Shown: one piece after another, positions 1 through 25,655 of the stretch
Position numbering within the stretch: position 1 is the stretch's first letter
Layout: every line of letters starts with the position of its first letter
From: an uncultured Nitrospiraceae bacterium
GTDB lineage: Bacteria > Nitrospirota > Thermodesulfovibrionia > UBA6902
Length of the DNA: 25,655 nucleotides
Assembly: GCA_964410825.1 (NCBI GenBank)
Contig: CAYPIT010000001.1
Coordinates: 1-25,655 of the forward strand
Direction of reading: 5' to 3'
Translations under genes and position numbers: made by a program
The notes under the pieces: generated by a model
Told to the model about the DNA's origin: nothing
What the model saw: only the letters and a program-made list of their open reading frames with translations
Databases searched by the model: none

Positions 1-1397
1 CCCGCTACGACAAGAAAGTCATATGTGTAATTATTCAAAGCATATCCGATTGAGAGTAAAACACCCGGCAAAAAAAGAATAAACCAGATCGGACCAAGCC
101 CGCCCAACCGTGAATCATACAGATAATATTGAACATTTTCGAGCCACACATAAAGAGGTCTCGTAATATACGACAATTTACTAATAATCTCGGGGGCAGG
201 CTCTACGATCCCTTTATACAGTCCCTCAAAAATAGTATTACCGAGAAAAGATATCTGCATCGGATATACCGGATTGTTATTTAGTGCCCAGTTTTTTAAG
301 TACCAGTAAGAACCTACCAGTAATAGAGGTGAGAGGAAATAAATAAAGAACATCTTCAGACTTTTTACAAGTTGGGAGTATGTGTCCTTATTGTCAGATT
401 TTAAAAAACTCCAGAGCTTTTTAGATTCCTGAACTACAAGAACAGAAGATACGATTCCCGCAAAAAGGGGGCCAGAACTCTTCGAGCCGAGCAGTATGCC
501 CGTTGACAGTCCGGCAAAAATGAGATAATACTTCCTCTGCTGAAGATGTTCAACTTCTCTTCTCATCTCACCGTTAGTCTCAAAGCTGTCTCTCATCAGG
601 AAATTAATTGCTATTAGAAACAAAACCGATATCGCGACATCAACATAGTTTGTTGTCGATTGCAGAATTATTATAGGTGTAAAGAAAAAAAGAAAAGAGG
701 AGTACAAAGCATATTTACTCTTTATTCCCACTTTTAAAGCTATGCTGTATATCGTTACAACACCAGTAAGGGTAAAAAAGAGCTGACTTAAATCTGTGAT
801 TACGTCATTCTGTAAAAAAATAATATTCCATAAAAAGAAAAGTTCGATGTTCTTTGGGAACATGTTAATCCACTGGTTAATAAAAGAATAATTTGGAACC
901 TCCTGTATAGCCCCGCTCTGCATGATATACCCTACAATCGGAAGGTGATACCACAGGGCGTCCCATGTATAGGAGGGAAACAGGTATCCAAGCATTATCA
1001 TCCAGCATGTCATCAATACCAGCAGACCAAACAAGCAGCATAATATAACGTCACCCTTTATCAATTTAAGTACATTGCCAATCTTATCTTTCCATTCATT
1101 GACGATTGAGGCAAAGAAAACCTGTTTATTTCCAGAATCAATTTTTTGCAAGCTGATAACTGTGATGATCAATATAACCGCTGATACAAATGTGTTCAGA
1201 GTGAACAGAGGGAAAACATAAAGTTTTTTAAAGGGAACACCAAGCAACAATGCTGATAATATTATCTGTGAAAGAGCCAGGACAGATGTTCCGATAATCC
1301 TGTCAACAAATGATATGAGCTTTCTTTTACGAAAGAGAAAGATATACCAGGAAGAAAATAAAAACAGGTTTACTATGATATAAGATAGGATATTCAA
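1..1397 (-). CDS. GT-C fold (PMT_2/ArnT-like) polytopic membrane glycosyltransferase, 3' end outside window
   Basis: Not in the ORF track because it runs off the edge. Read by hand: stop-free frame of 465 codons from TTG at 1397 to base 1. Many hydrophobic helices plus GT-C-type motifs: SYTWDALWYHLP (first-loop DxxxYH), NYVD, LLGSKSSG, WYLKNWALNNNPVYP. Confidence 0.75.
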   Translation of the reverse strand, partial: MNILSYIIVNLFLFSSWYIFLFRKRKLISFVDRIIGTSVLALSQIILSALLLGVPFKKLYVFPLFTLNTFVSAVILIITVISLQKIDSGNKQVFFASIVNEWKDKIGNVLKLIKGDVILCCLFGLLVLMTCWMIMLGYLFPSYTWDALWYHLPIVGYIMQSGAIQEVPNYSFINQWINMFPKNIELFFLWNIIFLQNDVITDLSQLFFTLTGVVTIYSIALKVGIKSKYALYSSFLFFFTPIIILQSTTNYVDVAISVLFLIAINFLMRDSFETNGEMRREVEHLQQRKYYLIFAGLSTGILLGSKSSGPLFAGIVSSVLVVQESKKLWSFLKSDNKDTYSQLVKSLKMFFIYFLSPLLLVGSYWYLKNWALNNNPVYPMQISFLGNTIFEGLYKGIVEPAPEIISKLSYITRPLYVWLENVQYYLYDSRLGGLGPIWFILFLPGVLLSIGYALNNYTYDFLVVA

Positions 1398-1993
1398 TCA
1401 ATCAAAACAGTTCCAGAATCGTCTGAAACTGCAGTCCGTCATTTGATGGTAATATTTATACTGCTCTTCTGCACGTTCCTTCATGCCAAGCTTTTCATAA
1501 ACCACAGCAATATCCCATAAAGCATATTTGTTAGAGGGATCAATTTCAAGCACCTGTTGATATTCTGATAATGCTGTTTTGAAAAGACCTTTCTCTTTAT
1601 ATATAAAACCGAGATCATAATGTGCAAATGCATTCTCCGGATTTATCTCTAATGCTTTACGGTACTGAACCAATGCTTTCTCATATTTTTTAGTTGCCCT
1701 ATATATATATCCCAGATCATAATTCGCATGAGGATGATCATGTTGCATCGTTAAGAGTTGTAAATATACACGCTCGGCTTTATCAAACAAACCCTTTCTT
1801 TTATATATTAATCCAAGTTGATAGTAAGAATATGCATCGTTAGCCTCGTAAAATGATTCAATTGCCTTATCTTCCAGTTGAATAGTCTGATATATAACTG
1901 CCAGAAGAGTATGGCGCTTAACGAAGATATAAAGAGATAGTATGATAATGGAAATACTTATCAGCAGGAATAGTATTTTTTTTTACTATTCAT
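1398..1993 (-). CDS. N-terminally membrane-anchored TPR protein (about 4 TPRs), out of frame at an A9 tract near its start
   Basis: The track ORF 1398..1790 holds TPRs (YDLGYIYRATKKYEKALVQYRKALEINPEN, etc.). The same frame stays open back to 1982 (KKILFLLISISIIILSLYIFVKRH...AYSYYQLGLIYKRKG) with no start codon. The ATG at 1993 (MNSKKK) joins it only if the A9 run (plus-strand T 1976-1984) is A10 or A7. Confidence 0.75.
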
Positions 1994-2068
1994 TTTACAG
2001 GATAAAAAATAGAGCAACAAAATATCTGGAAAAAGTTTTAATAATTTTCAAATTAAGTTTTTTTAGGT

Positions 2069-3052
2069 TTAGTGGATGTATACCATCGCCAGGCTAAATG
2101 TCTCGCCAAGTGCAAAATCCTCGGTCTTAAATTCTCCAAATCCAGGCAGTTCAGTGTTATAGGAAAGAACAACCTGCCATTTAGGGGCAACATTAAATGC
2201 CAGATCAATACCTGCGCTCAAGGCGTTCGGTTCCAGTACCAATGAATCTTTTATGATGACAATATCTTGCTGCCAGGACGCTCCGCCTCCGCCCCCATTA
2301 AATAATGTTTGAAGCTCTGGCGAAACTTTCGCATTTCCAACCGAATGTGTCCAGTCTACAAGCCCTCTTATAGACAGCCATGATGTGACAGAATACCCAC
2401 CGCCAAATGAAATTTTAATCTGGTCAGACGGTGTAAAATGATTGTTGTCGAGCTGGTCATTTTCAAACCTGAATTTATAACCCGTATCTAGCCATGCATA
2501 TCCTTTACCAAGACCCCGGCCAAATTTTAGTTTTAGTGTAGCGTCATACTGACCATCGCCCAAACTTAAATGCGTCACAGGACTCTCATAATCATATGCT
2601 TCAGGTATCTTCACCTCACCCTGAATAGACATTAGAACACCAGAACCCAGAATGTTGCCGATAAGGCTGTGCCTCAGACCGAGATTTATATCACCAACTC
2701 CACTCGGGCCTTGCTCAACTCCATATCTAATGTTATCATTAGATTTTTGCCAGTCCCATCCTATTCCGGTAAATATTGTGAGTTTATCGGTGATTCCGTA
2801 CTCCCCGTAATATGTAATTTTCGTGGACTGAAATTCTTCTGTATCAATTCTGTGTACAGGGGCCTTTAAACCAACAACCGCACCTGATGAATCTGTATCT
2901 AATGTAGTAAACTTTTGCGTAGTGTGGTAATTACTAAGGGTCAATTGATTATAGGAATGCCCCTTTGGCTGTGTCCAGGCTGAAAAAACATCATTTGATA
3001 TGAATAAACTCCCTGCTGATAAAATAGCTATAACCAAGAATCTTTTTACCAT
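2069..3052 (-). CDS. Exported hypothetical protein, probable outer-membrane beta-barrel
   Basis: Likely start is ATG 3052 (MVKRFLVIAIL), 7 nt after AGGAG. Signal-peptide-like N-terminus ending before AWTQPKG. Alternating hydrophobic/aromatic amphipathic strands throughout (e.g. YAWLDTGYKFR, WQVVLSYNTE, TFSLAMVYIH). Confidence 0.6.
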   Translation of the reverse strand: MVKRFLVIAILSAGSLFISNDVFSAWTQPKGHSYNQLTLSNYHTTQKFTTLDTDSSGAVVGLKAPVHRIDTEEFQSTKITYYGEYGITDKLTIFTGIGWDWQKSNDNIRYGVEQGPSGVGDINLGLRHSLIGNILGSGVLMSIQGEVKIPEAYDYESPVTHLSLGDGQYDATLKLKFGRGLGKGYAWLDTGYKFRFENDQLDNNHFTPSDQIKISFGGGYSVTSWLSIRGLVDWTHSVGNAKVSPELQTLFNGGGGGASWQQDIVIIKDSLVLEPNALSAGIDLAFNVAPKWQVVLSYNTELPGFGEFKTEDFALGETFSLAMVYIH

Positions 3053-3114
3053 CTTGCAACTCCTTTTGTTACCATGATTTATTATATAAATATTGATTTC
3101 CTGCATTATGCCGG

Positions 3115-4635
3115 CTATGCGGCAATTACATCTTCAGTATTTCTCTTGGATATAAAGATACGAGCAATGCGACTTGATGCTAAACTACTTAATATTACTT
3201 GAAAAAGTGACAAAAAAGCAATATAAAAAAATCCGACCTGAAAAATCATAAGAAAAGGGATCGAAACATAAATCTTATTAATAAAAGCAAAATAGATATT
3301 AAAAGTAAAATATACTCCAAGCAAAAATTCTATTATTACTGAAAGGTTTATTTTTACTCTGTATTTTTTCCCAAGCCATCTGTCATTTTTCTTCTCGATC
3401 ATATACTTAGGGGTACGTTTAAATTCTGTTTGGCTGTTAAACAGCGCTCCCAGTACCGCCTTTGAGTTATTAACAGAAAGTCCTATACCAATTGACATCA
3501 ACATCGGCAAATAGATCAACCTTGATTTCCAGTTACTGTATGCTTCTTTCTGTGAGCACAGATAAAAAAATGATATCCCCACAGTTGCAACCAGCAGGAA
3601 TGGTACGTCAGTCACTATCATCTGAAACCATCCAATGTTTATACGGGCAATCATTGACGGGTATATCAGAATCGAAAGCAGCAGCATAAGCAGATATGAA
3701 ACATTGTTGGTCAGATGAAAAAAGGCCTCCACTTTTACCTTCAAAGGCAGATCGCTTTTTAGAATTTGAGGAAGCAGTTTTTTTGCGGTCTGTATGGATC
3801 CCTTTGCCCATCTATGCTGCTGGCTTTTAAATCCATTAATTTCTACAGGAATTTCTGAAGGGGCAACTTCATCCTTTAAAAATATAAAGTTCCATCCCTT
3901 TAACTGTGACCTGTAACTCAAATCCAGATCTTCCGTAAGTGTATCATTCTGCCAGCCACCCGCAGTTTCGATAGCTTCCTTTCTCCAAATACCGGCAGTG
4001 CCATTAAAATTAAAAAATCGCCCTGACCAGTTTCTGGCTGCATGTTCCATGATAAAATGACCATCAAGCATAATCGCCTGTATTTTTGTTATCAACGAGT
4101 ATTTTCTGTTCAAATAAGTCCATCTCGTCTGAACCATGCCTATTGATTTATCCGCAAAATAATGGATCGTATTATTTAAGATATCTCTTTGCGGGACAAA
4201 ATCTGCGTCAAAAACCGCTATGAACTCACCCTTAGCTACTTTCAATCCGTCTGACAACGCTCCACCCTTAAACCCTTCCCTCTTAACGCGGTGGATGTGA
4301 TTTATGTCAAATCCTTTTTCTTTAAACTCTCCAACACACTTTTTTGCAACATTGACCGTATTATCCGTAGAGTCATCCAGCACCTGGATGTCAAGGAGTT
4401 CTCTGGGGTAATCAATATTGCAGGATGCTGTTATTAAGCGCCTCACTACATACATTTCATTGTAGAGTGGAAGTTGAATGGTTATGCGGGGCAGTTCAGA
4501 TAATCTTTTTCCAAGCTTCGGTTTGTTCCTGCGGTGCTTATAGTAGAGATAAACCATATAATACCGGTGTGAAGCGTAGATGAAGACCGCTATCAAGATA
4601 CAGAAATATACTATCAAAAAAAGATAAAGCAGCAT
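3115..4635 (-). CDS. Processive GT2 glycosyltransferase (cellulose synthase-like/CslA-like), membrane bound
   Basis: D, DxD, TED and QxxRW motifs: LDDSTD, FKGGAL, FDADF, TLTEDLDLS, QQHRWAKG. One N-terminal and several C-terminal TM helices. No room for a PilZ domain. Confidence 0.9.
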   Translation of the reverse strand: MLLYLFLIVYFCILIAVFIYASHRYYMVYLYYKHRRNKPKLGKRLSELPRITIQLPLYNEMYVVRRLITASCNIDYPRELLDIQVLDDSTDNTVNVAKKCVGEFKEKGFDINHIHRVKREGFKGGALSDGLKVAKGEFIAVFDADFVPQRDILNNTIHYFADKSIGMVQTRWTYLNRKYSLITKIQAIMLDGHFIMEHAARNWSGRFFNFNGTAGIWRKEAIETAGGWQNDTLTEDLDLSYRSQLKGWNFIFLKDEVAPSEIPVEINGFKSQQHRWAKGSIQTAKKLLPQILKSDLPLKVKVEAFFHLTNNVSYLLMLLLSILIYPSMIARINIGWFQMIVTDVPFLLVATVGISFFYLCSQKEAYSNWKSRLIYLPMLMSIGIGLSVNNSKAVLGALFNSQTEFKRTPKYMIEKKNDRWLGKKYRVKINLSVIIEFLLGVYFTFNIYFAFINKIYVSIPFLMIFQVGFFYIAFLSLFQVILSSLASSRIARIFISKRNTEDVIAA

Positions 4636-4802
4636 TAATGTACCCTTTGTTATTAAAAAGGACTCATAAAATTGAGGACTTCAAATCATGGAATTATAAC
4701 ATACTATCTGATATTGAAACAATTAGAAATTTTTTGTAGTAGACCAATTATAGAAATCAGACAGTTATATGCTGCAGATATAAATTCTGTACCCAATAGA
4801 CC

Positions 4803-4838
4803 TTGATATTGAATAAGAATTAATTATATAATTATAAT
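4803..4838 (+). promoter_or_regulatory. Candidate sigma70 promoter(s) for the ArsR gene overlapped by an AT-rich palindrome (possible operator)
   Basis: TTGATA(4803)-18-TATAAT(4827) and TTGAAT(4809)-18-TATAAT(4833). Perfect palindrome TAATTATATAATTA at 4821-4834. The low complexity weakens the call. Confidence 0.4.
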
Positions 4839-4876
4839 TAAGCTTTAATTTTTAAAAATAGCTCTGTTTAACAATA

Positions 4877-5194
4877 ATGAACGATTCCGCTCCAAATCAC
4901 CAGTCAAATTGGACAAACATACTTAAAGCGCTCGCTGATGAAAGCCGCCTGAAGATAATACACGAGCTTCTAAAAAAGGAATTGTCAGTACAGGACTTAT
5001 CGGATATTCTCGGCATAAAAATATATAACATGTCGAGACATCTTAAAGTTCTCGAGGCAACCGGGCTGGTTCAAAAAAGGAAAGATGGTGTTCAGAGATT
5101 TTACGATATCACCAATGATTTCAAGTCTCGATTTTCGGACGACAACCAAGTGTTGGATTTGGGGTGTTGCAAGTTTATATTTGAGGATCTGTAA
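4877..5194 (+). CDS. ArsR/SmtB family transcriptional repressor with C-terminal Cys-Cys
   Basis: LKALADESRLKII...ELSVQDLSDILG...NMSRHLKVLEATGLV...RKDG..RFY is the ArsR winged HTH. The only cysteines are C97-C98 in LDLGCC. Confidence 0.92.
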   Translation: MNDSAPNHQSNWTNILKALADESRLKIIHELLKKELSVQDLSDILGIKIYNMSRHLKVLEATGLVQKRKDGVQRFYDITNDFKSRFSDDNQVLDLGCCKFIFEDL

Positions 5195-5242
5195 AAGTAA
5201 ACATTTTTGATACTTTGCATCCTCCCCGCGCCTCAAAATATT

Positions 5243-5593
5243 TTATTCTTCATCAACCGGAAGGCCATATGCTGTCCATTCATCAATTCCACCTTCATAA
5301 ACCTTAACGTTTTTAATATTCAGTGATTGCAAACCAACAGCAACCTTCTTGGAAGCCTTGCAGTCCCTATGCTTACAATATATGATGATTTCGTCAAACA
5401 ATATTAAGTCTCTTCTTTTGTCGATTACCTCAGGATATGGAATTGTTTTCGCCCCTTTAATTTTTGATCTATTCCCATCATATTTGCCAATTGTATCAAC
5501 CAGCACAAAATTGGACTTTCCATTAATTCGGTTTAATAGCTCATCTTTATCTACACATTCTAAAGTTGTATTGAAATCTATTTTATAGGACAT
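5243..5593 (-). CDS. Single-domain rhodanese-like sulfurtransferase
   Basis: LVD...IKGAKTIP...IIIYCKHRDCKAS...VKVYEGGIDEW...GLPV matches the rhodanese fold with an active-site Cys. Strong RBS AAGGAGG upstream. Confidence 0.9.
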   Translation of the reverse strand: MSYKIDFNTTLECVDKDELLNRINGKSNFVLVDTIGKYDGNRSKIKGAKTIPYPEVIDKRRDLILFDEIIIYCKHRDCKASKKVAVGLQSLNIKNVKVYEGGIDEWTAYGLPVDEE

Positions 5594-5731
5594 TTACTCC
5601 TCCTTTGATATTTCTTTGAACATAGCATGGGAAAATAAACTCAGTCAATGGACACATTTTTTTTAGCAGCTCAAATATATTAATAACGCATTCGGCTTTA
5701 TTTATAATAATTATTTAGTTAAATTAAAATC

Positions 5732-8700
5732 ATGGCAAAACAGTCCAAAAGATTCGCAATGTTAGTCAACATTGACAGATGTGTTGGATGCTATGCGTGC
5801 CAGGTATCCTGCAAAGCAGAATATAATATCCCATTCGGGACCTTTCGATGCAAAGTTGAAACATATCATTCAGGCATCTACCCTCATAATAATAAGTTTT
5901 TTTTGCCTCGTCTTTGTAACCACTGCGAAAATGCTCCCTGTATAGAATCATGTGATGAAACAGCCTTGTTTAAAAATGATGACGGTATAGTTTTACTTGA
6001 TCACGATAAATGTACAGGCTGTCAGCAATGCTATGACAAATGCCCATATAATGCAATCGATATAAGACCGATCACTGGACAAGTTGAAAAATGCGACTTC
6101 TGTTACAGCAGAAGACTACTGAAAGGGCTTTTACCGGTATGTGTGCAGAGCTGTATGGGAAAGGCTATTACATTCGGCGATATAAATGACCCAAAGAGTG
6201 AGATAGTCTCCGTACTTGAACATTGCGATATCAAAGTCCTTAATCCTGAACTTAATGCTAATCCTTCTGTTTTTTATGTCTATAAAAGTGATTCATTGAA
6301 CTCCCCATTAAGAGATCACAAAATTACAATTAAAAGTTCAACTAAAAGTGCATCGACAGAACCGGCTGTCTCGCTTAATGAAGACTCTGCAAAAATTATA
6401 TATTCATCCTGTGCAATGTGTCCATCAGAATGCGGTATAGCAGTGGCAGTAGAAAACGGTTTTGCAAAAAAAATATATGGAAACCCTCACTCTTTAATAA
6501 ATAACGGAACATTATGCGCTAAGGGTGCCTCAGGGTTACAGCTTACTTACTCACCTTACAGAATCAAAACCCCTTTAATGAGGATCGGCAAGCGAGGTGA
6601 GGACAGATGGAAAGAAATAACCTGGGATGAGGCTTCCAAGCATATTGCTGTCAAGTTAATTGAAATTAAGAAAGCGCATGGCCCGGAATCTGTCTTCCTG
6701 AACTGCGGCGACGTTACTGACAGAGAAGCATATTACAGACTGTTTCATGCCTTTGGCACCCCAAATACATTTGATCATGGGAGTATCTGTGATCCCAATC
6801 GCAGATGGGGTCACGGTATTATGACTGGAGATGAAAGACCGCTACCTGATATACAGAGACCTTGTCTGTTAAGAAATAGTGAAGGAGAAATTCACTTGTA
6901 CAAAAACCATGATATCAAGCTTCTTCTGAACATCGGGGTTAATCCGCTCGTTGCAGCAAGATTCAATTACATGTCCAGTGGCATACCTGGAGCCAGAGAG
7001 GAAAATAAATGTAAATACATAGTCATTGATCCGTCCTTTACAAATTCTGCATCTCATGCGGATATCTGGCTTCCAATAAAACCTGGAACAGATGCCGCTC
7101 TGCTTGCATCCATGCTTTATCATATTATCTGTAATGATTCTCCGGATAATGCATCTCAAGGTTATATAGATCATGATTTTCTCAGAGATTATACGACTGG
7201 CTGGCAGGAATTCAAAGGCGCGTTTCTTTCGTATACTGACAAAAAAGACCCTTCGAATGAATTTAATTTTTTCACACCTGAGTGGGCAGAAAATATAACC
7301 GGGATTTCCGCTAATAATATAAAAAATATATCTCACCTGTTTGGCATAACAAAGCCTGCCGCTATCGAAATTGGAATGCACGGCACTGCCCACCACAGCA
7401 ACGGTGATGTCACATCAATACTCATGACAACCCTCTGCCTCATAACAGGTAACATGGATATTCCTGGAGGTTTGGTTTTTATAGACTCCCAAAAGGCAAA
7501 AAAAGGGGATTTCGTTGCAGGGAAGAAATTCCTCGAGAAAGTGACTAACAAAAAAGTAAACGGCTCAGATATACAAGGGAAACATTCAGAATTGCATAAA
7601 GACCTGTATGGTGATTTTCCGGCAGCATGGAGAGGCGTATTGGCTGATCTTCCCATGAAAATCAGAAAAGGGATTACGTTGAAACATGGCCCATTTAAAA
7701 ATTATAAATATCCGGTCAGGGCATTTATATCGAGAGCAGGCAATCCTGTCATGACAGCCGGAAACAGCCACGACTGGGTTAATGCGGTTACGGCCATGGA
7801 TAAAAACGGTGAATATACTCTCGATTTGATGGTCTTTATCGATACTCATATAACAGAGACCGGCAAATATGCGGATATAGTTCTTCCGGAGGCTGGTTAT
7901 TTAGAGCGAATCGGACTTAGTGATGTGTATACAATGAGTCCTGAAATAGCCATAAGAGACCAGGTTATCAAACCGCTTCATGGATCAAAAACCCCATTTG
8001 AAATAATGACCGTACTGGCTAATGCTCTTGTCAACAATGGTGACTCTGATATCAGACCTGAAGATTTCGAAAAATATATAAACGAAGAAGAGTTTATCAA
8101 TGACCTACTTAGAGAATCACCCGGATTTTATAATATCGGTTCACCACTTCCATATCCCGACCTTCCTGAAGGATGTTTAATAACAGGCATACCGGACAAT
8201 ACAACAGCAACCTGGGGTAACACAATTATAAAGAAAGGAGAACCTTTGACTGTTGATTGGCTGCGGAAAAATAACGGGGTAGCGGTCTGGCCTTCAAGTT
8301 ATTACCGTTACAAAAAAAAGGATGGTTCGCCATCCGGTGTTTATCCTAAAACCGGGTCAAAGAAGTTTGAATTTAAGTTCGGTTACCTTGCAAAAATCAA
8401 CTCACGCCTGGGGACAAATTTCCCTTCTACCTTCTATTGGTCAGAATCCAAATGGAGCCATGGAAACGAATCATTTAATGACGCTGTCAAAGAATATCCT
8501 TTTCAACTTATTAGCGGCAGAGCTCATTATGCAATGACTATGACCGGAATCTGCCCATACCTTGCAGAGACTAACACAGAATGTATGCAGCCATTAAACA
8601 ATGAATTTCAGCATATTGTACCGGAAGTTAAAAACATTCCTGAAGAATACGGGATTTCGGCGGGTAAGATTACATTCAAGTCAGGAACTGTTTCAATTCC

Positions 8701-9007
8701 TGTGCTTGCACTTAATAAAACGGATGGTGATCATCTGAATTTAAAGACAGGAGACATTATTATTCTCGAAAACCCTTTGAAAAACAGAATGCAGGGCAAG
8801 GTCTTTTTAACCGAAGATGTAATGCCGGGAGTTATAAAAACCGCCTTTGGGCCTGGGGGTCAAAAGGCGTCCGGTGCAGGTTTGTTAAATCATACTTCAT
8901 TTTATACACAAAATATTAACAGGCTCTTCAACACCAAAAACCTTTCCCCTTTTACCGGGATGCCGGGATTCGGAGACATTATAGTAAAGATTATTAAACA
9001 CAACTAA
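5732..9007 (+). CDS. Fused 4x[4Fe-4S] electron-transfer domain + Mo/W-bisPGD oxidoreductase catalytic domain (Psr/Phs/Soe-like clade of the DMSO reductase family)
   Basis: Residues about 1-184: CVGCYACQVSC, LCNHCENAPCIESC, CTGCQQCYDKC, KCDFC...CVQSC (PsrB/NrfC/DmsB type). Then a Ser/Thr/Lys linker, SCAMCPSECG...LCAKG (FS0 cluster), GTPNTFDHGSIC (putative Cys353 Mo ligand), IDPSFTNSASHADIWLPIKPGTD, ADIVLPEAGYLER and C-terminal YPFQLISGR. No twin-arginine leader. Confidence 0.9.
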   Translation: MAKQSKRFAMLVNIDRCVGCYACQVSCKAEYNIPFGTFRCKVETYHSGIYPHNNKFFLPRLCNHCENAPCIESCDETALFKNDDGIVLLDHDKCTGCQQCYDKCPYNAIDIRPITGQVEKCDFCYSRRLLKGLLPVCVQSCMGKAITFGDINDPKSEIVSVLEHCDIKVLNPELNANPSVFYVYKSDSLNSPLRDHKITIKSSTKSASTEPAVSLNEDSAKIIYSSCAMCPSECGIAVAVENGFAKKIYGNPHSLINNGTLCAKGASGLQLTYSPYRIKTPLMRIGKRGEDRWKEITWDEASKHIAVKLIEIKKAHGPESVFLNCGDVTDREAYYRLFHAFGTPNTFDHGSICDPNRRWGHGIMTGDERPLPDIQRPCLLRNSEGEIHLYKNHDIKLLLNIGVNPLVAARFNYMSSGIPGAREENKCKYIVIDPSFTNSASHADIWLPIKPGTDAALLASMLYHIICNDSPDNASQGYIDHDFLRDYTTGWQEFKGAFLSYTDKKDPSNEFNFFTPEWAENITGISANNIKNISHLFGITKPAAIEIGMHGTAHHSNGDVTSILMTTLCLITGNMDIPGGLVFIDSQKAKKGDFVAGKKFLEKVTNKKVNGSDIQGKHSELHKDLYGDFPAAWRGVLADLPMKIRKGITLKHGPFKNYKYPVRAFISRAGNPVMTAGNSHDWVNAVTAMDKNGEYTLDLMVFIDTHITETGKYADIVLPEAGYLERIGLSDVYTMSPEIAIRDQVIKPLHGSKTPFEIMTVLANALVNNGDSDIRPEDFEKYINEEEFINDLLRESPGFYNIGSPLPYPDLPEGCLITGIPDNTTATWGNTIIKKGEPLTVDWLRKNNGVAVWPSSYYRYKKKDGSPSGVYPKTGSKKFEFKFGYLAKINSRLGTNFPSTFYWSESKWSHGNESFNDAVKEYPFQLISGRAHYAMTMTGICPYLAETNTECMQPLNNEFQHIVPEVKNIPEEYGISAGKITFKSGTVSIPVLALNKTDGDHLNLKTGDIIILENPLKNRMQGKVFLTEDVMPGVIKTAFGPGGQKASGAGLLNHTSFYTQNINRLFNTKNLSPFTGMPGFGDIIVKIIKHN

Positions 9008-9082
9008 ATACCGCCATCTCCCATGGCAGATTCCAGCTTTCGGTATTTACCTTGAAAAAACTCAGTTTTATTGCTAAATTAA

Positions 9083-9120
9083 CCCTCATCAGTAATAGAG
9101 AGATGAAGGGATATTTTTTC
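9083..9120 (+). terminator. Possible intrinsic terminator between the Mo-enzyme gene and pheA
   Basis: CCCTCATC / GATG(A)AGGG stem with one bulge, followed by ATATTTTTTC. Confidence 0.35.
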
Positions 9121-9196
9121 TAACTATATGCATCGTTGATCCCGGATTCCTGAAACTGTTTTATATCATATTTGCTTTGCAGATCATAAGAGTAAA

Positions 9197-10273
9197 ATGA
9201 AAAAAACTTCTGAATTGCAGAAACTCCGATCTAAAATCGACAAGATCGACCTGAAGATAGTTGAACTGCTAAATGAGAGGGCACAGATAGTCCTGGAAGT
9301 GGGCAGGGCTAAACAGAGCAACCGGCTGAAGATTCATTCCCAGGTAAGAGAAAAAGCGATATTGCGCAAACTTCAGGAGAGTAATACAGGACCTTTCCCT
9401 AATGAAGCACTGAAACTGATTTATGAAGAAATCCTGTCAGCTTCGGTCGCTCTCCAGCAACCTTTAAAGATTGCCTATCTGGGACCGTCTGCAACCTTCA
9501 CACATTTTGCAGCGAGACGAAAATTCGGGTCATCTTCGGAGTACCTGCCGGAAAGCACGATAAAAGAAGTTTTTGAGGCGGTTTTCAGGAACAAGGTAAA
9601 TTACGGAGTAGTGCCTATCGAAAACTCTACAGAAGGTGTAGTCAACTACACTCTCGATATGTTTATGGATTCAGATTTAATGATCTCATCCGAAATTGTG
9701 CTTGAAATATCGCATAACTTACTGTCAAAGTTGGGGCAAAAAGCAAGTGTCCGGAAAATTTACTCACATCCTCAGGCAAAGGCGCAGTGTCGAAGCTGGC
9801 TCGAGAGAAATTTTCCGGGTGTGCAGATTATTGATGAGATCAGTACAGCTGCCGCCGCAAAGCGCGCATCAAGGTCTCCTGATTCTGCGGCTGTCGCCAG
9901 TGAATTGGCGGCCTCCGTATACGGCCTGAAGATTATTGAAAAAAGCATCGAAGACAACAAGAAAAACGTTACAAGATTTATGGTAATTGCAAAGGAATCA
10001 CCTGGCAAAACAGGAAAAGATAAGACATCAATAATGTTCACCATTAAAGACAAGCCCGGTGCGCTGTTCTTGATTTTACGTCCCTTTTCAAGGCATAAAA
10101 TAAATCTTACAAAAATCGAGTCAAGACCTTCAAAAAGAAAGGCATGGGAATATATGTTCTTTGTGGATATGGAAGGGCATATTGATGATAAAAACGTCAT
10201 GAAGGCGATAAAGGATGTTCAAAAGGAGTGCCTGTTTTTTAAAGTGCTCGGTTCATACCCTTCGGCAGAATAA
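9197..10273 (+). CDS. pheA: Bifunctional chorismate mutase/prephenate dehydratase (P-protein) with ACT domain
   Basis: LRSKIDKIDLKIVELLNERA (CM type II), IAYLGPSATFT, VPIENSTEG, NVTRFMVI, NLTKIESRP, WEYMFFVD. Confidence 0.97.
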   Translation: MKKTSELQKLRSKIDKIDLKIVELLNERAQIVLEVGRAKQSNRLKIHSQVREKAILRKLQESNTGPFPNEALKLIYEEILSASVALQQPLKIAYLGPSATFTHFAARRKFGSSSEYLPESTIKEVFEAVFRNKVNYGVVPIENSTEGVVNYTLDMFMDSDLMISSEIVLEISHNLLSKLGQKASVRKIYSHPQAKAQCRSWLERNFPGVQIIDEISTAAAAKRASRSPDSAAVASELAASVYGLKIIEKSIEDNKKNVTRFMVIAKESPGKTGKDKTSIMFTIKDKPGALFLILRPFSRHKINLTKIESRPSKRKAWEYMFFVDMEGHIDDKNVMKAIKDVQKECLFFKVLGSYPSAE

Positions 10274-10320
10274 ATGAATAAGGATTCAAGGGGTCTAGGC
10301 TCGAACCCTTCAGTTTTTAT

Positions 10321-11403
10321 ATGATTAAAGCACCGAACCACATAAGCGAAATTAAACCTTACATCCCCGGAATGCCGATTGAAGAGCTTGAAAGAGAACT
10401 CGGAATTAGCGGTTCTGTCAAGCTGGCTTCCAATGAAAACCCTGTCGGCCCGTCACCTCTTGCGATCAGGGCTCTGCGCAAAGAGATTGGTGAATTAAAC
10501 AGATATCCTGATGGAAACTGTCATTATCTGAGAAATGCTTTGTCCGACAAGCTAAACATCCGGCGTGATCAACTGATATTCGGCAACGGCTCAAATGAGA
10601 TTATCGAACTGGCTGTCAGAACGTTTCTCAGTCCAGGTGACGAAGCGATAATGGCGCATCCTTCTTTTGTAGTGTATTCAACTATTGTGCAGGCTGTAAA
10701 AGGAAAAAGTATTATTGTCCCGCTCAAAGACTGGCGCCATGACCTTAACGCAATGGCCGCTAAAATTACTGACAAGACCAGACTGATCTTTATAGCAAAT
10801 CCAAATAATCCTACCGGCACTATTAACACTCAAGATGAAATAGATTCATTTATGAAGCAGGTCCCTGATGACATACTGGTGATTATTGATGAAGCATATT
10901 ATGAGTATGTTGTTTCTCCTGATTATCCGCAGAGCATAAATTACCTGAAACATAACAGGGATATTTTAATACTTAGAACGTTTTCCAAAATTTGTGGGCT
11001 TGCAGGTCTTAGAATCGGATATGGAATCACCACAAACTTGATAAGCACCGAAATGAATAAAGTTCGCCAGCCTTTTAATGTAAACTTCCTTGCCCAGACA
11101 GCCGCCCTTGCAGCGTTGAATGACGATAATCATCTGGAAAAATCAAGAAAAATAAACGAAAGAGGCAAGAACTACCTTTATAAAGAACTTAAAAAATTAG
11201 GCCTGAGGTATATACCGACAGAAGCAAATTTCATATTTATACCTTTTAAAAACAAAATATCTGCTGAATTGTACAGTTCTCTATTAAATAAAGGAATTAT
11301 TATCAGACCTATGGGACCTGAAGCAGCACGAGTTACTATAGGAACGCCAAAGGAAAATAAATTATTGATCGAAGCATTGAGAAAATCAATCGTAAGTTTA
11401 TGA
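10321..11403 (+). CDS. hisC: Histidinol-phosphate/aromatic aminotransferase (PLP class II)
   Basis: KLASNENP, NRYPD, GNGSNEII, NPNNPTG, IDEAYYEY, RTFSKICGLAGLRIGY. Confidence 0.95.
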   Translation: MIKAPNHISEIKPYIPGMPIEELERELGISGSVKLASNENPVGPSPLAIRALRKEIGELNRYPDGNCHYLRNALSDKLNIRRDQLIFGNGSNEIIELAVRTFLSPGDEAIMAHPSFVVYSTIVQAVKGKSIIVPLKDWRHDLNAMAAKITDKTRLIFIANPNNPTGTINTQDEIDSFMKQVPDDILVIIDEAYYEYVVSPDYPQSINYLKHNRDILILRTFSKICGLAGLRIGYGITTNLISTEMNKVRQPFNVNFLAQTAALAALNDDNHLEKSRKINERGKNYLYKELKKLGLRYIPTEANFIFIPFKNKISAELYSSLLNKGIIIRPMGPEAARVTIGTPKENKLLIEALRKSIVSL

Positions 11404-11428
11404 AGATTGGAGGACAGTTTAACTCGTC

Positions 11429-12283
11429 ATGGATTTCAAACATGTAGCTATCATAGGCGTTGGACTTATCGGAAGTTCAGTCGCCCTTTCATTAAAGAAA
11501 GCAGGTTTCAATGGGAAAATATCTGGAATAGGAAGAAAGGAAGAAAATTTAGCCAGGGCCGGGGAACTCGGAATAATCGATTCGTTCACAACTTCACATG
11601 CTGAAGGTGTGAGAAATGCTGACCTCATTATACTGGCTTCTTCTGTACAGCATTTTAAACAGATTATAACAGACATAAAGGATGAGCTTAAAGAGGGTGC
11701 AATTGTAACAGATGTAGGAAGTGTTAAAGCAGAGATTGTAAATCAACTTGAACTTATTATGCCTGATGGAGTAAGTTTTGTAGCCGGCCACCCCATAGCA
11801 GGAAAAGAATATTCCGGCATAAACGCTGCATCTCCTGATCTTTTCAATAATGCAAAATGCGTAATCACTCCCACTGCAAACACAGATAAAAAGGCGCTGG
11901 AGAAAATCCGTGACTTCTGGGAATTTATAGGAACCGGCACAATAGTGATGAGCCCGGAAGAACATGACTCTATTTTTGCAGCGGTAAGCCACCTTCCTCA
12001 TATAGCGGCATACGCCCTGATTAATGCAATTAATGACGTTAACAAAGATATGTTACAGTTCAGCGGCAAGGGATTAAAAGATATGACGCGGATCGCTCTA
12101 AGTCCTACATCGCTTTGGCGGGATATATGCAGCTATAACAGGAAAGATATTATCCTGTCACTGAAAAGCTTCTCATCTTCGATCTCTCGAATGATACAAT
12201 TTTTTGAAGAATCAGACTGGGAGGGTCTGGAAAAAGAATTCAAAAGGGCTAACGAGGCAAGACAGCTCATTGAATCAGATTAA
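11429..12283 (+). CDS. tyrA: Prephenate/arogenate dehydrogenase
   Basis: IIGVGLIGSS Rossmann motif, TDVGSVK, FVAGHPIAGKE, HDSIFAAVSHLPH, DMTRIA. Confidence 0.95.
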   Translation: MDFKHVAIIGVGLIGSSVALSLKKAGFNGKISGIGRKEENLARAGELGIIDSFTTSHAEGVRNADLIILASSVQHFKQIITDIKDELKEGAIVTDVGSVKAEIVNQLELIMPDGVSFVAGHPIAGKEYSGINAASPDLFNNAKCVITPTANTDKKALEKIRDFWEFIGTGTIVMSPEEHDSIFAAVSHLPHIAAYALINAINDVNKDMLQFSGKGLKDMTRIALSPTSLWRDICSYNRKDIILSLKSFSSSISRMIQFFEESDWEGLEKEFKRANEARQLIESD

Positions 12284-13580
12284 TATAAAATACAGGGGCT
12301 CTCTCCGCGGAGAAATTATCTCCCCTCCAGACAAATCAATTTCCCATCGTGCAATAATGCTTTCATCCCTCGCTAATGGGAAAAGTATTATAAATAATTT
12401 CCTGCGCGCAGAAGATCCCATGAGAACTATCGAGGCCTTAAGGCAGATGGAAATCGAAATAGAGTTCAGAGTTAAGAGTAAGGAGTTAAGAGAGCGGTCC
12501 AACGAAATAATAATTAAGGGCAAAGGATTGACCGGACTTAAAGAACCTGCCGGCACAATAGACTGTGGGAACTCGGGAACAACAATGAGGCTTTTGAGCG
12601 GAGTACTCGCAGGACAGCCATTTTCTTCACAGTTAACCGGAGACTCGTCGTTAAAAAGCAGGCCCATGCAAAGGATAATAACACCACTCTCACAGATGGG
12701 AGCAATTATCAGCTCTGAAAGAGATGGCTATCCACCTCTTAAAATAAAAGGTGGTTCTTTGCGGCCTATCAGTTACAGTTCTCCTGTTGCTAGCGCACAG
12801 GTTAAATCAGCAATACTCCTGGCAGGGCTTTATTGTGACGGTATAACAAGAGTTATTGAACCCGGAAAATCAAGGGATCATACTGAAAGAATGCTAATGG
12901 CATGCGGTGCAGACATTAATGTAGAGAATTCTACTGTTACCGTCAGAGGGATGGAACCTCTGAATCCTATAGATGTCACAATCCCGGGTGATCTCTCATC
13001 AGCTGCATATTTCATAGTAGCGGGATTGTTAGTACCTGAATCAGAAATATTGATCAGGGACACTGGTATAAATTCTACAAGAACAGGAGTAATAGACATT
13101 TTAAAAATGATGGGTGCAGACTTAAGGCTGGAGAACATGAGGGACGTATCAGGAGAACCTGTTGCAGACATATTTGTTAAATATTCAAAGCTTAAAGGTA
13201 TAGATATCAAAACTGATGAAATTCTGAGAGCGATTGATGAATTTCCCATAATATGTATAGCAGCCTCCTGTGCCGAAGGTGTTACCAGAATTACCGGTGA
13301 TAGAGAGCTGCGGGTGAAGGAGTCGGACAGGATAGCATCTATGGCTTCAGAATTAATGAAAATGGGAGTAGCGGTCGAGGAACTTGAAGATGGTCTTGTC
13401 ATTGAAGGCACGGACGAACTGCAGGCTGCATCTGTTAACAGTCATGGAGACCACAGAATTGCGATGTCTCTGGCTATAGCAGGGCTTACGGCCAAAGGAC
13501 AGATAACTATATCAGACACGGACTGTGTAAACACATCCTTCCCAGAATTTATGGCTTTGATAGAAGGTCTTCAGCATTGA
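12270..13580 (+). CDS. aroA: 3-phosphoshikimate 1-carboxyvinyltransferase (EPSP synthase, class II)
   Basis: PDKSISHRA, DCGNSGTTMRL, RPMQRI, SAQVKSA, RDHTERML, LRVKESDRI, HGDHRIAM. Start moved from 12204 to the in-frame TTG at 12270, which overlaps the tyrA end; the exact start is uncertain. Confidence 0.95.
   Translation: MNQINIKYRGSLRGEIISPPDKSISHRAIMLSSLANGKSIINNFLRAEDPMRTIEALRQMEIEIEFRVKSKELRERSNEIIIKGKGLTGLKEPAGTIDCGNSGTTMRLLSGVLAGQPFSSQLTGDSSLKSRPMQRIITPLSQMGAIISSERDGYPPLKIKGGSLRPISYSSPVASAQVKSAILLAGLYCDGITRVIEPGKSRDHTERMLMACGADINVENSTVTVRGMEPLNPIDVTIPGDLSSAAYFIVAGLLVPESEILIRDTGINSTRTGVIDILKMMGADLRLENMRDVSGEPVADIFVKYSKLKGIDIKTDEILRAIDEFPIICIAASCAEGVTRITGDRELRVKESDRIASMASELMKMGVAVEELEDGLVIEGTDELQAASVNSHGDHRIAMSLAIAGLTAKGQITISDTDCVNTSFPEFMALIEGLQH
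12461..12495 (+). repeat. Imperfect heptamer tandem repeat inside aroA
   Basis: agagttc-agagtta-agagtaa-ggagtta-agagagc, five 7-nt units. Confidence 0.7.
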
Positions 13581-14221
13581 AAAATGTTATAACCATCGAC
13601 GGCCCATGCGGTGCAGGGAAAGGGACAGTTGCAAAGGCCCTTGCAAAAAAACTCGGCTACAATTATCTGGACACAGGCGCACTATACAGGGCAATTGCCT
13701 GGAAGGCAAGGAAAGAAAAAATCAGTCCCGACAATATAAGTTCCATAAAAATAATGATCGAAAACACAGATATCAGGATTACTAATGACAGAATTACAGT
13801 CGATAATGTAGATGTGACATCTGAGATAAGGACCAATGAAATTGGTGAATTAAGTTCCAGGGTCTCTGCGCTGCCGGTCGTCCGGAAAAGACTTTTCAAT
13901 ATTCAAAAAGAAATATGTCTTAAGGGCAATGTAGTGATTGAAGGCAGGGATATCGGTACAACGATTTTCCCTGATGCCGAAAACAAATTTTTCCTTGACG
14001 CAAGCCTTGAAGAAAGAGCCAGGAGGAGATATGAGGAGCTAAAAACCCATTCCCCTGATATTACGATTAAATCTACAATGGAAGATATAAGGAAACGTGA
14101 TTTGAGAGATTCTTCGCGCAAGACCGCTCCGTTAAAAATAACAGATGATATGATTCAGATTGATTCAACTAAAATGAGTATAAAAGAGGTTGTATTGACA
14201 ATCATCAAAAATTTAAAGTAA
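13577..14221 (+). CDS. cmk: Cytidylate kinase
   Basis: ITIDGPCGAGKGT P-loop, YLDTGALYRA, VIEGRDIGT, FPDAE, FFLDASLEERARRR. The TTG start overlaps the aroA TGA. Confidence 0.96.
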   Translation: MKNVITIDGPCGAGKGTVAKALAKKLGYNYLDTGALYRAIAWKARKEKISPDNISSIKIMIENTDIRITNDRITVDNVDVTSEIRTNEIGELSSRVSALPVVRKRLFNIQKEICLKGNVVIEGRDIGTTIFPDAENKFFLDASLEERARRRYEELKTHSPDITIKSTMEDIRKRDLRDSSRKTAPLKITDDMIQIDSTKMSIKEVVLTIIKNLK

Positions 14222-14281
14222 TGCCTTAACAGTCAGCAGCATTTTCCATTGTTAACAAGTTTAAAGTTTTTATGATAGAAA

Positions 14282-14929
14282 ATGGATTCAATTTATATTT
14301 TTACATATAAGCTGGTTGCTTTCACAATAAGATTAATTCTTCGTTTTAACGGCGGTCTTGATACTAAAGGAAAAGATAACGTGCCGGCTGAAGGTGGAGT
14401 AATAATAGCGGCAAATCATATAAGCTATTTAGACCCGCCTTTGTTAGGCTCGGTGCTTCCCCGGGTAGCGACTTTTATGGCAAGAAGGGGTCTTTTTGAT
14501 GTCCCGGTACTTGGATGGATGATAAAACGTGCCGCTTTTCCGGTTGACAGAGAAAAACCGCGCCCGTCAACAATCAAAGATGCTGTAAGGCGGCTTAAAA
14601 AGGGTGAACTCATCGTAATGTTCCCTGAAGGCGGAAGAAATGAAACAGGTCAACTGCAAGAAGCCAAGCGCGGAGTAGGAATGATAGCCAGTATTAGCAA
14701 TGTGCCTATAGTCCCGGCTCTTATTATCGGAACTGACAAAGCATTGCCAGTTGATGCTAAGTGGCTAAAAAGAAACAAAATATTAGTGATATTCGGCAAG
14801 CCGATATACCACAAATCATTAACAGAAAATGAAGATTCACCACCCCATCTGAAACACGATAAAGTTAGCGACAATGTCATGTCAGCCATAAAAAAGCTTC
14901 AAAAAAAATATGCAGAAAAAAAACGATGA
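14282..14929 (+). CDS. plsC: 1-acyl-sn-glycerol-3-phosphate acyltransferase
   Basis: NHISYLDP (HX4D), FPVDR, FPEGGR, VPIVP. Confidence 0.92.
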   Translation: MDSIYIFTYKLVAFTIRLILRFNGGLDTKGKDNVPAEGGVIIAANHISYLDPPLLGSVLPRVATFMARRGLFDVPVLGWMIKRAAFPVDREKPRPSTIKDAVRRLKKGELIVMFPEGGRNETGQLQEAKRGVGMIASISNVPIVPALIIGTDKALPVDAKWLKRNKILVIFGKPIYHKSLTENEDSPPHLKHDKVSDNVMSAIKKLQKKYAEKKR

Positions 14930-15110
14930 AAACGGAATATTGATGTTTATGATAAAGTATACCGACTGTAAACAACAGATTAAGATTGGCAATGCTTTTG
15001 AAAATATTATAAAGTCTACACAATAAGGAAGATTTTAACTTTACATTTGATCTTGGATCGTGTTCTGAAAAAAAAGCAATTTCTGTCAGGAGGTAATATA
15101 ATATATAACC

Positions 15111-16688
15111 ATGGAAATTCAGATGAATGACTTAGAAAAATTTTATGCCGACTCGTTTAAGGGATTAAAAGTTGGTGCGATAACTAAAGGTAAGATACTG
15201 CAAATAAAGGCAGACGGTATCATAGTTGACGTAGGTTTGAAATGTGAAGGCTTTATCCCTAAAAGAGAACTGGTCAATAATGAGCTTCATGATCTTCACC
15301 CCGGTGATGAAATCGAGGTCTTTATTGAAAGAATGAGCACTTCAGATGGCTTTGCTAAACTATCGAGGCAAAAGGCTGAAGGGGCAAGAATGTGGGATAA
15401 GATCGAAGATGCCTTCAATAACAGTCAACCTGTTGATGGGAAAATTACAGGAAAAGTCAAAGGAGGGATGACAGTCAGCATTGGAGGAGTTGTTGCTTTT
15501 CTTCCGGGTTCCCAGATCGATTTAAAAGCCCCAAAAAATACAGATGCCCTTATTGGACATACATTTTCATTCAAGGTTCTAAATTTTAACAATAAAGGTT
15601 CAAACGTGATTATTTCGCGACGTGCGCTTCTTGAAGAAGAGCGCAAAGAGCTAAGAGAAAAGACAATCTCAAAATTCAAAGAGGGACTTATTCTGGAAGG
15701 AATTGTTAAAAACCTTACGGATTACGGGGCATTTATTGACCTTGGGGGAATTGATGGTCTATTGCATATATCGGATATGTCATGGGGAAGGATAAGCCAT
15801 CCAGGGGAACTTTTCAGCATAGGTGACAAGGTCGAGGTGATCGTTCTTTCATTTGACCCCGGCAATAATAAAGTTACACTTGGCTACAAGCAGAAATCCG
15901 CTGACCCCTGGGAATCAGTCGAGGAAAAATATCCTCCCGATCATATTGTGATCGGAAAAATAATAACTATTACCGATTACGGAATATTTATTGAACTTGA
16001 AGAAGGGGTGGAGGGTCTCATTCATGTCAGTGAAATCGACTGGATAGAAAAAAACATAAAACCTTCTAAATATTTTTCTGTTGGAGAGAGCGTAGAAGCA
16101 ATCGTTCTTAAAGTCAGCAAAGGCGACAAAAAAATTTCGCTCAGTATACGCATGCTCAAACCTAACCCATGGGAAGTCATAAAGAATAAATATACTATCG
16201 GTCAAAAAATACTGGGAACAGTAAAAAGTTTTGCGGAGTTCGGGGCATTTGTCTCGCTTGACGAAGGGGTAGACGCGCTGCTTCACATATCCGATATGTC
16301 CTGGATCAAGAGGATAAGACATCCTTCCGATGTGCTAAAAAAAGGACAACAGATTGAAGTTGTTGTTCTTAACATTGAACCCGAGAAAGAAAGAATTTCT
16401 GTCGGCATTAAAGAACTGACTGCTGATCCATGGATTGAAGAAATACCCAATAAATACAGACTTGGAGATACAGTAAATTGTAAGGTTGTCAACATTACCG
16501 ACTTTGGCCTTTTTGTTGAATTTGACGATGGAATAGAAGGATTGATTCATAGATCTGAAGTCGATAAAAAACCTGATGAAAAAATGGAGGACCTCTTCAA
16601 AATTGGAGCCGAACTGTCTGCAAGAATAATCAATGTTATGCCTGACGAAAGAAAAATCGACCTCAGCATGAAAACCATGGTGGGGTAG
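15111..16688 (+). CDS. rpsA: 30S ribosomal protein S1 (six S1 domains)
   Basis: Six S1 repeats, e.g. TDYGAFIDLGGIDGLLHISDMSW, TDYGIFIELEEGVEGLIHVSE, TDFGLFVEFDDGIEGLIHRSE. Confidence 0.97.
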   Translation: MEIQMNDLEKFYADSFKGLKVGAITKGKILQIKADGIIVDVGLKCEGFIPKRELVNNELHDLHPGDEIEVFIERMSTSDGFAKLSRQKAEGARMWDKIEDAFNNSQPVDGKITGKVKGGMTVSIGGVVAFLPGSQIDLKAPKNTDALIGHTFSFKVLNFNNKGSNVIISRRALLEEERKELREKTISKFKEGLILEGIVKNLTDYGAFIDLGGIDGLLHISDMSWGRISHPGELFSIGDKVEVIVLSFDPGNNKVTLGYKQKSADPWESVEEKYPPDHIVIGKIITITDYGIFIELEEGVEGLIHVSEIDWIEKNIKPSKYFSVGESVEAIVLKVSKGDKKISLSIRMLKPNPWEVIKNKYTIGQKILGTVKSFAEFGAFVSLDEGVDALLHISDMSWIKRIRHPSDVLKKGQQIEVVVLNIEPEKERISVGIKELTADPWIEEIPNKYRLGDTVNCKVVNITDFGLFVEFDDGIEGLIHRSEVDKKPDEKMEDLFKIGAELSARIINVMPDERKIDLSMKTMVG

Positions 16689-16751
16689 GAATTGAAGATT
16701 AACAGCTAAGCATAGAATTCTTTTTTTCGAAACTATCGATCAAAATTAAAA

Positions 16752-17600
16752 ATGAAAAAGGTCTTTATATTTTTTACAATAATATTTCTAATCGCGGTGG
16801 TTCTGAGCCTTCTGTTCACTTTTTCACAAAAAAATCCTCTCGGAGAAAAGGTTGCCCTGGTGCATGTCTCCGGAGTAATAATTGAATCATCGGATGTAAT
16901 CAAGGAATTGAAAGATTATGCCAAAGACAGTTCAGTCAAAGCCATAATTATAAGAGTTAACAGCCCCGGTGGTGCTGTAGCACCATCTCAGGAAATTTAT
17001 AATGAAATAGTCAAAATACGGAAAAAGAAAAAAGTCGTTGTTTCTATGGGGGCAATTGCGGCTTCCGGCGGTTACTACATAGCAGCCCCTGCTGACAAGA
17101 TTGTGGCCAATGCAGGTACATTGACAGGCTCGATCGGAGTGATTATGGAATTGCCCAATGTATCAGGTCTGATGGATAAGATCGGCATTGAAACACAGGT
17201 AATCAAAAGCGGAAGGCATAAGGACATCGCCTCTGTTTTCAAAACCCTTACTCCTGAAGAAAAGAAAATTCTTCAAACAGTTCTTGATGATGTCCATGAT
17301 CAGTTTATCAAAGCGGTATCTGATGGCAGAGGAATGAAGTTTGAGGAGATAAAAAAGCTTTCTGACGGGCGCATATTTACCGGCAGAATGGCAAAGGAGA
17401 TCGGCCTGATAGATGAACTTGGCAATCTTGAAGATGCTATAATATTAGCAGGTGAACTTGCCGGAATTGAAGGCGAGCCAGAGGTTGTCACAAAAAAAGA
17501 AAAATTCAGCTTCCTTGATATGATCAGAGGACAGTTTCCTCAAAGGCTGATTGGAGATGCTTTCTCCGGCATACGACTTCAGTATCTGTTTTCGCCTTAA
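16752..17600 (+). CDS. sppA: Signal peptide peptidase SppA (36K type, S49)
   Basis: N-terminal TM anchor, RVNSPGG, SMGAIAASGGYYIA, TGSIGVI, IKSGRHKD, DGRIFTG. Confidence 0.95.
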   Translation: MKKVFIFFTIIFLIAVVLSLLFTFSQKNPLGEKVALVHVSGVIIESSDVIKELKDYAKDSSVKAIIIRVNSPGGAVAPSQEIYNEIVKIRKKKKVVVSMGAIAASGGYYIAAPADKIVANAGTLTGSIGVIMELPNVSGLMDKIGIETQVIKSGRHKDIASVFKTLTPEEKKILQTVLDDVHDQFIKAVSDGRGMKFEEIKKLSDGRIFTGRMAKEIGLIDELGNLEDAIILAGELAGIEGEPEVVTKKEKFSFLDMIRGQFPQRLIGDAFSGIRLQYLFSP

Positions 17601-17619
17601 CATTTTTTTAAAAAATTGG

Positions 17620-17648
17620 TTGACATTTAACTATTGATACTTTAGATT
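17620..17648 (+). promoter_or_regulatory. sigma70-type promoter for ihfB
   Basis: TTGACA(17620-25), 17 nt, TAGATT(17643-48), 18 nt upstream of the ATG; RBS AGGAGG lies in between. Confidence 0.65.
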
Positions 17649-17666
17649 TTTATGAAAGGAGGGTTT

Positions 17667-17951
17667 ATGACAAAATCTGTTCTTATCGATAAAATAGCAG
17701 AAAAAGTGGAGGGGCTTTCAAAAAAACAGACAGAAGTTGTAATCGAAACAATTTTTGAGAGCATCAAGGAAACCCTTTCAAAAGGCGGAAAAGTGGAAAT
17801 CAGAGGTTTTGGAAATTTCAGGCTCCGCAACAGGAACGCAAGAAGGGCAAGAAACCCTAAGACGGGTGAAGCGGTTGATGTTCCTCCCAAAAAAGTACCT
17901 TATTTTAAAGTTGGCAAAGAACTTCGTGAGATGGTAAACAGGAATACCTAA
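17667..17951 (+). CDS. ihfB: Integration host factor beta / HU-family DNA-binding protein
   Basis: MTKSVLIDKIAE...VEIRGFGNF...ARNPKTGEAVDVPPKKVPYFKVGKELRE. Start set at ATG 17667 after AGGAGG. Typical position after rpsA-sppA. Confidence 0.9.
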   Translation: MTKSVLIDKIAEKVEGLSKKQTEVVIETIFESIKETLSKGGKVEIRGFGNFRLRNRNARRARNPKTGEAVDVPPKKVPYFKVGKELREMVNRNT

Positions 17952-18027
17952 ACATTTTAAATCTTAATTTATTACTTTTAAAAGAAGAAAATCTTTTAAT
18001 TAGTGTCTGTATATAAAGTCAGTTTTT

Positions 18028-18057
18028 GTCATTGTCCGGCTTGACCGGACAATCCAG
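18028..18057. repeat. REP-like palindrome GTC-ATTGTCCGG-CTTGA-CCGGACAAT-CCAG
   Basis: Perfect 9-bp stem with GTC 5' foot and CCAG 3' tail; shares this architecture with 19831-19862. Confidence 0.7.
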
Positions 18058-18240
18058 ACATGTCCTCATGAAAACAGGGAACCATAACATATAAACGCCG
18101 GACTTCCCGATCTCGATACAAGTCGATTCCTGCAAGTCAACAACTGTTTCTCCTGCATCTCTATCCTATCCGATTAATGCATAACTGTGTTATCATTTAT
18201 CACACATTTCTATCAGAGAAAGGACTACCCATCCTGAAGT

Positions 18241-19764
18241 ATGCCAAAAGGTAAAGTATATATAGTCGGCGCAGGCCCTGGAGATATAGGACTGCTCACA
18301 GTAAAAGGACTGAAATACCTGCAGAAGGCAGAAGTGGTGGTATATGATTTTCATCTAAATGCTCAGATTCTCAACTATATAAATCACAATGCAGAATTTA
18401 TATATGCCGGCAAGCGCGGTGGACAGCACACAATGACTCAGGACCAGATCAATAAAACTCTTGTTGAAAAAGCGATGGAAGGAAAGATTATCTGCAGGTT
18501 AAAAGGCGGTGATCCCTTTGTATTCGGAAGGGGCGGCGAAGAAGCAGAAGTGCTGTCGCATGAAGGGATAGAATTTGAGGTGGTTCCAGGCATAAGCTCG
18601 GCAATCGCTGCTCCCGCTTATGCGGGAATCCCCCTTACTCACAGGGAATATTCATCTTCCCTTGCTGTTGTCCCCGGATATGAAGACATTACTAAAAAGG
18701 AAAGCTCTATCGACTGGTCCAGGCTTGCAACAGGGATTGGAACAATCGTTTTCCTTATGGCAGTCAAGAACATTGACCAGGTTTGCAAAAACCTGATCGA
18801 AAACGGAAGAAATCCCGACACTCCGGTTGCGGTGGTCAGATGGGGAACCAGGGCAGACCAGACAACAATAGTCGGTGACCTTGCAACAATACCTAATATT
18901 GTCAAGGCAAATGAGATCAAACCTCCGGCGGTTATGGTTGTTGGAGAAGTTGTCAGATTAAGGAAGCGACTTCAATGGTATGAAAAAAAGCCCCTTTTTG
19001 GTAAACGCATACTTGTAACAAGAGAACATGCTGAAGGGTTTGCGCGACTGGAAGAACTGGGCGCCGAAATACTTGAATTTCACACTATCAGGATTGTTCC
19101 TCCGGCAGACTGGAAAGCACTGGACAGCTCAATAGATAAAATCGATTCTTATGATTGGCTGATATTTACTAGCGGTAATGGCGTCAAATTCTTTTTCCAG
19201 AGGTTTTTTGAGCAGCGCAAAGATATCAGGGAAATGAAGGGTATAAAAATATGCGCTGTCGGCTCAAAGACAGCATCAGCGATCAGCAGATATGGGATCA
19301 AGGTAGACATGATGCCTGAAAAGTTTAATGCTGAAGGTCTGATAAAATCTTTCATTGAAGTGTACGGTGAAGTCGGGCTTAAAGGTGTACGCTTTCTCCT
19401 TCCAAGAGCTGAAGTGGCACGAGAAATATTCCCGGATAAAGTCAGGGAACTGGGTGGCGAAATTGACATACCCGTGACATACAGGGCGGACAAACCTGAT
19501 TTTTTAGGCAAAAGGCTGAAACGGTTTTTCAAGGAAGGCAAAATATCTCTTGCCACTTTTACAAGTGCTGCTACTTTCAATAACTTCTTCGAAATAATGG
19601 GCAAAGAAGCTGAAGCCCTGTTAAAAGACGTTACCATTGCTGTTATCGGGCCTGTTACAGCAAAGGCGATAGAAAAGAGAGGCCTGAAAGTAAGTATCAT
19701 GCCTGAAGAAGCGACAATAGATGCGATGGTGAATGAAATAATTAACTTTGCCGCAAAAAAATAA
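18241..19764 (+). CDS. cobA-hemD: Bifunctional uroporphyrinogen-III C-methyltransferase / uroporphyrinogen-III synthase (CobA-HemD)
   Basis: VYIVGAGPGDIGLLTVKG, RLKGGDPFVFGRGGEE, GIPLTHR; then ILVTRE, WLIFTSGNGV, FLLPRAE, TFTSAAT, IAVIGPVTA. Confidence 0.96.
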   Translation: MPKGKVYIVGAGPGDIGLLTVKGLKYLQKAEVVVYDFHLNAQILNYINHNAEFIYAGKRGGQHTMTQDQINKTLVEKAMEGKIICRLKGGDPFVFGRGGEEAEVLSHEGIEFEVVPGISSAIAAPAYAGIPLTHREYSSSLAVVPGYEDITKKESSIDWSRLATGIGTIVFLMAVKNIDQVCKNLIENGRNPDTPVAVVRWGTRADQTTIVGDLATIPNIVKANEIKPPAVMVVGEVVRLRKRLQWYEKKPLFGKRILVTREHAEGFARLEELGAEILEFHTIRIVPPADWKALDSSIDKIDSYDWLIFTSGNGVKFFFQRFFEQRKDIREMKGIKICAVGSKTASAISRYGIKVDMMPEKFNAEGLIKSFIEVYGEVGLKGVRFLLPRAEVAREIFPDKVRELGGEIDIPVTYRADKPDFLGKRLKRFFKEGKISLATFTSAATFNNFFEIMGKEAEALLKDVTIAVIGPVTAKAIEKRGLKVSIMPEEATIDAMVNEIINFAAKK

Positions 19765-19830
19765 GGTTCTTTCGAGAAAAAGTTGGCAGAATCTGCCAGT
19801 GCCTGACCCCGTATCTTTGAGTCATGCTGT

Positions 19831-19862
19831 GTCATTCCGGCAATCTTTAAGCCGGAATCCAG
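19831..19862. repeat. REP-like palindrome GTC-ATTCCGGC-AATCTTTAA-GCCGGAAT-CCAG
   Basis: Perfect 8-bp stem with the same GTC/CCAG flanks as 18028-18057. Confidence 0.7.
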
Positions 19863-19871
19863 TTACTGCTA

Positions 19872-19888
19872 CCGAGGCTTAGCCTCGG
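19872..19888. repeat. Perfect inverted repeat CCGAGGCT-T-AGCCTCGG downstream of the convergent ORF6N gene
   Basis: 8-bp arms around a single base; may act as a terminator or repeat unit. Confidence 0.5.
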
Positions 19889-19903
19889 AATATTCGATAA
19901 CAA

Positions 19904-20416
19904 CTAATGCTCTTCTCTCTCCCGACTGAATCCGATTTTCTGTTTTTTCTTCTCCGGAGCTTCCATAAGGCTATAGATAGCCTCGAATACTACTTTAAAT
20001 TGCTTATCATACTTTTTTTCAAGGGCCTTGAGCTTACGTGCAAGCTGGGCATTTGAAACAAGCATTTTACGGAGCTTTACAAAAGTTCGCATTATTTCTA
20101 TGTTAACCTGCACCGCTCTATCGCTTTTAAGTACACTCGACAGCATAGCTACTCCCTGCTCTGTAAATGCAAAAACATTAGGTGCATGCTTTATTCTGGA
20201 ACTTATCACAATTTGTGATAAGTTCATAATTTCAGCCCTGGTTAAAGCAAACATAAAATCTTCAGGGAATCGTTTAATATTTCTTTTTACCGCCTGATTT
20301 AATACTCTTGTCTCTACACCATAAAGTTCGGCCAAATCCCTGTCAATCATCACCTTTTGGCGCCTAATCAGGTAAATCCTTTTCTCAACAACTTCCTGCG
20401 GAATAAGCTTGTTCAT
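19904..20416 (-). CDS. ORF6N (KilA-N-like) domain DNA-binding protein
   Basis: [71 protein letters not shown]-terminal KIGF. Confidence 0.93.
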
Positions 20417-20723
20417 AATTGTCCCCCTAAATAATACTCTAACGTCGCACGTCGGTCGTCAAACGACGCTTAGGCGTTCCAGCGGTTTATTTAAATTGAA
20501 ATCTTCAACCCATGTCCCTTACTGGAATTGATTATACCATAATAATACGCTCCTCGCCGGGTGAGGTTTAACAGAGATAATTAAGTGGACGACTTGTTTA
20601 AACCAGTCTTACACCTTTCTCTGTTTTGCAATAATCTCCACACATATTTACTGTAAGTATTATAATTTACAGAATAATTTATGGCTTAGTATATGACAAG
20701 GGGCATTCAATGGGGCTATAACG

Positions 20724-20903
20724 ATGCTGGGGATCTTCGACAATATCGAACAATCATTATTACCTCCTTTGCAGGAAACCCTTCAGGTATCTGATCGCAC
20801 TGATTATTGTGTTGGTTATTTTAATCTTCGTAGGTGGACAAGTTTGATTCTTACAAAAAAATATTTTCGTAGGAAAATTATAAGGTTTGATATATTTTAT
20901 TAA
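20724..20903 (+). pseudogene. 5' stub of a PLD-domain/SNF2-type helicase gene (restriction-modification associated)
   Basis: [38 protein letters not shown] resembles the recognisable N-terminus (IFDN...[12 protein letters not shown]) of about 1000-aa PLD+helicase proteins. It breaks into an unrelated tail and stops after 59 aa. Confidence 0.65.
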
Positions 20904-20907
20904 TTAA

Positions 20908-21434
20908 ATGCTACTGGATAACAAGACAAAAACTGAAGGCAGTGAGCATTCAACGGTATATGATTTTTTAGTTAATTATATCGCACAGGAGAAGCCTTCA
21001 CGCATGGAACCGGGCCGGGTAAGCTTCTGGAGATTGATAAGCGACAGCTTCTTCTTGATTTTCCGGATGACCCGGAGCCGGAGAGCATATTCCCTTCATG
21101 CTCTGTCTGTTCCTCAATTAATGATCTGCATTTTGTAGAAGTACACGACAAAGAGCATTTTTCAAGCATTTACTGTAGTGAATGCAGAAAGATAAGGTCT
21201 GCCACTGTTAACACAAGCATTCCCTTACCTTTACTGAATCGCCGTCTGCTCTATCGTGTGCTTAATATGAATAATATTGAAAAACTTGATGATTCAGTCA
21301 AGACATATCAGGAACAATTAGATACAGAGTTTGCCGGCAAATGGGAAGAGATAGCAAAAACAATGAAATCAAAAAATCCCGAAGAACAGGATAAATTGTT
21401 TGAATTTGATGATGACCAGGGTAAACTGATATAA
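20908..21434 (+). pseudogene. Frameshifted hypothetical protein with two CxxC motifs (putative Zn ribbon)
   Basis: ATG 20908 frame reads MLLDNKTKTEGSEHSTVYDFLVN. A different frame is open 20976-21434 (152 codons: LYRTGEAFTHGTGPGK...PSCSVCSSINDLHFVEVHDKEHFSSIYCSECRK...EFDDDQGKLI*) with no early start. One extra base near 20975 would join them into about 175 aa. Confidence 0.55.
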
Positions 21435-21453
21435 AAATATTGTTTTATGATTT

Positions 21454-21546
21454 ATGATTAGTGATGAATTAAGAAGTAAATTAATCAACTTTCGAAAAAA
21501 ACGAACGGTATCAGCATTAGATTCTATCGAGGTTGAACCTCGATAA
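21454..21546 (+). pseudogene. 5' stub resembling a MazG-like (dCTP pyrophosphatase-type) nucleotide pyrophosphohydrolase
   Basis: MISDELRSKLINFRKKR resembles the family N-terminus that normally continues xWEQFH; here it diverges and stops after 30 aa. Confidence 0.4.
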
Positions 21547-21752
21547 TTTTATTAAGAGAAAATTATTATAGACATCGACATGCATTTGAAAGAAATTGTA
21601 GAAAAGATCAAGAGTCATTTTAAGGATATTATAGGAACGATTATTTATCCTGCTGCGCATAAAGAAACGGTGCTTTATGAAAGATGATAAAATAACTATA
21701 GTAAAGGTATTATGCAGGTAGCAATATGACCTGAAATATAGGAGGAATAATT

Positions 21753-22040
21753 ATGATTCTGAAGGAAGAGCTTGATAAAGCCATTGAGATTGCCAAAAAA
21801 CATGAGATAGGAAAGTTATATCTGATTGGGTCTGCTCTCTACAATGAGGAGAAAGATATTAATGACTATGATTTTGCAGTAATGGATGTGCCTCCCGAGA
21901 GTTTTTTTAAATTCTATGGAGAAATGTTGCGAACTTTATCGAAACGTGTGGATATTATCGATCTTTCAGGCAAAGCAACAAAATTTAAAAGTATTGTTAT
22001 GAGGGAGGGAGAGGTTGTCTATGACAGATCAGCAGCTTAA
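21753..22040 (+). CDS. Minimal nucleotidyltransferase (MNT, putative antitoxin)
   Basis: LYLIGSALYNEEKDINDYDFAV (GS...DxD), RVDIIDL, EGEVVYDR; 95 aa; RBS GGAGG. Confidence 0.88.
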   Translation: MILKEELDKAIEIAKKHEIGKLYLIGSALYNEEKDINDYDFAVMDVPPESFFKFYGEMLRTLSKRVDIIDLSGKATKFKSIVMREGEVVYDRSAA

Positions 22041-22056
22041 AGAATGCAGACCTTAA
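22021..22056 (+). pseudogene. Possible 11-codon stub of the HEPN partner gene overlapping the MNT stop
   Basis: ATG at 22021 inside the MNT tail (MTDQQLKECRP*). The overlap matches the usual MNT-HEPN coupling, but there is too little sequence to identify it. Confidence 0.3.
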
Positions 22057-22107
22057 GCCAGAGCGATTTTGATTTTTTATATAAAGCAATTCAAAACATA
22101 ATTTATC

Positions 22108-24210
22108 ATGACTCCCAAATCTGTTATTAACCAGGAATCGATTCTTAAATTCCTAAAGAAGCGAATTAACAGGCCTGTCAAGTTCAGTGAAATAGCTGAT
22201 TCACTCCGATTAAATAAGAAGGAATACAAAACACTAAAACGTATTCTCCGATCGCTAATCAAATCCGGTGAAATTATAAAGACTAAAGCCGGACATTACG
22301 GGCTGCCCGAGAAAATGAACCTTATTACCGGTACATTTGAAGCACACAGGGACGGGTACGGCTTTGTGGTTTCTGAAAAGTCCGGGGAACAGGATGTATT
22401 TATTCCGCCTCGCAGAACTATGGGCGCAATGACAGGAGACCGCATAGTGGCCCGCATAGAAAATCCTCTGAAAAGAGACGGCAGTGTAATAAAAATTCTT
22501 GAACGTACACAGAAAAAGATTATCGGAGAACTCTGTAAACAAAGAAATATGTATTACGTTAAACCAAAAAGCAGGAAAGTTCCTTACTATATTTTGATAA
22601 GTCCCAAGAATACAGGAAAAGCTGCAGTAGGCGATATGGTTACAGCAGAAATAACTGCATTCCCATCGACCGCGACCCCGCCTGAAGGAAAAATACTTAA
22701 GGTCCTTCCACGAATAACTGAGCCAAGGCAGGAAATTGAACTGATAATCGAAGAATACGCTCTTCCAAACAAATTCCCTGCATCAGTACTTGCCGAAACC
22801 AGGGGATTGAAAGAGGCCAGGGGTCAATTCAGAAACAGGGTCGACTGCCGAAAGCTGCTGACATTAACAATTGACGGTGAAACGGCAAAAGATTTTGATG
22901 ATGCTGTCTCGATAAGCAAGTCGAAACGCGGCTTCATTCTATATGTCCATATAGCAGACGTGAGCTATTATGTGACCTGGGATTCAGCTCTTGATCTTGA
23001 GGCAAGGAAAAGAGGTACGAGCGTTTATTTCCCGGGCAGTGTGGTTCCGATGCTACCCGAGAAACTGTCAAATAATTTATGCAGTCTTGTCCCTCAGAAA
23101 GACAGGCTGACTTTTACTGTTGAGATACATTTCAACCAGACAGGTCAGATATTAAAAAAGAGTTTCTACCAGAGCGTAATTTGCAGCGATGAAAGAATGA
23201 CCTATACCTCAGTCAAGAATATACTCGTGGATAAAGATAAAGATGAGCTATCAAGATATGATCGTCTTGTTGATCGCCTTGAAATGATGGAGGAATTGTC
23301 CGGCCTTCTCAGGAATCAGAGAATAAAGCGCGGAAGCCTTGATTTTGATTTGCCCGAACCGGAAGTACTGCTTGACATACAAGGGAGGCCTGAGGCGATT
23401 GTAAAAGCCGAAAGAAACCTTGCCCACATGATGATCGAAGAATTCATGATATCCGCAAATGAGGCTGTTGCTTCATATCTGGAAGAGTCGGGAACCCCAT
23501 CAATCTACAGAGTACATGAAAAACCTGATCCAGCTAAACTGGACGAACTGAAACCGGTTTTTAGTGCCTTTGGCTTTAATATGCAACAATCCGGCATTCG
23601 GGCTTTCCATTCATTACTCCGGAAAATTAAGGGCACCGGCGAAGAATCTTTTCTTAACGTCCTGCTCTTACGTTCCCTCAGGCAGGCAAAGTATCTTACA
23701 GATAACATCAGGCATTTCGGGTTGGCATCAAAATGCTATACTCATTTCACTTCTCCAATCAGACGTTATCCGGATCTTGTTATACACAGAATTTTGAAGG
23801 ATGCACTCAGTAAGAATAAGATGACTGAAAAGAAAAGAGATCATCTGAAAAAGATTTTGCCGGATATAGCTTCCAATTCTTCAAAAAGCGAACGCACTGC
23901 TGATGAAGCAGAAAGGGAAATTATCAATGCCATGCGCGTATGGTTCATGAAAGACAGGGTAGGAGATGAATATGAAGGAACCGTAACGCATATTACACCG
24001 CATGGGTTAAAGGTGCAGTTAAGGGATTTCTTTGTTGAAGGTTTTCTGCATGTTTCTTCGATGACTGATGATTATTACCGGTTCGACGAAAAAAATTACC
24101 GTCTAAGCGGCAGACGCAGAAAAAAGACTTTTGGCATTGGTCAGACGATAAATATTCGGGTAGATCGAGTTGATCTGGAAGAAAAAGAAATTATTTTAGG
24201 GCTGGTTTAA
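22108..24210 (+). CDS. rnr: Ribonuclease R
   Basis: N-terminal HTH, FEAHRDGYGFV cold-shock domain, TIDGETAKDFDDAVS, VHIADVS, RGTSVYFP, YTHFTSPIRRYPDL, C-terminal S1. Confidence 0.97.
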   Translation: MTPKSVINQESILKFLKKRINRPVKFSEIADSLRLNKKEYKTLKRILRSLIKSGEIIKTKAGHYGLPEKMNLITGTFEAHRDGYGFVVSEKSGEQDVFIPPRRTMGAMTGDRIVARIENPLKRDGSVIKILERTQKKIIGELCKQRNMYYVKPKSRKVPYYILISPKNTGKAAVGDMVTAEITAFPSTATPPEGKILKVLPRITEPRQEIELIIEEYALPNKFPASVLAETRGLKEARGQFRNRVDCRKLLTLTIDGETAKDFDDAVSISKSKRGFILYVHIADVSYYVTWDSALDLEARKRGTSVYFPGSVVPMLPEKLSNNLCSLVPQKDRLTFTVEIHFNQTGQILKKSFYQSVICSDERMTYTSVKNILVDKDKDELSRYDRLVDRLEMMEELSGLLRNQRIKRGSLDFDLPEPEVLLDIQGRPEAIVKAERNLAHMMIEEFMISANEAVASYLEESGTPSIYRVHEKPDPAKLDELKPVFSAFGFNMQQSGIRAFHSLLRKIKGTGEESFLNVLLLRSLRQAKYLTDNIRHFGLASKCYTHFTSPIRRYPDLVIHRILKDALSKNKMTEKKRDHLKKILPDIASNSSKSERTADEAEREIINAMRVWFMKDRVGDEYEGTVTHITPHGLKVQLRDFFVEGFLHVSSMTDDYYRFDEKNYRLSGRRRKKTFGIGQTINIRVDRVDLEEKEIILGLV

Positions 24211-24360
24211 ACGGTTGTTATCAGTTTTTCCCTGATTGATTTAATCAAATTGATATCAATGTCGTCTGAATAAAAGCTTTGAATCATCAAGTTACAACAT
24301 TGCGTAATATCACTGAAATTGTTACAACTTCTTGACTTTTTTGATTAAATTCTGTCAATA

Positions 24361-24431
24361 TACAAAAGTTTATGAAGCTTTTGTAAGCAGAATAGAGGCC
24401 ACAAATACTTTGAACTTAGTGGTCTTTTTTT
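24361..24431 (+). promoter_or_regulatory. Structured csp 5' leader: hairpin followed by a terminator-like hairpin with U-tract
   Basis: TACAAAAG/CTTTTGTA perfect 8-bp stem (24361-24385). AGAGGCCAC/GTGGTCTTT stem with G-U pairs (24394-24427) followed by T-run to 24431, 35 nt before the ATG. Confidence 0.5.
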
Positions 24432-24465
24432 ATTTGATGATTTTTTTTATTGAGGAGGAAATAGG

Positions 24466-24669
24466 ATGCCTAATGGTACTGTAAAATGGTTTGACGAAAC
24501 AAAGGGTTATGGATTTATCACCAGTGAAGATGGTGGAGACATTTTTGTCCATTATTCATCAATTCAGGGCGGTGGATTTAAATCCCTCGTCGAAGGTGAT
24601 TCCGTAAGTTTCGAAGTTGAGCAGGGCGAAAAGGGGCCCAAGGCAGTAAATGTAGAAAAAATAACATGA
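24466..24669 (+). CDS. Cold-shock protein (CspA family)
   Basis: [15 protein letters not shown] (RNP1), DIFVHYSSI (RNP2), GFKSL.EG, GPKAVNV; RBS GAGGAGG. Confidence 0.97.
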
Positions 24670-24719
24670 ATTTTAAGTCTATAAGTAGTTCATGAGAAAC
24701 TCAGTTTATAAATAACGAT

Positions 24720-25106
24720 ATGGCAACTAAACAGAATTATCTTAAAAAAGCGGAAATTCAGAAAGAGAAAAAGCAGAAGGCGGGGTTAATGTCTGATAAA
24801 TACCCCAGGGTATCAGGCATTGTGATCAATATGACATATTATCACAATGTTGCAAATCGTGTTCTTATGGAGCGTATGGTTAATTTTTTCCCTACAAGTT
24901 ATGCCTATTTTAACATGGAGTGCATGATAAAAGGCTGTGAGGAAGGCGGGTTTGATCTAACACGTCTGATAGCCAAACAGATCAAAAACAATAAGAGAGT
25001 GTTAAAGGGAAAAATGGATTGTAAAGGCAAGAATGGTAATCTGACAGCGAATCACTCAAGCGTATCATATGAGGTTAATATAAAGTACAACAGACGTAAA
25101 AAATAA
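24720..25106 (+). CDS. Basic hypothetical protein with C-x4-C...C...H pattern
   Basis: 128-aa ORF with protein-like composition. Lys-rich N- and C-termini; C68, C73, C101, H112. Confidence 0.75.
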   Translation: MATKQNYLKKAEIQKEKKQKAGLMSDKYPRVSGIVINMTYYHNVANRVLMERMVNFFPTSYAYFNMECMIKGCEEGGFDLTRLIAKQIKNNKRVLKGKMDCKGKNGNLTANHSSVSYEVNIKYNRRKK

Positions 25107-25125
25107 TCCTGCAGTTCCAACTAAC

Positions 25126-25320
25126 TTACTTGCTTCTCTTGAATCTCAGGGCCTTCATCTTTTTCTTACGCGCTTCGATACGTTTTTGCTTCTCTTTTAC
25201 AGAAGGTTTTTCATGGAACCTGCGCTTTTTCAATTCCTTAAAAAAACCTTCTCTCTGAAGCTTGTTTTTTAGATCCCTGATCGCTTTTTCTATATTGTTC
25301 CCGTGTACTTTTATTTCCAA
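25126..25320 (-). CDS. rpsU: 30S ribosomal protein S21
   Basis: IEKAIRDLKNKLQREG...KRRFHEKPSVK; TTG start with purine-rich RBS. Confidence 0.95.
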   Translation of the reverse strand: MEIKVHGNNIEKAIRDLKNKLQREGFFKELKKRRFHEKPSVKEKQKRIEARKKKMKALRFKRSK

Positions 25321-25655
25321 ACTCTCTTACCCTCTTCCTTTGATATGTCTTGTATATAGTCTCTTGCTGAAAATGAACATCACTCGACAAGAAACTAAAA
25401 AATCCTGGTAGATTCTAATTTGTATTTATATTCCAATGGTTAAGCAAGTGATATTCTAACATAAGTGAATTAATATTTGGTATCAAATAAATGAATTTTA
25501 TACAATATGTATTAGTTAGCCAATTTTTCTTCTTCCAATTTACAACTTTTGACTGTTATTCATGTAACTGGTTAATATTAAAAACTATTTTCAGTAAATT
25601 GCCATTCCGCTGATATCATTACCTTGATCTCCATGACTTGTACACGAACCGGAAG

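Follow-up and report, generated by a model that had tools for sequence, protein, structure and literature searches.

A conserved gene cluster of uncultured Nitrospirota with a cellulose-synthase-like GT2, an outer-membrane barrel and a frame-shifted TPR gene abutting a GT-C-like gene

Gene content and conservation of the cluster

We analyzed a stretch of 25,655 nucleotides (the window) from an uncultured member of the Nitrospirota, focusing on positions 1-4635. The minus strand of this region carries four co-oriented, tightly spaced genes that encode, in order, a membrane GT2 glycosyltransferase (4635..3115), an outer-membrane barrel (3052..2069), a membrane-anchored TPR protein (1993..1398), and a GT-C candidate (1397..1). 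The gaps between them are 62, 75 and 0 nt, an arrangement that agrees with an earlier, sequence-only reading of the same DNA. The order GT2, barrel, TPR, GT-C is nearly invariant within the Nitrospirota, the only phylum in which the barrel, TPR and GT-C-like genes were found. Starting from 56 non-identical barrel loci, and counting for each gene only the loci that could be evaluated, the GT2 gene is immediately upstream of the barrel gene in 45 of 47, the TPR gene follows it in 34 of 37, and further downstream a GT-C-like gene is in place in 26 of 28. Because the order is kept at these frequencies, the arrangement is not due to chance. The flanking genes vary between loci. The co-conservation implied when the four genes were first grouped as one system is thus found within a single clade. 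Several of the related records carry the label Thermodesulfovibrionia.

The cluster extends to the left of the window in related genomes. There, the GT-C-like gene is followed by a gene for a TM protein of ~50 aa (at least 15 related loci) and by a gene for a small GT2 without TM helices (10-12 related loci), whose closest likeness is to AglJ, dolichyl-phosphate hexose transferase and PpgS. Since these two added genes include a polyprenyl-phosphate-hexose-synthase-like GT2, the GT-C would have a donor module of its own, and the description of the system as "minimal" in the sequence-only reading does not hold.

On the other side of the cluster, a gene for an ArsR/SmtB-family regulator (4877..5194, plus strand; NF033788, 78 bits, above cut-off) is encoded divergently. 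Of 30 related loci, 16 have a regulator of this family in the same upstream position and divergent orientation. Its tie to the cluster is one of context and is unproven. Overall, these are probably envelope-glycan genes of uncultured Nitrospirota that build a cell-surface sugar structure.

A membrane GT2 of the cellulose-synthase superfamily

The first gene (3115..4635, minus strand) encodes a 506-aa inner-membrane protein with Pfam GT2 family matches and the motifs DDS87, DAD143, TED234, QQHRW272 and FKRTPK405, the first four of which are invariant across the family alignment. Hydrophobic helices at approximately 1-19, 312-330, 339-357, 434-452, and 457-475 indicate a topology with a single TM helix at the N-terminus and four or more at the C-terminus. 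The top NCBIfam matches (CelA and PgaC) are partial and far under cut-off, and the best solved relatives found by profile search are BcsA chains (E 7e-37). In a C-terminal profile, the invariant F405-x-R-T-P-K410 aligned with FkLTSK of CslF6 (8dqk) and FtVTSK of CesA7 (7d5k). Judged by these sequence features, the protein is a cellulose-synthase-superfamily membrane enzyme that has the complete set of motifs, including a gating loop. Searches of Pfam and NCBIfam detected neither PilZ nor any other extra domain on it, in keeping with the QxxRW-type, multi-TM GT2 without PilZ that had been described from the sequence. Stand-alone PilZ proteins occur near the cluster in two relatives only, at differing positions.

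QxxRW and TED motifs are found in lipid glycosyltransferases too, and the motifs alone cannot tell polymer synthases apart from these. The enzyme may also resemble plant CslA/CslC, and it is similar in size (~500 aa) to the membrane GT2 MgdA (Sll1377) of cyanobacteria, for which we know of no barrel, TPR or GT-C partners. The name MgdA rests on transfer: in one source (nr), an 82%-identical homologue is called "beta-monoglucosyldiacylglycerol synthase", an automatically transferred annotation. Genes for MGlcDG synthases belong to family GT2 (PMC3276260). A possible, if somewhat unlikely, explanation of the locus is therefore a lipoglycan pathway, in which the GT2 would be a non-processive, MgdA-like hexosyl-diacylglycerol synthase, the flipped glycolipid would be extended in the periplasm by the GT-C with hexose from polyprenyl-phosphate-hexose, and the barrel would install the resulting lipid-anchored molecule in the outer membrane. 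The conservation of the GT2 is compatible with this explanation, as it is unusually high (73-93% identity inside the clade and 50-59% across phyla), and in other phyla, all 80 loci with full-length homologues at 50-59% identity have the GT2 gene on its own amid housekeeping genes, as would be expected of a core membrane-lipid enzyme. No cyanobacterial locus is among these best 80 matches from other phyla. Against a lipid product, the enzyme retains the cellulose-synthase-type gating loop and TM region, and some more distant family members (43-50% identity) carry either extracytoplasmic FG-GAP/beta-propeller domains or a second GT2 domain as fusions, which fits expectation for polysaccharide enzymes.

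The GT2 also occurs without the barrel, TPR and GT-C genes in one related locus (L146), at 73% identity. Together with the solitary homologues in other phyla, this indicates that the GT2 can do without both the barrel and the GT-C. Synthase and exporter genes are co-inherited within the clade (45/47); this does not hold for L146, nor for any of the 80 loci from other phyla.

A 12-stranded outer-membrane barrel

The second gene (2069..3052, minus strand) encodes a Sec-exported protein of 327 aa with a signal peptide, the mature form of which has the conserved N-terminus AWTQPKGHSYNQ. The N-terminal AWTQPKG segment is also present in distant homologues. A longer version of the open reading frame extends to 3106. 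AlphaFold predicts an outer-membrane beta-barrel with 12 strands (pLDDT 82.6, pTM 0.78), bearing out the earlier suggestion that this exported, strand-rich protein is a barrel. Its top fold match is the COG4313 channel Pput2725 (4rl8; E 2.7e-12, TM-score 0.79), followed by FapF (TM-scores of 0.62-0.76 to its chains), with just 12-15% sequence identity to the solved COG4313/FapF structures. A Pfam search returned no PF13557 match for the window's own barrel, and a 54%-identical relative, with 26.8 bits, exceeded the cut-off of 22. On the strength of the model, we provisionally assign the protein to the COG4313/FapF class of outer-membrane barrels. A 16-18-strand porin of the kind used in exopolysaccharide (EPS) export was considered and is ruled out by the 12 strands and the fold match.

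The 12-stranded barrel is shared with COG4313/PF13557 channels and with FapF, but the gene sits among glycan genes rather than genes for aromatic degradation or amyloid secretion. A paralogue adjoins genes for a Wzy_C-TPR polytopic glycan enzyme and a carbamoyltransferase. To our knowledge, a 12-stranded COG4313-type barrel is without precedent in synthase-dependent systems, and the class is tied to hydrophobic substrates, not polymers. The pairing of a glycolipid synthase with an outer-membrane barrel, as the lipoglycan pathway would have it, is without precedent as well. In favor of that pathway, the COG4313 family has been implicated in taking up hydrophobic molecules (PMC4493636).

A TPR gene split across a run of nine adenines

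The third gene (1398..1993, minus strand) would, after recoding, encode a TM-anchored TPR protein of ~198 aa with one N-terminal TM helix and four or more TPR units, in which TDCSFRRFWNCFD is a conserved segment at the C-terminus. The protein has no lipobox, and is anchored by the N-terminal TM helix instead. Without recoding, the ATG at 1993 encodes MNSKKK in a frame that ends after 10 codons, and there is no start codon in the TPR frame ahead of the TM helix. The two frames are separated by an A9 tract (T9 on the plus strand) at 1976..1984, a candidate site of transcriptional slippage or -1 frameshifting: a -1 shift, or the gain of one A, would join the ATG to the TM helix and four TPR units. 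The sequence-only reading recognized the anchor and the repeats and missed the break in frame between them.

A gene whose start codon and open reading frame do not match may be a pseudogene or may have been mis-sequenced, and in a long-read-like relative (L147) the barrel gene is broken too. We regard a functionless frameshift as very improbable here, given that the same -1 layout with A9-A10 recurs in ~24 non-redundant related loci (about two-thirds of loci). These come from many studies and assemblers and include a 2.7-Mb single-contig genome record. Their TPR proteins are only ~50% identical, and the TM helix and TPR frame are still open and conserved. The length of the run is identical in three independent assemblies, with no indel. 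Furthermore, this is the only A/T run of nine or more in the 25.6-kb window, and the 36 A9+/T9+ runs in 349 kb of related loci fall mostly at the TPR-gene site. Every out-of-frame locus has 9-10 A's, whereas in-frame loci mostly have eight or fewer, or an interrupted run. The in-frame products start with M-x-x-K-K-TM, the N-terminus that slippage would yield.

The A9-A10 layout fits programmed transcriptional slippage that gates the TPR and GT-C proteins, and from the DNA we infer slippage at the RNA level. A search for RNA runs containing the locus yielded none. A run of 9-10 A's is a feature in common with genes that are expressed by transcriptional slippage on A/T runs, such as Thermus thermophilus dnaX, Shigella mxiE and IS elements. 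Selection against slippage-prone A/T runs is evident in many bacterial genomes at a length of nine, dnaX and mxiE are precedents for their use, and, as in mxiE, the longer functional product would need one extra non-templated nucleotide (PMC1088944). Unlike in known slippage genes, the site is located three codons past the start of a periplasmic TPR gene, and would gate a downstream glycosyltransferase via a stop-start junction.

A GT-C-fold candidate coupled to the TPR gene

This junction is a TGA-TTG (1395..1400, minus strand), in which the stop codon of the TPR gene runs straight into the TTG that starts the GT-C-like gene. A TAA or TGA directly followed by TTG or GTG is present in 20 of the 31 loci listed, one duplicate pair being counted, and the two genes are likely translationally coupled through it.

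The window includes the N-terminal 465 aa (1..1397, minus strand) of a polytopic protein of ~674 aa, the gene for which continues beyond the window's edge. No Pfam or NCBIfam family passes for this protein, and its profile found no GT-C match among PDB sequences. A full-length relative with 85% identity was modelled (pTM 0.82), and the 11 best PDB fold matches of this model are all GT-C enzymes: DPY19, AglB/STT3, ArnT (TM-score 0.54), and Pmt1/2/4. On this model, the candidate has the GT-C_A fold, as the sequence-only reading had supposed. It appears to represent a new sequence family without detectable similarity to known GT-C families, from which it also differs by three extra N-terminal helices ahead of the canonical first TM helix. 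An invariant W145-D146...Y150-H151-P153 lies just after the GT-C helix 117-139 (D146 is encoded by 962..960), where the local pLDDT is <50. D146 is a candidate for the acidic catalytic residue that GT-C enzymes have in the first extracytoplasmic loop.

The GT-C_A fold is shared with periplasmic glycosylation systems that use lipid-phosphate sugars (ArnC/ArnT, GtrA/B/C, CsbB/GtcA/YfhO, Ppm1 with mycobacterial GT-Cs, and eukaryotic DPM1-3 with PMT/TMTC), as is the nearby small hexose-synthase-like GT2 and the very small TM protein of the related loci. Expression of the GT-C through a recoding site, as predicted here, would set the cluster apart from these systems. Known GT-C enzymes frequently act on lipid-anchored acceptors, and ArnT is among the fold matches, both in line with the lipoglycan pathway. 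The same holds for B12-radical-SAM genes with partial matches to lipid-related families, which adjoin the cluster or the GT2 in three loci (L001, L145 and L146).

In TMTC, a TPR module goes with the GT-C, and many bacterial polytopic glycan enzymes (one example is in L121) likewise have a TPR module, fused to them. By analogy with TPR-fused GT-C or Wzy_C proteins, the TPR protein looks like an acceptor-binding partner of the GT-C, although in this cluster it is a separate, translationally coupled protein. A role as an AlgK/BcsC-type export scaffold was set aside on account of the inner-membrane anchor and the coupling to the GT-C.

One cluster or two neighbors

The solitary GT2 homologues in L146 and in other phyla could also mean that the locus combines two unrelated neighbors, a housekeeping GT2 and an inserted, self-contained periplasmic glycosylation module (barrel, TPR and GT-C together with the small TM protein and the small GT2). 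Such a module might carry out TMTC/PMT-like protein glycosylation or ArnT-like modification of lipid A/LPS, and the barrel would be either its target or its partner. The radical-SAM genes found beside the module in L001 and L145 come after the GT2 gene in L146, a pattern that insertion of the module would produce. The module brings its own donor synthase, and the coupling partner of the TPR protein is the GT-C, not the barrel. Moreover, terminator-like hairpins are present between the barrel and TPR genes in some relatives, and the two halves of the cluster may therefore be separate transcription units. We nonetheless find this explanation unlikely, as the GT2 and barrel genes are adjacent on one strand, with 30-140 nt between them, in 45 of 47 loci despite differing upstream flanks, and the combination of barrel, TPR and GT-C without the GT2 was not found among the barrel loci compared.

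The cluster can also be compared with synthase-dependent EPS systems (BcsA/B/C for cellulose, PgaABCD for PNAG, Alg8/44/K/E for alginate, and PelB-G), with which it shares an inner-membrane GT2 with TED, QxxRW and gating loop, a barrel gene directly downstream of the synthase, and a TPR protein. It differs from them in that the synthase lacks a PilZ/c-di-GMP module, the barrel has 12 strands in place of 16-18, and the TPR protein is small, inner-membrane-anchored and coupled to the GT-C, instead of being fused to the barrel or an outer-membrane lipoprotein. In addition, no periplasmic hydrolase, lyase, deacetylase or epimerase that could modify a glycan was found in the window or its conserved neighbors, and the synthase type stands alone in other phyla. 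Thus, of the synthase-dependent exporter envisaged in the sequence-only reading, the GT2 and the barrel are real, while the COG4313/FapF class of the barrel, the GT-C-coupled TPR protein, and the lone GT2 genes of other phyla do not conform to it.

Proposed function

The reading we prefer, to which we give a probability of roughly 0.4, is a six-gene, two-module envelope-glycan cluster, the first four genes of which are in the window. It builds on the gene set, folds, motifs, conservation, frame layout and stop-start junction observed here, and from these we infer a polymer product, the donor, the acceptor, and the direction of transport through the barrel. Module 1 would consist of the GT2 and the barrel. 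The GT2 would build a beta-linked glycan from nucleotide sugar and thread it via its own TM channel, and the 12-stranded barrel would either insert this product into the outer membrane or move it across. Module 2 would comprise the TPR and GT-C proteins, followed beyond the window by the ~50-aa TM protein and the TM-less GT2. This small GT2 would put a hexose on polyprenyl phosphate, and the GT-C-fold enzyme would hand the polyprenyl-linked hexose on at the periplasmic side, with the anchored TPR protein gripping the acceptor, which may be what the GT2 makes or some other molecule of the envelope.

Module 2 would be throttled, as the full TPR protein would require either an A gained on the A9 of the mRNA or a ribosomal -1 slip, and ribosomes starting from the TPR ATG would otherwise halt after 10 codons. 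As its weak TTG start comes right behind the TPR stop codon, the GT-C would be made only when the TPR gene is translated.

More tentatively, and with some doubt, the cluster may be an assembly line, particular to the Nitrospirota, that produces a glycan or lipoglycan of the outer membrane, and in which a cellulose-synthase-like GT2 and a 12-stranded export barrel are combined with the founding member of a new GT-C family and its split TPR partner, gated by slippage via termination-reinitiation. If so, slippage at A9-A10 would gate the periplasmic glycosylation half of the pathway, and would be relayed to the GT-C by termination-reinitiation.

Conservation of the gene cluster

The four co-oriented minus-strand genes that a sequence-only reading had noticed at positions 1-4635 are present as claimed. 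Loci were collected by similarity to the barrel (56 non-identical loci from other assemblies, numbered with L), and co-conservation within Nitrospirota was drawn from a metagenome scan and contig look-ups. The GT2 gene lies directly upstream of the barrel gene in 45 of 47 evaluable loci, the TPR gene lies downstream of the barrel in 34 of 37, and 26 of 28 have a GT-C-like gene downstream. The loci that depart from this pattern, L119 and L121, carry a barrel paralogue. The flanks of the cluster vary, with an ArsR regulator, a rhodanese and a Mo-oxidoreductase upstream in some loci and a TIGR04282 transferase in others. Because the core order is kept while the flanks vary, more than general synteny holds the core together.

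In the reverse direction the link fails, as the GT2 occurs without the barrel and GT-C. GT2 homologues with 50-59% identity are found in Acidobacteriota, Myxococcota, Verrucomicrobiota, Latescibacterota and others, and none of the 80 best matches listed from other phyla has a barrel or GT-C-like gene within 8 kb; their neighbours are housekeeping genes. Similarly, the module is absent beside a closer GT2 relative (L146, 73% identity), where radical-SAM genes come next. The idea that the four genes belong together thus holds for gene order within Nitrospirota but not for the GT2 elsewhere. Both observations bear on the possibility that the cluster joins two functionally independent neighbours, which we consider improbable.

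A synthase-like GT2 and an outer-membrane barrel

The GT2 gene (4635..3115, minus strand) encodes a protein of 506 aa whose sole Pfam matches are GT2 families; the Pfam domain search revealed no PilZ domain, in agreement with the original description. Its top NCBIfam matches, CelA and PgaC, are partial and well under cut-off, and its closest solved relatives are BcsA chains. A look-up of the exact GT2 sequence retrieved no contig, and the names carried by representative GT2 relatives were uninformative. The protein has the motifs DDS87, DAD143, TED234, QQHRW272 and FKRTPK405; one hydrophobic helix lies in its N-terminal part and at least four lie in its C-terminal part. When the C-terminal half was searched as a profile, FxRTPK fell on the FxVTxK gating loop, aligning with FkLTSK in CslF6 from barley and with FtVTSK in CesA7 from cotton.

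The next gene (3052..2069, minus strand) encodes a signal peptide followed by a conserved mature N-terminus, AWTQPKG. AlphaFold modelling with 40 relatives predicted a barrel of 12 strands (pLDDT 82.6), for which the nearest Foldseek match is the COG4313 channel Pput2725 (E 2.7e-12, TM 0.79), with FapF next; both are also 12-stranded. One barrel relative exceeds the PF13557 cut-off. Based on the 12-strand model, the Foldseek matches and the PF13557 relative, the exported strand-rich protein is a real outer-membrane barrel, and not one of the 16-18-strand type found in Bcs, Pga, Alg and Pel. The proposal of synthase-dependent export is partly supported: a synthase-like GT2 and an outer-membrane barrel are present, but the barrel is of another class and, as discussed below, the TPR protein would not be an export scaffold.

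Alternatively, the product may be a lipoglycan, with the GT2 acting as a glycolipid synthase like MgdA, the cyanobacterial beta-monoglucosyldiacylglycerol synthase (Sll1377). In favour of this version, the MgdA name has been transferred to a GT2 homologue, GT2 conservation is very high, some homologues stand alone, and the COG4313 class of the barrel is linked to hydrophobic substrates (PMC4493636). On the other hand, six GT2-family members (P0364, P0402, P0419, P0433, P0474 and P0502; 43-50% identity to the window GT2) are fused to C-terminal FG-GAP/beta-propeller domains, N-terminal leucine-rich repeats, or a second GT2 domain. The fusions to extracytoplasmic beta-propellers or a second GT2 lean slightly toward polysaccharide work. 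We regard the lipoglycan version as somewhat less likely than the polymer reading given below.

Three loci show peculiarities around the barrel gene. At L121 (4387-9060), the paralogue (48% identity) occurs without GT2, TPR or GT-C, alongside genes for a 763-aa Wzy_C (O-antigen-ligase-like) protein with C-terminal TPRs, a carbamoyltransferase, a SxtJ-like protein, and a LamG-domain lipoprotein. On a 930-kb contig (L147, 8588-9449), a frameshift splits the barrel gene into two ORFs, either through a homopolymer error of long reads or because the gene is a pseudogene. Between the barrel and TPR genes of L124, a segment of ~55 nt (3029-3083) is, in four metagenomes, assembled at 30-900 times the depth of the adjoining sequence and with many different flanks; it is probably a small dispersed repeat.

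A candidate recoding site in the TPR gene

The ATG of the TPR gene at 1993 (minus strand) reads MNSKKK and meets a stop after 10 codons. The long ORF lies in the -1 frame and encodes a TM helix, four TPR units, and C-terminal TDCSFRRFWNCFD; this frame has no start codon upstream of the TM helix. The ATG frame and the ORF frame overlap at a run of nine A's (A9; 1976-1984, minus strand), where a -1 slip or one added A would give MNSKKKILFLL....

About 24 non-redundant related loci, or about two-thirds, share this arrangement: an (A/G)TG, 5-6 nt, and then A9 or A10, with the ORF in the -1 frame (window 1976-1993, minus strand; L001 12793-12811; L003 10935-10953; L145 about 11055-11075; and some 20 more). 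Given that these loci come from many studies, including a 2.7-Mb single-contig genome record, and encode proteins that share only about 50% identity, the frame shift is not a local error. TPR relatives that are in frame encode the N-terminus M-x-x-K-K-TM, which is the predicted slippage product, and their run is mostly shorter or broken (A6 to A8, or AAAAAGAG), with one in-frame A9. One locus requires the opposite shift. The A9 site is the only A/T run of at least nine in the window; related loci have 36 such runs in 349 kb, mostly at the TPR-gene site, and three independent assemblies of related strains show the A9 with no indel. In many bacterial genomes, A/T runs prone to slippage are evidently selected against once they reach nine, and known cases of such runs in use are Thermus dnaX and Shigella mxiE (PMC1088944).

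The A-run is thus a candidate site of programmed transcriptional slippage or -1 frameshifting. Seven A's are enough for a ribosomal slip, and the fact that out-of-frame loci always have at least nine favours slippage by RNA polymerase as the mechanism. A search of RNA sequencing runs for the window and for L124 found none that contains the site. In public records, gene callers truncate the TPR protein to 136-203 aa, using internal starts. We met no description of this conserved recoding site in the literature consulted for other points.

The TPR stop is joined without a gap to the TTG start of the GT-C candidate (1395-1400, minus strand), and a stop followed directly by TTG or GTG is found in 20 of the 31 listed loci (TAA in 16, TGA in 4). 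GT-C synthesis is therefore probably coupled to TPR translation by termination-reinitiation, and hence to the slip, in which case the A-run would gate both proteins. A selenocysteine or read-through TPR-GT-C fusion was ruled out based on the stop codons used and the starts that follow them.

The last 15 TPR codons (window 1401-1445, minus strand; H-x-M-T-D-C-S-F-R-R-F-W-N-C-F/L-D) are near-invariant, including at synonymous sites, across loci with proteins about 50% identical. An RNA hairpin over the TDCSFRRFWNC codons is not supported: only a weak stem is predicted (-4.8 kcal/mol), and compensatory changes are absent. The pair of Cys residues in this segment suggests a periplasmic disulfide loop.

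The GT-C candidate and its putative donor module

The GT-C candidate (1397..1, minus strand) starts with TTG at 1397 and runs for 465 aa to the window edge. Searches of Pfam, NCBIfam and PDB, including a profile search, found no sequence match. About 276 relatives were detected, all unnamed, and those with an organism label are nearly all from Nitrospirota. A full-length relative with 85% identity, modelled with 36 sequences (pTM 0.82), has GT-C proteins as its 11 best PDB matches (DPY19, AglB/STT3, ArnT, Pmt1/2/4); the rest are noise. The model supports the GT-C fold proposed for this polytopic protein, but not its placement in any described GT-C family; the sequence family, which has no Pfam model, would be an undescribed one. 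W145-D146 is invariant and lies just after helix 117-139. The catalytic acid of GT-C enzymes sits at the corresponding place, which makes this pair a candidate catalytic site by position.

The window ends before the genes to its left, which are known by proxy from relatives. The GT-C-like gene of L087 (barrel 88% identical to that of the window) and of many other loci has two genes 3' of it, one for a ~50-aa protein with a single TM helix and one for a 230-aa GT2 that lacks TM helices (L087 3473-4412; L003 13540-14445; L147 12419-13268). The notion of a minimal four-gene machine is therefore abandoned. A lipid-phosphate-sugar donor synthase is the usual companion gene of a GT-C. The top matches of the small GT2 are AglJ, dolichyl-phosphate hexose transferase and PpgS, making it a candidate donor synthase for the GT-C. 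At L096 (8869-13152), the GT-C-like gene is duplicated in tandem.

Neighbouring genes

The cluster adjoins a divergent ArsR/SmtB-family regulator (window 4877-5194, plus strand), near which are genes for a rhodanese (5243-5593, minus strand) and a 1091-aa fused 4Fe-4S/molybdopterin oxidoreductase (5732-9007, plus strand). Of 30 loci, 10-16 keep this neighbourhood. Elsewhere a TIGR04282 'arsenosugar biosynthesis glycosyltransferase' takes the upstream position instead, and L146 has a radical-SAM/SPASM-ArsM-like fusion 3' of the GT2. No link was drawn between the cluster and the arsenic-related genes among these (the ArsR regulator, the TIGR04282 transferase and the ArsM-like fusion). Two relatives have stand-alone PilZ proteins nearby at differing positions (L087 4686-5444, minus strand; L144 2676-3713); the PilZ-CBM48 gene of L087 was dropped as a cluster part, being conserved in no other locus. 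The remainder of the window encodes core metabolism and is uninformative for cluster function.

A two-module model and its implications

The best reading of the cluster divides it into two modules. The GT2 and barrel would form a synthase with an outer-membrane conduit, and the TPR protein, GT-C, small TM protein and small GT2 a GT-C-centred periplasmic glycosylation system. The membrane-anchored TPR protein has the TM helix and repeats originally described, but would be the acceptor-binding part of this system rather than an export scaffold. Our preferred reading, tentative at a probability of about 40%, is that a polymer made by the GT2 is decorated and exported. Compared with known diderm glycan exporters, the cluster has a small 12-strand barrel, no c-di-GMP module, and a putative GT-C decorating step.

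The stand-alone GT2 family is widespread and uncharacterised outside cyanobacteria, and its product, once known, would annotate thousands of genes. If the model of decoration and export is true, the cluster would represent a new architecture for making and exporting surface glycans in diderm bacteria, with a GT-C fed by its own lipid-sugar synthase. Two further additions would be a GT-C sequence family known so far from one uncultured clade alone and a case of conserved recoding that sets the dose of two envelope proteins together.

What the first reader, a model, noticed from the sequence alone, without database searches (positions are those of the whole stretch)
4877..9007. Stand-alone ArsR + rhodanese + fused Fe-S/Mo-enzyme module: candidate new cytoplasmic sulfur (or metalloid) redox system
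Seen: three genes inserted between unrelated loci. The rhodanese and the Mo enzyme are divergent across a 138-bp AT-rich spacer, and the ArsR gene converges on the rhodanese. No NrfD/PsrC anchor, TorD chaperone or Tat leader is present. Known: Psr/Phs/Ttr/Soe/Arr enzymes are normally A+B(+C) complexes, and rhodaneses carry sulfane sulfur, for example Sud to Psr in Wolinella. Inference: a soluble cytoplasmic enzyme that takes or delivers persulfide sulfur via the rhodanese, under thiol-reactive ArsR control. Possible roles are sulfane/thiosulfate/sulfite interconversion (e.g. sulfur disproportionation or detoxification) or As/Se/Sb oxyanion reduction.
Basis: partly seen in the sequence, partly recalled or inferred. 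Interest (0 to 1): 0.75.

Follow-up and report, generated by a model that had tools for sequence, protein, structure and literature searches.

The report
Cytoplasmic fused iron-sulfur molybdoenzyme, importer-linked
The three genes are real, but the large enzyme belongs to an undescribed cytoplasmic branch of molybdenum reductases (closest characterised relative: the antimonate reductase AnrA) whose deepest conserved partner is an amino-acid-type ABC importer, not the neighbouring rhodanese.

Summary
In detail: ArsR-family regulator (4877-5194 +), 116-aa rhodanese (5243-5593 -) and a 1091-aa fusion of a four-cluster Fe-S module to a Mo/W-bisPGD catalytic module (5732-9007 +). The fusion has no Tat motif and no membrane segment, and the window holds no NrfD or TorD gene.

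The enzyme is not a Psr/Phs member. It forms a clade with fused enzymes from Clostridia (99.5% NJ bootstrap). That clade is sister (100%) to a Tat-exported clade that includes Geobacter sp. SVR WP_173201954.1, which I recall as the antimonate reductase AnrA.

In 33 non-redundant Nitrospirota loci, ArsR is upstream in 23 and the rhodanese in 19. The closest relatives (89-90% identical) lack the rhodanese. The same rhodanese subfamily also sits in unrelated contexts. No Clostridial operon has either gene.

The partner conserved across phyla is a polar-amino-acid-type ABC importer. Its binding protein is 57-61% identical between phyla, and in some Nitrospirota a permease is translationally fused to the enzyme.

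Best reading: a soluble reductase of an imported, amino-acid-like substrate, here under a Cys-Cys ArsR repressor. The substrate is unknown. This is a new variant of a known kind.

The parts
4877..5194 (+). ArsR/SmtB-family winged-helix repressor, 105 aa. The classical ELCVCDL metal site is replaced by ELSVQDL. An invariant C-terminal motif VLDLGCCKF (Cys97-Cys98) is the only candidate sensor site.
   Evidence: NF033788 78.3 bits against cutoff 55; BigR model 49.5 against 155. Ortholog alignment. PDB alignments.
5243..5593 (-). Single-domain rhodanese, 116 aa, with conserved active-site loop I-Y-C-K-H-[KR]-x-C (CX4C). It has a good Shine-Dalgarno sequence (GGAGG). It is a lineage-specific subfamily.
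   Evidence: only 215 homologues, all about 116 aa, and Nitrospirota where named; also found in other contexts.
5594..5731 (.). 138-bp divergent spacer at 26% GC. Its 3' part holds a conserved promoter-like element, TTTATT-17 nt-TAAATT, ending about 6 nt before the enzyme ATG, with no Shine-Dalgarno sequence. It is a candidate promoter/ArsR operator and suggests a leaderless mRNA.
   Evidence: The element is present in ArsR-linked loci and absent from loci without ArsR.
5732..6391 (+). N-terminal four-cluster Fe-S module (PsrB/TtrB/AnrB type, residues 1-~195) plus a weakly conserved linker (~196-220). The 16 Cys ligands are invariant: C17/20/23/27, C62/65/70/74, C94/97/100/104, C121/124/137/141. 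There is no Tat signal.
   Evidence: (2vpw_B, 3e-40).
6392..9007 (+). Mo/W-bisPGD catalytic module (residues 221-1091). The FS0 cluster motif is C227-x2-C230-x3-C234-x27-C262. The predicted metal ligand is Cys353, in HGSICDPNRRWG. The module is about 870 aa, with the same extended C-terminal architecture as the AnrA clade.
   Evidence: Cys353 aligns with PsrA Cys173.; pLDDT 90.9. ArrA, PsrA and acetylene hydratase are the top structural matches.

Best explanation
The 1091-aa gene encodes a soluble cytoplasmic two-electron reductase of the Mo/W-bisPGD superfamily. A four-[4Fe-4S] electron-transfer subunit has been fused in front of the catalytic subunit. Electrons from a soluble low-potential donor (probably ferredoxin; inferred) would pass through five Fe-S clusters to a Cys353-ligated Mo or W centre.

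The enzyme belongs to an undescribed clade present in Thermodesulfovibrionia-type Nitrospirota and in Clostridia. That clade is sister to the Tat-exported clade containing Geobacter sp. SVR WP_173201954.1, which I recall as the antimonate reductase AnrA. It is not part of Psr/Phs.

Across both phyla the conserved partner is a polar-amino-acid-type ABC importer with a dedicated, highly conserved family-3 binding protein. In one Nitrospirota subclade a permease is fused to the enzyme. The most likely mode of action (inferred) is import of an alpha-amino-acid-like compound carrying a reducible S-S, S-O, Se or N-O group, followed by its reduction in the cytoplasm. My leading specific guess is a sulfur amino-acid derivative such as cystine, S-sulfocysteine or an amino-acid sulfoxide. 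This guess is low-confidence.

In the window's lineage the importer genes are not at the locus. The enzyme has its own promoter next to an ArsR-family repressor that has lost the canonical metal sites and keeps an invariant C-terminal Cys-Cys pair, so it probably senses a thiol-reactive ligand. The divergently transcribed CX4C rhodanese is an optional accessory, perhaps handling a thiol or sulfane product. It is not an obligatory sulfur carrier.
For: Architecture and location. AF2 model: pLDDT 90.9, pTM 0.91. Nearest structures are ArrA, PsrA and acetylene hydratase.

Clade structure. The whole Nitrospirota family collapses into one 50% cluster. The next hit is P0122/P0271, at 45% identity over residues 215-1089. 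A-domain identity to the window is 61-73% for Nitrospirota, 50-52% for the Clostridial fused group and 44-48% for the AnrA clade. NJ bootstraps: NIT+CLO 99.5%, plus ANR 100%, with PhsA outside. Of 268 columns conserved within each group, 36 unite NIT+CLO against AnrA, including positions flanking Cys353, while only 5 unite CLO+AnrA.

AnrA lead. P0271 is Geobacter sp. SVR WP_173201954.1. Its locus is X-S-R-B-A-TorD-Tat, with the Tat signal MQISRRLFLQ. Strain SVR respires Sb(V), and the title of the AnrA paper appears.

Importer link. All 5 non-redundant Clostridial loci with flanks have SBP_bac_3 - enzyme - ATPase::SBP - permease - permease. 8 of 33 Nitrospirota loci have ABC or SBP genes next to the enzyme. 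Permease fusions are recurrent. The SBP is 57-61% identical between phyla and keeps the Arg and Asp that, from my knowledge of LAO/HisJ-type binders, hold the alpha-carboxylate and alpha-amino groups.

ArsR and rhodanese statistics and motifs.
Against: No importer gene lies in the 25.6-kb window. Whether this genome has one elsewhere could not be checked.

The substrate is not identified. Cys-ligated enzymes of this superfamily are known for inorganic S, As, Sb and N substrates and formate. I know of no characterised Cys-ligated member that acts on an amino acid.

The ArsR/rhodanese/TauE combination in some loci and the AnrA relationship would fit inorganic sulfur or a metalloid equally well.

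The conserved position upstream of pheA (13 of 24 loci) shows that part of the co-occurrence is inherited gene order rather than function.

No electron donor is encoded nearby. There are no expression data. The trees are NJ only and lack named PsrA/SoeA/TtrA/ArrA references.
Confidence: 0.6

Rival explanations
1. This is a cytoplasmic inorganic-sulfur enzyme (persulfide, polysulfide or thiosulfate reductase, or a disproportionation enzyme) that receives or delivers sulfane sulfur through the rhodanese. For example, the rhodanese cleaves thiosulfate to a persulfide plus sulfite, and the Mo enzyme reduces the persulfide to sulfide. Expression is controlled by a persulfide-sensing ArsR.
For: PhsA is the best NCBIfam hit (264 bits) and PsrAB the best PDB sequence hit. 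The rhodanese is present in 19 of 33 loci, with an invariant CX4C loop. A TauE/SafE-family permease lies between ArsR and the rhodanese in some loci. BigR is the second-best ArsR model. The host lineage is Thermodesulfovibrionia-type Nitrospirota.
Against: All named-family scores are far below cutoffs, and PhsA lies outside the clade. The rhodanese is missing from the closest relatives (L001/L063), from 14 of 33 loci and from every Clostridial operon. The same rhodanese subfamily occurs beside cobO and methyltransferase genes. The ArsR lacks the alpha-2 Cys aligned to the Cys of HlyU, which I take to be the position of the first BigR/SqrR sensor Cys. An amino-acid-type importer is not expected for inorganic sulfur anions.
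Confidence: 0.17
2. This is a cytoplasmic metalloid reductase acting on Sb(V), As(V), Se oxyanions or a pentavalent organo-arsenical/antimonial. It would be an intracellular counterpart of AnrAB, controlled by an ArsR whose vicinal Cys pair binds the trivalent product.
For: It is sister to the clade containing the Geobacter sp. SVR enzyme. The motif around the ligand, HGSICD(P/T)xR(R/K), is shared. The C-terminal vicinal Cys pair recalls the AfArsR/SpArsR type-2 site; SpArsR has only the two Cys and responds to MAs(III) (PMC11868830). The rhodanese fold is also that of Acr2-type arsenate reductases (established knowledge).
Against: 36 clade-specific substitutions separate the fused enzymes from AnrA, several of them next to the metal ligand. 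No ArsB/Acr3/ArsP efflux gene and no AioX-like sensor lies at any fused-enzyme locus. The gene is vertically inherited at a housekeeping position, whereas the AnrA clade is patchy across phyla. The importer is of amino-acid type. The identity of WP_173201954.1 as AnrA rests on my memory of an abstract I could not open. Alignment of the Cys pair to AfArsR could not be tested.
Confidence: 0.12
3. The enzyme works in the oxidative direction as a dehydrogenase, for example like the cytoplasm-facing sulfite dehydrogenase SoeABC or ArxA, feeding electrons into soluble carriers.
For: Cytoplasmic orientation is shared with SoeA. The direction of catalysis cannot be read from the sequence.
Against: There is no SoeC-type anchor or quinone-reactive partner. 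The nearest characterised relative is a reductase. The Clostridial hosts are fermenters with an importer operon, which fits consumption of an external oxidant better. No SoeA reference could be placed in the tree.
Confidence: 0.05

Closest known systems
AnrAB, dissimilatory antimonate reductase of Geobacter sp. SVR (WP_173201954.1; Kambara et al. 2024, AEM 90:e01729-23; identity of the accession recalled, paper not readable here)
   Same: It is the closest non-family homologue. Identity is 44-48% over the whole ~870-aa catalytic module, including the unusual C-terminal extension. The HGSICD ligand motif is shared, as is Asp as the first FS0 ligand in most members. The gene order is B before A, and the B subunit is 38% identical.
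   Different: AnrA is a separate, Tat-exported periplasmic subunit with a TorD chaperone and an X-S-R sensor system. The window enzyme is fused, has no signal and is cytoplasmic. 36 positions conserved within both groups differ between them (N356P, W359H, H550Q, G551S, D559Y and others). The partners are ArsR/rhodanese or an ABC importer.
Polysulfide reductase PsrABC (Thermus thermophilus, 2VPW) and thiosulfate reductase PhsABC
   Same: These are the best PDB sequence matches for both modules (PsrB 3e-40, PsrA 1e-36). PhsA is the best NCBIfam model. The Cys metal ligand aligns, as does the four-cluster B module.
   Different: PhsA scores far below its cutoff (264 against 694 bits). PhsA falls outside the clade in the tree. 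There is no Tat signal, no NrfD/PsrC or PhsC anchor and no quinol link. The catalytic module is about 130 aa longer.
Respiratory arsenate reductase ArrAB (Shewanella sp. ANA-3, 6CZ7)
   Same: It is the top structural neighbour of the model (E 7e-44, TM 0.75 on the target). It has a Cys ligand and is a soluble A-B pair without an obligatory membrane subunit.
   Different: It is periplasmic. ArrA scores 156 bits against a cutoff of 1600. Sequence identity is about 20%.
SoeABC sulfite dehydrogenase and BisC (cytoplasm-facing or cytoplasmic Mo-bisPGD enzymes)
   Same: The active site lies in the cytoplasm and there is no Tat export.
   Different: SoeABC has a membrane anchor and works oxidatively. 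BisC has no Fe-S module and, as I recall, a Ser ligand. bisC_fam scores only 90 bits against a cutoff of 1018. SoeA was not tested phylogenetically.
ActB of alternative complex III
   Same: It is a natural fusion of A-like and B-like modules of this superfamily (PMC10100899).
   Different: ActB has lost the pterin cofactor and most clusters and belongs to a membrane complex. The window protein keeps all ligand motifs and has the Fe-S module at the N-terminus.
ArsR/SmtB repressors with C-terminal Cys sites (AfArsR Cys95/96/102; SpArsR with two vicinal Cys)
   Same: A small winged-helix repressor with a vicinal Cys pair near the C-terminus as the only plausible sensor.
   Different: There is no third Cys. 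No detectable specific similarity to AfArsR in the PDB search. The ligand is unknown, and there are no ars genes nearby.

Membership tests
Mo/W-bisPGD (DMSO reductase) superfamily, complex iron-sulfur type | N-terminal FS0 [4Fe-4S] motif, molybdopterin-binding domains I-IV and a protein ligand to the metal | tested here: met
   PF04879, PF00384 and PF01568 all score above their cutoffs. The FS0 motif is C227/C230/C234/C262, and Cys353 aligns with PsrA Cys173. The fold matches ArrA and PsrA.
Mo/W-bisPGD superfamily, complex iron-sulfur type | Four-cluster ferredoxin-like B subunit | tested here: met
   Fer4_11 scores 92.7 bits. All 16 Cys are invariant in 36 homologues. PsrB (2vpw_B) matches at 3e-40. 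Here the subunit is fused to A.
Psr/Phs (polysulfide/thiosulfate reductase) | Sequence membership (NCBIfam PhsA equivalog; clustering with PhsA) | tested here: not met
   264 bits against a cutoff of 694. PhsA lies in a different clade in the NJ trees.
Psr/Phs (polysulfide/thiosulfate reductase) | Tat export and a membrane quinol-oxidising subunit (PsrC/NrfD or PhsC) | tested here: not met
   No twin-arginine motif and no TM segment. No NrfD or PhsC gene in the window or adjacent to the enzyme in relatives; the nearest is a partial NrfD gene about 6 kb upstream in L049/L050.
AnrA (dissimilatory antimonate reductase) | Membership of the clade of Geobacter sp. SVR WP_173201954.1 | tested here: not met
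   It is a sister group, not a member. The AnrA clade is monophyletic at 100% and excludes the window protein, at 44-48% identity.
AnrA (dissimilatory antimonate reductase) | Periplasmic location with Tat signal, TorD-type chaperone and anrXSR sensor genes | tested here: not met
   All 8 sampled AnrA proteins carry SRRxFL; none of the 14 fused proteins does. No TorD or PhnD-like sensor gene at fused-enzyme loci.
AnrA (dissimilatory antimonate reductase) | Sb(V) reductase activity | not testable with these tools
   This needs an enzyme assay.
ArrA (respiratory arsenate reductase) | NCBIfam equivalog score | tested here: not met
   156 bits against a cutoff of 1600.
SoeABC (cytoplasmic sulfite dehydrogenase) | Cytoplasm-facing A-B with a SoeC membrane anchor; clustering with SoeA | tested here: inconclusive
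   Cytoplasmic orientation is met. No anchor gene is present. No SoeA reference sequence was available for the tree.
ArsR/SmtB transcription factors | Winged helix-turn-helix of the HTH_5 type | tested here: met
   PF01022 scores 39 against 22. NF033788 scores 78.3 against 55.
ArsR type 1 (R773) As(III) sensor | CVC motif in the DNA-binding helix (ELCVCDL) | tested here: not met
   The aligned segment is ELSVQDL in the window, and E[SA]SVQDL in the other orthologues.
BigR/SqrR persulfide- or sulfite-sensing ArsR | Equivalog score and a Cys pair in alpha-2 and alpha-5 | tested here: not met
   NF040642 scores 49.5 against 155. The alpha-2 position aligned to the Cys of HlyU is His. Only the C-terminal CC pair is present.
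AfArsR/SpArsR type 2 sensors | Vicinal Cys pair (plus or minus a third Cys) at the C-terminal helix | tested here: inconclusive
   Cys97-Cys98 are invariant, and the feature is described in PMC11868830. No AfArsR match appeared in the PDB search, and alignments stop before the C-terminus.
Rhodanese sulfurtransferases | Rhodanese fold with a catalytic Cys in the active-site loop | tested here: met
   PF00581 scores 41.7 against 22.2. The YCKH[KR]xC loop is conserved. Activity was not tested.
rhodanese_LYCAU (seleno)protein | NCBIfam equivalog score | tested here: not met
   37 bits against a cutoff of 115.

The most novel reading that the evidence does not exclude
The fused enzymes of Nitrospirota and Clostridia, including human-gut bacteria, would define a new kind of 'import-coupled reduction' system. 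A polar-amino-acid-type ABC importer with a dedicated binding protein would hand an amino-acid-like oxidant directly to a cytoplasmic Fe-S/Mo reductase. In some lineages the reductase is physically fused to the permease. This would give anaerobes a previously unrecognised electron sink or salvage route for an organic S-, Se- or N-oxidised amino acid. The window's ArsR-CC/rhodanese version would be a derived regulatory variant.
Probability: 0.35. Interest if true: 0.8.

Novelty: new variant of a known kind. Interest (0 to 1): 0.6.

Why it matters
Cys-ligated Mo/W-bisPGD enzymes with Fe-S subunits are textbook periplasmic or membrane-bound respiratory reductases. A cytoplasmic, single-polypeptide B-A version has not, as far as I could find, been described. 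Its conserved tie to an amino-acid-type ABC importer, and its occasional fusion to a permease, add to this.

It occurs in widespread groundwater and sediment Nitrospirota. It also occurs in cultured and gut Clostridia, so its substrate can be found experimentally: Acetivibrio straminisolvens is in culture.

It is also the nearest relative of the recently identified antimonate reductase. That makes it useful for working out which residues set substrate specificity in that clade. It also serves as a warning against annotating such genes as anrA, psrA or phsA in metagenomes.

Tried and rejected
1. First AF2 run with 36 close homologues gave pLDDT 60 and was discarded. A 136-sequence alignment that included the AnrA clade gave 90.9.
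2. Public-run search found only DNA contigs holding at most 18% of the sampled words and no RNA runs, so there is no expression evidence.
3. Rfam and tRNA scans of the window found nothing.
4. Inverted-repeat search of the two AT-rich spacers gave no convincing ArsR operator palindrome. The conserved element looks like a promoter.
5. Literature searches for this family returned nothing relevant (Thermodesulfovibrionia + molybdopterin + rhodanese; cytoplasmic/fused polysulfide reductase; bis-MGD + ABC transporter). The 'cytoplasmic polysulfide reductase' papers were listed but not opened.
6. The AnrA paper could not be opened, and no held paper cites the accession.
7. The single-protein scan of genome contigs found only three true family loci. 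The other 40 were conventional A-then-B enzymes at 24-46% identity, with no ArsR or rhodanese homologue detected in their flanks.
8. I considered a functional link to the downstream aromatic amino-acid operon. I rejected it as inherited synteny, because Clostridial and several Nitrospirota loci lack it.
9. The plasmid tblastn search served only to obtain a named PhsA reference.

Full report
**Observation.** Pfam and NCBIfam confirm the domain content. The large protein has a Fer4_11 four-cluster module (about residues 1-195), a linker, then Molybdop_Fe4S4, Molybdopterin and Molydop_binding domains (221-1091). The rhodanese/enzyme spacer is 138 bp at 26% GC. ArsR and the rhodanese converge, with 48 bp between their stop codons. 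The enzyme has no twin-arginine motif and no hydrophobic segment. None of the window ORFs I scanned is an NrfD/PsrC, PhsC or TorD homologue. The four I did not scan (9197-13580) correspond by synteny to aromatic amino-acid genes annotated in relatives. The trio has the same GC content as the window (0.394 against 0.392), so nothing suggests recent acquisition.

**Anatomy of the enzyme.** All 16 Cys of the four ferredoxin-type clusters are invariant in 36 homologues: C17/20/23/27, C62/65/70/74, C94/97/100/104 and C121/124/137/141. The catalytic module carries the FS0 motif C227-x2-C230-x3-C234-x27-C262. In most relatives and in the AnrA clade the first ligand is Asp rather than Cys. Cys353, in HGSICDPNRRWG, aligns with the Mo ligand Cys173 of Thermus PsrA. 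With a 136-sequence alignment AlphaFold gives pLDDT 90.9 and pTM 0.91 for the whole chain. This indicates a defined packing of the Fe-S module on the catalytic module. The nearest solved folds are ArrA, PsrA and acetylene hydratase. What is shown: a complete, cofactor-competent B-A fusion without export signal or anchor. What is inferred: electrons enter from a soluble donor and run through five clusters to a Cys-ligated Mo or W.

**Where it belongs.**
- No named family is reached. PhsA scores 264 bits against a cutoff of 694, ArrA 156 against 1600 and dmsA_ynfE 203 against 778.
- A word-index search found more than 100 full-length homologues at 58-89% identity. Nearly all are from Nitrospirota or Thermodesulfovibrionia MAGs with generic names.
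- An exhaustive search of 50%-identity representatives collapses the whole family into one cluster. The next hit is P0122 (948 aa, 45% identity over residues 215-1089, 829 bits). Everything else scores 463 bits or less.
- P0122's cluster contains WP_173201954.1 of Geobacter sp. SVR, an antimonate-respiring isolate.
- Its locus reads: PhnD-like binding protein, histidine kinase, sigma-54 regulator, 221-aa Fe-S subunit, catalytic subunit, TorD-like chaperone, TatA/TatC, then MoeA/MoaA. The catalytic subunit begins MQISRRLFLQ.
- I recall from the abstract of Kambara et al. 2024 (AEM 90:e01729-23; its title is cited) that this accession was identified as AnrA and that the operon is anrXSRBAD. I could not open the paper. 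This identification is therefore a well-matching recollection, not a result obtained here.
- The AnrA-like clade is patchily spread over many phyla at 62-97% identity.

**A second fused group.** A metagenome scan with the family alignment recovered full-length fused homologues at 42-49% identity (best tblastn segment) in addition to Nitrospirota loci. They map to Clostridia: Acetivibrio straminisolvens WP_322597249.1, Pseudobacteroides, and abundant unnamed clusters; one locus (L104) comes from a human-gut metagenome. A-domain identity to the window is 61-73% within Nitrospirota, 50-52% to the Clostridial group and 44-48% to AnrA.

A 200-replicate NJ bootstrap gives:
- Nitrospirota + Clostridia: 99.5%.
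- That pair + AnrA: 100%.
- Plus a further group of signal-less unfused enzymes: 99.5%.
- E. coli plasmid PhsA falls outside (an earlier tree is).

Of 268 columns conserved within each of the three groups, 209 are identical in all. 36 unite the two fused groups against AnrA, including N356P and W359H beside the metal ligand, and H550Q, G551S and D559Y. Only 5 unite Clostridia with AnrA. All eight sampled AnrA proteins have a Tat motif; none of the 14 fused proteins does. I therefore treat the fused enzymes as one probably isofunctional cytoplasmic clade, related to AnrA but distinct from it.

**Neighbourhoods.** I reduced 69 loci to 50 non-redundant ones (with additions). Counts for the 33 Nitrospirota-clade loci with at least 1 kb upstream:

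| Feature next to the enzyme | Loci |
|---|---|
| ArsR upstream | 23 of 33 |
| Rhodanese upstream | 19 of 33 |
| Both | 17 of 33 |
| ABC-importer genes or a family-3 binding protein | 8 of 33 |
| None of these | 4 of 33 |
| pheA operon downstream (loci with enough downstream flank) | 13 of 24 |

- Where the rhodanese is absent, ArsR sits about 90 bp upstream on the same strand. This includes the closest relatives, L001 and L063 at 89-90% identity.
- The frequent pheA operon downstream and glycosyltransferase upstream show that the chromosomal position is inherited.
- The rhodanese subfamily is small (215 hits), about 116 aa, and Nitrospirota where named. In two genomes it lies beside cobO and corrinoid-methyltransferase genes rather than the enzyme.
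- All five Clostridial loci with flanks have the same core and neither ArsR nor rhodanese. The core is a family-3 binding protein, the fused enzyme, an ABC ATPase carrying a second SBP-like domain, and two permeases. MobA or MobB lies nearby in three of the five.
- The same two permease types and ATPase flank the enzyme in Nitrospirota loci L003, L078, L110 and L067.
- In a Nitrospirota subclade the second permease is fused in frame to the enzyme, giving about 1360 aa. About five TM segments are followed by a Lys/Arg-rich linker, which fits a cytoplasmic enzyme domain.
- The binding protein next to the enzyme in Nitrospirota (L072, L068, L110) is 57-61% identical to the Clostridial one, which is more conserved than the enzyme itself.
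- The binding protein keeps an Arg (..SHTRSRDE..) and an Asp (..FTQDS..). From my knowledge of LAO/HisJ-type binders these hold the alpha-carboxylate and alpha-amino groups.
- NCBIfam places transporter and binding protein in the polar amino-acid (Gln/cystine/Arg/ectoine) group.
- The next-closest, unfused clade also shows two such permeases beside the enzyme in Photobacterium, inside a nitrogenase-like cluster.

**The regulator and the rhodanese.**
- The ArsR protein has lost the ELCVCDL site (ELSVQDL in the window) and has no His/Asp alpha-5 site.
- The alpha-2 position aligned to the Cys of HlyU, where I expect the first BigR-type sensor Cys, is His.
- The only conserved candidate sensor is VLDLGCCKF near the C-terminus.
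- This resembles the type-2 site of AfArsR (Cys95/96/102) and especially SpArsR, which has only the vicinal pair and responds to methylarsenite (PMC11868830). I could not align them, so this is a lead, not a test.
- The rhodanese has an invariant I-Y-C-K-H-[KR]-x-C loop.
- A conserved TTTATT-17-TAAATT element ends about 6 nt before the enzyme ATG in ArsR-linked loci and is missing where ArsR is absent. It looks like the enzyme's own promoter, possibly giving a leaderless mRNA, and is the likely place of repression.

**Mechanism.**
- Best-supported: a cytoplasmic reductase whose substrate is delivered by a dedicated amino-acid-type ABC importer.
- In the window lineage the importer genes are not at the locus, and the gene is under a thiol-based ArsR repressor. 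The rhodanese is an optional accessory.
- The substrate is not identified. The importer type and the absence of any further catabolic gene in the Clostridial operons suggest that one reduction step yields an ordinary metabolite. Candidates are cystine or S-sulfocysteine to cysteine, an amino-acid sulfoxide to the thioether, and possibly N-O compounds.
- The AnrA relationship and the ArsR type keep a metalloid or selenium substrate possible.
- My estimates: 0.6 for the general importer-coupled cytoplasmic reductase model, 0.17 for the rhodanese-coupled inorganic sulfur model, 0.12 for a metalloid reductase and 0.05 for an oxidative role.

**Novelty and verdict.** I found no description of this clade. 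It is a new variant of a known kind: a familiar superfamily in an unfamiliar architecture, location and partnership. The location and the novelty hold. The assignment to Psr/Phs/Ttr-like chemistry and the obligatory rhodanese coupling do not.

Noticed in passing
L048:6001-10092; L053:8001-12083; L101 (proteins P0088, P0092, P0095, P0096, P0099-P0102, P0104, P0107, P0111, P0114, P0116): In a Nitrospirota subclade an ABC permease (BPD_transp_1, about 5 TM) is translationally fused to the Fe-S/Mo enzyme, giving about 1360 aa. Fusion of a transporter membrane domain to a redox enzyme is unusual.
   Followed up: partly
L096:10261-11766 and equivalents in L088-L100 and L104: In the Clostridial operons the ABC ATPase carries a C-terminal SBP_bac_3 domain (501 aa). 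This puts a binding-protein-like domain on the cytoplasmic nucleotide-binding subunit. It may be a trans-inhibition or ligand sensor.
   Followed up: no
L061:1-10667 (Photobacterium): A signal-less relative of the enzyme (P0128) sits in a cluster with a radical-SAM gene, a NifH-like gene, two NifD/K-like genes, a NifB-like gene, two ABC permeases and a DHDPS-like gene. This is reminiscent of nitrogenase-like organosulfur-salvage systems.
   Followed up: no
window 6410-6412 (codon of Cys227): The first FS0 cluster ligand is Asp in nearly all family members and in most AnrA-clade proteins (D-x2-C-x3-C). It is Cys in the window protein and in one AnrA-clade protein.
   Followed up: partly
window 5694-5731: A conserved TTTATT-17 nt-TAAATT element ends about 6 nt before the enzyme start codon, and there is no Shine-Dalgarno sequence. 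This suggests a leaderless transcript. The arsR start also lacks a Shine-Dalgarno sequence, whereas the rhodanese has GGAGG.
   Followed up: partly
L115:5458-6351; L117:5266-6351: The same rhodanese subfamily (66-69% identical) lies directly downstream of a cobO-type corrinoid adenosyltransferase gene, near URO-D/MtrH/B12-binding methyltransferase genes, and not near the Mo enzyme.
   Followed up: partly
window 19904-22100: An ORF6N-domain gene lies on the minus strand. It is followed by about 1.7 kb with only short ORFs, one of them a 95-aa nucleotidyltransferase-like ORF at 21753-22040, at lower GC (0.35-0.37). This may be a decayed mobile or toxin-antitoxin remnant upstream of RNase R.
   Followed up: no
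P0106, P0115, P0120 (about 950 aa): These apparent 'unfused' versions begin inside the Fe-S module (MGRALLFGD...). They are probably truncated gene calls or frameshifts rather than true A-only proteins.
   Followed up: no
L049:6235-6571: The ArsR gene of this MAG is split into two overlapping ORFs. This is either a frameshift or an assembly error.
   Followed up: no

What the first reader, a model, noticed from the sequence alone, without database searches (positions are those of the whole stretch)
5732..6412. Unusual B-before-A fusion: four-cluster Fe-S domain replaces the Tat leader
Seen: the Fe-S domain (residues about 1-184) is joined by a roughly 36-residue Ser/Thr/Lys-rich linker (about 6284-6390) to the FS0-bearing catalytic domain (C227), in one uninterrupted frame. 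Known: the familiar fusion, ActB of alternative complex III, has the opposite order and lacks Mo binding. Here the FS0 cysteines, the putative Mo-ligand Cys and the C-terminal cofactor-binding domain all look intact. Inference: a single-chain wire of five Fe-S clusters to Mo that must use a soluble electron partner such as ferredoxin.
Basis: partly seen in the sequence, partly recalled or inferred. Interest (0 to 1): 0.6.

Follow-up and report, generated by a model that had tools for sequence, protein, structure and literature searches.

The report
Cytoplasmic single-chain iron-sulfur molybdoenzyme
One gene in an uncultured sulfate-reducing Nitrospirota bacterium joins the electron-wire subunit and the catalytic subunit of a polysulfide-reductase-like molybdenum enzyme into a single cytoplasmic protein; the fusion is real and present in every sampled genome of three related families, but its substrate is untested.

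Summary
Window 5732-9007 (+) is one uninterrupted 1091-codon ORF. It has a PsrB-type four-cluster domain (residues 1-184, 16 Cys), a variable linker (185-220), and a complete Mo/W-bisPGD catalytic domain (FS0 C227/C230/C234/C262, Mo-ligand C353, Molydop_binding 990-1080). There is no Tat motif and no membrane segment.

It is not an assembly artefact. The fused form occurs in all 61 other sampled genomes of three families of the window's order, including closed genomes. It forms one clade, sister to a Tat-exported family encoded as separate B then A genes 11-13 nt apart, some in the same frame with one stop codon between them. The fusion therefore most likely arose once, by stop loss and decay of the Tat leader.

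AlphaFold gives pLDDT 91 and pTM 0.92; only residues 203-217 are disordered. The nearest solved structures are PsrAB and ArrAB, but every equivalog cut-off and every signature motif tested is missed, so the substrate is unknown. The "soluble ferredoxin partner" idea is untested. Relatives place an amino-acid-type ABC module directly upstream of the enzyme or fuse it to the enzyme.

The architecture is not unique: unrelated B-A fusions exist in other phyla. This scan flagged the same family before on other genomes. No paper found describes it.

The parts
5732..9007 (+). Whole fused gene (1091 aa): B domain, linker and Mo/W-bisPGD catalytic domain
   Evidence: Uninterrupted ORF. Pfam domains. 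Full-length homologues at 58-89% identity.
5732..6283 (+). PsrB/TtrB-type four-cluster domain, residues 1-184, with 16 Cys for four [4Fe-4S] clusters; starts 16 residues before the first Cys, with no signal peptide
   Evidence: (2vpw_B, E 3e-40). All 16 Cys are conserved in the 50 fused homologues, apart from one incomplete row.
6284..6391 (+). Inter-domain linker, residues 185-220. In homologues it is 35-61 aa long and only 21% identical, against 64-71% for the domains
6338..6382 (+). The only disordered stretch of the model, residues 203-217 (pLDDT under 50)
6392..6553 (+). Molybdop_Fe4S4 domain carrying FS0 (C227, C230, C234, C262). Position 227 is Asp in most relatives
6560..8023 (+). Molybdopterin oxidoreductase domain, residues 277-764
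   Evidence: Foldseek best matches are ArrA and PsrA.
6788..6790 (+). Codon of Cys353, the predicted Mo/W ligand, within the motif HGSICDPNRR
   Evidence: Aligned to PsrA chain position 173 and to the ArrA Cys. Invariant in 50 of 50.
8024..8698 (+). Family-specific insertion, residues 765-989, between the Molybdopterin and Molydop_binding domains. It holds two Cys (C941, C951) that are invariant in the fused clade and absent from the split sister clade
   Evidence: Modelled with high confidence.
8699..8971 (+). Molydop_binding domain, residues 990-1080
5594..5731 (.). 138-bp AT-rich divergent spacer with a promoter-like site at 5680-5708 (+)
   Evidence: This is a consensus match only, and the number of such sites does not exceed the shuffles.
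4877..5194 (+). ArsR/SmtB-family regulator. It lacks the alpha-3 CxC site and has a conserved C-terminal LDLGCC motif. It is the most frequent neighbour of the fused gene
   Evidence: Present in 26 of 43 fused loci with enough upstream flank, with the motif conserved.
5243..5593 (-). Single-domain rhodanese with a two-Cys loop (C73-KHRD-C78); an accessory neighbour
   Evidence: Present in 17 of 43 loci and not detected in the 89%-identical relative L016.

Best explanation
The gene encodes a cytoplasmic, single-chain member of the Psr/Phs/Arr branch of the Mo/W-bisPGD oxidoreductases. The four-cluster electron-transfer subunit (B) is fused to the N-terminus of the catalytic subunit (A). The fusion arose once, at the base of three related families of Thermodesulfovibrionia (probably GTDB order UBA6902, which is an inference). 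Its source was a Tat-exported enzyme encoded by adjacent B then A genes. The B stop codon was lost, and the Tat leader of A decayed into a variable linker of about 40 residues, which left the enzyme in the cytoplasm. Inferred mechanism: electrons enter at the distal cluster of the B domain from a cytoplasmic or membrane-associated donor that is not yet identified. They pass through four [4Fe-4S] clusters and FS0 to the Cys353-ligated Mo/W centre, where a substrate is reduced. The substrate is unknown. My estimates are: an inorganic sulfane or thiosulfonate sulfur species (polysulfide, persulfide, thiosulfate) about 0.4; an imported sulfur-containing amino-acid derivative about 0.25; a metalloid oxyanion about 0.2. 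The confidence figure refers to the architecture, location and origin, not to the substrate.
For: Architecture. Real and under selection: the 16 B-domain Cys, C230/C234/C262 and C353 are conserved in the 50 fused homologues, while the linker varies in length (35-61 aa) and sequence (21% identity) yet always stays in frame. Closed genomes CP070632, CP070644 and CP070788 carry it. Distribution: found in 49/49, 5/5 and 7/7 genomes of three families of the order; in the genomes of other orders searched, only unfused A-type or B-type matches were seen. Origin: the fused clade is monophyletic (SH-aLRT 98) and sister to the split clade (100), and the two together have support of 100. All split A subunits examined carry a Tat leader. 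The gap from the B stop to the A start codon is 11-13 nt in most pairs, and 6 of 20 pairs are in the same frame with a single stop between them. Of 390 positions conserved in the fused clade, 237 are identical in the split clade. Fold: pLDDT 91.2 and pTM 0.92, with only residues 203-217 disordered. The best structural matches are ArrA and PsrA, and the best sequence matches are PsrB and PsrA of entry 2vpw. Cytoplasmic location: no Tat motif or membrane helix, no TorD-type chaperone found in the genome, and in relatives the enzyme follows the last helix of an ABC permease. Sulfur context: the host has dsrA and aprA, a rhodanese lies next to the gene in 17 of 43 loci, and rhodanese-to-Psr sulfur delivery is established for Wolinella Sud and Aquifex SbdP (from the literature, cited in PMC12998232).
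Against: No biochemical or expression data exist for any member. All NCBIfam equivalog cut-offs are missed: PhsA 264 of 694, ArrA 156 of 1600, TtrA 102 of 1750, TtrB 184 of 416. The residues aligned with PsrA chain positions 145 and 332, and with the ArrA (R/K)GRY motif, are not conserved. The rhodanese is missing from most loci and was not detected in the closest relative. The regulator is of the ArsR type. The direction of catalysis is not determined.
Confidence: 0.75

Rival explanations
1. It is a transport-coupled reductase. The enzyme works with an amino-acid-type ABC module that has no adjacent binding-protein gene, and it reduces an imported amino-acid derivative such as S-sulfocysteine, a cystine polysulfide or a sulfoxide, rather than free polysulfide.
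For: In 10 of 43 fused loci a permease pair lies directly upstream, and in one subclade the second permease is fused in frame, giving proteins of about 1360 aa. Loci L035, L049 and L050 read ATPase-permease-permease-BA. The permeases belong to the polar-amino-acid family, matching GlnP, cystine and Ehu permease models. The window's own genome keeps the same ATPase-permease-permease trio, 60% identical, unlinked on contig C46.
Against: In this window, and in most loci, no transporter is adjacent. No binding protein was seen beside the module. A Cys-ligated Mo centre is typical of sulfur, arsenate, nitrate and formate chemistry rather than of S-oxide reduction (established knowledge). The specific substrates named are speculation.
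Confidence: 0.25
2. It is a cytoplasmic metalloid oxyanion reductase (arsenate, selenite, tellurite or antimonate) controlled by the ArsR-type regulator.
For: ArsR is the most conserved neighbour, in 26 of 43 loci, and its C-terminal vicinal Cys pair is conserved. That pair resembles the C-terminal As(III) sites of some ArsR proteins (from memory). ArrA is the top structural match. The split sister family is flanked by a PhnD-like binding protein plus a histidine kinase and response regulator, as in the Aio, Arx and Ttr systems, and by ArsP in Geobacter sp. SVR.
Against: The ArrA (R/K)GRY motif is absent and the ArrA model scores 156 of 1600. Many ArsR-family proteins do not sense metals. The gene is present in every sampled genome of the three families and is syntenic beside housekeeping genes, which is unusual for a resistance determinant.
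Confidence: 0.2
3. It works in the oxidative direction, as a cytoplasmic dehydrogenase (for example of sulfite, sulfide or arsenite, like SoeAB or Arx) that passes electrons outward through the B domain.
For: Cytoplasmic orientation is shared with SoeABC (established knowledge). A TauE-type sulfite exporter lies nearby in a few relatives. Mo-bisPGD enzymes of this branch are often reversible.
Against: TauE occurs in only 2 of 43 loci. No NrfD-type quinone-reducing partner is free in the genome. No SoeA-specific evidence was obtained.
Confidence: 0.15
4. It is a non-catalytic electron-transfer module that has lost the cofactor, like ActB or QrcB.
For: A weak QrcB model match of 105 bits.
Against: Cys353 is invariant. 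The Molydop_binding domain is present. 390 positions are conserved at 90% or more. The fold matches active enzymes.
Confidence: 0.03
5. It is an assembly or frameshift artefact that joins two separate genes.
For: The window is a 25.7-kb contig from a 295-contig metagenome-assembled genome.
Against: The same uninterrupted fusion is found in about 50 independent assemblies, including three closed chromosomes.
Confidence: 0.01

Closest known systems
Uncharacterised Tat-exported split family encoded B then A (plus a TorD-like gene, often a PhnD-like binding protein with kinase and regulator, and NrfD in Bacillota); examples are Geobacter sp. SVR WP_173201954.1 and Desulfosporosinus metallidurans
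   Same: It is the sister clade. The A subunit is 42-49% identical and the B subunit 36-47%. It has the same B-before-A order, the same D/C-x-MCPSECG FS0 motif and HGSICD Mo-ligand motif, and the same insertion of about 200 aa.
   Different: It is encoded as two genes. Its A subunit has a canonical Tat leader, so the enzyme is periplasmic, and a TorD-like chaperone gene follows. It lacks the C941/C951 pair. It is also uncharacterised.
Polysulfide reductase PsrABC of Thermus thermophilus (PDB 2VPW) and thiosulfate reductase PhsABC
   Same: These are the best sequence matches among solved structures for both domains and the best NCBIfam A-domain model. They share the fold (TMt 0.78), a Cys-ligated Mo centre and four [4Fe-4S] clusters plus FS0.
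   Different: Psr and Phs are three separate subunits, with a Tat-exported A subunit and an NrfD-type membrane anchor. PhsA scores 264 against a cut-off of 694. The residues at PsrA chain positions 145 and 332 are not conserved.
Respiratory arsenate reductase ArrAB of Shewanella sp. ANA-3 (PDB 6CZ7)
   Same: It is the top Foldseek match and shares the H-x-S-[IV]-C Mo-ligand motif.
   Different: The (R/K)GRY arsenate-binding motif is absent. The model scores 156 against a cut-off of 1600. Arr is periplasmic and has two subunits.
ActB of alternative complex III (PDB 6F0K chain B)
   Same: A single chain that contains both a molybdopterin-like module and a four-cluster module.
   Different: The order is opposite, with the Fe-S module at residues 797-910. 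ActB has no Mo cofactor (established knowledge). Here the Mo ligand and the cofactor domain are intact.
NAD-dependent and related formate dehydrogenases with N-terminal Fe-S domains (FdsA, ForC/YjgC; for example PDB 6TG9, 8RQZ); also the FDH-like Fe-S plus Mo proteins found 'fused or split' in Lost City MAGs (PMC9469722)
   Same: Cytoplasmic single chains with Fe-S domains N-terminal to the Mo domain. They show that such fusions recur.
   Different: In my understanding, the N-terminal modules of the solved enzymes are of the NuoG or ferredoxin type rather than the PsrB/DmsB four-cluster (Fer4_11) subunit; I did not test this. The catalytic domain belongs to a different branch.
Cytoplasmic Psr-like enzymes and PsrBC fusions of green sulfur bacteria and Marine Group A (PMC3906813)
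   Same: Psr-like A subunits without a Tat signal, the psrBCA gene order, and a rhodanese gene nearby.
   Different: In those systems the fusion is B with C (the anchor), not B with A, and A remains a separate protein.

Membership tests
Mo/W-bisPGD (DMSO reductase) superfamily, catalytic subunit | Molybdop_Fe4S4, Molybdopterin and Molydop_binding domains | tested here: met
   All three score above the Pfam gathering scores.
Mo/W-bisPGD (DMSO reductase) superfamily, catalytic subunit | A protein ligand to the metal at the conserved position | tested here: met
   C353 aligns with PsrA chain position 173 and the ArrA Cys. It is invariant in 50 of 50.
Mo/W-bisPGD (DMSO reductase) superfamily, catalytic subunit | Four-domain fold around the cofactor | tested here: met
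   AF2 pLDDT 91, pTM 0.92. Foldseek E 1e-41 or better to ArrA and PsrA, with TMt 0.75-0.78.
Mo/W-bisPGD (DMSO reductase) superfamily, catalytic subunit | Bound Mo or W bis-pyranopterin guanine dinucleotide | not testable with these tools
   This needs metal and cofactor analysis of the purified protein.
Four-cluster proteins (PsrB/DmsB/NrfC/TtrB type) | Four Cys groups giving 16 ligands, and the Fer4_11 fold | tested here: met
   2vpw_B matches at E 3e-40 over residues 7-184. The Cys are conserved across the fused family.
Polysulfide/thiosulfate reductase PsrABC/PhsABC | NCBIfam PhsA equivalog score of at least 694 | tested here: not met
   264 bits.
Polysulfide/thiosulfate reductase PsrABC/PhsABC | Tat leader on A and an NrfD-type anchor (PsrC) | tested here: not met
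   No RR motif. There is no NrfD gene in the window. The two NrfD genes of the genome each sit beside their own B-type gene. The genome is 91% complete.
Polysulfide/thiosulfate reductase PsrABC/PhsABC | Active-site His145 and Arg332 of Thermus PsrA (their catalytic role is recalled from memory) | tested here: not met
   These positions align with Gly and Ala in the query. The alignment is at low identity.
Respiratory arsenate reductase ArrAB | ArrA equivalog score of at least 1600 and the (R/K)GRY motif | tested here: not met
   156 bits. The motif position reads NCGDVTD.
Tetrathionate reductase TtrABC | TtrA score of at least 1750 and TtrB score of at least 416 | tested here: not met
   102 and 184 bits. 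A separate TtrA-like gene (463 bits) with its own B gene lies on contig C8.
ActB of alternative complex III | A-like module first, Fe-S module last, and no Mo cofactor | tested here: not met
   The order is reversed, and the Mo ligand is conserved.
MOLY cluster (MolyA, MolyB and a TorD-like MolyC; PMC9676032, PMC12998232) | Separate A and B genes with an adjacent TorD/DmsD chaperone, and an exported enzyme | tested here: not met
   The protein is fused and has no Tat motif. No Nitrate_red_del family match was found in the genome.
MOLY cluster (MolyA, MolyB and a TorD-like MolyC; PMC9676032, PMC12998232) | Membership of MolyA orthogroup 1 | tested here: inconclusive
   The family motifs MCPSECG and SICDPN were not found in the 200 held supplement files. 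The paper reports an 'isolated molyA' in Thermodesulfovibrionaceae that I could not map to this gene.
Uncharacterised fused B-A family of Thermodesulfovibrionia | Full-length match at 58% identity or more, and placement inside the monophyletic fused clade | tested here: met

The most novel reading that the evidence does not exclude
The fused enzyme and the ABC module (ATPase plus two permeases, with no adjacent binding-protein gene) form one functional unit in all members, including this organism, where the two are unlinked. This would be a transport-coupled cytoplasmic reductase that cleaves an imported organic or inorganic S-S or S-SO3 compound (for example S-sulfocysteine or thiosulfate) and feeds sulfite and sulfide directly to the Dsr pathway. 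It would be a mode of sulfur respiration or assimilation with a new kind of membrane tether for a complex iron-sulfur molybdoenzyme.
Probability: 0.15. Interest if true: 0.75.

Novelty: new variant of a known kind. Interest (0 to 1): 0.45.

Why it matters
Complex iron-sulfur molybdoenzymes of the Psr/Phs/Arr/Ttr branch are usually described as exported A plus B dimers attached to a membrane anchor. Here an entire group of subsurface and sediment sulfate reducers carries a version of that machinery moved to the cytoplasm as one chain. The likely route of origin can still be seen in living relatives, where the two genes are separated by a single in-frame stop codon. The gene is present in every sampled genome of three families, so it probably has a central, still unknown role in their sulfur or metalloid metabolism. 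A single polypeptide carrying five Fe-S clusters and Mo/W would also be convenient for heterologous expression and for electrochemistry.

Tried and rejected
1. A diverse A-domain alignment (A1) was too divergent to seed the genome-contig scan. I replaced it with alignment A2.
2. I tested whether the ArsR is a BigR/SqrR-type persulfide sensor. I rejected this because its only Cys residues are the vicinal pair C97-C98 and the BigR model scores 49 against a cut-off of 155.
3. I tested whether the fused permease is PhnE-like, which would match the PhnD-like binding proteins of the split family. I rejected this because it belongs to the polar-amino-acid family.
4. I looked for a link to the MOLY cluster. 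The family motifs are absent from the held supplement files, and the one MolyA seed sequence shown reads CCMCTGRCP at FS0 with no Tat leader. No link was shown.
5. I looked for a more specific name for the PhnD-like binding protein, such as AioX or a TtrS-like protein. Only the generic phosphate/phosphonate family matched.
6. The model coordinates are not exposed to the script machine, so the FS0-FS1 distance was not computed.
7. The inverted repeat after the stop codon is not significant (z = -1.2), and the number of promoter-like sites does not exceed the shuffles.
8. Six literature searches found no paper describing this fusion.
Full report
**Observation**

Window 5732-9007 (+) is a single 1091-codon ORF with no stop or frameshift. 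Pfam finds Fer4_11 at 56-150, Molybdop_Fe4S4 at 221-274, Molybdopterin at 277-764 and Molydop_binding at 990-1080.

The N-terminal 184 residues carry four complete Cys groups, 16 Cys in all. They match Thermus PsrB (2vpw_B) at E 3e-40 over residues 7-184. Residues 185-220 form a Ser/Lys/Thr-rich linker. FS0 is C227/C230/C234/C262.

C353, in the motif HGSICDPNRR, aligns with the cysteine at chain position 173 of Thermus PsrA and with the Cys of the ArrA HSSVC motif. That these are the Mo ligands is from memory of the published structures. There is no twin-arginine motif and no hydrophobic helix. The first Cys is at residue 17, which leaves no room for a signal peptide.

**Is it real?**

A search of 5.8 billion proteins returned more than 120 clusters of homologues at 58-89% identity, most of them full-length and nearly all from Nitrospirota or Thermodesulfovibrionia MAGs.

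A scan of species-representative genomes returned about 50 loci with the same uninterrupted fusion. They include the closed chromosomes CP070632, CP070644 and CP070788.

Across 50 fused homologues the 16 B-domain Cys, C230, C234, C262 and C353 are conserved. The linker varies from 35 to 61 residues and is only 21% identical to the window's, against 64-71% for the domains, yet it is always in frame. That pattern indicates a selected fusion, not an assembly artefact. Two loci (L040, L051) have a stop or a frameshift, but inside the B domain rather than at the junction.

**Distribution**

I searched 300 other genomes of the class. The fused form was found in 49/49, 5/5 and 7/7 genomes of three families of the window's order. 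It was not found in the two single genomes of two further families of that order. In the genomes of other orders searched, only unfused A-type matches (42-49% identity) or B-type matches were seen.

MAG UBA6902 is among the carriers (L022). The order is therefore probably GTDB UBA6902; this is an inference. The family sampled as f14, which has small and complete genomes, scored 0/15.

A few carriers are labelled Deferribacteres, Desulfobacteraceae or Nitrospira japonica, but they fall inside the Nitrospirota clade in the tree. These are likely labelling or binning errors.

**Origin**

In the exhaustive search of 50%-identity representatives the whole family collapses into one cluster. The nearest unfused relative is a 948-aa A subunit, 45% identical, with a 41-residue leader. 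It is represented by Geobacter sp. SVR WP_173201954.1.

This sister family occurs in many phyla: Desulfosporosinus, Desulfurivibrio, Dissulfurispiraceae, Methylomirabilis, Symbiobacteriaceae, Actinomycetota, Acidobacteriota, Chloroflexota and others. In all of them the gene order is B then A. All of the A subunits examined carry a canonical Tat leader, SRRxFLKY. Where neighbours were examined, a TorD-like gene follows, and a PhnD-like binding protein with a kinase and a regulator lies nearby. In Desulfosporosinus an NrfD gene lies between B and A.

The gap from the B stop codon to the A start codon is 11-13 nt in most pairs. In 6 of 20 pairs, all of them fetched from genomes of this class or labelled Nitrospirota, the two ORFs are in the same frame with exactly one stop codon between them.

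In a maximum-likelihood tree of A domains the fused sequences form one clade (SH-aLRT 98). It is sister to the split clade (100), and the two together are supported at 100.

The simplest history is a single stop-codon loss in a B-then-A operon. The internalised Tat leader then decayed into the linker, which left the enzyme in the cytoplasm.

**Structure**

AlphaFold2, run with a 62-sequence alignment, gives a mean pLDDT of 91.2 and a pTM of 0.92. The high pTM means the B and A domains are placed confidently relative to each other. Only residues 203-217 fall below pLDDT 50. Residues 185-202 are ordered, with a strand at 193-195.

The best Foldseek matches are ArrA (6cz7_A) and PsrA (2vpw_A). 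No solved single chain covers both domains; TMq is at most 0.57. Model coordinates could not be read, so inter-cluster distances were not measured.

**What it is not**

All NCBIfam equivalog cut-offs are missed by wide margins: PhsA 264 of 694, ArrA 156 of 1600, TtrA 102 of 1750, TtrB 184 of 416.

The ArrA (R/K)GRY motif is replaced by NCGDVTD. The residues aligned with PsrA chain positions 145 and 332 are Gly and Ala.

The genome has a separate TtrA-like gene with its own B gene on contig C8.

ActB has the reverse order.

The MOLY cluster proposed for sulfur disproportionation has separate subunits plus a TorD-like chaperone (PMC9676032, PMC12998232). This genome shows no TorD-family match. 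The family motifs were not found in that paper's held supplement files.

**Context and function**

The host has dsrA and aprA. Its only two NrfD genes each sit beside their own B-type gene.

I examined 43 fused loci with at least 2.5 kb of upstream sequence. The ArsR-type regulator is present in 26, always with the C-terminal LDLGCC motif. The two-Cys rhodanese is present in 17. It was not detected in the 89%-identical relative L016. An amino-acid-type permease pair is present in 10, and TauE in 2.

In L035, L049 and L050 the operon reads ABC ATPase, permease, permease, B-A. In one subclade the second permease is fused in frame to B-A, giving proteins of about 1360 aa.

The window's genome keeps the same ATPase-permease-permease trio, 60% identical, unlinked on contig C46.

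These facts support a cytoplasmic location. They also weaken the claim that the partner "must" be a soluble ferredoxin, because the electron donor is simply unknown.

The fused and split clades share the motifs around the Mo ligand. Of 390 positions conserved in the fused clade, 237 are identical in the split clade. The fused clade has in addition two invariant Cys, C941 and C951.

I rank the substrates as follows: an inorganic sulfane or thiosulfonate sulfur species first, an imported sulfur-containing amino-acid derivative second, and a metalloid oxyanion third. None of these has been tested.

**Novelty**

The architecture is not unique. Unrelated Tat-less B-A fusions (25-31% identity) occur in Dehalococcoidia, Myxococcales and other lineages. 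ESM Atlas holds several clusters of 50-90 members that combine Fer4_11 and Molybdopterin. A Lost City study noted FDH-like Fe-S plus Mo proteins that are "fused or split" (PMC9469722). Psr-like enzymes without a Tat signal and PsrBC fusions are already described (PMC3906813).

No paper found describes this family. This scan has flagged the same family at least seven times on other genomes, with similar conclusions. My results were obtained before I read those notes, and they agree.

**Verdict**

The protein is a real, conserved and uncharacterised variant of a known enzyme kind.

Noticed in passing
window 6410-6412 (codon 227); L016-L099: The first FS0 ligand is Cys here (TGT) but Asp (GAY) in 47 of 50 fused homologues and in most split relatives. 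Cys appears in a few separate lineages, and the change between Asp and Cys needs two nucleotide substitutions. Counting every locus examined (fused and split), 71 carry a GAY codon and 6 a TGY codon. A D-x2-C-x3-C...C FS0 motif is not, to my knowledge, the usual form in this enzyme branch.
   Followed up: partly
L013:8001-12092 (P0117); L045, L054, L056, L059, L060: One subclade carries a triple fusion of about 1360 aa: a polar-amino-acid-type ABC permease, the B domain and the A domain. It is preceded by a second permease gene. In L035, L049 and L050 the same parts are unfused and read ATPase-permease-permease-BA. No binding-protein gene lies beside them.
   Followed up: partly
G000 contig C46 (L101:3802-6093): The window's own genome has the orthologous ABC ATPase and two permeases, 60% identical to the permease domain that is fused in relatives. 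They are unlinked from the Mo enzyme and have no adjacent binding protein.
   Followed up: partly
L065, L067, L094, L095, L097, L098 (first pair): In the split relatives fetched from genomes of this class or labelled Nitrospirota, the B and A genes are in the same reading frame, 12 nt apart, with a single TAG or TAA stop between them. This is a one-substitution route to fusion.
   Followed up: yes
window 4877-5194: The ArsR-family regulator has no alpha-3 CxC site. Its C-terminal LDLGCCKF motif is conserved in 26 of the 27 ArsR copies recovered beside the fused gene. The inducer is unknown.
   Followed up: partly
window 5243-5593: The rhodanese has a conserved two-Cys loop, Y-C-K-[HE]-[KR]-x-C-x-A-S-K-K. 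Its weak best NCBIfam match is a rhodanese-related (seleno)protein family.
   Followed up: partly
window residues 941 and 951 (nt 8552-8554, 8582-8584): Two Cys in the motif MTMTxxCPYLAETxTEC are invariant in the fused clade and absent from the split sister clade. They could form a redox or sulfur-relay pair.
   Followed up: no
G000 contig C8 (L100:36-5880): A sigma-54 response regulator gene is followed by a TtrB-like gene (258 aa) and a TtrA-like gene (1067 aa, 463 bits to the TtrA model). This is a second B-then-A pair in the same genome.
   Followed up: partly
G000 contigs C57 and C209: There are two dsrA/dsrB copies in a MAG with 5.4% estimated contamination. They could be paralogues or a binning mixture.
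   Followed up: no
L040, L051: Two members of the fused family are interrupted inside the B domain, one by a stop and one by a frameshift. These could be pseudogenes or sequencing errors.
   Followed up: no
window 1-4635 and 9197-14929: The gene keeps the same flanks in relatives at 59-89% identity: a GT2 glycan locus upstream and the pheA-hisC-tyrA-aroA-cmk-plsC genes downstream. It is an old resident of this position, not a recent insertion.
   Followed up: partly
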